Shown here: piece by piece, positions 1 to 64,000 of the stretch
Numbering within the stretch: the first letter of the stretch is position 1
How the letters are laid out: the number at the start of each line of letters is the position of its first letter
Origin: Squalus acanthias
Lineage: Eukaryota
Reading direction: 5' to 3'
NCBI GenBank assembly: GCA_030390025.1
Contig: CM059440.1
Coordinates: 52,638,001-52,702,000, forward strand
Length of the DNA: 64,000 bases
Notes under the pieces: generated by a model
The model's input: the letters and a program-made list of their open reading frames with translations, nothing else
Database searches by the model: none
What the model was told of the DNA's origin: nothing
Program-made: the position numbers and the translations under genes

Positions 1-68
1 CTCTTACGTCCCTCCCCAAGTTTATTGGTGGTTAGCAACAAGTTTTCTTTCCCTCCCTCCTTCTTCAC

Positions 69-1840
69 TCATTTATCTAGGGTTTTCATTCTGTGTCTGT
101 GATAACCCCTGCAACAATCAATCAGAATGTATAATGATAGTAATAATTGAACTACCACTAGCACATGTGACATGATCCTGATCCGTGGATGTACATTCAC
201 ATTTAGTCCCCAGTTCCAGATCTTATTGTACCAAGAAGTTTCTGCTAAGGTTTTACTAATGTCTTTAAATTGTTCCTTTAAGTCTTCTATTCTATGATAA
301 TGTTTTAAAATCTCCTTCGTTTCCTGCTGTAATTTCTTCCAAGCTTTTTCTTCCTCTAACTTAGGAAGTGCCTTGGGCTCTGGTATGACACAAGTTTCAA
401 TCATTCTATTAAGTCCTGTATTATTAAGGGAAAAACTTTTCTCTTGTGGTCTTGGTGGGTGTATATATTGGTGCCCTATCTGCATAGGTATCTCTGGGTA
501 AAAACAAAAGTTTGGCTGGGGAATGGGACAAGTCAGATCTTGATATTCATATTTCTATTCAGCTGTGGTGACACAAAATGTCCCGTTGTTCTCCAGTGCT
601 ACCCTTGTTCGGTGTATCCCCCTTGGGTGTACCTCAAGGGTACAATTGGTGGTTCTCGTAAATCCGCACTTGGCTGTGTCTCCCTCGGTGGGGGGGTGTG
701 TGCATACCCATGTCCTTCCCTTGTGGTGGCCCCCGTCCATCACCACCCCACCTTAAGGTTCTATTCTTCTGGTTATTATCTTCATCCCTTTTCCAAATCG
801 TCTTGGTAGGGACATCATGATATTTAACCCAACTCCCCCTTTGTACCTCTCCTATATTAATCACATCATATAGGGGCTGTCCCTCTTCTGGGAGTTGTGG
901 GATGGCCAGTACAAAGCCAATCACCTTAGTCCATGGGGTCAGACAATTGCCTGCCCTGTGTACTTGTCCCATTTTATGCCCTTTGCATAGGCTTTTATTT
1001 GTGTCAATCCAAGGTTCCAGATCCTCATTAGTAATCCAATCAGGGATCTGTCCATTATTTATTTGCTTCATGTTATGCTGAGCATTCAACAGTAGCCATG
1101 AGCCATACATGGCACATGTCAATTCCTTATGGGTTTGGTGGGATGCATTGCTAATCTGATCAATAATTGTTTTTGCATGGGGGGGCTACTATCTCTTCCA
1201 CCCCCAACAATTGTTTTGCCGTTTGTCCTCCTACCAGTGCCGTTTGTTGGCTATTTTCAGTGGCTTGTTTTATTAACTTCTTTATTTTTGCCTGTAGTTC
1301 TTCTACTCCTTCACTTACTCCTTCTATGTCAAAACTATTAACTGTTGCTAACCTGGCCGCATACCCAGCTCCGGCCATTTCCAATACTCCCCGTTTCTTA
1401 CGTTGCTGTAAGATAGATTTTCCTTGTGGACCCTCTAATTGTTTCATCCACATATTTGGACTATTGTGGAACCCCCTGCGGGATCCTGGTCCATGTATCC
1501 TGTCTATCCCTGACAGTAAAGGCGAATTTCCCTTGTGATTCCTCTGCCAATGGTATGGACCAGAACCCGTTCTGTATCCAAGACTGTAAATATTTTAAAG
1601 TCTGGTTTCAGACCATTAAATATCTTATTCAATGCGGTCTACTCAAATTTACACCAACCAGAATTTCACCGTGCACAATAAAAGTCTGGTTTTTAATAGG
1701 TTAATTAACCTCAATAACTCCAATTCAATCCAGATCAATTTTTTTAAACTAACCAGACCAGTATCACTTGGAAAAGAAAGAAACCATAGCCACATTAACA
1801 AAGAAACAATTACCCATGCCTTGTAAACATTCAGATTCAT
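69..1840 (-). pseudogene. env: Retroviral envelope glycoprotein with class I / paramyxovirus-F-like layout, disrupted by frameshifts and stops
   Basis: Signal peptide MNLNVYKAWVIVSLLMWLWFLSFPSDTG (from 1840); RKKR at 1391-1402; Gly/Ala-rich fusion peptide GVLEMAGAGYAARLA; heptad repeat; Cys-rich middle region (ORFs 634-1122, 555-746); heptad repeat, TM (VLVVVQLLLSLYILI) and short tail in ORF 69-485. Confidence 0.85.
1454..1623 (-). pseudogene. pol: Retroviral reverse transcriptase fragment embedded in env
   Basis: With two frameshifts it reads IFNGLKPDFKIFTVLD..NGFWSIPLAEESQGKFAFTVRDRQDTWTRIPQGFHNSP, matching the retroviral RT stretch LD..N/DxF..IPL...FAFT....WTRLPQGFxNSP. Confidence 0.85.
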
Positions 1841-2379
1841 TTTCTTCCAGGCACATTGGCAACTGTGACTTCAAGGCTGAAGCTTATCTTTTGTAAAACA
1901 ATTAACAAACTTAAAACAACACACGCTTGTTCATCCTGCAAGACAAGTCTTCAAAGGGTTAAACAGCTTTTAGCGCTCTGTACAAAAGAGTGGGTGGAGC
2001 TAAAACAAAAATGACAGACACTTTTTTAAAGACAGACTTTCAGACAAAATAAATACTGTAACTTCTTAAACATTCACAGTCAGGAAAACTTTCACTCTTT
2101 TAATACACACTTTCACCCAAACTGAGATCCCAGCATTCCTTTTAAGATTCCTTTCACTCAACAAATCTTGTGTTTTATTTGTCTCGGCACAGACATTAAT
2201 AACTTCCATGTCGATAAAACTTTAAATTTCTCTTTTTTTTCTTTTTACATAGGCGTCTCAGCAGCTTTTCCTGGCTTTCCAAATCCCTGTTTATTTTTGG
2301 TGAGTTTTCAGATTGGTTAGCCTGCAAATTAGATCTTTTGGCATCGTTTTTATTGTTACGTATATTCTTATACTCTATC

Positions 2380-2873
2380 TTATACTTTATTGTAAGGTGG
2401 TGGGAGATTATTTTCTTCTGGCCAGGGCGGTGGCTCCGGCCAGTTCCCCCCTCTATCGTATCCTGCTGTTTCCTTTTCTGACCCACCCCCATCTATATTA
2501 CCATCTCCTGATAATTTTGGGTATGAGGGCGTACTGCTGGAGCTGGCTGCCGTCACTGGGTATCCCTTCCCTCTTTGTTTGGGAGTTGTTACTTTTTTTT
2601 CTCTTCCCTTTCTTCCTCTTCCTTCTGTTTCAATTCCTTACATTGTTTCTGGTAACAAGCTAGGATCACCATTCCCCCTTTTCCCTCTTTATCTTTGGTT
2701 TGTCCCCTCCACCAAACCCTTTGGCTCTCTGCACTGTCTTCGGGATCCCATCCTTTCTTTTTCATAGTTTCAATGAGTTTCTGATTTTTGTCCGCTAAAT
2801 AGCGGGTGACGGAGTCGGGATCTCCCCAAGGGAATGGTCCCGCCTCCTTTGTGTTCGAGTCTTTCTTTGACAT
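2380..2873 (-). pseudogene. gag: Short Gag-like (matrix / late-domain) ORF, ~164 aa with a -1 shift at an A8 run
   Basis: First ATG-initiated ORF of the track after the PBS (2873-2589); continues in the -1 frame to ...SYPKL...WPEPPPWPEENNLPPPYNKV* (YPKL 2512-2523, PPPY 2392-2403); no capsid or CCHC motifs seen. Confidence 0.6.
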
Positions 2874-3164
2874 TGAGTTACTACCTTCCGTGGGTAGTCT
2901 CCCTTCTGTCCATTCTTTTAAGAATTCTTATTTTACTACGCGCGTTTCTATAGGATTTTGCCGCCTACCCGGCTTGAAGGATTTGCCGCCTCCCCGGCTA
3001 ACCGGACCGCACCACTTCCTCGAGTCTGTCTCTATTTTAGTTCTTTTAATCACAGCCTTACCAGATCTCACAGTACGTTCTGAGCTTTCTAATTTATGGG
3101 TGGTAATTTAAAACGTACTCACCCTCTCTAGCTCAACGTTCCCGTGGGCCGGTAAGGGTCTGCG

Positions 3165-3182
3165 ATCCTGCCGACTACGCCA
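3165..3182 (-). promoter_or_regulatory. Primer-binding site complementary to tRNA-Ser
   Basis: Minus strand TGGCGTAGTCGGCAGGAT is the complement of the vertebrate tRNA-Ser 3' end (ATCCTGCCGACTACGCCA); it lies 2 nt after the LTR terminal CA. Confidence 0.92.
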
Positions 3183-3184
3183 AT

Positions 3185-3851
3185 TGATGTAAGTCAGAAG
3201 CGGACGCAGTGATTTACAAGGTCGACGCTCAGCCTCGATACAGATGACAGACTTCGAGTGATGGTTCAAAATGGTCCTTTATTGTCCACAGGCCTGGGGA
3301 GAACCTTCTGAGACTCTACTCAGATCCGACTCCACCAATACCCTGGCAACGTTTACAATTATACACAAAAATCATATCCCGCCCTAGGGGTGGGTGCAAA
3401 GCTATCAAGTATACAGATTTATTACTAAATGGCAAATATAAAGTATAACATTTCATCCTTCCTACCGCCTACAAATTGCGTGACATGTGGCATTACGCCC
3501 TACATTCCCGATTAATCACATTTCTGTTATCAGTTGGTCCAAGGAACTTCTGAGACTGCGGCCTTGGATGAGTCTATTGCTGCTACAACTGCCCTTTGTC
3601 TCTGGCCAGATGGTTTGTGCAGTAGTGTTTTTTTCTTAAGATAACAGTTCCTGTTTTTGTAACAGGCTCAAGTTACTTCTGCAAAGCAAGCAGAGTGTGA
3701 TTAGTGACTGAGACTTTTCCAATGGCTTTTAGCAGTCAGCCATTTTACGATGCCCACATTACATACTTTACTTACTAAATACACATTTCCCCTCTATCTC
3801 GGTCCTATACCTAACACTTAATAATATTAAATATAAAATTTAATTACTTCA
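3185..3851 (-). repeat. 5' LTR of the ERV (667 bp)
   Basis: Minus-strand ends TGAAGTAA...TTACATCA (7/8 inverted repeat); AATAAA at 3278-3283; TATA-like sequence near 3358-3365; abuts the PBS. Confidence 0.85.
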
Positions 3852-5110
3852 TGCTGCAAATTTGAAATAACAACAGAAAACGCTGGAAAAACTCAGCAGG
3901 CCAGGCAGCATCCGTGGAGAGAGAAACAGAGTTAACGTTTCAGGTCTGGGACCCTTCATCAGAACTGGAAAAAGCTGGAGATGTAACAGATATTAAGCAG
4001 GTGCAGAGACACCGGGGGGGAGGGGGGGGGTGCGGGGGGAGAGGAGCTGAAGGAACGTACTGTGCTTTTGTAAGAGGCAGGAAAGATAAAATGTTGCAAA
4101 TGGGGATGGCAAAATCATACAGCATGAGAAATGGGGGCAGGGGTTATAGTTTGAAATTGTTGAACTCAATGTTGATTCCAGAAGGCTGTAAAGAGCCTAA
4201 TCGAAAGATGAGGTGCTGTTCCTCGAGCTTAAGTTGAGCTTCATTTGAACAATGTAATAGGCCGAGGTCAGAGTGGGACTGAAGCGGTGAATTAAAGTGA
4301 AAGGTGACCGGAAGCTCGGGGTCACCCTTACGGACTGAACGGAGGTGTTCCGCAAAGCGGTCGCCCAATCTGCGTTTGGTCTCCCCAATGTAGAGGAGAC
4401 CACATCGTGAGCAGCGAATACAGTATACTAAATTGCAAGAAGTACAAGTAAATCACTGTTTCACCTGGAAGGGGTGTTTGGGGCCCTGGACAGTGGGAAG
4501 GGAGGAGGTAAAAGGGCAGGTGTTACATCTCCTGCGCTTGCATGGGAAGGTGCCGGGCGAAGGGGAAGAGCTGTTAAGGGTGATTGAGGAGTGGACCAGG
4601 GTGTCGCGGAGGGAGCGGTCCCTTCGGAATGCTGAAAGGGGAGGGGAGGGGAGGGGAAGATGCGTTTGGTGGGATCACGTTGGAGGTGGCGGAAATTACG
4701 CAGGATGATCCGTTGAATGTGGAGGCTGTTGGGGTGAAAGGTGAGGACAAGGGGAACCCTATCGTGGTTCTGGGAGGGAGGGGAAGGGGTGAGAGCAGAA
4801 GTGCAGGAAATGAAATGGACATGGTCAAGGGCCGTGTCAACCACAGTAGCAGGGAATCCTCGGTTGAGGAAAAAGGAAGACACGTCGGAAGCACTGGTAT
4901 GGAAGGTGGCATCGTCAGAACAGACGCGGCGGAGACGGAGAAACTGGGAGAATGGAATAGAGTCCTTACAGGAAGCGGGGTGGGAGGAAGTGTAGTCCAG
5001 GTAGCTGTGGGAGTCAGTAGGCTTGTAGTGGATGTTTGTCGAAAGCCGATCGCCAGAAATGGTGACGGAGAAGTCAAGAAAGGGAAGGGAAGAGTCGGAG
5101 ATGGACCATG
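3852..5110 (-). mobile_element. Penelope-like retroelement fragment (RT C-terminus plus GIY-YIG endonuclease)
   Basis: Translations GDRFAEHLRSVRK...HFNS...LEEQHLIFRLGSLQPSGINIEF and SSFFLNRGFP...RVPLVLTFHP. Confidence 0.8.
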
Positions 5111-5397
5111 GTTCACGGACTCCCAGGCCGCCTGCCTTTTCTGCGGCCTAGAGGAGGAGTCTTAAGTTACAGTCAATTTGTTTAATCAAAAGAGCAACCA
5201 GAAAGAGTAACCTGCAGTTACCTGACACCAACGATACCATAATAAGATACCATAATCTTGGTCACTGCGCTCGGTCCCAGTCTTGAATGGTTTCACTTGT
5301 AATGTTGGGTCATTTTAATGGGCAAGATGGATAATTCCCAAGTAAATATTGTTCATGGAGCTGAAAATAATATTGCAAAGAAACGGCCCCTGTCTAT

Positions 5398-6982
5398 TTA
5401 CATAAGAACATAAGAAATAGGAGCAGGAATAGGCCACTTGGCCCATCGAGCCTGCTCTGCCATTCAATAAGATCATGGCTGATCTTGGGCTCAAAGCCAC
5501 TTCCCTGCCCGCTCCCCATAACCCTTCACTCCCTTATTTTGTAAAAATCTGTCTATCTCCACCTTAAATGTATTTAATGACCCAGCCTCCACGGCTCTCT
5601 GGGGCAGAGAATTCCACAAATTTATGACCCTCAGAGAAGAAATTCCTCCTCATCTCAGTTCTAAAAGGGTGACCCTTTATTCTGAAACTATGCCCCTGAG
5701 TTCTGGATTTCCCCATGAGGGGAAACATCCTCTCTTAATCCACCTTGTCGAGCCCCCTCAGTATCTTGTATGCTTCAATAAGATCACCTCTCATTCATCT
5801 AAATTCCAATGAGTATAGGCCCAACCTCCTCAACCTTTCTTCAAAAGTCAACCTCCTCATCTCTGGAATCAACTGTGTGAATCGTCTCTGAACTGCCTCC
5901 AATGCAAGTATATCCTTCCTTAAATAAGGCGACCAAAACTGTATGCAGTACTCAAGGTGTGGTCTCACCAATACCCTGTACAGTGGTAGCAGGACTTCCC
6001 TGCTTTTATACTCCAACCCCCTTGCAATAAAGGCCAACATTCCATTTGCCTTTTTGATTACTTGCTGCACCTGCATGCTAACTTTTTCTGTTTCATGCAC
6101 AAGGACCCCCAGGTCCCTCTGAACTGTAGCATTTCGTAAAATCTCTCCATTTAAAAAATAATTTGCTTTTTTATTTTTCCTTGCACTTTCCCACATTATA
6201 CTCCATCTGCCAAATGTTTGCCCACTCACTTAGCCTGTCTATGTCCCTTTGTAGATCTTTAAGTCCTCTGCACAACTTGCTTTCCCACCCATCTTTGTAT
6301 CGTCTGCAAACTTGGCTACAGTACACTCGGTCCCTTCATCCAAGTCATTAATGTAGACTGTAAATAGCTGAGGCCCCAGCACCGATCCCTGTGGCACCCC
6401 ACTAGTTACCGTTTGCCAACCGGAAAATGACCCATTTATCCCGACTCTCTGTTTTCTGTTAGTTAACTAATTCTCTATCCATGCTAATATATTACCCCCA
6501 ACTCCGTGAGCTCTTATCTTATGCAGTAACCTTCTTTGTGGCACCTTATTGAATGCCTTCTGGAAATCCAAAGACACCACATCCACTGGCTCACCCTTAT
6601 CCACCCTGCTCGTTACATCCTCAAAGAACTCCAGCAAATTTGTTAAACATGATTTCCCTTTCATAAAACCATGCTGACTCTGCTTGACTGCATTATGATT
6701 TTCCCAATGCCCTGCTAATGCTTCCTTAATGAAGGACTCCAGCATTTTCCCAATGACAGATGTTAGGCTAACTGGTCTATAGTTTCCTGCTTTCTGTCTC
6801 CCTCCTTTCTTAAATAGGGGTGTTACATTTGCGGTTTTCCAATCCGCTGGGACCGCTCCAGAGTCCAGGGAATTTTGGTAGATTGCAACCAATGCATCCA
6901 CTATCTCTGCAGCCACTTCTTTTAAGACCCTGGGATGCAGGCCATCTGGTCCAGGGGACCTGTCGTCTTTTAGTCCCATTAA
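5398..6982 (-). mobile_element. CR1-clade LINE, 5'-truncated (RT and 3' tail)
   Basis: [35 protein letters not shown] motifs; TTCTTATG tandem 3' tail. Confidence 0.9.
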
Positions 6983-7277
6983 TTTGTGGTGTTTACTGAT
7001 CATGTTGCTGCAGTTACTTTTTTTGATGTCCATTTTGTGAGGTGAGGGAACAAAACATTTTCTATTTCAATAGATCACAGAAAATATCAAAGCAGGAAAT
7101 ATCAACCATTCAGGAGAAGAGAAAGTACAACTGTGGGGATAATTACTACTTAGTGCTTTCCTGTGTTCAAGATTAAATCTCGTATTAATCATCCTTTTTA
7201 AAATAAAATATTTTGAAAAGTTAAGATTAAATCTCTTGGAACAATGCTGTTACTAATCTATTTGTTTTAATTCACAG

Positions 7278-7631
7278 CTCAGTTTCAAGTCCACACCCCA
7301 GAAGCACCAGTGACTGCTATCTACGGCCAGTACACGGTGCTGAGTTGCAGCTTTACAGCTCAGGGTAAATCGTCACTGGATCGGCTGTTCATCAGTTGGC
7401 AACGTGTCGAGACAGAGGAAGTTGTTTATAAATATTATTCTGGAAAAGAGCTACTGAGTCGCCAAAGCCCTCGGTATTCGGGAAGGACAAGCTTATTCCC
7501 AGAGGAGTTAAAACAAGGGAACGTTTCAGTGAAGCTGGACAGAGTGAGACCAGAGGATGCTGGACAGTACCTGTGCTTAGTCAGGAATGCAAAAGGAAGT
7601 GGCCAGGGCTTTGTGTCTCTAATATTTGCAG
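7278..7631 (+). CDS. B7-family (CD276-like) gene A, IgV exon
   Basis: ttcacag acceptor, GCAG|gtacat donor, phase 1-1, 354 nt open; VLSCSF, ISWQR, RYSGRTSLF, VRPEDAGQYLC V-set motifs. Confidence 0.9.
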
Positions 7632-8218
7632 GTACATGCTTCTTTCAGTTTTCATTTTTGTTCTGTCAGTGCTGCAAATTAAAGTCATGCTTCTTGGCCT
7701 CCCCTGATGGCTCAGTGAGTCTCACCATTGAGTGCCTGAGCCATACAGACCAGGTTTGATGCCCAGACTGTGCTGGTTTAGCTCCTCTCTGCTGGAACAG
7801 TGCTATTGGTGCAATCGACACACCTCGGTTAGGGTTGGCACTCCCGTTTGCTATTCAGCAAGTCCTGCCTGTGGACGGCTCCAGGATCGGGCTGAACTGT
7901 GATGGCCTCGCAGGTGAAAAGCCCACTGATATTTACCAACAAGGGTTATGTATGATTTTGGCTGAACAGCTGCCAGCAGGATATTGTGGGATTTTCACCT
8001 TCAACTTGATCACTTGGTACAATGATTTGAATATCTCCAAATTCATCACAAACAGCAATATCTACTATTCTGTTTGTACTTGGATTTGTTGTTTTTGAGC
8101 ATTTAAAGCTTTTATTGCAATATTCAATTAGTTATTAACTGGAACAAAATTCCTAGTTGGCATTATTTTTATCAAGTTTATTTCATGTTTCTAATGACCC
8201 TTTTTAAAAAATCTACAG

Positions 8219-8503
8219 CATACTACAAGGAACCTGACTTTTTTATTCAGTTAACACCATCCGGGACAGTGTTCAGATTCGAGTCCCAAGGTTACCCTGA
8301 GGCTACTGTTTCCTGGTACAATGAAGAAAATGAGGATATTTCTACACTGTCTGAGACTACGTACCAACAAAGTGGAGATGGTCTATACTCCCTGCAGAGT
8401 ATTCTGCAAATCAGTGACACCAATAGGAGTTCGAACTATACATTCAGATTAAGAAATGATGTTCTACACCAATCAGTTTCTCGAACATTTGGTCTTTCTG
8501 TAG
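8219..8503 (+). CDS. B7-family gene A, IgC exon (no cysteines)
   Basis: ctacag acceptor, GTAG|gtaaat donor, 285 nt; YYKEP, QGYPEATVSW, DGLYSLQSIL, NYTFRLRNDVLHQ resemble the CD276 IgC domain. Confidence 0.88.
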
Positions 8504-8939
8504 GTAAATTGTGTCCTACACTCAGTACTCATAACCTCCTGTTGTCTTGTGATACAATGCTGAATCACGACATCTTGATCTCCATGCCATTTGAAGTAAA
8601 GGAAATCTTCTTTCAGTTCTTCAGAAACTTCTGTTCCAGTTTCTTTCTGTTCCAGTCTCTTTCTGGTTCCACAAGTATAAACCGCTGCACCTTTTTAACT
8701 TTCATGGCCCTACACTTCTCTTGACTTACCAATGTTCTTGGCCTCACTATCTCCCAAGACCACAAATGGAGCTGCTGCATTGCTCGGCTGCTCAAAAGCT
8801 GTTTCCTCGTTTGTGCCAAACACTTCTCACCAAATACCTTTAACTCTCTATAGCTCGAGTCCTTTTGTGACTTGGATTCTGCTCCCATATTTGGGAAGAC
8901 TCTCCTTAATGTCTCCCTCGCTCCTTGGAGAGGATATAA

Positions 8940-9379
8940 GAAGTTCTCTCTATGCTGTATTGTACCCTCCACGCTATGTAAACTTCTGCTCATCCAAAAC
9001 CCTGCTGCCCTTCTATCCTGCACTACGATCTGCTAACCCTCTCCCTGTGCTCGCTGGCCTACATTAGCACCTGGTTACCAACGCCTCAAATTTAAAATTC
9101 TTATCCTTGTGGTTAAGTCCCTTTGTGGCCTCGTCCCTCCTAATCTCTCTGTACCCTTCTCTAGCCCTACAACCCTCTGAGACCTCTGCATTGCTCCAAC
9201 TCTGGCATCTTGTGAATTGCCTACTGCCATCGCCCTGCCACTGGCAGCCATCTATAGCTTGCGCTCCAGAATTCCCTTCCTAAACCTCTCTATCTTCCCT
9301 CCTCCCTTTTTTAAAACTTTCCTTAAAATCCACCTCTTTGACCAAGCTTTTAGTCACCCCTTCTAATATCTCTCTTTAG
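8940..9379 (+). mobile_element. L2-clade LINE 3' remnant
   Basis: Same 3' sequence (aaattct.atccttgt ... ttcc.tcctaaacc ... ctctttgaccaagctttt) recurs at 29580-30420 and 55440-55750. Confidence 0.6.
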
Positions 9380-9805
9380 GTGTCAGCCATGCATCGGGTG
9401 GGAGAAGGTCGTGGGTTCAAGCCCAACTCCAGAGACTTGAACACAAAAATCTAGGCTGACACTCCAGCACTGTGCTGAGGGAGTGCTGCACTGTCGGAGG
9501 TGCTGCCTTTCAGATGAGACGTTAAACCGAGGCACCGTCTGCTCTCTCAGGTGGACATAAGATCCCATGGCACTATTACGAAGAGCAGGGGAGTTCTCCC
9601 TGGTGTCCTGACTATTATTATCCTTCAACCAACATCACTTTAAAAAAAAAAAGATTATCTGGTCATTATCTAATTACTGTCTGTGGGAGCTTGCTGTGCG
9701 CAAATTCACTGCTGCGTTTCCTGCATGTCAACAGTGACCACTTAAAGTACTTTATTGGCTGTAAAGCGCTTTGGGGTTGTGAAAGGCGCTGTATAAATAC
9801 GTGTT
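9380..9805 (+). mobile_element. tRNA-derived Deu-domain SINE (SacSINE1/AmnSINE1-like)
   Basis: B-box GGTTCAAGCCC; core GAGGGAGTGCTGCACTGTCGGAGG...GAGACGTTAAACCG; L2-like tail AAAGGCGCTGTATAAAT. Confidence 0.8.
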
Positions 9806-10044
9806 TTTTTGGCTGATTACGCTACTGTGAAGCACCTTGGGATGTTTTTCTACATTAAAGGTGCTATATCAATGCACTTTGTTGCTGGTTTAGGCGACTA
9901 CTGTGTTATCCAACGTTTAAAAATACTTTCACCATACAATTACATTCTTAAATGCGGTCGTGCTTTTATGGTGGTTGTATTTTAAACTATTAGCACTGAA
10001 ACCACTGCTGTAATGATCAATAGTTTTCTTCCTTTTTTCCACAG

Positions 10045-10202
10045 AAATGAAAACTGATCACCTTTTAACAAGAAATCGCTGGATGCTTGCAGTCACTGTC
10101 CTTGCTATTGAATTTATAATTTTAATTCTAGTCATAGCCGTGTGCAAGAAACGTGTTTCACTGGCAAATGGAGAGAAACAAAATGAACACGGCATTACGT
10201 GA
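10045..10202 (+). CDS. B7-family gene A, TM and cytoplasmic terminal exon
   Basis: ttttttccacag acceptor, phase 1; encodes EMKTDHLLTRNRWMLAVTVLAIEFIILILVIAVCKKRVSLANGEKQNEHGIT*. Confidence 0.85.
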
Positions 10203-10472
10203 TGGATCATTCAAGAAAATGCATGTGATTGGACGCTGCCCCTTCAGCCATGAAAACCGATATTTACTGTCGCAACATCGTGGGTTACTGCTATTCGCAG
10301 CCTTGTGCAAATGTGGACACGTCTTCTTAACCCTCACTACTAAATATCAACACACAGAATAAGAAGTGCCATCTGATTGGTCCCTTTTCTCATTTGTAAC
10401 TTCCAAACTCTTATTTATTTAATATAACAGTGTTTTTTGTCCTTCTTCTGCTGGACCAGGACAGCTTAATGC

Positions 10473-10478
10473 AATAAA
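10473..10478 (+). terminator. Candidate poly(A) signal of gene A
   Basis: AATAAA 270 nt after the stop, followed by T-rich sequence; ATTTA motifs near 10411-10422. Confidence 0.55.
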
Positions 10479-11269
10479 GCTTTGTATTTAATTCTATTTT
10501 CTTCTTTTGTCATTGTCTCCAAGAATTGCTTTAGTTATTTTAGCACCCTGTCCTCCTTTAGTTTAACACTTGCGCTGTGAATTTCTTCGGGCCTTCTCCC
10601 GCTCCGCCGCCATAACTTTGGAAACCCTGTTTTCCTACGTAATCTGACTGCTGCTGAAGTTAAGGCGGCACTGTGTGTGGGGGGGGTGAAAAACCCCAAA
10701 GAATTTCCTGGCAGTTGTCTATGAGCTGAGACACTGACTGAGGGTATTTTGACGATCAGTGTTCCACACACAGTAAACACTGGGAGCTAGAAACCGCATC
10801 CGAGGCTGATTCTTCCCCGTCAGTCTAGGGCAGTAAGGGAATTGCAGCACGTTACTCCAATTAGGAATTGAACCTGGGGCCGCCTTAGTATGGCTGTTAT
10901 ATACTGGCTATGTCAGCTGTACATTCAGATGACCTTCCAAAGAACTATGCTCTAACCCATTGCTACTCCCAGATCCTATTTTTGTGTAAAAGTGGGTGGG
11001 CTAGGAATGGCACTAGTGCAGAGTACTGTTTTAAAAAGATTGCATTGTAACACTACACAGAACTGACTTTAAATTAAGAACCTTATAAGTTTAAGCGTGA
11101 AATGGCACTCTGATGCACCTATAAGATGCAAACCTGCCAGCACTACTAACCCTACCCAGGCTAAAGTGGTTACTCCATACCGGTTCCCCAGAACCACTAC
11201 TGGAACCAACAAAAAGTTCAACCTAAAGTCAAGCTTGTCTCGTCCTCTTCAATACAAGCCACACAAAGG

Positions 11270-13200
11270 GTGCAGTTATTTGGAAATTTGTGAATTTTTG
11301 GAATTCTCTACCCTAGAGGGCTGTGGATGCTCAGTCGTTGAATAGATTTCTGGACACTAAAGGAACCAAGGGATATGGGGATTGGGTGGGAATGTGGAGT
11401 TGATGTAGAAGATCGGCCGTGATATTGAATGGCTCGAAGGGCCGTGTGGCCGACTCCTGCTCCTGTTTCTTATGTTCTTAAGCTGACAACTTGGGAGGAG
11501 ACACGAGAATAACGTGGCTCAAAATAAATCACGATACGAGCGCCTATTCTCACAAAAAGGATCCTCAGCAACTGAAGTTACAAACCAGGGCGAGCCGATG
11601 GGAGAAGTTTATGAAAGAACGGAAGGAGAGAAAGAACCACGTGATGGGAGCAAGGGGGGGACTGGTCATGGTGTGAAAGAAACCAATGCCCTGCACTGCC
11701 CACTCTACTACTTTCGTGTCATGGTTCCACTTTCTTGTGTGTTGTGGTTGAATATTCCCTTTTTTTTTAAACTCTAGCTTTTCCCTCTGTTTATGGCACT
11801 GTCCACTCCAAGCTTTGGTTCATGGAATTTCAACCTTGAAACTGAATACATTTTGCAGTTAAATCTGTCTCCTGAAGCAACACAGACTGAGGCCAACATA
11901 CAATCATATCCTCACGCAGTGATGAATATAATTCTTCAAAATCCTCTGGGTGGGAGGAGACTCGCATGGAGCATAAAAGCCGGCATAGAGCAGTTGGGCC
12001 GAATGGCCTGTTTCTGTGCTGTAGACTCGATGCATCCCAATTTCCAACAATACATGGTGTAGAACTCACAGCAGCTAATCATGGAAAAGAAAAACACTGG
12101 GATCCTCACTGCCAACATTTTCGGTCACAGATCAGCCATGATCTCATTGAATGGCGGAACAGGCTCGAGGGGCTGAATGACCTCCTCCTGTTCCTATGTT
12201 CCAGACAGTAAAGAGGCAATCTGCTCACGGGTCCTGTCCGTGCTGTTTGGTAAATGACCAGCAGGTGGCGGTTGAGACCAGTCCAGGGTGACTTGCTCTC
12301 TTGCTTTCCATCTGTGCCTGGGGAGCTGTTAACTGTTCGTTCATGGCTTAAAAATTCTTCATGAAAAAAAAGCAGAAAAAAAGCAGGACTTACTCAGCAG
12401 GTCAGGCAACATCTGTGGAGAAACAGAAGTCAGTCAGTCGCAAATTTAAGGTTGAAACCAGAAATGCGAGGTTATAGCTATCAGGAAAGGATGAACAGGC
12501 TGGGTCTCTTTTGAAAAGAGAAGGCTGAGGGGTGACCTAATAGAGGTCTTCAAAATTATGAAAGGTTTTGATAGAGTGGATACAGAGAGAATGTTTCCAC
12601 TTGTGGGGAAGAGCAAAGCTCAGGACCATCAATATAAGATAGTCACCAAGAAATCCAATGGGGAATTCAGAGGAAACAACTTTACCCAGAGAGTGGTGAG
12701 AATGTGCAACTCGCCACCACAGGGAGTGGTTGAGGCGAATAGTATTGATGCATTTAAGGGGAGGCTGGATAAGCATATGAGGGAGAAGGGAATAGAGGGT
12801 TATGCTGATAGAGTTAGATGAGGAAAGACAGGAGGAGGCTCGAGTGGAGCATAAACACCAGCAATGACTGGTTGGGCCGAATGGCCTGTTTCGTGCTGTA
12901 TATCCTATGTAATCCAAATTTTCATCCTCCTTTACATTATTAGTGGTGCTGGATCTCCACACTGGTCATCCAGAGCTGCTTAAAACGTTAGGAGGAATCA
13001 TCATATTACTCCAATTAAAATATCACAGTGTTAGAGCAAGGTTCAGTTTAAATATTCAAACAGGCCCCTCGAGCCTGTTCCACCATTCAATGAGATCATG
13101 GCTGATTTGTGACCTAACTCCATATACCCGCCTTTGCCCCACATCCCTTAACACCCCTGGTTAACAGAAATCTATCAATCTCGGATTTAAAATGAACAAT
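11270..13200. mobile_element. Cluster of short CR1 3' fragments and tails in both orientations
   Basis: TQRVVRMCNSPPQ-type translation (12558-12821) and repeated ggccgaatggcct..ctgctcc tails. Confidence 0.7.
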
Positions 13201-13744
13201 TTAGTCCTGACTAGGATGATGCCAGGTCTATGCTGAGTTAGCTGATCTGAGCAAGGCCAATAGTGGGGCACTACATTTGGCTCTGGCTGCAAGACATCAG
13301 TCAGGTTTCCCATTCCTGATCACTGCCCGTCACCCGTGCTGGAAAGAGTGTGTGTGTGTGGATGTTAAATGAGGATCGTGATCCAGGTCAGGTGGATACC
13401 CTCAATGTCCAAACATCTCGCTGTCTAGGCTTAGACATGAAGAAAGAGTAAAAAGAGAAAGAGCTGCAAATGCTGGAAATCTGAAACAAATTCACAAAAA
13501 CACATGGCAGGTCCATCAACATCTGTAAAGGGTTTACACTCTGCCTCAGAACTGAAGATTGGACTCTGAGTGATGAACTAGACAGCTGTTGGCACCTGTG
13601 CACCACACAACACTTGAGTTACCACCTTCAGGGGAGGAGAAAATTGGAGGTAAAATACTCATAAAAGTGTCCCTTTTAGATTGTGGGCAGAAGAGAAGGC
13701 TGAAGTTCGTGAGGAGTTCGACAGGTTTGAGGCCTGGGGAAAGA

Positions 13745-15128
13745 ATTAGTGTCGGAAAATAGTGAAACCAATCTTGATTTCAACACAATGGAGATGCCGG
13801 GAGGAGGAAGAGTTTGCACGACAGTGAATTTGCAGTTAATAAGGAACAAGAGAGGTAAATTCGGGGAAGCACTGACCATAGCAGTATTGATAAAATAGAA
13901 GCAAGAAAGACTGCAGTAGAAAGAGAGGTTGGAAGCTATAGGTGCGAGGGATTACCTATTAGACAACAAGCTTTTTCCTGTCTAGAACGTGAGGAGGGTG
14001 TCGGAAGGGAATGCGTTTACAATTTTCTTGCATACAGCACACCAAGGAATCCTTCCCCTATATTGCTTATCACAAGATGATTATGAATGAGGAAGGCCAA
14101 TAAGCCCATCTTAATTCACCCATTCAGAGAGATCCTAATGTCTTCCCTGTTATGAGGTGTGCATAGGAAATGGCTAAGTTAGGATACCTTGACATGAGGA
14201 GAAAGCATTGAGTGAATGCCTTGAGAATTGCTCGGGATACTGTGGGTCAACCTAGTTTTGGGATAATGGAAAAGTACAACAATGAGCTCATGGCAGCCAT
14301 GTAAGAAAACAAGCAAAAGACGCCTCGGGAACAGTGAACTGGGACCGTCTGCTACAGATAAGGTTAGAACAAGGGAGGAAAAGACTGCAGTTGAAAGGGA
14401 AATACAAAAATGGAACTAACAGAACTCAGTTCAGCTATCCTTGTTTGCTAATCTGTACAAATGTGTGATTTGTAACACAAGTTGAGTCCCAGCGCTGCAA
14501 ACTACATGAGGGGTATGGATTATATGTCCTCAATGGGCCTCCTACTTGTGAGCATATAGACATATATCGCTTACTTGTAGTCTCAGTGCCCGGCAAATAT
14601 CAATAAACATCTGTCATTGTGTCACTGACTCATGGGTCCTTGAATCTGTTAAATACGGTTCATACAACACTCCCATTGTAACATCCAATTGTTTAAGTGA
14701 TTCTAGGATTTTTGCCTCCACTTTCTCTGGAAGTTTATTCCACATGTTGATCACTGTGTGAAGATGAATTTCCTGATACCTGTCCTAAAACTACCTTTTA
14801 CTAGCCTGAACCTGTGTCCTCTAGATCTACTTCGGCAACTTAATTTAAAGTCACATTCTGGGTTAACTTTTTCTATACCTGTAGCAATATCTATATGCCT
14901 CTGAGATCATCTTTCAGCTGCCTCTTTCTAGGTGGGGAAAAAACCCAGTCTTTCCCCTCAGTTCAGAGCCCTGGCACCTGAGAATCAGTCTTGTGGCTCT
15001 TCTCTGCACTGCCTTCAGCATTTGGCTGTCTCTTGCTTCTGGGTGACCAGAATGGGATGCAGTATTCAAGGTTTGGGTGAACAAAGACACTATAAATTTT
15101 GATCGCTCATTCCTCTTCATTATATTCT
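13745..15128 (+). repeat. Segmental duplication block, paralogous to 45975-47483
   Basis: 13745-13950 matches 45975-46175; 14483-15128 is nearly identical to 46840-47483. Confidence 0.85.
14148..14669 (+). mobile_element. Solo LTR (~520 bp)
   Basis: TGTTATG...CATACAACA termini; flanks ttccc/ctccc (4/5 TSD match); AATAAA near 14602. Confidence 0.6.
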
Positions 15129-15670
15129 ACCATTTTTGGGCTGTATAATTCAACATTGGGTCGGCTTTGCTGCTAACCGCTCTGCCTTGGTTGGCCATAT
15201 TTATTGTAGAGTCTAGCAAGGCTCCATGTTCTCTTTCAGTTTCATTCTTATCAATTTCAACACCATTCATGCAGTATACATGTTGTCTATCTTTCCTTCC
15301 TGTGTGTAGCATTTGTCTGCATTATATTTCATCTGCCATTGCTCTGCCCACTTGCAGATGTTGTCCATCTCGCCCTGTAATTTCTAAGCTGCCTCTTCCA
15401 AATCCACTGCTTCTCCTAGTTTGGTATCACCCATAAATCTGACCACTTTGCATCGATTTTCTGAATCCAGGTCATTTATGTAAATTGGAAATAATAGTGC
15501 TCCCAGCACCAACCCTGAGGCACCTGACACAGTACTCCCCTCCAATCTGACCCAACTCCTCTGATGAACACTTACTGTTTCCTATCCTTCAGCCAGTTAC
15601 TTCTCCATTCCCAAAGTTTACCCTGAACCCCCTCAGCCTTGAGTTTAATGATCAAAAGCCTTTTGAGGTA
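14680..15670 (-). mobile_element. Old degenerate CR1 RT fragment
   Basis: MLKAVQRRATRLI-like and CMNGVEIDKNETEREHG-like remnants. Confidence 0.6.
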
Positions 15671-15694
15671 TCGGCAGGGCTTAACACAGTTCAA

Positions 15695-16815
15695 TAGCAA
15701 AATACTGTGGATGCTGGAAATCTGAAATAACAACAGAAAATGCTGGAAACACTCAGTAGGTCAGGCAGCATTGAGGAGAGAGAAACAGAGTTAACGTTTC
15801 AGGCCGAGGACCTTTCGTCAGAACTGGAAAAGGTTACAGATGTAACAGATTTTTAAGCAGGGGCAGGGAAAGGGAGGAGGGGAGGAAAGAACAAAGGGAG
15901 GGACTGTGATAAGCTGGAAGGCAGGAGAGATTAACTGACAAAAGGGATGATGGTGCAAGGCAAAAGGAAAAGGTAATGGGATAAATTAAGAAACAAAAGA
16001 TGACTCTAGATGGGGTGTAAATGGCAATGGTAGAATCATCAACAGCTACCATGTGAGAAAAATTGGAAAAAAATATATAGGGGCCGAGGTTATAGTCTGA
16101 AATTGTTGAACTCGATGTTAAGTCCAGAAGGCTGTAAAGTGCTTAATCGAAAGATGAGGTGCTGTTCCTCGAGCTTACGTTGAGCGAAGGGGAAGGGATG
16201 TTGGGGGTGATAGAGGAGTGGACCAGGGTGTCGCGGAGGGAGCGGTCCCTTCAGAATGCTGAAAGGGGAGGGAAGGGGAAGCTGTGTTTGGTGGTGGGAT
16301 CATGCTGGAGGTGGCGGAAATGACGTAGGATGATCCGTTGAATGTGGAGGCTGGTGGGGTGAAAGGTGAGGACAAGGGGAACCCTATCGTGGTTCTGGGA
16401 GGGAGGGGAAGGGGTGAGAGCAGAAGTGCAGAAAATGGAACGGACGCGGTCAAGGGCCATGTCAACCACGGTAGAGGTGAATCCTCGGTTGAGGAAAAAG
16501 GAAGACATATCGGAAGCACTAGTATGGGAGGTGGCATCGTCAGAACAAATGACTGCATTAGTGCCGTTTCCTGCTCTCGCTCTGAACTGGAAAATTTCAT
16601 TCACGTTGCTTCCAATTTCCACCCTTCCCTCACCTTCACATGGTCCATCTACAACTCTTCCCTTCCCTTCCTCGACTTCTCTGTCTCCATTTCTGGGGAT
16701 AGGCTATTGACCAAAATCCACTACAAACCCACTGACTCTCCCCGCTTCCTGCAAGGATTCTATTCCATTCTCCCAGTTTCTCCATCTCCAACGCATCTAT
16801 TCTGACAATGCCACT
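15695..16815. mobile_element. Penelope-like element fragments with an internal inversion
   Basis: Homologous to 3852-5110; from ~16550 the RT segment (ELENFIHVASNFHPSLTFT) runs on the opposite strand. Confidence 0.75.
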
Positions 16816-16954
16816 CTATCTCAGCCCCCTTCCCTATGTCTGCCAGCAAGAGAATGTGCAGCAAAGGAAAGAGAAAGAGAGCGAGAAAGAGAGAGTGTGT
16901 GCAGGAGCGAGGTAGTGTGAATGTACAGAGCTGAGAGCAGCCTCTGCTGGCAAG

Positions 16955-17043
16955 AAAAGCCTACTGCACCTGGTATTCCCAGGAGGTCTCCCAAGTAGGT
17001 ACTAACCCAGGCCCGCCTCTGCTTAGCATCGGAGATCGGGCGT
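16955..17043 (-). pseudogene. 5S rRNA pseudogene (5'-truncated)
   Basis: Minus strand GCCCGATCTC...GCTAAGCAG...GGGCCTGGGTTAGTAC...GGGAGACCTCCTGGGAATACCAGGTGCAGTAGGCTTTT matches the 5S rRNA 3' portion plus a T4 terminator. Confidence 0.85.
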
Positions 17044-17089
17044 TGTTTTTAAAAGAAATGTATTTATTAAATTAATCCAACATTAAACA

Positions 17090-17840
17090 CACTGGCGTGG
17101 AATTTGCTCTCAGCGGCGCTCGCCGTTCATTACACTTGCAGCTGCCCACAGATTTTCGTGGGCTTTTGAGTGGCAACTTACGGTCATCGGGTGTCTGAAA
17201 CAGCACGGCGCCCTCTACAGGAGATGTGGGGCGTGTGTTAACAGGGCAAGCAACAACGTGCCTCCTCAACCAATCAAATTGAAGAATCCTCACTGAGACA
17301 CGCAGAGTCTAAACCAGGAAGTGTAAGTGAGAATATTTAATTCAATGTAAAATTATGCACAGCAAGCAAAATAAAGAGAGGGAAAAAGGATGGGATTAAG
17401 AGAGAGATAAAAGAGACAGAAAGAAAAAGTTTAAAAAAAAATTTATTTTTAATTTTTTTAAATCTCCAACAATAATTCAAATCTGAAGGAATGAGACCCC
17501 ACACTTGTAAACATAAATTTTCAGGTGCAGTGTGGTTGTTTGGCAGTAATTAAGACATATTACGCTGTTAAAAATTAACTTACACCTGAATGTACCAGCC
17601 CTAACCCTTTCTGGTGTATTAAGTGGGTTAGTATTGCAACTTCACACCATTCATTGTTTGAATGCCGAATCTCTCAGCGAGGTACCAGTGTAGCGAAGCT
17701 TGTGGAGGAGCAGGGCAAATCAGACAGCAACTTCAGGATTTCTGTGTTTAATTGCACATGTGCGGAGGCTGGAAGTTGCTGTCCAATTTACTCTACAACG
17801 GTGAGCGCTAATAGCCTCACCTTTATTCTTACCGCAACGG
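17090..17840 (-). mobile_element. Non-autonomous DNA-transposon-like repeat, related to 38965-39363
   Basis: 17690-17840 reverse-complements 38975-39125 (gtgaggc..gcgctcaccgtt..gtaaattggacagcaactt). Confidence 0.55.
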
Positions 17841-20800
17841 AAGCAGCATGCTATAGAGAGGGCTAAGCAATCCCACAATCAATGGATCAGATCAAAGCTC
17901 TACAGTCCTGCCACATCTAGTTGTGAATGGTGGTAGACCCTTAAACAACTAACGGGTGGAGGAGGCTCCATGAATATCCCCATCCTCAATGATGGTGGAG
18001 CCCAGCATGTGAGTGCAAAAGACAAGGCTGAAGCATTTGCAACCATCTTCAGCTAGAAGTGCCGAGTGGATGATCCATATCGGCCTCCTCCTGAGGTCCC
18101 CACCATCACAGAAGCCAGTCTTCAGCCAATTCGATTCACTCCACGTGATATCAAGGAACGGCTCAGCGCACTGGATACAGCAAAGGCTATGGGCCCTGAC
18201 AACATCCCGGCTATCGTGCTGAAGACTTGTGCTCTAGAACTAGTCGTGCCTCTAGCCAAGCTGTTCCAGTACAGCTACAACACTGGCATCTATTCGACAA
18301 TGTGGAAAACTGCCCAGGTATGTCCTGTTCACAAAAAGCAAGACAAATCCAATCCGGCCAATTACCGCCCCATCAGTCTACTCTCAATCATCAGCAAAGT
18401 GATGGAAGGTGTCATCGACAGTGCTATCAAGCGGCACTTCAGCAATAACCTGCTCACTGATGCCCAGTTTGGATTCCGCCAAGACCACTCGGCTCCCGAC
18501 CTCATTACAGCCTTGGTCCAAACATGGACAAAGGAGCTGAATTCCAGAGGTGAGGTGAGAGTGACTGCCCTTGACATCAAGGCAGCATTTGACCGAGTGT
18601 GGCATGAAGGAGCCCAAGTAAAATTGAAGTAAATGGGAATCGGGGGGGAAAACTCTCCACTGGCTGGAGTCATACCTAGTTCAAAGAAAGATGGTTGTGG
18701 TGGTTGAAGGTCAATCATCACAGCCCCACTGCAGGAGGTCCTCAGGGCAGTGTCCTAGGCCCAACCATAAGAACATAAGAAATAGGAGCAGGAGTAGGCC
18801 ATTCGGCCCTTCGAGCCTGCTCCGCCATTCAATGAGATCATGGCTGATCTTCTGCCTCAACTCCATTCACCGGCCCTATCGCCATATCCCTTAATGCCCT
18901 TACTAGTCAGAAATCTATTGACTTCTGTTTTGAATATACCCAATGACTGAGCCTCCACAGCCCTCTGGGGTAGAGAATTCCAAAGATTCACCACCCTCTG
19001 TGTGAAGAAATTTCTTCTCATTTCAGTCCTGAATGGCCTACCCTTTATCCTGAGGCTGTGGCCCCTGGTTCTAGACACCCCAGCCAAGGGAAACATTTTG
19101 CCAGCATCCACCCTATCAAGCCCTGTAATAATTTTGTGTGCGTCAATGAGATCCCCTCTCATTCTTCTGAATTTAAGAGAATACAGGCCTAGTTTACTCA
19201 ATCTCTTCTCATACGACAGTCCCGCCATCCCAGGAATCAATCTCGTGAACCTTTGTTGCACTCCCTCTATGGCAAGTATATCCTTTCTTAGGTAAGGAGA
19301 CCAAAATTGTACACAGTACTCCAGGTGTGGTCTCAGCAAGGCCCTATATAATTGGAGTAAGACTTCTTTACTCCTGTACTCAAATCCTCTTGTAATGAAG
19401 GCCAGCATACCATTTGTCTTCCTAATGGCTTGCTGCACCTGCACATTCACTTTCAGTGACTCATGTACAAGGACACACAGGTCCCTTTTGAGCATCTGCA
19501 TTCCCCAATCTTTCACCATTTAGGAAATACTCTGCCTTTCTGTTTTTTTTACCAAAGTGGATAACTTCACATTTATCCACATTATATTCCATCTGCCATG
19601 TTCTCGCCCACTCACTGAGCCTGTCGAGATCCCCTTGAAACCTCTTCACATCCTCTTCACAACTGACACTGCCACCTAGCTTTGTATCATCAGCAAATTT
19701 GGAAATGTGACATTTAGTCCCCTCATCCAAATCATTGATATAGATTGTGAATAGCTGGGGCCCAAGCACCGATCCTTGCGGTACCCCACTAGTCACTGCC
19801 TGCCATCCCGAAAAAGACTCGGTTATCCCTACTCTTTGTTTTCTGTCTGCTAACCAATTCTCAATCCATGCTAGTATATTACCCCCAATTCCATGTGTCC
19901 TAATTTTGTTCACCAACCCCTTGTGTGGGACTTTATCGAAGGCCTTCTGAAAATCCAGATACACCACATCTACCGGTTCCCCTTTGTCTACTCCACTAGT
20001 TACATCCTCAAAGAACTCCAATAGGTTTGTTAAACAGGATTTCCCTTTCACAAAACCATGTTGACTCTGCCTAATTAGTTTCTAAGTGCCCAGTTATTGC
20101 ATCCTTTAAAATAGATTCCATCATTTTCCCACCTACTGATGTGACGCTAACAGGTCTGTAGTTCCCCGTTTTTTCTCTCTCTCCTTTCTTAAATGGCGGG
20201 GTTACATTTGCTATCTACCAATCTGCAGGAACCGTTCCAGAATCTATAGAATTTTGGAAGATGACAACCAATGTGTCCACTATCCCGATGGCCACCTCTT
20301 TCAAAACCCTAGGATGTAGGTCAGCCGGTCCTTGGGATTTATCGACTTTTAGTCCCATTAATTTTGCTAGTACTGTTTTTTTACTAATAATAATTTCTTT
20401 AAGTTCCTCATTCTCGCCACACCCTTGGTTTTCTCATATCTGGGAGGTTTTTTGTGTCTTCCTCCATGAAGACAGAAACAAAGTATTTATTTAATTTCTC
20501 AGCCATTTCCTCATTCCCCATTATAAATTCTCCCATCTCTGACTGTAAAGGACCTACATTTACCTTCGCCAGTCTTTTCCTTTTCACATACCTATAGAAG
20601 CTTTTACAATCCATTTTTTTCCTAGTTTGTGCTCATAATCCATTTTCCCTTTCTTTATCAATTTCTTGGTCCCCCTTTGCTGATTTCTAAAAAGATCCCA
20701 ATCCTCAGGCTGACTGCTTTTTCTGGCAACTTTATAAGCTTCCTCCTTTGACTTAATACTAGCTTTAATTTCTTTTGTTAGCCATGGTTGGATCACTTTT

Positions 20801-23175
20801 CCTTTTGGGTTTTTATGCCCTAGAGGAATATATGTTTGTTGCAAATTATGCATTATTTCCTTGAATGATAGCCATTATATGTCCACCTTCATAGCTTTCA
20901 GTGGAGTCTCCCAATCTACCATGGCCAACTTGTCCCTCATACCCTTGTAGTTTCCTCTGTTTATATTGACGACCTTAGTTTCAGATTAGACTACATCACT
21001 CTCAAAATTAATGTAAAATTCAATCATATTATGGTCACTTGTCCCTAAAGGCCCCTTTACCACAAGATTATTGATTAGCCCTTTCTCATTACCCAGTACC
21101 AGATCCAGAATAGCCTGTTCCATGGTTGGTTCCTCTACATACTGATCCAGGAAACCATCTCGCATGCATTCCAAGAATTCGTCCCCCACACCATTAGTGG
21201 TAATTTGATTTGCCCAGTCCATATGTAGATTAAAGTCCCCCATGATTACCGTATTGCCCTTGTTAAATGCACTTCTAATTTTTTGATTGATACTGTGCCC
21301 TACATTACCACTACTGTTTGGTGGCCTATACACAACTCCCACCAATGTTTTCCACCCTTTGCTTTTTCTTAGCTCCACCCAAACTGATTTCAGTTCTACA
21401 TCACGATCTGCCGAGCCAAGATCTTTTATCTCTACCGTACCGATCTCATCCCTTATTAACAGCGCTACGCCACCTCCTTTTCCTTTTTATCTGTCCTTCC
21501 TAAATGTTGAGTACCCTGGAACATTCAGTTCCCAGCTTTGGTTACCCTGCAGCCATGTCTCTGTAATGGCAATTACAACATATCCATTTACTTCTATTAG
21601 TGCCATTAATTCATCCACCTTGTTGCGAATGCTACGTGCATTTAGATAAAGTGCCTTCAACTTTGCCTGTTTAATATTTTTTTGCACTTTGACCCTCTTT
21701 ACTGTTGGCCTTTGTTTCTGCTCGCTAATAGTTTTGCTGACTACTTTTCTAACTTGCACTTCCAGCTTTGTTTCTCTCCATTCTGGGCCCACACTGAGGT
21801 TCCCAGCCCCCTGACAAACTAGTTTAAATCATTCCCAACAGCACTAGCAAACCCCCCTGCGAGGATATTGGTCCCGGTTCTGCCGAGGTGTAATTCGTCC
21901 AGCTTGTACAGGTCCCGCCTTCCCCAGAATCGGTCCCAATGCCTCAGGAATTTAAATCCCTCCCTCCTACCCCATCTCTCCAGCCATGCATTCATCTGGT
22001 CTATTCTCCTATTTCTGCTCTCGCTAGCACGTGGCACTGGGAGTATTCCTGAGATTACTACCTTTGAGGTCCTGCTTTTTAATTTATTTCCTAGCTCCCT
22101 ATATTCTGCTTGCAGGACCTCGTCCCTCTTTCTACCTATGTCGTTGGTAACGATATGGACCACGACCTCTAGCTGTTCACCCTCCTCCTTCAGAATGTCC
22201 TGCAGCCGCTCAGTGACATCCTTGACCCTGGCACCAGGGAGGCAACATACCATCCTGGAGTCACATCTGCGGCCACAGAAACATCTATCTCTTCCCCTTA
22301 CTATAGAATCCCCTATCACTATTGCTCTCCCACTCTTTTTCCTCCCCTCCTGTGCAGCTAAGCCACTCGTAGTGCCACGGACTTGGCTCTTGCTGCATTC
22401 CCCTGAGAAACCATCTCCCCCAGCAGTATCCAAAACGGAAAATATGTTGGAGAGGGAGATGAACCCAGGGGACTCCTGCACTACCTTCCTAGCTCTTTTA
22501 CTCTGTCTGGCAAGGACAGCATTTATTGCCCATCCCTAACTGCCATCTTCAGCTGCTTCATCAATGACCTTCCCTCCAACATAAGTTCAGAAGTGGGGAT
22601 GTTCGCTGATGACTGCACAGTGTTCAGTGCCATTCACAACTCCTCAGATAATGAAGCAATCCATGCCCGCATGCAACAAGACCTGGACAACGTTCAGGCT
22701 TGGGCTGATAAGTGGCAGGTAACATTCGCGCCACGGAAGTGCCAGGCAATGACTATCTCCAACAAGCGAGAGTCTAACCACCGCCCCTTGACATTCAATG
22801 GCATTACCATCGCCGAATCCCCCACCATCAACATCCTGGGGGTCACCATTGACCAGAAACTTAACTGGTCCAGCCACATAAATACTGTGGCAACAAGAGC
22901 AGGTCAGAGGCTAGGTATTCTGCGGCGAGTGTCTCACCTCCTGACTCCTCAAAGCCTTTCTACCATCTACAAGGCACAAGTAAGGAGTGTGATGGAATAC
23001 TCTCCACTTGCCTGGATGAGTGCAGCTCCAACAACACTCAAGAAGCTCGACATCATCCAGGACAAAGCAGCCCGCTTGATTGGCACCCCATCTCCCACCT
23101 TAAACATTCACTCCCTCCACCACCGGAGTACCGTGGCTGCAGTGTGTACCATCTACAAGATGCACTGCAAATACT
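17841..23175 (+). mobile_element. CR1/L2-group LINE of a second family, split by a nested CR1 insertion
   Basis: RT halves at 18066-18632 (KAMGPDNIP, NYRPISLLS, DIKAAFD) and 22593-23177 (FADD, SAAPTTLKKLD). Confidence 0.85.
18768..22510 (-). mobile_element. CR1 LINE: ORF1 SGNH-esterase part, APE, RT and 3' tail; degenerate
   Basis: IGDSIVR...RDLYKLDELHL (ORF1); YLNARSIRNK, ITETW, VYRPPN, GDFN, SDH (APE); FADD (RT). Confidence 0.92.
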
Positions 23176-24299
23176 GATTAAAAAATACCATCCTTAAATT
23201 CCTTTCAGAATAATGGAACCACAAAGCCTCATAATGCTCTTTTAGTCTATATTTAAAATACTCTTTCAGATTTATTCTTCTACCCTTATAAAACAGAGCA
23301 TTCCTTCATGGCACGATCGGGCGTTTTCAGAGTAGTAGGGTAGGCATCTGCTGATTGGCTTTCCCTTTACCCAAAGGCTTGCAGTCCTGTTGTCTAGTTT
23401 ATGTTTCCTTTTATATTCCTTTCCCACCTTCCCCACCTTGCTCTCTTGATCCTCAGGCTTCCCCACACACACAAACTACAAGCCCTACCCTTCATTGCCT
23501 TCCCCTTGCCTCAACCTTCAAAACTCCATCAGCTCCACCCTTCCTTACCTCGCTCACCCACTCACTCACTGCTGTAAAAACGCTGCTCCTTCCTGCCTCA
23601 AAATACACACAATTAGGGAGCAGCTTTTTCTCCTCTCCCAGGCCCGGCTGCTTAAAACAGGCTCAAGCCCACAACCCAATTCAAGACGCCTTTGCCCAAT
23701 TCAGACCAGAACAAGATGTGGGCCTTTCTGCACATTGATAAAAGCCGCCCGCGTGGCCCCAATTTGGCCAGCAGGCCGACCCAGCAGCAGAACGTGCTAC
23801 AAGGAAATGAGCCGAGGAAAGAGAGCGAGCGCGTGAGAGAGCGAGAGGGAAAGAGGGAGGGAGCGCGTACAAGCAATCAGCTAAAAAGGTTTCCAAATGA
23901 AGGCGGTGTCAGTGCAGCACCAAAGCATCAGCCGAATTTTTTGTGCTCAAGTCTCTGGAGAGGGACTTGGAACCCACAACCTTCTGACCCAGACACAAGA
24001 GTGCTACCCACTGAGCCACGGCCGACCCTGTATGTGAGGGGCACTACAGAAATGCAGGTTGTTGTTGTCCAAGTGCCTATTCTTTTTGTGCAGCGACTGC
24101 CAGTAAACTATTCGACTGCGGGGTAAGCCCAACGCTACCCTTATCGGGCATCTGCACTGCAGGAGGGATCAGGAATGGGAATCTCGGATGTTTCTCTTCT
24201 GCTCCGATTGCCCAGGAAGCTGAGGTCAGTTGCATCCATTCCTGTTGATTGTTTCAGCAAGAGGGAGGGAGGTGTTTCTTTCTTTTTCCATCTTTGTCA

Positions 24300-27200
24300 G
24301 CTTCCAGGAGAGCAGGAGCTAAAAAGCTGCACAAGAGGGGACAGAGAACCAGCGGTGAATATTTCTACAGTATTTCTACATTCCAGTCATTAAAGTAAAA
24401 GTAAGGTCTCTAGTTTGGAGTAAGTAGTGTTTAAAGGGAAGTAAGGTCCCTAATGTATTTAATATTCTTTAATTTATAGGGAGTAAATTAAGGGTAGGAC
24501 ATGGCAGGGCAGCTCGGCAGCGTGGAGTGCTCCTCCTGTGCTATGTTGGAAGTCAGGGACACTTTAGGTGTCCAGGGCGAACACATGTGCAGGAAGTGTC
24601 TCCAGCTGCAGCTACTCGAAATCCGCGTTTCGGAGCTGGAGCTGCGGCTGGAGTCACTGTGGAGCATCCGTGAAGCTGAGATCTTCGTGGATAGCATGTT
24701 TAACAAGGTGGTCACACCGCAGGTAAAGAGTGCACAGGCAGACATGGAATGGGTGAACACCAGACAGAGTAAAAGAACTAGGAAGGTAGTGCAGAAGTCC
24801 CCTGGGTCCATCTCCCTCTCCGACAGATTTTCCGTTTTGGATACTGATGGGGGAGAGGGTTTCTCAGGGGAATGCAGAAGAGCCAAGTCCGTGGCACTAC
24901 AACTGGCTCAGCTGCACAGGAGGGGAAGAAAAAGAGTAGGAGCAATAGTGATAGGGGATTCTGTCATAAGGGGAACAGATAGACGTTTCTGTGGCCGCAG
25001 ACGTGACTCCAGGATGGAATATTGCCTCCCTGGTGCCAGGGTCAAGGATGTCACTGAACGGCTGCAGGGCATTCTGAAGGGGGAGGGCGAACAGTCAGAG
25101 GTCGTGGTTCACATTGGTACCAACGACATGGGTAGAAAGAGGGATGAGGTCCTGCAACAAGAATTTAGGGAGCTAGGTAGCAGATTAAAAAGCAGGACCT
25201 CAAAGGTTGTAATCTCTGGATTACTCCCGCTGCCACGTGCTAGTGAGTATAGGAATAGGAGGATAGAGCAGATGAATGCGTGGCTGAAGAGTTGGTGCAG
25301 GAGGGAGGGCCTTAGTTTCCTGGATCACTGGGTCTGCTTCTGGGGAAGGTGGGACCTGTACAAGTTGGACGGGTTGCACCTGAACCGGAACGGGACCAAC
25401 ATCCTTGCGGGGAGGTTTGCTAGTACTGTTGGGAGGGGGGGTTTAAACTAACTTGGCAGGGGGATGGGATACGGAGTGGATCTATTGTAGGGGGTGATGC
25501 ACAGCCAAATATAGAGGAAAAAACAAGTCAGCCTGGAGGGCAGAGCAAATATGTAACGGCACAAAGGAGTGTGGCAAGGCTGGATGGCATTTATTTTAAT
25601 GCAAGGAGTCTTGCGAGTAAGGCAGATGAATTGAAGGTGTTGATGAACACATGGGCGTATGATATTGTTGCTATCACAGAGACATGGTTGAGGGAGGGGC
25701 AGGACTGGCAGCTCAATATTCCGGGGTATAGAATCTTCAGGCGAGACAGAGGGGGGTGTAAAAGAGGAGGGGGTGTCGCAATACTAATCAAGGAGTCAAT
25801 TACTGCTGTAAGGAGGGATGATATCTTAACAGGTTCCTCTAATGAGGCCATATGGGTAGAACTTAAAAACAAAAAGGGGGCAAGCACTTTGCTGGGAGTG
25901 TACTATAGGCCCCCAAACAGTCAGGGGGAGTTAGAGGAACAGATATGTCGGCAAATCTCAGAGAAGTGTAGAAATAATAGGGTAATAATAGTAGGGGATT
26001 TCAACTTCCTCAATATTAACTGGGATAGTCAGAGTGTGAAAGGCTTAGAGGGTGCGGAATTCTTAAAGTGCATCCAGGAGAGCTTTTTGAGCCAGCATGT
26101 AGAAAGTCCTACAAGAGAGCGGGCGGTACTGGATCTAATTCTAGGGAATGTAGCTGGGCAAGTCATAGAAGTGTTAGTAGGAGAGCATTTTGGTGACAGT
26201 GACCATAATTCGGTGAGATTTAAGGTAGTCATGGAAAAGGACAAAGATGGACCAGAGATAAAGGTTCTAAATTGGGGGAAGCCCGATTTTAATATGATAA
26301 GGCAGGATCTGGCCAAAGTGGACTGGGATCAGCTACTTGTAGGAAAATCCACATCAGAGCAGTGGGAGTCTTTCAGAAAGGAAATAGAGAGAGTACAACG
26401 GCAGCATGTTCCCGTAAAGGCCAAGGGTGGGACCAACAAGCCCAGGGAACCCTGGATGTCAAGGGATATACGAGAATGGATTAGGAAAAAAAGGGAGGCT
26501 TTTGGCAGATACAAAGGACTAAAAACAGTGGAAGCCCTAGAGGAGTATAGAAAGTGCAGGGGGGTACTTAAAAAAGAAATTAGGAGAGCGAAGAGGGGGC
26601 ATGAAATAACACTGGCGGGCAAAATAAAGGAAAATCCTAAGGTGTTTTATAAGTATATTAAGGGCAAGAGGATAACCAGGGAAAGAGTAGGGCCCATTAG
26701 GGACCAAAATGGCAATCTGTGTGTAGAGCCAGAAGATGTAGGTGGGGTTTTAAATGAATATTTTGCATCTGTGTTCACTATGGAGAAGGACGATGTAGGC
26801 ATAGAAATCAGGCAGGGGGATTGTGATATACTTGAACAAATTAGTATTGAGAGGGAGGAGGTACTAGCGGTTTTATCAGGCTTAAAAGTGGATAAATCCC
26901 CAGGCCCAGACGAGATGTATCCCAGGCTGCTGTGTGAGGCAAGGGAGGAGATTGCAGGGGCTCTGACACAAATTTTCAGAACCTCTCTGTCCACAGGGGA
27001 GGTGCCAGAGGCCTGGAGGATAGCTAACGTAGTACCATTATTCAAGAAGGGTAGTAGGGATAAACCAGGGAATTACAGGCCAGTGAGCCTAACATCAGTG
27101 GAAGGTAATTATTGGAAAAAATTCTGAGGGACAGAATTAGTCTCCACTTGGAGAGGCAAGGATTAATCAAGGATAGTCAGCATGGCTTTGTCAGGGGGAG

Positions 27201-28727
27201 ATCATGTCTGACCAGTTTCCTAGAAGTAAAGGGAATTAGGGGTTACGGGGAGCAGGCAGGAAATTGGACATGAGGCTGAGTTCGGATCGGTCGAGGCCCT
27301 GTGTGGGCCTAGCGGGCCCAGGAGCTGAGTGGCCAGGTCCTGCTCCTACTTCTTGTGTTCTTTAGATTTGAGGTGAGGATCAGATCAGCCATGATCTTAT
27401 TTAATGGCGGAGCAGGCTCGAAGGGCCGATTGGCCTACTCCTGCTCCTATTTCTTATGTTCTTATGACCAATTTAATTGAATTTTTCGAGGGGGTGACTA
27501 GGTGTATAGATGAGGGTAGTGCAGTTGATGTGGTCTACATGGACTTCAGTAAGGCTTTTGACAAAGTCCCGCATGGGAGACTGGTCAAGAAGGTAAAAGC
27601 CCATGGGATCCAGGGCAATTTGGCACATTGGATCCAAAATTAGCTTAGTGGCAGGAGGCAGAGGGTGATGGTCGAAGGTTGTTTTTGTGACTGGAAGCCT
27701 GTGTCCAGTGGTGTACCGCAGGGATCGGTGCTGGGTCCTTTGCTGTTTGTAGTGTACATTAATGATTTAGATATGAATGTAGGAGGTATGATCAGTAAGT
27801 TTGCAGATGACACGAAAATTGGTGGGGTGGTAAATAGCGAGGAGGGAAGCCTCAGGCTACAGGACGATATAGACGGGTTGGTCAGATGGGCAGAACAGTG
27901 GCAAATGGAATTTAACCCTGAAAAGTGTGAGGTGATGCATTTGCGGAGGACTAACAAGGCAAGGGAATACACAATGAATGGTAGGACCCTAGGAAGGAAA
28001 GAGGATCGGAGGGACCTTGGTGTGCATGTACATAGATCCCTGAAGGCAGCAGGACAGGTAGATAAGGTGGTTAAAAAGGCATATGGGATACTTGCCTTCA
28101 TTAGCCGAGGCATAGAATATAACAGCAGGGAGGTTATGATGGAGCTGTACAAAATTGCTAGTTAGGCCACAGCTGGAATACTTTGTGCAGTTCTGGTCAC
28201 CACACTATAGGAAGGATGTGATTGCATTGGAGAGGGTGCAGAGGAGATTCACCAGGATGTTACCTGGGCTGCAGCGCTTCAGCTATGAAGAGAGACTGGA
28301 CAGGCTGGGGTTGTTTTCCTTAGAGCAGAGAAGGCTGAGGGGGAACCTGATTGAGGTGTACAAAATTATGAGGGGCATAGCCAGGGTAGATAGAAAGGAA
28401 CTTTTCCCCTTAGTAGAGGGGTCAATAACCAGGGGGCATAGTTTCAAGGTAAGGGGCAGGAGGTTTAGAGGGGATTTAAGGAAAAACTTTTTCACCCAGA
28501 GGGTGGTTGGAATCTGGAACTCACTGCCTGAAAGGGTGGTAGAGGCAGGAACCCTCACAACATTCAAGAAGCATTTAGATGAGCACTTGAAACGCCATAG
28601 CATACAAGGCTACGGACCAAGTGCTGGGAAATGGGATTAAAATAGACAGGGCTTGATGGCCGGTGCGGACACGAAGGGCCGAAGGGCCTCTTTCTGTGAT
28701 GTATAACTCTTTGACTCTATGACTCTA
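24300..28727 (+). mobile_element. Near full-length CR1 LINE (ORF1 24501-25451; ORF2 from ~25571 to 28640 with frameshifts)
   Basis: ORF1 with CxxC...CxxC, leucine zipper and GDS/GTND/DGLH esterase motifs; ORF2 APE and RT; (ACTCTATG)-type tail near 28705-28727; 5' end approximate. Confidence 0.93.
27215..27463 (+). mobile_element. Short CR1 3'-tail insertion inside the RT of the host CR1
   Basis: Interrupts KSCLT|NLIEFF; flanked by direct repeat TGACCA. Confidence 0.75.
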
Positions 28728-29579
28728 ACCTCAAAACTATCAACCCTGGGGGCTTCTTTAATTTGCACAGCTCAGCGCTACAAAAAGTGCTTGGAGACTG
28801 AGGCACTGGGGAGGTCCTGTGTCCAGCACATGTTAGGTAGTGGAGAGCTGGAAGTGATTACATGGCAGTAAACTCATAGAGGAGTTCAGATGATCTCATA
28901 AACTCCCAGAGTGAAGCTTGAGTGGTGTATAACTCTGAGATGACATTGCAGCCTTCAAATCGTTCCTATGTACCAGTATGTTTTGTGATATTCGAAATGC
29001 AGACTTCAAGGGGGTGCTTTTATTTCTTTGAGCATCCACTTCTTTGCCAACAGATGAAAACACTGATGTACCCTCCACGCTGCATTGCTGAGAGTTTCTT
29101 CCCTGAAGAATTAACCACTGCAAGTACTGAATGAGAATCAACAATCGGTATACGTATATATTACATTTCAAAGGCCAGTGGGTTATACAAAATCCAAGAA
29201 AACCAACAAACACCAAAGGCGGGGTTTACGATGATCGTGATACAAATGTCTTATGTTGTGCAATCTTGCCGTGTGTCTCACTCCAAAAGTCGTCCTCTGA
29301 ACTGAGTCACTCAGGTCCGTTCGGAAGTTGCTCTCTCCCTCCCAGGAAGTTGTATTTTTTAAATTGTTTATCTGCTGCCTGACTGGCACCTCCTACCACC
29401 TCTCCCCCAACCCCAAAATCCACCTGGTCCCTAATGCTGCTTCCTGGCACCTCCTCCCAACACTAACCGTCAACTCCTCCCTCTCTCTCCGACTCCAACT
29501 GCCGTCTCGCCTGATTGCTTCGTCCTTCACATTTCTCCATCCCAAAGTGTTGCCTCTTCGCCCTCTTCCTACATCGCTG

Positions 29580-30420
29580 ACCAACACTGGCTCCCGGTTA
29601 AGCAACACTTCAATTTCAAAATTCTCATCCTTGTTTTCAAATTCCTCCAGGGCCTCGCCCCTCCCTATCTCTGTAATCTCCTCTCGCCGCCGCCGCCACC
29701 CCCCCCCCCCCACCCACCCCCCGAGATATCTGCGCTCCTCTAATTCTGCTCTCTTGAGCATCCATGATTATAACTGCTCAACCATTGGTGGCCGTGCCTT
29801 CTGTTGCCTAGGTCCTAAGCTCTGGAATTCCCTCCCAAAACCTCCCTGCCTCTCTACCTCTCTTTCCTCCTTTAAGACACTTCTTAAAGAGAGTGTCAGC
29901 TGTGGCTCAGTTGGCAGCACACTCGCCTCTGAGTCAGAAGGTTGTGGGTTCAAGTCCCATTCCAGGGACTTGAGCACATAAATCTAGGCTGACGCTCCAG
30001 TGCAGTGCTGAGGGAGTGCTGCACTGTTGGAGGTGCTGTCTTTCGTGTGAGATGTTAAACTGAGGTCCTGTCTGCTTTCTCCTGTGGATGTAAAAGATCC
30101 CATTGCAATATTTCGAAGAAGGTTGTGGAGTTCTCCCTGGTGTCCTCGGCAAATATATATCCCTCGACCGGCATCACTTTAAAAAAAACAGATTATCTGT
30201 TCATTTTCACATTGCTGTTTGTGGGAGCTTGCTGTGTGCAAATTGGCTGCTGTTTTTCCCACATTGCAACAGTGACTCCACTTCAAAAAGTACTTCATTG
30301 GCTGTAAAGTGCTTTGGGACGTCTGGTGGTTGTGAAAGGCGCTGTAGAAATGCAAGTCTTTCTTTCTTTAAAACCTACCTCTTTGACCAAGCTTTTGGTC
30401 ACCTGCCCTAATTTCTCCTC
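29580..30420 (+). mobile_element. L2 3' remnant with a full-length Deu-SINE inserted (29893-30368)
   Basis: SINE A-box TGGCTCAGTTGG and B-box GGTTCAAGTCC; the L2 tail resumes at aaaacctacctctttgaccaagc. Confidence 0.8.
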
Positions 30421-31158
30421 ATGTGAGCTCTGTAAATTTCATTAACTGTCAATAAAATGTTTAATTTTAAATTAAAAAAAAGTAAATAGCACCCTCTTCT
30501 GGTTAAAAGAAACCTCACGCGCAGTCCCACTAGGCACCTGGAAACCAAATTTGTCAGGCATGTGCCTCCCGGCACCGAGCTGAGCGGTCGCAGGCCGTCT
30601 TTTTCTTTTTTTTCCTCCTTTATTTCTATGGGGTAATTTGGAAGATGTAGGGACTATAAAAGAGAGTTTCCACGGGTTTTGAGTAAGTGGTTCATTTTCC
30701 GTGGAAAAGCTGAAGACCGTGTATAAGGACTATGATATTACATGGTTAGATAATACCAAGTAAAAACGAGGAGTCACTAGATTGCCAATAGGACTGGCGT
30801 AAAATTGTTTTTCACTATGGGTACCTGTACTGTTAATATTATTGATTTATCTGTAAAATTTACCACTGCATTTATACTGTTAACCCTAAAGCTGTTTTTA
30901 AGGCTTTGTTTTATTGCGGCTAATGAATATCATGGATTTATTATGTAATTGAGTTGTAACAAGTACTACCATATTTAAATAAATATGTTTGACTCAAAAA
31001 AGAGAGAGCGGGCTGCAGGCGTCGCCCCCTTGAGGTTGGGAGTTCTGTGCCGGCTGCCGCTTCCAGGAGATGCGGGTCTTTTGCAGCCGTGGAAAACGAT
31101 AAAGAAATGATTTTCACTGGTCTTGTCTTGTCTTGTCAGCTGTCGAGGAGAGCAAAGT

Positions 31159-31213
31159 ATGGTGAGAAGTCTGCTGGCTGTTTTGGTGGCTGTTGAATTC
31201 GGTTTGGCTCAAG
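31159..31213 (+). CDS. B7-family leader (signal peptide) exon of duplicate B
   Basis: MVRSLLAVLVAVEFGLAQ followed by phase-1 donor AAG|gtaagt; GC-rich upstream region with an ETS-like CCGCTTCC (~31057). Confidence 0.7.
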
Positions 31214-31332
31214 GTAAGTCTTTAAATGTAACTTTTTCCTTGCACACGTTTGAATGAACGATCTACACAGTTTGAGGTGGTCTTTTCACCACTGAGCAAT
31301 GGCCCAAAGCAATAACAGTAGTTTCACTTGTA

Positions 31333-31450
31333 ATAGCAAAATACTGCAGATGCTGCAAATCTGAAATAACAGAAAATGCTGCAAATACTCAACAGGTCAG
31401 GCAGCATCCGTGGAGAGAGAGAAACAAGAGTTAACGTTTCAGGTCTGGGT
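31333..31450 (-). mobile_element. Penelope-like terminal fragment, paralogous to the 3852-3950 junction
   Basis: Shares tgctgcaaat, gcatccgtggag and caggtctggg variants with 3852-3950. Confidence 0.65.
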
Positions 31451-31699
31451 GCGGGGTGGCCGGCAGGGCCGGAGGCACCTGGCGTTCGGGTCCCGGTCAC
31501 TGCCCTCGGTGTCGGGTGCTGACGGAAGCCTCCATCAGATGCGGGATGCGGTGGCGGCGCATGTGTGTCGCGTGGGAGGCAAAGAGCGAGACTTTGCGAA
31601 CTTGTGCACAAACTTTAGTGAGAAGTTGACTGTGGGTCAGTTTGTTGAAAGAGCGGCCCGAGAGCTGACCTGAATTAAAGCAGTGGCGAGAGGATAAAG

Positions 31700-34600
31700 A
31701 GTGGATCTGAATTAAAACAGCGGTCAGGTGAGGGGAAATCTAAATGAAAAGGCAATAGAGCAGTGTAGCGATTTGGGTAAAAATAAGCAGAGTGTGACAG
31801 GAAGGGAAAGAGCAGTGCAGCAGAGAATAAGGTCCAAGCAGGAATAATGGTTAACAAATGTAAATTAAAGGCTCTTAATCTGAATGCACGAAGAATTTGT
31901 AGCAAGATAGACAAACTAGCGGCACAAAATAGAGATAAATGGGTTTGATCTAATAGCCATTACAGAGATGTGATTGCAAGGTGGCCAAGGTTGGGAACTA
32001 AATGGCTGGGAGCGAGAGAGAGAGACAGAGAAAGAGTGCGGCAGAGGAGACCCAAGAGCAGAGGCTGCAGACCTGAGTGGGAGAGAGAGACATACAATGG
32101 ACCGGTGAGTGTAAAGAAGTAAAAAGTAATCAGTGTGATGTCACCAGAAAGCAGGTAAGTAATTGGTTGGCGAGTATTTCTCTCTTTTTTCCAAACTTGG
32201 GTGTCTAAATTTAAGTGCCTTGGTGTAGATCAAAAGATATGTGTTCCAAATTTTATAATTAATTAATTGAGACGGGAGACCAGGCAATGTGTTGTTGCAT
32301 GTGGGAACTGGTGGATACCATTGAGGTCCATGGCGACCACATCTGCAGCAAATGTTGGCTGCTCGAGGAACTTCGGCTCAGAGTTGATGAGCTGGAGTCC
32401 GAGCTTCAGACACGGACGCATTAGGGAGGGGGAGCGTTACCTGGACACTAAGTTCCAGGAAGCAGTCACACCCACTAGAGTAATTATTTCCAATTTGACC
32501 CATGGTCTGGGACAGGAGGGTGTGACTACAAGCAAAGCAGGTTTTGGGATCCAGGAGGTAGTGATGGAGGAGCCTCAGCCCTTTGCCTTGTCCAACAGGT
32601 ACGAGATTCTTGCTCCCTGTGTGGACGAGGGCAGGGACTGCAGGGAGGATGAGCAATCTGACCACAGCACCGTGGTACAGGGAGCCATTCAAGTGGGGGG
32701 AGTAAAAAGAAATGTTGTAGTGATAGGGGACACTATAGTCGGGAATAGATGCTGTTCTCTGCAGCCGAGAGCGTGAGTCCCGAAGGCTGTGTTACCTGCC
32801 CGGTGCCAGGGTTAAGGACATCCCCTCTGGGCTGGAGAGGAACTTGGAGTGGGAGGGGGAAGATCCAATTGTCATGGTCCACGTAGGTACCAATGACATA
32901 GGTAGGACAAAGAAAGAGGCTCTGCTGCGAAAGTTTGAGCAGCTGGGGCTAAATTTAAAAAGCAGAACCACAAAGGTGGTAATCTCTGGATTACTACTTG
33001 AGCCACGAGCGAATTTGCATAGGGTAAATAAGATCAGAGAAATGAACAAGTGGCTCAAAGACTGGTGTGGGAGAAATGGGTTTCGGGTTTGTGGGGCACT
33101 GGCACCAGTACTGGGATAAGAGGGAGCTGTTCCATTTGGACGGGCTTCACTTGAACCATGCTGGGGCTAGAGTCCTGGCGAATCGATTAACTAGGGCTGT
33201 AGAAAGGGCTTTAAACTAAATAGCGGGGGAGAGTGTCCAGGTGAGCGGGAATTTAAAAAGTCAATGAGAAATGAGAAAACAATAGAGCAGGATAGAGATG
33301 GGGGAAATAATAACCAGAGTATGACAGGAAGGGGCAGAATGTTTAAAAGTAAGAGTGCAACAGAAAATGGGGCCAAAACAAGGAGAAATGGTAAAAAGAC
33401 AAAGTTAAAAGCTCTATATCTGAATGCACGCAGCATTCGTAACAAGATAGATGAGTTGACGGCGCAATAGATACAAATGGGTATGATCTGATTGCCATTA
33501 CAGAGACGTGGTTGCAAGGTGACCAGGGCTGGGAACTGAATATTCCAGGGTATTTGACAATTCAGAAGGATAGACAAAGGAAAGGGAGGTGGAGTGGCTT
33601 TGTTGGTAAAGGATGAGATCAGTGCAGTGATGAGAAGTGATATTGGCTCAGAAGATCAAGATGTAGAATCGGTTTGGGTGGAGATAAAAAAATAAGGGGG
33701 AAAAAGTCTCTGGTGGGCGTAGTCTACAGGCCCCCGAACAGTAGCAATACTGTTGGACAGAGTATAAATCAACAAATAATGGAGGCCTGTAAAAAAGGTA
33801 CGGTAATAATCATGGGTGATTTTAATCTCCATATTGATTGGACAAATCAAATTGGCCATGGTAGCCTTGAGGAGGAGTTCATAGAGTGTATCTGGGATGG
33901 TTTCTTAGAACAGTATGTAATGGAACCAACCAGGGAGCAGGTTATCTTGGATCTGGTACTGTGTAATGAGACAGAATTAATAAATGATCTCATAGTAAAG
34001 GATCCTCTAGGAAAGAGTGATCATAGCATGGTTGAATTTCAAATTCAGTTGGAGGGTGAGAAAGTTGTATCTCAAACCAGTGTCCTGATCTTAAACAAAG
34101 GCAATTACAATGGCATGAGGGCAGAACTGGCTAAAGTGGACTGGAAAAATAAATTAAAGGGTAAGACAGTTGAAATGCAGTGGTGGACATTTAAGGAGAT
34201 ATTTCATAACTCTCAACAAAAATATATTCCAGTGAGAGATTTTGAGAAGAGAGCACCATCCCTGGCTAACTAAGGAAGTAAAGGATGGTATCAAATTGAA
34301 AACGAAGGCATACAATGTTGCCAAGATTGGTGGGAGGCCAGAGGATTGGGCAATTTTTTAAAAAACCAGCAAAGAATGACTAAAAAAATAATAGAGAGAA
34401 GATGAATTGAGAGTAAACTGGCAAGAAATATTAAAACAGATAGTAAGAGCTTCTACAGGCATATAAAAAGGAAGAGAGTAGCTAAAGTAAATGTTGGTCC
34501 CTTAGAGGATGAGACTGGGAATTAATAATGGGAAACGGGGAAATGGCAGAGACTCTGAACAAATATTTTGTATCTGTCTTCACAGTAGAAGACACTAACA

Positions 34601-37600
34601 ACATCCCAATAATGGATAATCAAGGGGCCACAGGGAGGGTGAACTAAAGACAATCATTATCACTAAGGAAAAAGTACTTGGTAAAATAATGGGACTAAAA
34701 GACGACAAGTTCCCTGGACCAGATGGCCTGCATCCCAGGGTCTTAAAAGAAGTGGCTGCAGAGATGCATTGGTTGCAATATACCAAAATTCCCTGGATTC
34801 TGGAGAGGTCCCAGCGGATTGGAAAACCGCAAATGTAACACCCCTATTTAAGAAAGGAGGGAGACAGAAAGCAGGAAACTATAGACCTGTTAGCCTAACA
34901 TCTGTCGTTGGGAAAATGCTGGAGTCCTTCATTAAGGAAGCAGTAGCAGGGCATTTGGAAAATCATAATGCAGTCGAGCAGAGTCAGCATGGTTTTATGA
35001 AAGGGAAATCATGTTTAACAAATTTGCTGGAGTTCTTTGAGGATGTAACGAGCAGGGTGGATAAGGGTGAGCCAGTGGATGTGGTGTCTTTGGATTTCCA
35101 GAAGGCATTCGATAAGGTGCCACATAAAAGGGTACTGCATAAGATAAGAGCTCACAGAGTTGGGGGTAATATATTAGCAAGGACAGAGAATTGGCTAACT
35201 AACAGAAAGCAGAGAGTCAGGATAAATGGGTCATTTTCCAGTTGGCAAACGGTAACTAGTGGGGTGCCGCAGGAATCGGTGCTGGGACCTCAACTATTTA
35301 CAATCTACATTAATGACTTGGATGAAGGGACCGAGGTGGGGGTTGTGGGGCTGAAGGAGATTAGAGATGGGAAGGGTCGAGGCCATGGAGGGATTTGAAA
35401 ACAAGGATGAGCATTTTGAAATCGAGGTGTTGCTTAACTGGGAGCCAATGTAGTTCAGCGAGCACAGGGGTGAAGGGCGAATGGGTCTTGGTGTGAGTTA
35501 GGACACGGGCAGCTGAGTTTTGGATGACCAAATTTACATAGAGTGGAATGTGGGAGGCCAGCCAGGAGTGCATTGGAATAGTCAAGTCTAGAGGTAACAA
35601 AGGCCTGGATGAAGGTTTCAGCAGCGGATGAGCTGAGGCAAGGGCGGAGATGGGTGATGTTACGGAGGTGGAAATAGGCGGTCTTAGTTATGCTGCGGAT
35701 ATGTGGTCGGGAGCTCTTTTCCGGGTCAAATATGACACCAAGGTTGTGAACAGTGTGGTTCGGCCTCAGACAGATGTTAGGGAGAGGGATGGTGTCAGTG
35801 GCGAGGGAACGGAGTTTGTGGCGGGGACCGAAAACAATGGCTTCGGTCTTCCCAATATTTAATTGGAGAAAATTTTTGCTCATCCAGAATTGTATGTCTG
35901 ACAATTTAGACACCGTGGAGGGGTCAAGAGAAGAGGTAGTGAGGTAGAGCTGAGTGTTGTCAGCGTACATGTGGAAACTGACGCTGTGTTTTCACATGAT
36001 GTCAGCAAGGGCAACATGTAGATGAGAAATAAGAGGCAGCCAAGGAAAGATCCTTGGGGGACACCAGCAAACTATGCGGGAGCGGGAAGAGAAGCCGTTG
36101 CCGGTGATTCTCTGGTTACGATTAGATAGACACGAATGGAAGCAGGCGAGTGCAGTCCCACCCAGCTGGACGATGGTGGAGGCGTTGAAGGATGGAGTGG
36201 TCAACCGTGTCAAAGGCTGCAGACAGGTCAATAAGGATGAGGAGAAGACACAAAAAGAATACTAAAAATGGTGGGGAACCAAGGGTCTAATGAGGGTGAG
36301 GAACTTAACGTAATTAAAATAGTAGAGAAAAAGTACTAGAGAAACTAATGGGACTAAAAGCCGACAAATCCTCTAGACCTGACAGCCTATATCCTAGGGT
36401 TCTAAAAGAGGTGGCTCAAGAGATAGTGGATGCATTGGTTTTGATCTTCCAAAATTCCCTCGATTGTAGAATGGTCCCAGCAGATTGGAAGGTTGCAAAT
36501 GTAACACCGCTATTCAAGAAAGGAGGGAGAGAAAAAACACGGAACTGCAGGCCAGTTAGCCTGACATCAGTCGTCGGGAAAATACTGGAATCCATTGTTA
36601 ACGATGTGGTATCAGGGCACTTAGAAAATCATAACATGATTAGACAGAGTCAACGTGGATTTATGAAAGGGAAATTGTGTTTCACAAATTTATTAGTTTT
36701 GAGGATGTAACTAGCAGGGTAGATAAAGGGGAACCAGTGGATGTAGTAGATTTGGATTTCCAAAAGGCATTTGATAAGGTGCCACATAAAAGGTTATTAC
36801 AAGATTAGGGCTCATGGGGTAATCTAGCAGCATGGATAGAGGATTGGTTAACTGACAAAAAACAGTAGAAAATAAACGGATCTTTTTCGGGTTGGCAGGC
36901 TGTAACTAGTGGGGTACTACAAGGATCACTGCTTGGGCCTCAGCTATTCACAATCTAAATCAATGATTTGGATGAGGGGACCAAATGTAATATATCCACG
37001 CTTGCTGATGATACAAAGCTGGGTGGGAATGTATGTTGTGAGGAGGGTGCAAGGAGGCTTCAAGGGGATATAGACCGATTTAAGTGAGTGGGCAAGAACA
37101 TGGCAAATGGAATATAATGTGGCAGTTGGCCACTTTGGTAGGAATAACAGAAAAGCAGAGTTTTTTTAAGTAGCGAGAGATTGGGAAATGTTGGTGTTCA
37201 GAGGGACCTGGGTGTCCTTGTACACGAATCACTGAAAGTTAACATGCAGGTACAGCATGCAATTAGGAAAGCAAATGGTATGTTGGCCTTTATTACAAGA
37301 GGATTTGAGTATAAGAGTAAAGACGTCTTACTGCAATTATATAGGGCCCTGGTGAGACTACACCTGGAGTATTGTGTACAGTTCTGGTCTCCTTACCTAA
37401 GGAATGATATACTTGCCATAGAGGAAGTGCAACAAAGGTTCACCAGACTGATTCCTGGGCTGGGGGGATTATCCTATGAGGAGAGATTGAGTTGACTAGG
37501 CCTATATTCTCTAGAGTTTAGAAGAATGAGAGGTGATCTCATTGAAACATAAAAAATTCATACAGGGCTTGACTGGGTAGATGCAGGGAGGATGTTTCCC

Positions 37601-37822
37601 CTGGCTGGGGAGTCTAGAGCCAGGGATCACAGTCTCAGAATAAAGGGTCGGCCATTTAGGACTGAGATGAGGAGAAATTTCTTCTGAGGGTAGTGAATCT
37701 TTGGAATTCTCTACCCCAGAGGTCTATGGAGATGAGATAGAAGATCAGCCATGATCTTATTGAATGGCGGAGCAGGCTCGAAGGGCCAAATGGCCTACTC
37801 CTGCTCCTATTTCTTATGTTCT
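31700..37822 (+). mobile_element. Stack of CR1 LINEs (+; ~31700-35335 and ~36245-37822) with an L2 fragment (-; ~35340-36240)
   Basis: CR1 ORF1/APE/RT motifs; L2 YADNTQLY...NIGKTEAIVF...SRLDYSN on the minus strand. Confidence 0.88.
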
Positions 37823-37824
37823 GA

Positions 37825-37949
37825 TATTCCCAGAGGAGTTAAAACAAGGGAACGTTTCAGTGAAGCTAGACAGAGTGAGACACAGTGCATGTGCCTTGTC
37901 AGTAATGCAAAAGGAAGTGGCCAGGGCATTGTGTCTCTAATATTCGCAG
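37825..37949 (+). pseudogene. 3' half of a B7 IgV exon (duplicate of gene A) with a 13-nt deletion
   Basis: Closely matches 7494-7631 plus the donor and intron start; cagaggatgctgg is deleted; the 5' half is replaced by a CR1 tail; no IgC exon of its own follows. Confidence 0.88.
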
Positions 37950-38804
37950 GTACATGCTTATTTCTGTTTTCATTTTTGTTCCTTTGCTCTTTGTCTGCTA
38001 CAAATAAAAATCATACTCCTTAGATCTCCAGGCTCTGCTGATTTAGTTAATCTCAGCTGGGCTGTACCAGTGGTGTAATCGTTGACCTCTGGGTTAGTTA
38101 GAAAATCGGTCAAGATTCCCTCTCCGGGAACCACCATCAGCAGGATGCAGGTATGTGCATCAGGTGGGTACAGGAACAGACTGAACTGTGATGGTTTTGT
38201 GGTTGAGCAGGCTGTCGAGGTTTACACATGAATAATGGCCACTTGGTCAGGTAGCTGAGGGTGGACCTGTCCTGTGGAACCATACCCTGCAGAGAGTCAA
38301 ACTTCAGGGAAGGAGATTGAGAGGAAAATTGACATGGGGGAGAAGAGTTACTTCCTTTGTTAAAGTACAAAGGATTGCATTTAACAAAATGTTGACTTGG
38401 TAAAGTATCCACAACTCATTCATACCAGCCAATAATCTATTTGCTTCAATTCCTGGCCTATACAGATCTTGCTATTCTCAGCTAGGCTAACAGTAGGGGC
38501 ATTATTATATGGGTTAGGGTTCCCTTCTCCTGACTGCTATCTAGTGATCCGTATGTGGAAAATCATGTGGATGGATGCTGGTTGAGGAGGGGATTGTGCT
38601 TGGCTGTGATGTTTGATCGTCTGCTGATATCGATTGTCGAGGCTCACATATGAATATTGGGGACTCGGGTAAAGTGTCAGGGCAACCACTGCTGGGGGAA
38701 ATGGAGAGTCACCACCTTCAGGAGAGGAAGGGAAAATGCAAATTGTAACAAACTGAATGATAACTTTGAATTCATTACTTTATTCACAGAATCAGATTAA
38801 TAAG

Positions 38805-38871
38805 ATGCTTCAACGTTCTCAGAGTTCTGCTTTTCTGACAATGATGATGATAAAATTAGTGTTGTTTTCTG
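38805..38871 (+). CDS. B7-family gene C, leader exon
   Basis: Acceptor ttcacag at 38789; MLQRSQSSAFLTMMMIKLVLFS followed by phase-1 donor TG|gtaagt. Confidence 0.7.
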
Positions 38872-38964
38872 GTAAGTTTAAAATCTTTTGTATATACTTG
38901 ATAACTAAGCCTTTGCAATGCTAGAAATAAGTTGTGATCTTTTGGATTTTCGCTTCATAGACGT

Positions 38965-39363
38965 GGCTCAGATTTTTGAGGTAGAAATAACGTGAGGCAA
39001 ACCGCGCTCACCGTTATTATGAAGTAAATTGGACAGCAACTTTCGGATTCCGCACATGCGCAGTTAAATGGAGAAATCGGGATGTTGCTCCTCCACAAGT
39101 TGCGCTACACTGGTACCTCACCGAGAGACACTGCATTATGGGCGTGAAGTTGCAGTTTTTGTCCACTAAACACGGTAGAAAAAGTTAGGGCTGGTGCATT
39201 CATGTGTAAGTGAATTTTTAATGGCATGATAAGTCCACGCTGAAAATGATCTCTAAGTACTGTAAGTTGCTGCTCAAAAGCCTGCACAAAGTCTGTGGGG
39301 GCAGCTGTCAGCGTAATGATGGTCGAGCGCCACTCCTTCACCACTGACTACAAAATCCGGGCC
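38965..39363 (+). mobile_element. MITE-like element
   Basis: Imperfect termini ggctcagatttt / aaaatccgggcc; homologous to 17690-17840. Confidence 0.5.
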
Positions 39364-39687
39364 ATTATTGCAAGTAACTCTTGCAATTTCAGTAACTTGT
39401 TAGTAACTTTTGCAACCTTCTGCACTTTAAAGGCTGGGTTCATCTGATAGGAGGAAAAAGTACTGCACAAGAACAAATACAAACCAGAATGCCCTGGTTT
39501 ACCAGCGCGGTAAACATGTTTGTTTTGCAATGGTTAATGCTGGGAAGTCTGCTTGGTGCTGAGCATGAATTCAAGACCTGTATTAGTAATATAGCTGATA
39601 GTATTTTGCTGTCGAGGTCTGACAAATGTCTCCCATTGATGCTGTGCATTTTCCAAATTGCAAAAGTGAGGCATGATCTTTCTGCAA

Positions 39688-39880
39688 GGCCCTGAAATTC
39701 CTGGGACAGGGAGAGGGCAGAAAGCCTGATTTTTCTACCCTTGGCCAGAAATTTGGGGCAGAACCTACACATTGGAATTCTGCCCTGTTTACACTGGCCA
39801 ATAAAATTCTGCAAAGACGGACGGATGTTCCACTCTAACACTTGCTTTGATGGAGTGGATACCGCAGGAATTTCTGGCCC
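39688..39880. mobile_element. Small MITE
   Basis: Terminal inverted repeats ggccctgaaattcctg / caggaatttctggccc. Confidence 0.5.
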
Positions 39881-39961
39881 CATGGTATTTTTTTAATGTG
39901 ATGGATTGAAATATATTATTTGTCTATGAAAAGAGTAGTTAATCCATCTGCAATTATACAG

Positions 39962-40300
39962 ATCAACAACAAGTAAGTGTTTGGGAAGAAGCCGTACTCG
40001 CCATCCATGGTCAAAATACAGTCCTGCCGTGTCACTTCCTCGTTGATGACTCCTTAGACCAGATCATCATCATCTGGCAACGTGTCGAGACCAAAGAGGT
40101 GATCTTCAGTTCCAACAGCAGCGAAGATCGGCAGAGTCGGCAGTATTCGGGGAGAGCGAGCCTTTTCCCAGAGGAGGTTAAATTGGGAAATGCTTCCCTA
40201 AAATTAGAAGGAGTCAGACCAAAGGATGCTGGGCAGTACAAGTGCTTTATCAGCACTCCAATAGAAATTAGTACAGGAGTCGTGTCTCTAAATTTTGCCG
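39962..40300 (+). CDS. B7-family gene C, IgV exon
   Basis: tatacag acceptor, GCCG|gtatgt donor, 339 nt open; VLPCHF, IIWQR, QYSGRASLF, VRPKDAGQYKC. Confidence 0.9.
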
Positions 40301-41320
40301 GTATGTTTTAATTTGCATCTTGACTTTTTTTTTTCTTCCAGTGTTGTAGATTAAAATGTTTAATGTATGATTTCAGTATAAGTCCTTTTCACGCAATTGA
40401 AATCAGTTGCTATTTTCGAGTGTTTGTTTTTATTAAATCAATAGTGTAGCGGAGCAACCTTAAACAAGGCGATGCCTTCGAGCCTGCTCTGCCCTTCAAT
40501 AAGATCATGGCTGATCTTCTACTTCTACTCCACTTTCCCGCACTATCCCCATATCCTTTGATTTCCTTAGTATCCAAAAATCTATCGATCTGTTGAATAT
40601 ACTCAACAACTGAGTGTGTGTATATATAGATTTTTAGACAATAGTATTAAAAACACTGGAAACAACCTCCAGGTTCCATCCAACAAGCTGACTTATTTAA
40701 GTACACTGACACGTGGCACTTGTATGCTTACTATGATTGACGTATCATTGTAAGATAAGGCAGAAGCTAAATCTTGGGTTTTTTAAGTATTGAAAAGCCA
40801 CTGGACACATGGACCTACTAATTTGATTAGCTGGAGTAGTTGCTATATTCTTACTATATACAGAGCCGGGAGTATCTGGTTTGATTTTAGCTAGTTTGTT
40901 CCCAGGTTACCTGACCTTAACCAGGGCAACACTTCATTTGGCCTCTGCCAATGAACTAGGAAGAGAAAACTCTGGTAGGGTTCCTGCTTTTGATTGCCAG
41001 CCATTGATCCCTGCTGGAAGCTACGTGAAGTAGCTGTCCTGAGAGGACAGGATTGGGCTCTGATGTAATGGTCAATTTGCCTGCAAACATTCCATCTAAG
41101 ATGACATGGGAAGAATGACCACTTGTGTGATGTACTGGAGGACTGCTGGTGTTTGTGGAACCATGCTCTGGCATGCGTTACTGCCTTTAGGAGAAAATTG
41201 TTGCTTTTCAATTTCCTCACCCCCCACCCCCCAAAATGGTAGCAGGAATTAAAACCTTGGATGGTATTTGATGAATTTTATTTCCTTTGTCTATTGACTA
41301 CTTTTTTTTTAATTCCTCAG

Positions 41321-41605
41321 CGTACTACACAGAACCCAGCCTAATAATCAAACGAACATCAGATGGAACAGCTTTCGCCTTTGAATCCCAAGGTTTCCCC
41401 AAAGCTACTGTTTTCTGGTACAATGAAAAACACCAGGATATTTCTGCCCTGTCTGAGACCTTGTGCCAACTTCATGAAGATGGACTGTATTCACTGCGGA
41501 GTATTCTGCAAACCAATGATACCAGTAGGAGTTCAAACTACAAATTTAGATTAAGGAATGATGTTCTGCAGCAGTCCTTTTCCTGGACATTTAGTCTTCC
41601 TTTGG
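41321..41605 (+). CDS. B7-family gene C, IgC exon (canonical Cys absent; one non-canonical Cys)
   Basis: cctcag acceptor, TTGG|gtaagt donor, 285 nt, colinear with 8219-8503. Confidence 0.88.
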
Positions 41606-41874
41606 GTAAGTTAATTGATTTGGATCCTATGCAGTGAATCTTTTCCCCAAATAGGAGAAGGCCTAGATATTAACTATCTGGCAGCTGACATGAGGGGGGT
41701 TGTGATCATGGGAAGCAGGGTGGAGAGGTAGTGACAGTGGCCCACATCATTCTTGTGGAGCCGGGAGAAGTGCTCCTTCACCTGGCCACACAAATAATTT
41801 ACCTCTTTTGGGCTGCTTCTGTACCACCGAGTTTTACTGAGCAGACACTCTGCCAAGGTGGCAGTTCAAAATGT

Positions 41875-42270
41875 TTTTTATTCATTCATGGGATGTGGGC
41901 ATCGCTGGCATTTATTGCCCATCCCTAATTGCCCTTGATGAGCTACCTTCTTGGCAGCTGAGTGGCTTGCTAGGCCATTTCAGAGGGCAGTTAAGAGTCA
42001 ACCACATTGCTGTGGGTCTGGATTATAGGCCAAACCAGGTAAGGACAGCAGATATCCTTCCCTGAAGGACATTAGTGAACCAGATGGGTTTTTATGACAA
42101 TCTGGTAGCTTCATTGTCACCAGTACTGATACTAGCTCTTTATTCCAGATTTATTTAATTAACTGAATTTAAATTCCCCAGCTGCCATGAGTGGGATTTG
42201 AACTCATGTCTCTGGATCATTAGTCCAGGCCTCTGGATTACTAGTCCAGTAACAACCACAATGCTACCAT
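41875..42270 (-). mobile_element. tRNA-derived SINE sharing its 3' tail with the second LINE family
   Basis: Minus-strand A-box TAGCATTGTGG and B-box GAGTTCAAATCC; tail gggatgggcaataaatgc...atgaatgaataaaa is also at 45831-45895. Confidence 0.65.
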
Positions 42271-42755
42271 TCCTGTAGTAAACAGTCGGGTAAATTACCT
42301 AAAATGTATAAGCAGGTTTAAAAAGCCAGTGAGAATGTACTTCACAGGACCCCGATTTGCATAGGCTAATGAGGCGTGCACCTGATTCAGGTGGTTGCCT
42401 GGGGCACCCAGCAGAAGGCCCCAGCAAAATGCCAGTGGATTGAGAATGGGGCAGTGAGCACACCACCTCCATTTTAACTCTGCTCCAGAACAGAGGGGGG
42501 CTAAATCCTCCCCGAAATGTTTTCCACTGCTAACCTCCCATTTGATGTACAAATTGAGTTCTAGCTTAGTGTCACAAAGTATATTTGATCCTTTTCAGCC
42601 ACATCTGTAACTTCTAATTTAGTACCAGCTTATTCAATGTCACATTTTATGCATCATACAATCAGCATTTTTGAAGTCAAATTGTTCATTTAAAATGTAT
42701 TGTCAAAGAAATTCAAACTAGCACTGAAAGCATTGCTGTAACTTTTATTTTACAG

Positions 42756-42904
42756 AAATTCAAACTGATTTTACAAGAAAGCGATGGATGCTGCTTGCTC
42801 CCCTGATAACTGGATTTATAATAATTCTAATTCTAGCATTGGTTTACAAGAAAAATGTCTTGGGCAGAAAGTACGATCCACCAAAACTATACTTCATGAC
42901 CTGA
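42756..42904 (+). CDS. B7-family gene C, TM and cytoplasmic exon (gene C totals ~279 aa)
   Basis: ttttacag acceptor; encodes EIQTDFTRKRWMLLAPLITGFIIILILALVYKKNVLGRKYDPPKLYFMT*. Confidence 0.85.
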
Positions 42905-43514
42905 TGGGCCTGAAATCCCGATCAGAGGCTTCCTGCGAACAGAAGCCTCCGACCAGCAAAAGAGATGCGCACTTGCCTTCAGTCTCTGCGCGCACGGAGA
43001 GTTAGTGCTTTCATCCTGAGGACTCCTGGGCACCTCGTACGCACCCGTGGGCCTCGCAAAATACGGGCCGATATGTCTTTCAACAAACTGTCCATGGGTG
43101 GATCGTACCTGTTTCAGCAGGGGGGGATATTCATTGCTGTGACTTAATGGTATAACAGCTCTTCACAGTGCTGTAGCAATTGAGCTGACGAAAAACACTT
43201 GGAAAGTTCAATTTGTGGGAGGGGGCGATCAGAGAATTGGGGCTACAGTGCAGTATCTCTCCTCCCCCAACTTCTGATCCCTTTCAGTGTGGCTTTCCTG
43301 CCGGGAGCACAGAATTTGGCATTTCTACAAGGCAAAAGGCATTGTGTTTTTTTGCCAATGCCACCTTCACAAATGTTGCTTCTTTCAGGATGCTTTTTAA
43401 TGCTCTTTCTTTCCCTTATGATAATTCACTCATACAGTATAGAATGGGGAAAATAAAAATGCATTTCCAGAACAGGATGGCAGGAAGGGGACCTGTTCCC
43501 AGGCACCTCGGCCT

Positions 43515-43596
43515 ATGCTGCTCTTGAATTGGTTTGAGAGTGTCTGTTTTATTACACCTCAGTATTTATCAGTTCTTCTGTTTGTTTTCGCAACAG
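43515..43596 (+). CDS. Candidate signal-peptide exon with no downstream Ig exons in the window
   Basis: MLLLNWFESVCFITPQYLSVLLFVFAT followed by phase-1 donor CAG|gtaagc; acceptor atttccag at 43470. Confidence 0.4.
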
Positions 43597-44422
43597 GTAA
43601 GCATTATTTTTTATATAAATTAATGAACTTGAAGAATTTATTAACTTTTTCTGCATATTTGCTCCATCTTGCAGTTGTCAGTGGTGGATCTATAAGCTTC
43701 TGAAGGGAGAGGAAATTAGTGAAGGTGCAAAATTTATTTTCTGTGGCAGGGTGACTCGCATTTTTGTCACTTTTTTCACACCAGGGATTTTTCCAGCTCT
43801 CGTGTTATACAGAAATAATATATATTTATAAATGACATTTAGCTATGTTGTTTTACATAGAGACCAGAAACAATTTTAAAAGTAAGTGGAGACTCCTGAT
43901 GTGTGGTTGGTACGTGGGATGCACTCTCCATTTATTTAGCTCATGGATAAAACTTGAATGAGAGCACAAGCAGTTGGTACGAATAATTGGAGATTCTGAT
44001 TGTAAAATTGTAGTTTGGGTAGAAAATTGAAATATCTGGAATTCTTCCAGACACAGCCTGCTACCTGTACTTCTGGATGTGGCGCAATTTCCCAGTGAAT
44101 TAAAAATAAAGCCTGCAATGAGTTTGTCTTGGATCCGTGAATGAGTAGAAACACACAAATCCACTACTGCATTTGATAGCACCATAACACTCATACAAAG
44201 GATAATTCAAAGTCATTTCTACACTACCCCCCTTGTGATTCTTTTTGTGACTATCTAGGGAACAGTGATGTAGATGTAAATTGATTTTTAATGGTGAAAT
44301 TTAAGCAGCGATTGTTCGTATAACTTCTATTTTGAGACAAGTCTGGGGATGGAAAGACTAAGATTGAAGATGTTGTACTTTTTAGTGGTATGCATTCACA
44401 CTATCGTTTATCCCCTCATTAC

Positions 44423-45895
44423 TTCCACTTGCCTGGATGAGTGCAGCTCCAACAACACTCAAGAAGCTCGACACCATCCAGGACAGAGCAGCCCACTTGA
44501 TTGGCACCCCATCCACCACCTTACACATTCACTCCACCACTGGCATACCGTGGCTGCAGTGTGTACCATCTACAAGATGCACTGTAGCAACTGGCCAAGG
44601 ATTCTTCAGCAGCACCTCCCAAACTCAATATATATTAATGATCTAGATGAGGGAACTAGATGTAATATCTCCAAGTTTACAGATGACACAAAGCTGGGTG
44701 GGCGTGTGTGCTGTGAGGAGGATGCAGAGAAACTCCAGTATGATTTGGACAGGTTGGGTGATTGGGCAGATGCATAGCAGATGCAGTATAATGTGGATAA
44801 ATGCGAGGTTATCCACTTCGGTGGCATAAACAGGAAGGCAGATTATTATCTGAACGCCAATAGATTGGGAAAAGGCAAAGTGCAATGAGACCTGGGTGTC
44901 CTTGTGCACCAGTCGCTGAAGGTAAGCATGCAGGTGCAGCAGGCAGTTCAGAAGGTAAATGGTATGTTGGCCTTCATAGCGAGAGGATTCGAGTACAGGA
45001 GCAAGGATGTCTTGCTGCAGTTGTACAGGGCCTTGGTGAGACCACACCTTGAGTATTGTGTGCAGTTTTGGTCGCCTTATCTGAGGAGGATATTCTTGCC
45101 ATGGAGGGAGTGCAGCGAAGATTCACCAGACTGATACCTGGGATGGCAGGAATGACATATGAAGAGAGATTGGGTCGATTAGGCATATATTCGCTAGAGT
45201 TTAGAAGAATGAGAGGGGATCTCATTGAAACTTATAAAATTCTAACAGGACTAGACAGACTAGATGCAGGTAGGATGTTCCCGATGGCGGGGGAGTCCAG
45301 AACCAGGGGTCTAAGGATAAGGGGTAAGTCATTTCGGACTGAGATGAGGAGGAATTTCTTCACCCAGAGAGTGGTGAACCTGTGGCATTCTCTACCACAG
45401 AAGACAGTGGAGGCCAATTCATCAAATATATTCAAGAAGGAGTTAGATATATTTCTTAAGGCTAAGGGGATCAAGGGATATGGGGAGAAGGCAGGGACAG
45501 GGTACTGAATTTGGATGATCAGCCATGATCGCATTGAATGGCGGAGCAGGCTCGAGGGGCCGAATGGCCTACTCCTGCTCCTATCTTCTATGTTTCTATG
45601 ACCTCTTCCAACTAGAAGGACAAGGGCAGCAGGCGCATGGGAACACCACCTCCTCCAAGTTCCCCTCGAAGTTACACACCATCCTGACTTGGAAATATAT
45701 CGGCCGTTCCTACATCGTCGCTGGGTCAAAACCCTGGAACTCCCTCCCTAACAGCACTGTGGGAGCACCTTCACCACATGGACTGCAGCGGTTCAAGCAG
45801 ACGGCTCATCACCAGCTTCTCCAGGGCAATTGGGGATGGGCAATAAATGCTGGCCTTGCCCGTGATGCCCACATCTCATGAATGAATAAAAAACA
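44423..45895 (+). mobile_element. Second-family LINE 3' end with a nested CR1 RT/tail insertion (~44627-45600)
   Basis: SAAPTTLKKLD...HCSN interrupted by IYINDLDEG...GYGEKAGTGY. Confidence 0.85.
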
Positions 45896-45974
45896 AAATG
45901 CCAGTGATGCAGCTTGATTTCTCTCCCTCCATGTGGGGAAGTGTCTCGTGCTGGGTTTTAAACTCCAGATAACT

Positions 45975-47483
45975 AGTTAGAGTTGGAAAACAGTGAAATT
46001 AATCTTGGTTTCAACGCAATGCCAGGAGAAGGAGGAGTTTGTATGCCAGCGAATTTGCAGTTAATGAGGAACAAGAGAGGTGAGTTCAAGGAAGCGCTGA
46101 GCAGAGCAGTATTGATAAAATAGAAGCGAGAAAGACTGCAGTAAAAAGAAAGGTTGGACACTATAGGTGAGAGGCAGTTACAATTTTGTTGCATGTGAGA
46201 TTATGGTTAATTTGCATAATAATACCTTTGTCTACATGCATGTGTATATATAAAATCATAATTAGATTACAGGCCACAGTAACTAACTTAGCAGAAGGGT
46301 AGATGGGGAAAATAATGGCTAGCTTGACTGAAGAACAAACATTCTATCACGATATACACATAGCTAAACAATAGTGTCTTGAAAGGGTAGTGTAGGATCA
46401 CGAGGTTATAATGGTTTGAGAATTACAGGACACAGATGAATGTGGTGTTAGGGATCTGCTGAACCATAGAAATCAGACATAGAGAAGGGGCCTACATGCA
46501 GAACCAAAGTTCTTGAAATAGCTTATCTGCTGTGGAAATTTACTAAAAGGAAGGACTGGGTCAGGTCAGGTGACATGAGAGACCCTAAGGAAAGGAACGT
46601 TGAGTGATGGGTCCAAGGGGATGTCGTAGATTTGAATTGAAAGTCATGGTATAAGAAGGGGACCCCAGCAAAGGTTAAGGGTAGAAGATTTGAGTCAAAT
46701 TTGGGGAGACACTTGGAGGTGGATACGGGCCTGGGCACAAGCCAGTGGGTGCAGACAACTCTTACTGTGACTTTTACCCAAGGCATAACTGGGTAGTATA
46801 ACTATTCATTATACCTTGTAACAACATGAGCAGAGCGCATTGAGTCCCAGCGCTGCAAACTACATGAGGGGTATTTGTATGTCTTCAATGGGCCTACTGC
46901 TTGTGAGCATTTAGACCTATATCACCTACTTGTAGTCTAAGTGCCCGGCAAATATCAACAAACATCTGTCATTGTGTCACTGACTCATGGGTCCTTGAAT
47001 CTGTTAAATACGGTTTATACAGCAACTCCCATTGTACCATCCAATTGTTTTAAGCGATTCTAGGAGATTTTACCTCCACTTTCTCTGGAAGTTTATTCCA
47101 CATGTTGATCACAATGAAGATGAGTTTCCTGATACCTGTCCTAAAACTACCTTTTACTAGGCTGAACCTGTGTCCTCTAGATCTACTTCGGCAACTTAAT
47201 TTAAAGTCACATTCTGGGTTAACTTTTTCTATACCTGCAGCAATATCTATATGCCTCTGAGATCATCTTTCAGCTGCCTCTTTCTAGGTGGGGAAAAAAC
47301 CCAGTCTTTCCCCTCAGTTCAGAGCCCTGACACCTGAGAATCAGTCTTGTGGCTCTTCTCTGCACCACCTTCAGCATTTGGCTCTCTTGCTTCTGGGTGA
47401 CCAGAATGGGATGCAGTATTCAAGGTTTGGGTGAACAAAGGCACGATAAATTTTGATCGTTCCTCCCTCTTCATTATATTCTA
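45975..47483 (+). repeat. Segmental duplication block, paralogous to 13745-15128 (includes the LTR 3' portion)
   Basis: Direct sequence match; see 13745-15128. Confidence 0.85.
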
Positions 47484-47489
47484 CAGAAG

Positions 47490-50030
47490 GGGTGTTAAAT
47501 GTAAATAGAACCTTGGTTAGACCACACTTGGAGAATTCTGTGCAGTTCTGGTCTCCACACTACAAAAAGCATTGAAGAAAGTGCCAAAAAAGATTTAGGA
47601 GGATGGGGGAATCCAGACCAAGAGGCACAATCTTAAATTTAGAGCCAGGCCATTTAGGAGTGAAATCAGGAAGCACTTTTTCCACACAAAGGGTGGTGGA
47701 TCTGGAACTTGTTCTCCCAAAAGACTGTGAATGCTGGGTCAACTGAAATTTTCAACACTGAGATTGATAGATTTTTATTCGGTAAGCATCTAAAGGATTA
47801 TGGAGCAAATGGATTTGAGGTGCAGATCAGCCAAGATCGAATTGAATGGCGGAATAGGCTCGATGGGCTGAATGGCCTCCTCCTGTTCCTATGATAGGGT
47901 AGATGTGGAAAAATTGCTTCCACTTGTGGGTGAGTCAAGAACAATGGGATATCAATATAAGATAGCCACTAACTGATCAAAAAAAGAATTTAGGAGGAAT
48001 TTCTTTACACAAAGGGTGGTGTAGGGTTCTCAGCCCTCCCGCTATCTATCGGAATGGGCGATTGGTCTCTGAAACGTTGCTGCTGGCAACTCGGGAGAAA
48101 GGGTCCGTGTATGCGCGGTTCGCACACCCGCAGTATCCTGGCTGTCGTGGCTAGCAGCCAATTCGCATTGTCTGGGCCTTGCTGGTCCCCCAGCTATTGT
48201 CTCTCCTCATTCTTCCTACCAAAATGTATCTGTTATGTGTTGAATTTCATCTGCCGTGAGTCCACCCATTCCACCAGCCTGTCTGTGTCCTTTTTAAGTC
48301 TATTACTATCCTCCTGATTGTTTACTACACTTCCAAGTTTTGTATCGTCTGCAAATTTCGAAATTGTGCCCTATACCCTCAAGTCCAAGTCATTAATGTC
48401 TATGAAAAACAGCAGTGGTCCTAGTACTGAACCCGGGGGAACTTCACTGTATACCTCCCTCCAGTCTGAGAAACAACCATTAAATAGAATATACAGCACG
48501 GAAGCAGGCCATTTGGCCCAACCTGTCCATGCTGGGGTTCATGTTCCACTTGAGTCTTCTCCCATCCTTCCTCATACGAACATATGACATACGTACAATG
48601 ACGGACAGGTAAAGACCCTCTGGTCCATCCTGCCTGTCCCACACAATTGCGATATCTTGTGTATCACAATATACACCCTCCACCCCACCCGAAACCATGT
48701 GATCTCCTGGGAGAGGCAAAAAAACATAAAAACCCAGGCCAATTTGGGAAAAAAATCTGGGAAATTCCTCTCCAACCCATTTAGGCAATGGAAACTAGTC
48801 CAGGAGATCACTCTGGCCCTGAATTCCCTGCAGTGCCCACCTTCTGTAAGAGGTGATCTCCGCCCCAGCCAGAAACAGGTCCAGCTCTCGCTTGAAGGAA
48901 TTCACGAATCAGCGTCCACCGCACGAGACGGCACCTTTTCCAGAGGTCCACTACTTTCTGGGAAAAGAACCACCTCCTGGTATCTAACCTAGATCTGGCC
49001 TTGTACAACTTCAATTTGTGACCACTAGTCCTCCCTGACCTAACTATCATCTAACTCTATCAACATTTCCTCTATTCCCTTCTCCCTCAAATGCTTATCT
49101 AGCTTCCCCTTAAATGCATCTATACTATTCGCCTCAACCTTTGGAACAGAGGAGGCTGAGGGGAGACTTGATTGAGGTGTATAAAATTATGAGGGGCCTA
49201 GATAGACTGGATAGGCAGAACCTATTTCCCTTAGCAGAGAGGTCAATAACCAGGGGCATAGATTTAATGTAATTGGAGAAGGATTAGAGGGGAGTTGAGA
49301 ACTTTTGTCACCCAGAGGGTGGTGGGGGTCTGGAACTCACTGCCTGAAAGGGTGGTAGAGGCAGAAACCCTCATCACATTTAAAAAGTACTTCGATATGC
49401 ACTTGAAGTGCTGTAACCTTCAGGGCTACGGACCAAGAGCTGGAAAGTGGGATTAGGCTGGATAGCTCTTTTTCAGCCGGCACAGACACGATGGGCCAAA
49501 TGGCTTCCTTCTGTGTCATAAATTTCTATGATTCTATGACCACTCCCTGTGGTAGCGAGCTCCACATTCTCACCACTCTCTGGGTAAAGAGGTTTCCTCT
49601 GAATTCCCGATTTGATTTCTTGGTGACTATCTTAAAAGAAAAAGAATTTGCATTTCTATAGCGCCTTTCACGACCACCGGTCGTCCCAAAGCGCTTTACA
49701 GCCAATTAAGCACTTTTTGAAGTGGAGTCACTGTTGTAATGTAGGAAATGCAGCAGCCAATTTGTGCACAGCAAGCTCCCACAAACAGCAATGTGATAAT
49801 GACCAGATCGTCTGTATTAGTGATGTTGATTGAGGGATAAATATTGGCCAGGACACCGGTAAAGGTATCTTATATGGATACCCTCTAGTTTTGCTCATCC
49901 CCACAAGTGGATACACTCTCTCTGTGTGTCTACTCTATCAAAACTTTCCATAGATATAAGAACTGAGAGGTTATATCTATCAGGAATGATTGACCAGGCT
50001 GGGGATCTTTTCTCCAGAAAAGAGAAAAGT
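47490..50030. mobile_element. Nested CR1 3' fragments (both strands) and a partial Deu-SINE (49635-49860, minus)
   Basis: Multiple TQRVV/WNSL remnants and tails; reverse-complement SINE core. Confidence 0.75.
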
Positions 50031-50262
50031 TTTCTTCTTAGGCAGTCCCTCGGAACCGATGATGACTTGCTTCCACACTAAAAATGAGTTCTCAGGTGAC
50101 TGATGAGTCCAATGCGGGACGTACAGTCTCTGTCACAGTTGGGGCAGACGGTGGTTGAAGGGACGGGTGGGTGGGGTGCTTGGGTTGACGTGCGCTCCTT
50201 CCGCTGTTTGCGCTTGGCTTCCGCTTGCTCCCAGCGAAGTGACTCGAGGTGTTCGGCGCCTT

Positions 50263-51503
50263 CATAGAAACATAGAAGATAGGAGCAGGAGCAGGCCATT
50301 CAGCCCCTTGAGCCTGCTCCACCATTCAATGTGATCATGGCTGATCATCCAAATTCAGTACCCTGTCCCTGCCTTCTCCCCATATCCCTTGATCCCTTTA
50401 GCCTTAAGAAATATATCTAACTCCTTCTTGAATATATTTAATGAATTGGCCTCTACTGCCTTCTGTGGTAGAGAATTCCACAGGTTCACCACTCTCTGGG
50501 TGAAGAAATTCCTCCTCATCTCAGTCCTAAATGGCTTATCCCTTATCCTTAGACTGTGACCCCTGGTTCTGGACTCCCCGGCCATCGGGAACATCCTTCC
50601 TGCATCTAGTCTGTCTAGTCCTGTTAGAATTTTATAAGTTTCAATGAGATCCCCTCTCATTCTTCTAAACTCCAGCGAGTATAAGCCCAATCGACCCAAT
50701 CTCTCCTCATACGTCATTCCTGCCATCCCAGGTATCAGCCTGGTGAATCTTTGCTGTACTCCCTCCATGGCAAGAACATCCTTCCTCAGATAAGGCGACC
50801 AAAACTGCACACAATACTCAAGGTGTGGTCTCACCAAGGCCCTGTACAACTGCAGCAAGACATCCTTGTTCCTGTACTCGAACCCTTTCGCTACAAAGGC
50901 CAACATACCATTTGCCTTCTTAGCCGCCTGCTGCACCTGCATGCTTACCTTCAGCGACTGGTGCACAAGGACACCCAGGTCTCGTTGCACTTCCCCTTCT
51001 CCCAATCTATTGCCATTCAGATAATAAGCTGCCTTCCTGTTTTTGACACCAAAGTGGATAACCTCGCATTTATTCACATTATATTGCATCTGCCATGCTT
51101 CTGCCCAATCACCCAACCTATCCAAATCATACTGGAGTTTCTCGGCATCCTCCTCACTGCACACACTCCCACCCAGCTCTGTGTCGTCTGCAAACTTGGA
51201 GATATTACATCCAATACCCTCATCTAGATCATTAAAATATATTGTGAATAGCTGGGGTCCTAGGACCGATACCCCACTAGTCACTGCCTGCCACTCGGAA
51301 AAAGACCCATTTATGCCAACTCTTTGCTTTCTGTCTGCCAACCAGTTCTCTATCCAAGTCAATACCTTGCCCCCAATCCCATGTGCCTTAACTTTACACG
51401 CTAATCTCTTATGCGGGACCTTATCGAAAGCCTTCTGAAAGTCCAAATACACCACATCCACTGGTTCTCCCATATCTATTTTACTAGTTACATCCTCAAA
51501 AAT
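50263..51503 (-). mobile_element. 5'-truncated CR1 inserted into the RTE
   Basis: IFEDVTSKID...GYGEKAGTGY and tail; junction repeat GAA. Confidence 0.9.
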
Positions 51504-53559
51504 TTCCCGGATGCTTCTCCTCCACTTTGTGCGGTCTTGGGCCAGGGATTCCCAGGTGTCGGTGGGGATGTTGTACTTTTTCAAGGAGGCTTTGAGGGTG
51601 TCCTTGAAGCGTTTCCTCTGTCCACCTGAGGCTCTCTTGCCGTGTTGGAGCTCTGAGTAGAGCGCTTGTTTTGGGATTCTCGTACCGGGCATGCAGACGA
51701 TGTGGCCCGTCCATCGAAGTTGATCGAGCGTGGTCAAAGCTTCGATGCTGGGGATGTTGGCCTCAGAGAGAACACGGACGTTGGTGCACCTATCCTGCCA
51801 ATGGATTTGCAGGATCTTGCAGAGGCATCGTTGGTGGTACCTCTCCAGTGCTTTGAGGTGCCTGCTGTACATGGTCCATGTCTCTGAAGCATACAGGAGG
51901 GCGGGTATCACTACTGCTCTGTACACCATTAGCTTGGTGCTAGGTTTGAGGTCCTGGTCTTCAAACACTCTCTTCCTCAGGCAACCGAAGGCTGCACTGG
52001 CACACTGAAGATCGACGTCTGCCCCTGTTGACAGTAGGCTCCCGAGGTATGGAAAGTGGTCCACGTTGTCCAAGGCCTCGTCATGGATTTTGATAATCAG
52101 GGAGCAGTACTGTGTGGCGGGAGCAGGTTGGTAGAGGACCTTTGTCTTACGGATGTTTAGTGTAAGGCCTATGCTCTCGTACGCATCAGTGAAGGTGTTG
52201 CCAATGGATTGGAGTTCGGCCTCAGAGTGTGCACAGACGCAAGTGTCGACTGCATACTGTAATTCGATGACAGAGGATGGTACGACCTTGGATCTGGACT
52301 GGAGGCGACGGAGGTTCGAACAGTTTCCCGTTTGTTCTGTAAATTAGCTCCACTCCAACGGGGAGCTTACTGAGGGCGAGATGGAGCATTGCAGCCAGGA
52401 AGATCGAGAAGAGCATTGGTGCAATGACACAGGCTTGCTTGACCCCGGTCCGTACGTGAATTGGGTCTGTGGTGGATCCGTTGGTCAGGATCACGGCTTG
52501 CATGTCGTCGTGAAGCAGGCGGAGGATGGTGACAAACTTTTGAGGGCAGCCGAATTTGAGGAGGACACTCCATAATCCCTCACGGTTGACAGTGTCGAAG
52601 GCCTTTTTGAGGTCAAAGAAGGCCATGTACAGCGGTTGGTGCTGTTCCCTGCATTTCTCTTGTAATTGACGTGCGGTGAAGATCATGTCCATTGTGCCCC
52701 TTGGTGGGCGGAATCCGCATTGCGACTCTGAGAGGAGCTCTTCAGCCACTGGGAGAAGGCGATTTAGGAGGATTCTTGCGATGACTTTCCCTGTGGCAGA
52801 CAGCAGGGAGACTCCTCTGTAATTACTGCAATCGGACTTGTCACCTTTCTTGAAGATGGTCACGATTACGGCGTCTCTGAGATCCCCGGCATGCTCTCCT
52901 CCTTCCAAATAAGAGAAATGAGTTCAAGTATTTGTGCCAATAGTGCTTCTCCGCATGTTTTAGCGCCTCGGCAGGGATTCCATCTGCTCCTGAGGCCTTG
53001 TTGTTCTTCAGTTGTCGGATGGCCTTTTCAACCTCATGCTGGGCTGGGGTTGTGCTGAGATGGTGGAGGATGGAGTTGAGGACACTCGCGTCGAAGACAG
53101 AGTCTCGGTTAAGGAGATCTTCGAAGTGCTCCTTCCAGCGGGTACTGACTGCCTCTCTGTCCTTGATGAGTACCTCTCCATTCTTTGCCCGGAGTGGGGT
53201 AGGACCTTGGGTGCTTGGGCCGTAGGTGGTCTTGACTGCGCTAAAGAATCCACGCATGTCATGGTTGTCGGCTAGCTGCTGGATCTCCTGCGCTTTCTCC
53301 ACCCACCATCTGTTCTTTAGGTCGCGAGTTTTTTGTTGGACCTCGGCCTTCAGGCGTCTGTAGAGCTGCTTTCTTTCTCTCGAGTTCTGTTGCTGTTTCC
53401 AGATCAGGAATACCTTGCACTTGCGGCTTTTTAGCTCCTGGATCTCCTGGTCGTTCTCGTCGAACCAGTCTTGGTGTTTCCTGGTCGAGTGACCGAGCGT
53501 CTCTTCACAAATGCTGAATATGGAGGCCTTGAGTGCAGACCAGCCGCTGTGGACACACT

Positions 53560-54217
53560 GGGCTGGATTTTTATTGACCCGTGGAGGTGGGTTTGGAGGC
53601 GTGTGTGGGGTTAAAATTGCCTCCACGCAATTTTCATTAAATCGTGTCTGCTGGTCCCGCCTCTAAGGCTGTTAACAAGCACTAAATTGCCTCTATAATG
53701 CCATTTTGAAAGTCCTTTGTGATTTTAACCCTTTTTCTACGTGAAGCACGCCTGTTCAGAACCATGAATGTGAAACCTGGCGGGAGCACATTTGGATAGC
53801 TGACTATAGCTGACTATGACTGACTGGCTGGCTATGGGGATGGATGCATATATGGATGGCTATGGGGATGGATGGATGCATATATGGATGGATGGGGAGG
53901 AGACATATCTGGGAGTGGTGGTGCAAAAATATCTGGAAGCAGAATTAGGGCTGCTGCTGCTCATTTTGCCTCCAGGTCCTCTCACAGCAAAGGCCAGGCA
54001 GTCTTTGCAGACCTTCAATGCAGCAGCAATGATGACATCATCAAAGGCGGCTTTCAGACTGAAAACACTAATTGGGTCATGGGTTCCCACATGCTGGAAC
54101 TCAATTGCCCAATTAGGTGAAAATCGCATCAATCTCCCACATCCAATTGCAGTCGGGTGGATAACACGAAAAATGGATGACACGACCCCAACCCGCCCCA
54201 GTATCAAAATCCAGCCC
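53560..54217. mobile_element. MITE / non-autonomous DNA transposon inserted in the RTE
   Basis: Perfect 12-bp TIR gggctggatttt / aaaatccagccc; internal GGAT-like microsatellite at ~53836-53895. Confidence 0.75.
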
Positions 54218-55439
54218 TCTGTGTCTCTGAATCACTGGGAGTCATCAGGTTGGTTGTGAGGCGCAGGCTGAATAGGGCTTTCTTATCGGGGTCTTTGAGT
54301 GCTCCACTGTTGATTTTCCTGCGGCATTGCTTCTGTTGCCGCCGCTGTTTTGGGGTTACATTGATGGAGATGACAGAGCGGATTAGGTGCTGGTCTGTCC
54401 AGCAGTCGTCAGCTCCTGTCATGGCACGGGTGATGCGGACGTCTTTGCGGTCCCACGCTCGGACGATGACGTAGTCCAGCAGATGCCAGTGCTTGGAGCG
54501 AGGGTGTTGCCATGAAGTCTTGTACTTGTCTCTCTGATGGAACAAGGTGTTGGTTATGACAAGGCCATATTCTAAGCATTTCGACAGGAGGAGGGTACCA
54601 TTGGAGTTGGCTTTCCCTACCCCCTCTCTGCCGATCACACCTCCCCAGAGGTCTGTGTCCTTTCCAACTCTGACGTTGAAGTTGCCAAGGAGGATCAGCT
54701 TGTCGCCCGTTCGGACTTGGGACAGGGATTGTTCGAGGCTGGAGTAGAATTCCTCTTTGGTCTCGTCTGTGGCTTCCAGTGTTGGGGCGTATGCACTGAT
54801 GACCGTAGCGCACTTGTTCCGAGCTAGGGTGAGCCGTAGAGTCATGAGGCGTTCGTTTATTCCACAAGGGGAGTCTCTGAGATGTTCAACTAGCTCATTT
54901 TTTATAGCAAAGCCTACCCGATGGAGGCAGTGTTCTTCTTCAGGTTTGCCTTTCCAGAAGAAGATGTAACCACCGCCTTGCTCCTTGAGCTGGCCTTCCC
55001 CTGCTCACCAGGTCTCGCTTAGGGCAGCGATGTCTATGTCGAAATGTCTGAGCTCCCGTGCAATGATAGTAGTACGGCATTCCGGTCTGTCGCTTTTGGG
55101 GTTGTCCATGAGGGTCCTGACGTTCCAGGTCCCGAACTTCATTTTAAAGGGTGGAAGATGCCTGTGTGTGAATTCTTTTAACATGGGGTGGCCGTTGCAC
55201 ACCAGCTACCACACGGGCTTGACAGAGCAAGGTCTTGGTCCAATGGCAAGGGGATCCAAGACGACTGGAGACCAGGCTCTGCTACATCGGCCTAGCACAC
55301 AGACACAAACATACTCCTACTGTCCTCCTCCCTCAGGTCCTCTCTGCCTGTGTTTCATAGGCTGCAGTTTGGTCCTCCCGACCCCGCTGCTGGTCCATGC
55401 TGCGCCACTCCTGGGCCTCGACCTCGCCCTGGGCCTCGT

Positions 55440-55750
55440 CCTCGCCCTACAACCACCCGCGAGATCTCTGCGCTCCTCCAAGTCTGGCCTCTTGCGCATC
55501 CCTGATTTTAATCGCTCCACCATTGGCGGCCGTGCCTTCAGCTGCCGAGGACCTAAGCTCTGGAATTCCCTCCCTAAACCCCTCGACCTCTCTACCTCTC
55601 TTTCCTCCTTGAGGATGCTCCTTAAAACCTACCTCTGTGACCAAGCTCCTGTCGTAATATCTCATGTGGCTCGGTGTCAAATTTACTTTGCTAATGCTCC
55701 TCCGAAGCGCCTTTTGACGTTTTACTATGTTAAAGGTGCTGTATAAGTTG
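55440..55750 (+). mobile_element. L2 3' remnant
   Basis: RSLRSS...TIGGRAFS...KLWNSLP translation and ttaaaggtgctgtata tail. Confidence 0.7.
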
Positions 55751-55941
55751 TTGTTGTTTATGTAAGCATGTTAAAATGGAAAAACAAATACACTTGCACA
55801 AAAGGTACAATTACTTTTCTTTTAATCACTGTGTAAACTTGAAGTCCAGCTGCTCATGGAGTGTTTTCAGTGAATTTCCCTCAAATTACCCATTTCCATC
55901 TTTTAAAGTTTTACTCAGCGACTGTTTCATTTTTACATTTT

Positions 55942-56691
55942 AAGGATATGCAGGAACTCCCTCACCCCCACTACAGAAAGACGAGTCAGTCTGTTCCCAG
56001 GATTTCACATTTAGCCAGCAGAGTGAATGATCCAGCAAAGAGCGCAAAACACCACGCACAGGAGTTCCTTCGCTGTTTTTGCAGCAGTACTTGGGAGGGA
56101 GGACACAGAAAATTAGGCAGGTGCTACAAAAATGCAAGTTGTTGTGGAATTAACTACATTTCAGTGAGTTACTATTTCCACTCTTGCCCGCCCTAGGTTT
56201 TATCTCTTCCTGCTTGAGGTGGCCTCCTGGAACTTCTCGCACACCAGCTGTTGGCTACATGGAATCGCAACGTTTACAAGGTATGGGCCACGCGGCCCAT
56301 TCAAAAGTCTGCGCATGCCCATTTTCTTTCAATTAAAAAGCCGGCTCACCCCTGGAGCGCTGCACAGCCGCGCAACTTAGAGCGAACATTGCTCTCCCCG
56401 GTGTCCAGGCCAATATTAATCCCTCAATCCACATAACAAAAACAGATTATCTGGTCATAATCACATTGCTCTTTGTGGGAGCTTGCTGTGCGCAAATTGG
56501 CTGCCGCGTTTTCTCACATTACAACAGTGACTCCACTTCAAAAAGTACTGCATTGGCTGTAAAGTGCTTTGAGACGTCCGGTGGTCGTGAAAGGCGCCAT
56601 AGAAATGCAAGTCTTTCTTTCTTTCTTCTTTCAATTATGTATGGCCTCTGGAGTGATGATAAACTCTCCCAATTCCAAAGCCCAGTGGGAT
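55942..56691 (+). repeat. Tandem duplication block, paralogous to 62046-62540 plus 63715-64000
   Basis: Unique sequence and the same SINE/unique junction (ttctttcaattatgtatggcctctggagtgatgataaactctccc) are present twice. Confidence 0.88.
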
Positions 56692-56800
56692 GTGTCTTGT
56701 CTTGAGAGAGCTCCATCCGTAGAAAGGGACAGATGGGCATGTGCAGGACATAAATAGGCAGTTGCCCTGAGGAGAAGAGATTATAGGTGATTGCACAATG

Positions 56801-56943
56801 CTATGATGTAAATTGCATTGAAATATATTGTAAGAACTGTTCCTTGTACATTGCTACAGCTAGAATTAACATGATTATAAATTCAGATATCGGAAGAAAA
56901 ATTCTAAGCATCCGTTGGTTTTTTGTAAAGTCAGTTTCAATTC
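56801..56943 (-). CDS. B7-family TM and cytoplasmic exon D (inverted orientation)
   Basis: Intron end (56944-57100) is the reverse complement of gene C 42587-42755; acceptor ttttaacag; encodes (G)IETDFTKNQRMLRIFLPISEFIIMLILAVAMYKEQFLQYISMQFTS*. Confidence 0.8.
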
Positions 56944-57372
56944 CTGTTAAAAAATAATGAAAATGAGTTATGGCAATGCTTTCAGTGCTAGTTTGAGTTT
57001 CTTTGCCAACACATTTTAAATTAACAATTTGACTTTAAAAAAAGTGACCTTGAATAAGCTGGTAATAAATTAGAAGTTAAAGTTGAGGCTGGGAAGGATC
57101 ACATTGTTTCAGTACTGGTTTAATGATTCAGCTCGATATACACACTTGTACCCAGCGCCATCAGTGTCACTTAGAAGAATATTTTTCTTCCCAGAACATT
57201 GGAAAATATCCCGTCCTTTAAAAGGAAACTCATAAATAGAGGCTATCTGATCAAATTAATGTTTACAAAAAGCATTTTTAAAGTTTGAGAATTGCACAAG
57301 CCACACCCTTCTGTAATATTACGAGGCTTCACTATTGGGTGATTTATAGTAACTAAGTTGGAACTGAATTAA

Positions 57373-59753
57373 TGGCCGCGATTTTGACGGCACTCAGAGT
57401 GCAGGTTCGGAGGCGGGTCCGCTGTCAAAATCGAAATGATTGACAGCAGGTTGTGAACCTGCTGTGAACCCGCCTCCATGTAAGTTTCCAAAGTGTCGGG
57501 TCTGCGATTTCAGAACAGACCCGACACCAAGTAGTGGGGAAGGCATTTAAGATAGTTAAATGCTTGTTAAACGCTTGTTTACTACTATTTTGCTAGCCTT
57601 TTTCTATTTTCCTGCTTTTTTAACGGGGTTCGTTTATATTAATAGATTTCTGACTAGTAAAGGCATCAAGGGATATGGCGATAGGGCCGGTGAATGGAGT
57701 TGAGGCAGAAGATTAGCCATGATCTCATCGAATGGCGGAGCAGGCTCGAAGGGCCGAATGGCCTACTCCTGCTCCTAGTTCTTATGTTCACGTCATTCGG
57801 AGATCACGTCAGGTAAATAGGTCGGGTTCTCTATGTCTCCCCATTGCTGTGAATAGGTGACAGCTGCAAAAGTGGTATGAAAGCTACCATTTCACAGCTG
57901 TTCACTTTCCAATGTCAGAAGCTTGAGCCTTCAAGACTTGGAAGACACTTTTGAGCTTTATGTAGTTTGGAAGTGTTTGGAGTAAACTCTCTATCCACTG
58001 TCACCTCCTTGGAGCAAGCTCTCTCACCATTGACAGATCGCTTCTGTCATCTCAACTTCAGCTGCCATCTATTCCAGCGACATTGGTGCCCTTGAAAAAA
58101 TTTCACCTTGGACCTCTGAATCCCACCACGATCAGCCCCAGCACCAACATCACCAACAACAATATCAACCTTCTCCGCACTCACCTGATGCTGCACAGGA
58201 CACAGGGCATCAGCACCCGACAACATTGCTGCCCAGGACGCCAGGGATGGCCTCACCATGGCCAGATTTACTTCACTTGATGCTGTACACACTGGCTGCC
58301 ACATGATGCACCAGGTTGACACCACCCCACACCAGCACCATAAAACATCCCTATAATGTCCAAGCCATTCCTTTCACACTCATCACAATTGTGGGCAGGG
58401 GGGGGAGGAAGTTATGTCTCAACATTCACTGGAACTCACTAAGACACTTCCAAAGGTGAGCATAGATCTGTCCAATAAGGTAAAGTATTGAAAATATAGA
58501 TTTCAATGTATGACAACACATTAACAGAAACTTCTCAGGAACATTGGCTAAACCTCCCAGGTGCCTACCCTTGTGTGTTGTTAGTTGGTATGATTGGACT
58601 AGGATGAGGGTGAGTGTGAGGGGTGGTTAGTGATAAGGGGAAGTAATAATGTCGATGGAGAGGAATGGGTGGAAGTGCAAGGTAAGTTGGTGTGAGTAAA
58701 GATGTGCAGGAGTAGGGTAGGGAGGGCAGAGTGATGGGGGTGTGATGAGTGGCACAGCAGGATGAGGTTGAGTGTGGCTTGGCAGTAACGTTTCGTGATC
58801 TGCTCAGATCATTGAAAGGTTTACGCCACTGCAGCCTGGTCCTCCTGAGGACATCCCTGCTTGTGCCCTCCTGTGCAATGTGTAACCAGGCTGCGTTGAT
58901 CTCCTGTGGAGGTCTCTTCTGCCTATTGGAAGGGAAGAGAACCTCCCTGCATGCAGGATTCCCTCCATAAGCATATGGAGGGAGTCATGGGAGAGCCTGG
59001 CTGTAGCCGTGCACCTTTGTGCAGTGCTTGTCAGTGTTTGCAGCACCTCAATGCTGTAGAACACTGACAGCAGAAATGTCAAGATCAATTTGGACATGGC
59101 CCCCTTAAGGAAACCGGCTGATGACGTGTCATCATAGAAACATAGAAACTAGGAGCAGGAGTAGGCCATTCGGCCCGTCGAGCCTGCTCCACCATTCAAT
59201 ACGATCATGGCTGATCATCCAAAAATGCAGTACCCTGTCCCTGCTTTTCTCACACAGAATCCCTATCGAGCCTGCACCAACACATATCCCACCCTATCCC
59301 CGTAACCCCACGTATTTAATTCCCCCTAACATATCCCATCCTATCCCCGTAACCCCACATATTTAATCCCCCCCTAACACTAAGGGTCAATTTATCATAG
59401 CCAAATCAACCTAACCCGCACATTTTTGGACTGTGGGAGGAAACCGGAGCACCCGGAGGAAACCCACGCAGACACGGGGAGAATGTGCAAACTCCACACA
59501 GACAGTCGCCCGAGTCCAGATTCGAACCCGGGTCCCTGGCGCTGTGAGGCACCAGTGCTAACCACTATGCCACCGTGTTGCCCATCAAATGATGTCATCA
59601 GACCCACTTCCTATTAATTGGCCGGGTACCTCGCAGGGCGGGCTTAACAAGCCCAATCAATGAAAAATCACTTGGAGAGTGCGGGCTGCAGTAGGCAGCG
59701 GGCTGGGACCGCGACACCGACTCCGGCCGCCCCGGAAGGCAAAATCGCGACCA
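57373..59753. mobile_element. Degenerate PIF/Harbinger DNA transposon with nested CR1 tails and a V-SINE
   Basis: TIR tggccgcgattttg / caaaatcgcgacca; TAA target duplication; Myb/SANT-like remnant on the minus strand at ~58790-59010 (REVLFP...AAWLHIA...LQWRKPFNDL). Confidence 0.8.
59370..59583 (-). mobile_element. HE1-like V-SINE
   Basis: tRNA head GGTGGCATAGTGGTTAGCAC...GGTTCGAATC plus V-domain TGTGTGGAGTTTGCACATTCTCCCCGTGTCTGCGTGGGTTTCCTCCGGGTGCTCCGG. Confidence 0.85.
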
Positions 59754-60139
59754 TAATGTTTGACCAATTTAGAAATTGCTGGGTGACAAACCTTCATTAT
59801 TGATGTAACTGTGTGCGCACGGAGGGAGGGATCCTGTCAGAATAATTACTGAGCGGGACTCGGAGATGAACAGCACTATATATATCTATATATATATACA
59901 TAGATTCAATTATTGTATCTACTATTCAAGACCGCGTTTCACTGTGACTAGGTAGGGGAGGGAACGTGTTTCGAGTGAGAGAAATTGTTACGTGTAGAGA
60001 AATTGTTACCGTCTCCCATTTCAACTGCGAACCTCCCATCTGACATATTTTGCTCAGTTAGGTCGAGTCCTTTTGTTCAGATAGGTTGAAACTTGATCAT
60101 CCAATTCAGTTAGACGCCTAACAACATAAACTGGCAGTA

Positions 60140-60600
60140 CTACAGCAATAACTTACATTTATGGCGTGCCTTCAACATAGCTAAATGTCCCAGTGCACGT
60201 CACACAGGCGTGGCCATCAGAAATAGACACGCAGCCCAAAGTAGGTAATATTAACCAAAAGCTTTGTCACAGTGGTAGGTTTTAAGGAGGGTCTTAAAGG
60301 AGGAGGTGGAAAGATGGAGGGATTTAGGGAGGGATTTCCGGAGCATGGAGCCTTGGGAGACTGAAGCCACGACTGCCAATATGGGACGCTGGGAGGGTGG
60401 GGTGGGGGGGGAATGCACAAGAGGCCGGAGTCGGAGGAACAGAGAATTTGGGGGTGGGGGTTGTGGGGTCACAGAAGGCTGTAGAGAGTGGGAGGGGCAA
60501 AGGCATGAAAGGAATTCAATATAAGGATGGGAATTTTAAATCGGAGGCAATGGGAGACTGGGAGCCAATGTAGATCGGGGGTGATGGGTCAGTGAGACGT
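60140..60600 (-). mobile_element. L2 3' remnant
   Basis: Reverse complement of the L2 tail seen at 29580-30420 (FKTLLKTYHCDKAFG). Confidence 0.6.
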
Positions 60601-61294
60601 GATGTGGGATAGGATATGGGCAGCAGAGGTTTGGATAAAAGAAGTATACAGAGGGTGGGTGATGGGTAGCCATCAAAGGATTTAGAAGACGCTCCATAAA
60701 TGGAAGTTTGTTTCCCCTTTCTTAAACTACTTACGTTGTAGTGAAACAACAAAGGCAGATGTGTTGTGACTGTTACCAGGGTACTGAGGGTGGAACTCAA
60801 GACGTTTGAGGTATCAACAATGCTTTGATTTGATTGCCCAGAAACATTCCAGGGATTTTTGTAACTTCAGTAAATTACGAGCTTTTAATATTCCACTAGT
60901 AATATTTCCCATTACTGTTTAAACAAGAATGATAATATTCAATTGAAGACTGATACATTTTGTTCATTTAACATGATTTTACTGGTCAGATGTTGGGCTT
61001 GAAGCTCAGTTTGCAGACTCAGTTACTACTCCCTCGGTCATAATTGTACTTTCCGAGTCTAGTTTTCATTCTCTCATCCTGCAAACACATAGGCATCATA
61101 CCCATCCAACAGAACAAGTCTAACCACGCACTCCACCCGAGACTACAGCCTGTGTCACTCTTTCCAAACACCTGACTCCTAATATTTCCCCAGTGTTGAC
61201 TGTGTGAACATTTGTCACGGGGGAATTAGTGCATTTCTGGCTGCAGTATTGATCATGTGGTAGAGACCGCGTTACATTACCTTACATCATACAT

Positions 61295-61985
61295 ACAATG
61301 GCATGACCATCGCCGAATCCTCCACCATCAACATCCTGGGGGTCACCATTGACCAGAAACTTAACTGGACCAGCCACATAAATAGTGTGGCAACATGAGT
61401 AGGTCAGAGGCTGGGTATTCTGTGGCGAGTGTCTCACCTCCTGACTCCCCAAAGCCTTTCCACCATCTACAAGGCACAAGTAAGGAGTGTGATGGAATAC
61501 TCTCCACTTGCCTGGATGAGTGCAGCTCCAACAACACTCAAGAAGCTCGACACCATCCAGGACAAAGCAGCCCGCTTGATTGGCACCCCATCCACCACCT
61601 TAAACATTCACTCTCTCCACCACTGGCGTACCGTGGCTGCAGTGTGTACCATCTACAAGATGCACTGCAGCAACTCGCCAAGGCTTCTTCGGCAGCACCT
61701 CCCAATCCCGCGACCTCTTCCACCTAGAAGGACAAGGGCAGCAGGCGCATGGGATAACCACCACCTCCAAGTTCCCCTCCAAGTCACACACCATCCTGAC
61801 TTAGAAGTATATCGCCGATCCTTCATCGTCGCTGGGTCAAAATCCTGGAACTCCCTCCCTAACAGCACCGTGGGAGCACCTTCACCACAGACTGCAGCGG
61901 TTCAAGAAGGCAGCTCACCACCACCTTCTCAAGGGATGGGCAATAAATGCTGGCATTGCCAGCGACGCCCTGATCCCATAAACTA
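61295..61985 (+). mobile_element. Second-family LINE 3' fragment
   Basis: SHLLTPQSLSTIYKAQVRSVMEYSPLAW; tail gggatgggcaataaatgc. Confidence 0.85.
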
Positions 61986-63074
61986 ATTTTTAAAAATCAC
62001 CTATAATCTCTTCGCCTCGGGGCAACTGCAGTTTATGTCCTGCACAAGGATATGCAGGAACTCCCCCAACACCACCCCACCACAGAAAGACAAGTCAGTC
62101 TGTTCCCAGGATTTCACATTTAGCCAGCAGAGGGAATGATCCAGCAAAGAGCGCAGAACATGACGCACAGTAGTTCCTTCACTGTTTTTGAAGAAGTACT
62201 TTGGTAGGAGGACACAGAAAATTAGGCAAGTGCTGCAAAAATGCAAGTTGTTGTGGAGTTAAGTGTAATTTCAGTGCGTTACTATTTCCACTCTTGCCCG
62301 CCCTAGGTTTTATCTCTTCCTGCTTGAGGTGGCCTCCTGGAACTTCTCGCACACCAACTGTTGACAGGAAACCACGAGCAAAGATACTGAACTACATGAA
62401 ATCGCAACGTTTACAAGATATGGGCCACGCGGTCCATTCAAAAGTCCGCGCATGCGCATTTTCTTTCAATTAAAAAGCCGGCTCAGCGGCTGCGCGGAAC
62501 CCCTGGAGCGCTGCGCAGCCGCGCAACTTAAAGCGAACATTGATCATTTGACCATACCTCCAGGAATACCTCCAACCAGAGTTGGCAAAGCTAGTCAGAC
62601 TCCTGTAACAGCATGCCATTTCCCATTACCCGCCCCGGTGGTGAGCTCCCAGAGCTGGCAGTACAGCCAGGAGCCCGACCAAACTATTTAAGTTAAGCTG
62701 AGCCCAAAGGATTTGCTGGGGTCAGCACCAGCTCACTGAGGTAGGCAGAAGTTGTGCATCACCGCAATTCCGCTGCCGATTGAGCTAGAGAGGATATTCT
62801 AGGCCACCATGATTCTATTGAGTAGCCTGACTGAAAACTGACAAACCTTGTTAATTTGAGGTAAGCAATCTGGAATGATGGGCTCAAAGTTGTGCCTTAC
62901 CAACACCCACTGTCTTGGTTACCACATGAAGAATGACAGATTCAGCAATGGTTCCACACAAATTGGTTGAGCTCAAAGCTGTGAAGATTTAGTGCAAACC
63001 TTGGGAATGGATAAGAAATTGGCTGAAGGATAGAAAACAATTGGGGGAGTTAGGTTAAGGTTGGGGTAACCTCG

Positions 63075-63940
63075 TCTACATGCTGCCCCTTGGCGACACC
63101 ATCCGAAAACACAGCGTCAGTTCCACATGTATGCTGACGACACCCAGCTCTACCTCACCACCACCTCTCTCGACCCCTCCACTGTCTCTAAATTGTCTGA
63201 CTGCTTGTCCGACATCCAGTACTGAATGAGCAGAAATTTCCTCTAAATAAACATTGAGAAGACCAAAGCCATTATCTTCAGTCCCCGCCACAAACTCCGT
63301 TCCCTAGCTCCATCTCCATCCCGACTCCATCCCTCTCCCTGCCAACTTTCTGAGGCTGAACCAGTCTGTTTGCAACCTTGGTGACATTTTTGACCCCGTG
63401 ATGGACTTCTGACCACATATCTGCGCCATCACTAAGACCACCTATTTCCACCTCCGTAACATCGCCCTACTCCGCCCCTGCCTCAGCTGAGTGGGTAGCA
63501 CACTCGCCTCTTAGTTCAGAAGGTTGTGGGTTCAAGTCCCACTCCAAGGACTTGAGCACATAAAGCTAGGCTGACACTCCAGTGCAGTGCTGAGGGAGTG
63601 CTGCACTGTCGGAGGTGCCATCTTTCAGATGAGACGTTAAACCGACGCCCTGTCTGCTCTGCCAGGTGGATGTAAAAGATCTCAAGGCACTATTTTGAAC
63701 AAGAGCAGGGGAGTTCTCCCCGGTGTCCTGGCCAATAGTTATCCCTCAATCCACGTAACAAAAACAGATTATCTGGTCATTATCACATTGCTGTTTGTGG
63801 GAGCTTGCTGTGCACAAATTGGCTGCCGCGTTTTCTCACATTACAACAGTGACTCCACTTCAAAAAGTACTGCATTGGCTGTAAAGTGCTTTGAGACGTC
63901 TGGCGCCATAGAAATGCAAGTCTTTCTTTCTTTCTTCTTT
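63075..63940 (+). mobile_element. L2 RT fragment (63075-63488) followed by a Deu-SINE (63488-63940)
   Basis: FHMYADDTQLY motif; SINE B-box, core and tail. Confidence 0.8.
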
Positions 63941-64000
63941 CAATTATGTATGGCCTCTGGAGTGATGATAAACTCTCCCAATACCAAAGCCCAGTGGGAT

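Follow-up and report, generated by a model that had tools for sequence, protein, structure and literature searches.

The window analysed here, a 64,000-nucleotide stretch of the Squalus acanthias genome, carries a dead and heavily deleted endogenous retrovirus (ERV) on the minus strand, with paired LTRs and a 5-bp TSD (Table 1). The 5' and 3' LTRs differ at 19 of 666 sites (K2P 0.029), which places the insertion at roughly 30-65 My, a figure that varies with the assumed rate. About 160 bp more of the element separate the left edge of the window from the start of the 3' LTR, which is interrupted by an insertion of ~740 bp. The PBS is the complement of the 3' terminus of tRNA-Ser(AGA) genes in this genome, three of three fetched loci being called Ser-AGA. 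Integrase is absent from this copy, and an Rfam scan of positions 1-4000 gave no match. The LTR element, its tRNA-Ser PBS and the NGFW of the RT fragment (~1623-1453), as described in an earlier note on this DNA, were all found.

Table 1. Features of the element within the window
Feature	Position	Strand	Remarks
5' TSD, CAGCA	3852..3856	-	matching copy beyond the 3' LTR, outside the window
5' LTR	3185..3851	-	667 bp, TG...CA
PBS	3165..3182	-	18 nt, tRNA-Ser type
Leader	2930..3164	-	11 sibling loci match at 86-98% identity (163-255 bp)
gag 5' stub	2383..2927	-	broken near 2590-2640, truncated
AT-rich non-coding block	1625..2344	-	35% GC; belongs to the deleted subfamily
RT scrap	1453..1623	-	57 codons, motifs NGFW and PQG/FHNSP, frameshifted, YVDD lost
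Deletion junction, copy-specific	1452..1453	-	1-nt microhomology; took the rest of pol and the 5' part of env
env remnant	69..1452	-	last 20 pre-cleavage codons and whole fusion subunit
RKKR furin-type cleavage site	1391..1402	-	in alignment with the cleavage site of loki-type Env; likely fusion peptide next
Predicted transmembrane anchor	120..182	-	
3' region leaving the window	1..68	-	PPT and 3' LTR at G000:C16:52637838-52636433

The succession of gag stub, AT-rich block and RT scrap is common to at least nine sibling copies, and the AT-rich block has genomic matches at 93-100% identity (40 of 40 scored). The subfamily had therefore already shed most of gag-pol. Afterwards, the window copy lost at least 2 kb through a unique deletion of its own, since all eight siblings examined carry 2.1-5.6 kb extra at the 1453/1452 junction, and the joined RT-env sequence occurs a single time in the genome. 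The subfamily probably spread non-autonomously, and its packaging and reverse transcription would have been performed by proteins of fuller relatives, such as the loci L012 and L021. In L021, the Gag frame extends over 575 aa and includes two CCHC knuckles. Two readings in the earlier note need revision. The short subunit described before RKKR is a product of deletion, consisting of 20 codons fused to the RT scrap; in fuller relatives, the pre-cleavage part comprises 208 aa, followed by ~440 aa after cleavage. Likewise, the stretch taken for a signal peptide and an F2 start (IDLD*IGVIEV, 1870-1650) lies in the AT-rich block, upstream of the RT scrap, and the six frames of this block score below 0 bits on both Env profiles.

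A quick tree of 53 rows (P0049 was dropped for short coverage) and a FastTree of 40 rows were built, the rows being hand-picked among 124 RT matches. In the trees, which contain no SnRV, ERV-L, foamy or loki Pol, the RT of the window subfamily groups with fish proteins and one from Heterodontus (support 98), apart from a gamma/epsilon-like clade with support 99; the assignment to clade Huo comes from by-eye comparison, motifs and PDB scores. By eye, ~73 of 128 RT residues (~57%) match Ca_mi_ERV1, versus ~48 of 128 (~38%) for Loki-Str. Ca_mi_ERV1 is CmiERV lineage I of the elephant shark and, in the parts of PMC4422223 and PMC6001957 covered, shares the RT strings TNSP.WPV.KPD, LDI.NGFWSIPL, PQGFHNSP and LQYVDD; its Huo label follows the text order of the tree figure in the covered part of PMC6001957. 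Clade Huo ERVs are already known from chondrichthyans, a host group that is shared, and an MLV-type RNase H, as in L012, fits RH group III. What separates the window copy from Ca_mi_ERV1 is that it is a derivative, deleted twice over and non-autonomous. The fuller relatives (L012, L021) have an RNase H of the orthoretrovirus type and zinc knuckles in Gag, as Huo/SnRV-like ERVs do, although SnRV Gag has one knuckle (PMC2717909, part covered) versus two in L021. The dual RNase H of L012 Pol (RT_RNaseH_2 and RNase_H) is common to all retroviruses and thus does not discriminate. OVEX1 was also considered as a close relative and dropped; going by the partial description available, its Gag is without a zinc finger. 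A scan of viral_contigs for the RT yielded 20 pattern matches, none of which was confirmed.

In the window copy, the reading frame of env shifts near 1175 and again near 750, meets an in-frame stop at 555-557 and ends prematurely at 69-71, up to which ~440 codons follow RKKR. The subunit of this length and the absence of a CKS-17/CX6CC motif, both pointed out in the earlier note, were confirmed, CX6CC and the ISD-like LxNRxxLD being absent from five of five family Env frames tested from the same genome. Gamma-type Env, in which an ISD and CX6CC lie in a short TM, is thereby a poor description of this subunit, and no gamma-type TM family of Pfam matched the window env pieces up to E 1. The short tail holds for this copy, but it is partly due to the premature stop, as 16 aa follow the DCC mark here versus 51 in the sibling L020. 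Pfam returned just a weak Baculo_F match (E 0.026) for the window pieces and no fusion-protein family for the family Envs; among 26 Env relatives, one loki-type protein matched Fusion_gly (E 4.7e-6) and one fragment Baculo_F (E 0.0011). No F protein turned up in the PDB when it was searched by sequence, whether with one Env or with a 40-row profile, and a word-indexed homologue search with the L028 Env found nothing, while a full HMM scan recovered 75 Env homologues, with relatives in sharks, skate, sawshark, frogs, coelacanth and cyprinids. A variable head of ~130-330 aa precedes a conserved F2-like core; it is Cys-rich with a Thr-rich stalk in the present family, and a neighbouring family has an Ig-like one.

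The fold was modelled on the L020 Env as a monomer, which is 77-91% identical to the window pieces, rather than on the broken window copy itself. The AF2 model reached pLDDT 71.5 and pTM 0.52, against pLDDT 35 for an earlier AF2 fold from 10 sequences. In Foldseek, its best matches were RSV F (E 2.7e-10) and hPIV3 F, and the VIA structure comparison gave Z 11.8 with an rmsd of 4.9 over 283 residues. The predicted F-like fold covers model residues 1-397, with Z 9.4-11.8 across the 50 entries listed and TM-scores of 0.3-0.4. In this model, the structural core of F is present, and a fusion peptide and a long heptad come after the cleavage site. The family envelope is thus predicted to be a paramyxovirus-F-type class I (class Ib) fusogen, and the F-type envelope proposed in the earlier note gains its support from sibling copies (HHalign, AF2 and Foldseek) instead of from the supposed F2 stretch. 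Judging from the fold, the Env of the parent virus would have been cut at RxKR, after which the ~440-aa subunit could refold from a pre-fusion trimer to a six-helix bundle, as in RSV and PIV F. Paramyxo- and pneumovirus F proteins share the predicted fold at 7-16% identity, whereas this Env sits in a retrovirus and has an extra N-terminal head, a putative built-in attachment module that may replace the separate attachment protein of paramyxoviruses.

The Env model of the walleye epsilonretrovirus WEHV1 also matches the L020 model (E 2.5e-12), as does feline foamy Env (E 2.3e-6), although both are far larger (1317 and 981 aa, respectively, versus ~650 here) and belong to other Pol lineages. Foamy Env structures are not among the best ~50 PDB entries listed, a listing of this length ruling nothing out. 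An alternative reading is a fish or shark foamy-like ERV (clade Tu, FLERV), whose Env would be F-like on the same grounds as that of foamy viruses; foamy-like ERVs have been published in sharks. For the RT core, foamy structures give a slightly higher score than MLV structures (144 versus 126 bits), as is expected for a class III-type RT, but in the comparison with PDB structures, L012 RNase H reaches 113 bits with MLV and 29 with foamy, and whole Pol 375 with MLV and 213 with foamy. The PBS is of the Ser type, in place of the Lys or Asn of described FLERVs. Foamy Env is laid out with a long leader peptide and an SU of ~450 aa; both are missing here, and no room for accessory ORFs is left between env and the 3' LTR. 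Moreover, Gag zinc knuckles are found in this family, whereas spumaviruses lack them (PMC2717909, part covered). A foamy-like origin is accordingly very unlikely.

The earlier note had assigned the element to the lokiretroviruses, a lineage that would then extend to cartilaginous fishes. Lokiretroviruses, as far as described in the parts of PMC7947760 and PMC9040795 covered, likewise have a dual RNase H and an Env of the F type, complete with RxKR, fusion peptide, coiled coil and TM, and the profile of the family Env shows homology to the loki type (HHalign 99.2%, E 9.7e-20, 384 columns). Two motifs of the RT, NGFW and W..[HD]..DCG further upstream, also occur in Loki-Str. Neither NGFW nor the Ser PBS was accepted as a loki marker, NGFW not being diagnostic because it occurs in Loki-Str and in clade Huo ERVs alike. 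The RT motif, the RNase H type and the Env tree all set the family apart. PQG stands here where loki has PFG, and among the 43 fetched loci (L007-L049), all 16 with an RT motif on the env strand are of the PQG/LQG type and none of the loki type. The RNase H is MLV-type, while loki RH, as published in the part of the source covered, clusters with that of foamy viruses (group I). The Env is just 16% identical to the loki type and forms a separate clade (support 99 versus 100), and on the family profile the env of the window copy reaches 57-225 bits, against less than 8 on the loki profile, a relation that is reversed at two other loci. The pre-cleavage subunit, with its variable head, is also longer, at 208 aa versus ~115 in loki-type Env, and the L021 Gag has its two knuckles without an smc part. 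The loki reading is thus largely refuted already, and a true lokiretrovirus at this locus is exceedingly improbable; the RT instead matches Huo/SnRV-like ERVs, and that of the relatives fits the class III-type grouping that the earlier note itself had named beforehand as speaking against lokiretroviruses. The host list given there does agree with the covered part of the loki paper, which reports none of three Orectolobiformes genomes as positive and no chondrichthyan class among the hosts. Elsewhere in the same genome, eroded loki-like remnants are present (C2, C6), among them an integrase/env remnant at C2:108.13 Mb; an exact degenerate search of the genome for the loki-type RT motif gave no matches, a search that eroded copies would escape.

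From these comparisons, the element is very probably a dead, internally deleted provirus of the SnRV-like branch (clade Huo, class III-related), with a family Env predicted to be of the F type. Compatible with this classification is a different account of where the env came from, namely a recombinant in which a canonical (Huo) gag-pol backbone acquired an env of loki-like or Mononegavirales-like origin, in which case the F-type env would not be ancestral to the clade. Modular exchange is visible in env fusion subunits of L012 and L021 that are ~90% identical to those of the window subfamily, behind an L012 RT just 76% identical in DNA to the RT scrap, and head domains differ between families. 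Against this, homologous Envs across sharks, frogs, coelacanth and cyprinids form a deep radiation of their own, and the fold is common to WEHV1 and foamy Env. Because the radiation is so wide and deep, any env capture would have been ancient, and such a capture appears possible but rather doubtful.

Taken alone, the locus is a dead ERV of an ordinary kind; the result for its family carries more weight. The premise that an F-like Env marks lokiretroviruses proved too narrow, since foamy Env (PMC11468914, part covered) and WEHV1 Env are also F-like; an F-type Env also occurs outside loki, and an F-like env alone is therefore unfit for calling lokiretroviruses. The predicted fold of this family suggests that retroviruses use the F-type entry machine more widely than has been supposed. 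In the parts of PMC4422223 and PMC6001957 covered, the Env class of Huo ERVs is not described, and a full-text literature search found no statement that Huo/SnRV-like Env is F-type, although it may already be in print. PMC9040795 (part covered) argues that lokiretroviruses and canonical retroviruses arose independently, one ground being that their Envs "did not share detectable similarities". The present family bears on that argument, as a canonical Pol goes together here with an Env that is predicted to fold like F and aligns with the loki type in HHalign. Together with the published foamy Env and the WEHV1 match, a scenario in which the F type is ancestral becomes testable. Under this tentative scenario, which as a whole falls somewhat short of even chances, an F-type fusogen would be the ancestral retroviral Env, kept in loki, foamy, SnRV/Huo and walleye epsilon lineages, and gamma- and beta-type Envs would have replaced it later; the shark family, homologous to loki Env directly at the sequence level, would form the link, and the same genome would keep eroded remnants of true lokiretroviruses. 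If so, the view preferred in print, that loki and canonical Envs arose independently, would be undercut, and the loki remnants in this genome would have no precedent among cartilaginous fishes.

The element at the left edge of the window is genuine but unremarkable: a dead copy from an endogenous retrovirus (ERV) family resembling snakehead retrovirus (SnRV, clade Huo). The lokiretrovirus label proposed in the earlier note is very improbable, and was dropped on the RT motif (PQG versus PFG), the RNase H scores, separate Env clades and profile scores. The RT motif was found on the env strand in 16 of 43 fetched loci (L007-L049), always of the PQG/LQG type, whereas the published lokiretrovirus Loki-Str has PFG; NGFW, present in both Loki-Str and the family, has no discriminating value. 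By eye, of 128 RT residues about 73 are identical to Ca_mi_ERV1, an elephant-shark member of clade Huo, and about 48 to Loki-Str. The Pol of the fuller relative L012 (947 aa) scores 375 bits on MLV versus 213 on foamy RT, and its RNase H 113 versus 29 bits, while the RT core of L021, another fuller relative, scores 126 on MLV versus 144 on foamy. Since loki RNase H clusters with foamy RNase H in PMC7947760, this domain pattern fits class III/SnRV-like canonical retroviruses. Clade Huo RTs published in PMC6001957 share the family's motif string, and the text of the tree there names Ca_mi_ERV1 and An_an_ERV1/3/4 around snakehead retrovirus.

In RT trees containing no SnRV, foamy or loki rows, and thus not addressing position among those groups, L010 (the RT frame of the window's subfamily) forms a 98-supported clade with L012, L021, a Heterodontus protein and fish proteins; the gamma-like, epsilon-like and Ty3/gypsy rows fall outside it. 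The Env tree gives the family (99) and the loki-type proteins (100) a clade each, and of the two corresponding Env profiles the window env scores on the family's only. The idea of a new host range was also set aside: SnRV-like ERVs are reported from elephant shark (PMC4422223), PMC6001957 describes hosts of clade Huo in every major vertebrate lineage, and clade III RTs are described as predominant in cartilaginous fish (10.1101/2023.10.17.562709), so the element's host range is not new.

Elsewhere in the genome, a loki-type Env query gave two weak matches, at C2:108.13 Mb and C6:99.51 Mb. The first is a stop-ridden env fragment (L050:1536-2683; G000:C2:108.131-108.132 Mb, minus) that the loki profile scores at 35 and 21 bits and the family profile not at all; an integrase remnant directly upstream resembles Loki-Str by eye, and no RT was found nearby. 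The second is an env scrap only (L052 ~8350-8530; G000:C6:99514848-99515024, plus), at 32 bits on the loki profile and again with no score on the family's. These remnants, rather than the window element, are possible candidates for chondrichthyan loki elements.

The F-type envelope claimed earlier is well supported by structure prediction, and as a predicted feature of the family is of moderate evolutionary interest. The window env piece has 150 scored matches among 5,882 genomic candidates, with identities from about 94% to about 30%, and a ten-frame Env profile matched 75 proteins in a 1.84-billion protein library. Named hosts among the 20 looked up include Mustelus, Rhinoraja, Chiloscyllium, Pristiophorus, five frog genera, coelacanth, cyprinids and, at the weak end, lamprey. 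By-eye comparison with the published Loki-Str Env marks the weak hits P0201 (E 6.2e-9), P0209 and P0224 as loki-type, and P0209 matches Pfam Fusion_gly. Searched directly by sequence, PDB and Pfam gave no F protein match for the family Env; profile-profile comparison with these three proteins reached a probability of 99.2% (E 9.7e-20, 384 columns, 16% identity).

The fold was predicted from the 549-aa natural open frame of the sibling L020, not from the window's own env; it was poor with 10 alignment rows (pLDDT 35) and usable with 40 (pLDDT 71.5, pTM 0.52). Every PDB match that Foldseek lists for this model is a paramyxo- or pneumovirus F protein (best E 2.7e-10), with TM-scores of only 0.3-0.4, and VIA-align against hPIV3 F gave Z 11.8 and rmsd 4.9 over 283 residues. 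Among predicted viral structures, lispivirus glycoproteins and baculovirus F match, as does feline foamy Env (E 2.3e-6); foamy Env is described as F-like in PMC11468914. The model's match to the Env of walleye epidermal hyperplasia virus 1 (WEHV1; BFVD Q9WHI8, E 2.5e-12) suggests that exogenous epsilonretroviruses, whose Env has been unclassified, carry an F-type one; walleye virus Envs are known to be without gamma-type marks (PMC9967133). A claim of F-type Env for Huo/SnRV was not found in the portions consulted of PMC10699275, PMC5512871, PMC12583693, PMC13709493, PMC11521997, PMC2717909, PMC9040795, 10.1101/2023.10.26.564294 and 10.1101/2021.11.23.469661, nor in those of the other papers cited here. 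Going by the predicted fold and what is established for F proteins, the Env would have been cleaved by furin, released its fusion peptide and refolded into a six-helix bundle.

The pre-cleavage subunit of the fuller relatives L013 and L021 spans 208 aa from Met to cleavage site, comprising a signal peptide, a Cys-rich head, a Thr-rich stalk and a conserved core of ~75 aa. A short subunit followed by a long one is therefore roughly true of the family; the reason first offered was wrong, as the supposed signal peptide and 'F2 start', located in the AT-rich block that precedes RT, score <0 on both Env profiles. The heads (env 5' parts) of L013/L021, L023, L028 and L017/L018 are wholly unlike from one family to the next, in contrast to the conserved core, and the variable head is a putative receptor binder. 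In the window's subfamily, a remnant head resembling the L028 type accompanies a fusion subunit of the L012/L021 type, a combination suggestive of module swapping. In a second Huo-like family (L029:839-9877, L045, L044), the Gag N-terminus is a coiled coil and the Env head matches Ig weakly (Ig_3, E 0.068); a relative from Chiloscyllium carries the label 'Ig-like domain-containing'.

This provirus fills the window's first 3.85 kb with its 5' three-quarters.

Features of the provirus, in window positions
Feature	Position	Strand	Remark
5' LTR	3851-3185	minus	LTR search of the genome finds a partner
PBS	3182-3165	minus	complement of the 3' end of genomic tRNA genes
Leader	between PBS and gag stub	minus	
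gag 5' stub, broken	2927-2383	minus	
AT-rich block	2344-1625	minus	
RT scrap	1623-1453	minus	
env	1452-69	minus	

The RT scrap is common to nine fetched loci at 96-98% identity, and in most of these the AT-rich block is present too, at 93-95%; across the genome the block finds at least 40 matches, and all 40 scored fall at 93-100%. This recurrence indicates a multi-copy, already non-autonomous subfamily layout, which would have spread in trans via fuller relatives. Compared with the latter, the env fusion subunit is about 90% identical and RT only 76%, pointing to recombination among co-packaged genomes. All eight siblings examined have an additional 2.1-5.6 kb between positions 1453 and 1452, within which lie the YVDD part of RT and the 5' end of env; the sequence across the join has a single genomic occurrence. 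ERV families that are more distant and have other env genes also contain the AT-rich block, at 77-92% (L032, L034, L040, L042, L047, L048), and another such block sits within the stretch deleted from the window copy.

A genome search with the 5' LTR located its partner, which begins ~160 bp beyond the window's left edge and is interrupted by a ~740-bp insertion. The pair differs at 19 of 666 sites (K2P 0.029) and is flanked by a CAGCA duplication; two shark rates, 0.5e-9 (PMC10699275) and 2.2e-10 (PMC4422223), both assumed by those papers, give an insertion age of about 29-66 My. The tRNA 3'-end pattern has 65 exact genomic matches, and the three fetched were all called Ser-AGA. Integration with target-site duplication, Ser priming, subfamily-wide gag-pol loss and a later private deletion can all be regarded as demonstrated.

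A duplicate of the flank lies ~146 kb away (L002:4002-8513; G000:C16:52.49 Mb), 97-99% identical, with a solo LTR only and an identical target-site duplication, reflecting a segmental duplication after insertion and then LTR-LTR recombination in one copy. The ~740-bp element breaking the 3' LTR (L001:2870-3612) has terminal inverted repeats and a 96% identical, inverted copy in the L002 flank, and is likely a MITE. Retroelement fragments adjoin the LTR across window 3860-6230, among them, by eye, a GIY-YIG/Penelope-like frame around 4144-5147 and a CR1-like LINE end at ~5490-6230. ARAGORN calls one tRNA-Ile(AAT), at window 42183-42256, and in a tandem array at G000:C889:337885-866485 the tRNA-Ser 3' pattern matches about 59 times, often at intervals of ~1.7 kb.

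Follow-up and report, generated by a model that had tools for sequence, protein, structure and literature searches.

The genes described here have their closest relatives, in sequence as well as in structure, among the B7 and butyrophilin proteins. B7-type proteins consist of a leader, an IgV domain, an IgC domain, a transmembrane segment (TM) and a short tail, each domain being encoded by a phase 1 exon of its own. Their IgV domain has a Cys pair, a Trp in the C strand and the motif D-x-G-x-Y-x-C. A passage of PMC6735664, worded for B7x and its kin, counts four conserved ectodomain cysteines, including the pair that connects strands B and F of the IgC domain. CD276 has this layout together with the motifs G-Y-P-x-A-x-V-x-W and R-N-x-V-L, and it keeps both IgC cysteines, as does PD-L1. 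Butyrophilins (BTN2/BTN3) are usually linked to the MHC, with exceptions (PMC12841164). Loss of an Ig disulfide is in itself known: in domains of CD4 and LAG-3 the canonical Cys pair is missing as well, and a passage of PMC10768021 describes these losses as species-specific.

We analysed a window of 64,000 nucleotides from the shark Squalus acanthias (NCBI GenBank assembly GCA_030390025.1, contig CM059440.1, positions 52,638,001 to 52,702,000 of the forward strand; the contig is C16 below). Two genes, A and C, have open frames for type I proteins of 279 aa each, in the order leader-IgV-IgC-TM, with a short tail and three sequons for N-glycosylation, and a broken copy, gene B, sits between them (Table 1). 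Genes A and C have the B7-type layout, including one phase 1 exon per domain, and all the IgV hallmarks given above. The IgV disulfides had been described as retained in the initial annotation, and each IgV exon of the two genes indeed has its two cysteines.

Table 1. Exons and diagnostic codons of genes A, B and C. Positions refer to the window unless a contig is named.
Feature	Position	Strand	Remarks
Gene A leader exon	C16:52636244-52636286		about 1.7 kb before window start; hydrophobic core 4 codons shorter than in the leader at 31159
Gene A IgV exon	7278..7631	+	two Cys kept
Gene A IgC exon	8219..8503	+	AG/GT-bounded, 285 nt, phase 1/1, 94 residues, zero Cys
Phe codon TTC, B-strand Cys position (PD-L1-type spacing), gene A IgC	8278..8280	+	
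C-strand Trp codon TGG, gene A IgC	8314..8316	+	Trp in 81/81 Cys-less clusters among the matches listed
Phe codon TTC, F-strand Cys position, gene A IgC	8443..8445	+	
Gene A stalk, transmembrane and short-tail exon	10045..10202	+	stop; tail without tyrosine; no B30.2
Gene B leader exon (broken clade-A copy)	31159..31213	+	
Gene B remnant: 3' part of a clade-A IgV exon, with frameshift	37824..37951	+	
Gene C leader exon	38805..38871	+	
Gene C IgV exon	39962..40300	+	two Cys kept
Gene C IgC exon	41321..41605	+	TTT (Phe) at 41380 and 41545; one non-canonical Cys
Gene C transmembrane and tail exon	42756..42904	+	stop

A few further features of the locus concern its surroundings rather than the two proteins. 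Gene A and a neighbour on the minus strand are arranged head-to-head with leader exons less than 1 kb apart (L088:7257-8333, just upstream of the window), which suggests a shared bidirectional promoter. The leader of gene A has a 12-nt in-frame deletion. The first intron of gene A holds broken retrovirus-like open reading frames on the minus strand (window 72-2927), env-like by a weak Baculo_F match (E 0.026) and gag-like by eye. An orphan exon resembling the TM and tail exon of gene C is located at 56840-56945 of the window on the minus strand; no adjoining V or C exon was found.

The IgC exons of both paralogues encode Phe at each of the two canonical cysteine positions, as had been proposed for this DNA, and the C-strand Trp, the length of 285 nt, the reading frame and the splice sites are intact in both. 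For the F strand the alignment with CD276 is ungapped (Y-x-F-x-L-R-N versus Y-x-C-x-V-R-N). For the B strand an ungapped alignment to human CD276 places Arg, not Phe, into the Cys column. The Phe at 8278 instead takes the place of the Cys in the PD-L1 spacing C-x-[SA]-x-G-Y-P (7xyq, shark PD-L1), and the multiple alignment agrees with this assignment, which gives a B-C loop with one residue fewer than in CD276. Judged from the encoded residues, a canonical IgC disulfide is impossible under either B-strand alignment. As a control we used 85 IgC matches in the retrieved loci: both cysteines were present in 46/46 non-family matches (two loci counted twice) and neither in 39/39 family matches, and the loss is therefore not a matter of chance. 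The lone unpaired Cys in the IgC domain of gene C is common to the C-type proteins of whale shark and Mustelus and absent from that of the sawshark; it could be a candidate dimer link.

In Pfam both IgC exons matched PF22705 (butyrophilin-like IgC; BTN3A2-like C2-set_3), and the upstream exons matched V-set. A PDB sequence search with the IgV and IgC domains of gene A found no close relative, the best match being CD276. An AlphaFold model of the isolated IgC domain, one of the checks proposed for this locus, predicted a confident C-type Ig fold without a disulfide, namely a seven-strand sandwich with a pLDDT of 88.7, a value to be read with the tendency of AlphaFold toward Ig folds for Ig-like input whatever the real stability. 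The best structural match of the model was a butyrophilin IgC (Z 12.8, rmsd 2.4 over 92 residues), with Z values of 11.6-12.8, i.e. a spread of about 1, for the IgC domains of butyrophilin, PD-L1, ICOSL and B7-H3. A full-length model of an orthologue (pLDDT 91.7) had B7-H3 as its top structural match, and PD-L1, which has the same B-strand spacing before G-Y-P, matched over the ectodomain with a TM-score of 0.86 by target. The two Phe residues, one in strand B and one in strand F, take positions that point inward by strand alternation, and from Ig geometry we infer that they pack on the C-strand Trp.

A different arrangement was seen in one related group of sequences, clade E. The canonical sites of its IgC domain are occupied by Leu/Val, as in L025:4652-4933 (C2339:640 kb), or by Leu/Ala. 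The domain has two further cysteines, at Trp+2 and immediately ahead of the F strand, which are conserved in sharks including Heptranchias, in a ray (Mobula) and in a skate. From the positions of these residues it is possible, and would fit, that a non-canonical disulfide was regained and the aromatic pair thereby freed.

We then placed the family relative to known B7 and butyrophilin genes. In unrooted trees of B7/BTN-type rows, collected with a family-derived profile and calculated without the Cys columns, all 34 Cys-less rows fell on one branch, with support values of 99/97 under an LG+C20 mixture model and 88/95 under LG. Named human VTCN1, HHLA2, CD80/86 and B7-H6 are absent from these trees. 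Left out were 13 rows from the main trees, 7 near-duplicates from an earlier set and P0053, which lacks a clean V-C pair. In the mixture tree CD276 (100/97), PD-L1 (100/99), the butyrophilins and a group containing ICOSL occupied separate branches. From the IgV domain alone a core lineage I of 23 rows was obtained (99/98), which comprises shark clades A, C, D and E, chimaera, batoids, lungfish, reedfish, sturgeon and teleosts. The remaining rows (shark clade F, turtle, coelacanth, lungfish, holosteans) then lay outside lineage I, such that the 34 Cys-less rows amounted to two changes and not to one clade; their union was neither rejected nor shown (AU p 0.405). Read from these trees, the disulfide was lost before cartilaginous and bony fish split, a dating that holds for lineage I at the least; the Cys-less rows as a whole likely have a single origin.

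Three known identities were considered for the family and rejected. Orthology to CD276 fails because the genome has a separate, normal CD276 gene (C19:55.50 Mb) on its own branch, and the database name 'CD276-like' is therefore misleading; CD276, moreover, keeps both IgC cysteines and has the longer B-C loop, while the tail of the family is the shorter one. Orthology to PD-L1 or PD-L2 fails likewise, as a separate PD-L1 gene at C1:113.99 Mb has both cysteines and its own branch. A butyrophilin identity is contradicted by the TM exon, where a stop follows a short tail and no B30.2 is encoded, by the separate branch and by the absence of MHC linkage; for the named homologues no SPRY domain is recorded. 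For VTCN1 and HHLA2 there is one shark candidate each (L072, L073), both on long branches outside the Cys-less branch in trees with no named human or teleost rows of these genes. The VTCN1-like gene (best PDB match 4gos) and a second B7-like gene, which we take to be HHLA2-like, are both located on C5 and keep the IgC Cys pair, in contrast to the family, of which some members bear the name 'VTCN1-like' (zebrafish LOC797620). In the LG trees a VTCN1-like/HHLA2-like/BTN group stood weakly next to the Cys-less family (82/79); in the mixture tree the sister position was unresolved. The ESM Atlas returned generic B7/BTN clusters only. With the IgC pair of the four B7 cysteines absent, we file the family as a B7-like subfamily by descent and not as a classical B7 member. 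Compared with CD4 and LAG-3, where the losses are species-specific, the loss in this family marks a whole branch and comes with a fixed Phe substitute.

How far the family extends was determined by profile searches. An IgC profile run over 1.84 billion representatives gave 303 matches, of which 150 were listed; 24 of these 150 (below 33 bits) were dropped as non-B7 Ig proteins. Among the matches listed, the remaining 126 were B7-type IgC domains with neither Cys in 81, both in 43 and a partial pair in 2. Within the 81 Cys-less clusters among these matches, the Trp was invariant (Table 1), the F-strand residue was Phe in 75, and the B position was occupied by Tyr (28), Phe (22), Leu (17), Val (11), Met (2) or Ala (1). 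Shark clades A, C and D typically have the Phe/Phe pair. Cys-less members were found in sharks, chimaera (Callorhinchus), skates, rays, sturgeons, reedfish, bowfin and gar, and also in tarpon, conger, arapaima, zebrafish, coelacanth, lungfish and softshell turtle (Pelodiscus); a full-length profile search likewise gave Cys-less relatives in a ray, cyprinoids and lungfish. Since the family occurs in both cartilaginous and bony fish, it predates the split between them. A shark-specific origin, first suggested by 12 matches that all came from sharks, was overturned by these searches beyond sharks. Of the lineage-specific, disulfide-free B7 subfamily put forward in the initial annotation, the B7-type architecture and the disulfide loss stand, whereas the restriction to one lineage has to be given up, with members in cartilaginous, ray-finned and lobe-finned fish and a turtle.

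No mammal was present among the named Cys-less clusters (20 clusters from the IgC profile were looked up by name). No such Cys-less B7 gene is known in human or mouse. Together with the PDB search, this suggests that mammals lost the family.

Our preferred reading, which we consider probable, is that genes A and C belong, as intact copies, to an ancient B7-like family, in which a disulfide-free IgC domain with an aromatic core serves as a spacer and the IgV head likely binds a lymphocyte receptor. The disulfide would have been lost once, before sharks and bony fish separated, with Phe in the F strand and Phe, Tyr or Leu in the B strand filling the space beside the Trp. The IgC domain would then hold up the IgV head, whose GFCC' face is the putative receptor-binding surface for a partner cell. 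The partner may be a CD28-family or NK-type receptor that is absent from mammals, with the protein acting as a co-signalling ligand; a short tail would favour signalling through the partner cell rather than through its own. Independent of the receptor, whose role is putative, the Cys-less IgC feature is real and functional, distinct from CD276, and older and wider than first claimed; what surprises is its age, fixation and spread. It adds a branch to the B7 tree that has been hidden by annotation, can be diagnosed simply by an IgC domain without Cys and with an F-strand Phe, and provides a natural C-type Ig domain that has long been kept without a disulfide and is of use for studies of Ig stability. 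The zebrafish member makes a genetic test of function feasible.

The family might already be described under another name, so that our framing alone would be new; we take this seriously as a possibility while doubting it. Candidate earlier names are fish 'B7-H4' and 'B7-H3', reportedly from Hansen et al. 2009, and B7HXen, said to stem from Flajnik et al. 2012. The sequences are public as 'CD276 antigen-like', 'VTCN1-like' and 'butyrophilin-like', a bowfin gene being named 'CD276-like' in part of bioRxiv 2021.06.11.448072, and a passage of PMC13262535 mentions additional B7 paralogues, not further described, for turtles and Cladistia. Against this, no Cys-less IgC B7 group was found in the literature searched, though subscription papers and supplementary files could contain one, and the name 'B7HXen' gave no match; the passages of PMC3172298 that were covered give no account of such a group, and one supplement file of the elephant shark genome paper (PMC3964593) has no B7 terms. 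Likewise, the separate CD276-like and VTCN1-like genes of the Squalus genome, both with their Cys pair, speak against a mere renaming.

According to a passage of PMC11599192, sharks and fish possess CD28-family receptors without human counterparts, for which the family offers candidate ligands; from the shared distribution, a pairing of the two is our guess. A more specific version, which we find rather doubtful, is a gnathostome-wide B7 subfamily, lost in mammals, whose members are ligands of the orphan receptors CD28HL1-3/CD28X, are polymorphic and positively selected in the shark, and in clade E regained a disulfide while the aromatic pair was relaxed.

We next considered the copies in the genome. 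The 3.7-Gb assembly contains 53 IgC matches, of which 49 belong to the family and correspond to at least 45 exons (about 31 A-type, 8 C-type, 4 of clade D and 1 each of clades E and F); some copies on unplaced scaffolds may be haplotigs. The four non-family matches, labelled by PDB likeness and tree position as one CD276, one PD-L1 and two butyrophilin-type exons, all have both cysteines. On C16, 17 family IgC exons lie within 0.6 Mb around the window. Many family copies are broken by stops or frameshifts. The C16 cluster is flanked by a PNRC gene and an archease gene (flanking scan of 76/542 candidate ORFs); the human genes PNRC2 and ZBTB8OS lie at 1p35-36, where no B7 gene is known. A RUNX gene, RUNX3 by exclusion alone, is on the same scaffold as clade E (C2339). 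A second cluster with clade A and C copies, at least 96% alike to those on C16 and C3806, was seen at C4:43.37-43.94 Mb and represents a recent segmental duplication or a misassembly.

Variation among the clade-A copies was higher in IgV than in IgC (pN 0.037 versus 0.015). Next to the C-strand Trp and the F-strand Cys of IgV, 6/6 outward positions varied commonly, against 0/6 inward ones. We take these six outward positions to correspond to the PD-1-binding face of PD-L1; the passages of PMC12151841 that were covered do not give the face residues. For 13 open copies, 19 face codons had 15 non-synonymous changes to 1 synonymous (pN/pS 0.122/0.040), compared with 16.5:16.5 elsewhere (pN/pS 0.019/0.061; Fisher p ~0.004), counts that gene conversion and haplotig duplicates can inflate. 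The 13 copies remained from 16 of 24 that passed a first filter, after removal of L007 and L008 (compensating frameshifts) and L038 (IgV Cys-to-Arg). Six open C16 copies gave 12:1 on the face versus 11.5:12.5 elsewhere (p ~0.013), and for eight shark orthologues the contrast was weaker (variable at 14/19 face versus 50/98 other positions). The face was set by a strand-register rule that was fixed after the variable sites had been seen, so that the excess is a lead; taken as such, it points to an IgV face that may be diversifying among young copies.

Such a pattern would also arise if the proteins faced pathogens, with the IgV face diversifying under binding by microbes or viruses and the copies acting as decoys or escape variants, a type of diversification known from CEACAMs. 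The rapid birth and death of copies, with at least 45 IgC exons of which many are broken, the non-synonymous excess on one IgV face and the short tails are in line with it. We nevertheless regard this explanation as unlikely, since clades D, E and F are ancient groups with few copies that sharks have in common with rays or bony fish, and the overall fold matches B7-H3 and PD-L1; it can, moreover, coexist with co-signalling.

The likeness to butyrophilins allows for another mode of action, in which homo- or heterodimers (e.g. A with C) form through the disulfide-free IgC domain and are sensed by gamma-delta T-cell receptors. The best Pfam family and the top structural matches of the IgC domain are of butyrophilin type, the family has expanded in tandem as the butyrophilins have, A and C copies are interspersed, and strand alternation predicts exposed hydrophobic residues on the outer face of IgC. 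On the other hand, the Z values differ by only about 1 among BTN, PD-L1, ICOSL and B7-H3, a B30.2 domain is absent, butyrophilins form a separate branch, and MHC class I and butyrophilin genes cluster on contigs other than those of the family; altogether we judge this mode of action improbable. On C26, about 45 butyrophilin-type IgC exons lie at 0-7.6 Mb, with both cysteines in every IgC examined, and the same contig carries a cluster of MHC class I-like type at 30-38 Mb.

Expression and selection were examined at the level of the family. The V-C join, across a 587-nt GT..AG intron, was present in contigs of 4/4 runs from two studies and the C-TM join in 2/4; these spliced contigs stem from 4 of 12 listed runs, whose RNA nature is a guess, none being recorded as RNA. 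The depth was at least 64 on the V and C exons versus below 7 within the V-C intron. Compared with the C exon of gene A the contigs had 5, 7, 6 and 6 mismatches, fully accounted for by the listed differences, which spared both Phe codons. Due to these differences the contigs document clade A and not necessarily gene A itself. Clade-A transcripts, with the runs presumed to be RNA, are thus spliced; this evidence applies to clade A and not to gene C.

For the IgC exons of genes A and C we obtained a dN/dS of 0.27 (Nei-Gojobori; dS 0.79; bootstrap 0.14-0.46), in agreement with the purifying selection that had been proposed. The value for A versus D was 0.28, and the other clade pairs gave 0.23-0.36 save D versus E with 0.56; for IgV of A versus C dS was saturated. 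Across nine proteins from eight shark genera the A-type IgC domain was 81-87% identical. The family is thus neither silent, as far as the presumed RNA contigs go, nor evolving neutrally. Decaying pseudogenes, in which the Cys loss is neutral damage, would agree with the many copies that carry stops or frameshifts and with the dN/dS of 0.6-1.7, on few changes, between gene C and its close paralogues, but single dead copies aside we discard this reading for the family as a whole as extremely improbable, given the same loss in about 80 clusters that span more than 400 My of divergence, dN/dS values of 0.23-0.36 for most clade pairs, the open frames of A and C and the spliced contigs.

Several further B7-like sequences of the genome deviate from the usual gene structure. 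L078 (C16:13.30 Mb) is an intronless open frame of 494 codons with a B7-like V-C-C order and all cysteines intact; it groups with two proteins, P0111 and P0124, at 100/100 and may be a retrocopy or represent an intronless lineage of B7 genes. The B7/BTN-like sequences L071 and L074 (C1626) form a mirror image of the family, with an IgV domain that lacks the F-strand Cys (Y-R-L for Y-x-C) and an IgC domain that keeps its pair. Finally, L087 (C3542:200-452 kb) is a tandem array of many similar IgV exons at a spacing of about 2.4 kb, which suggests B7-like genes with multiple V domains.
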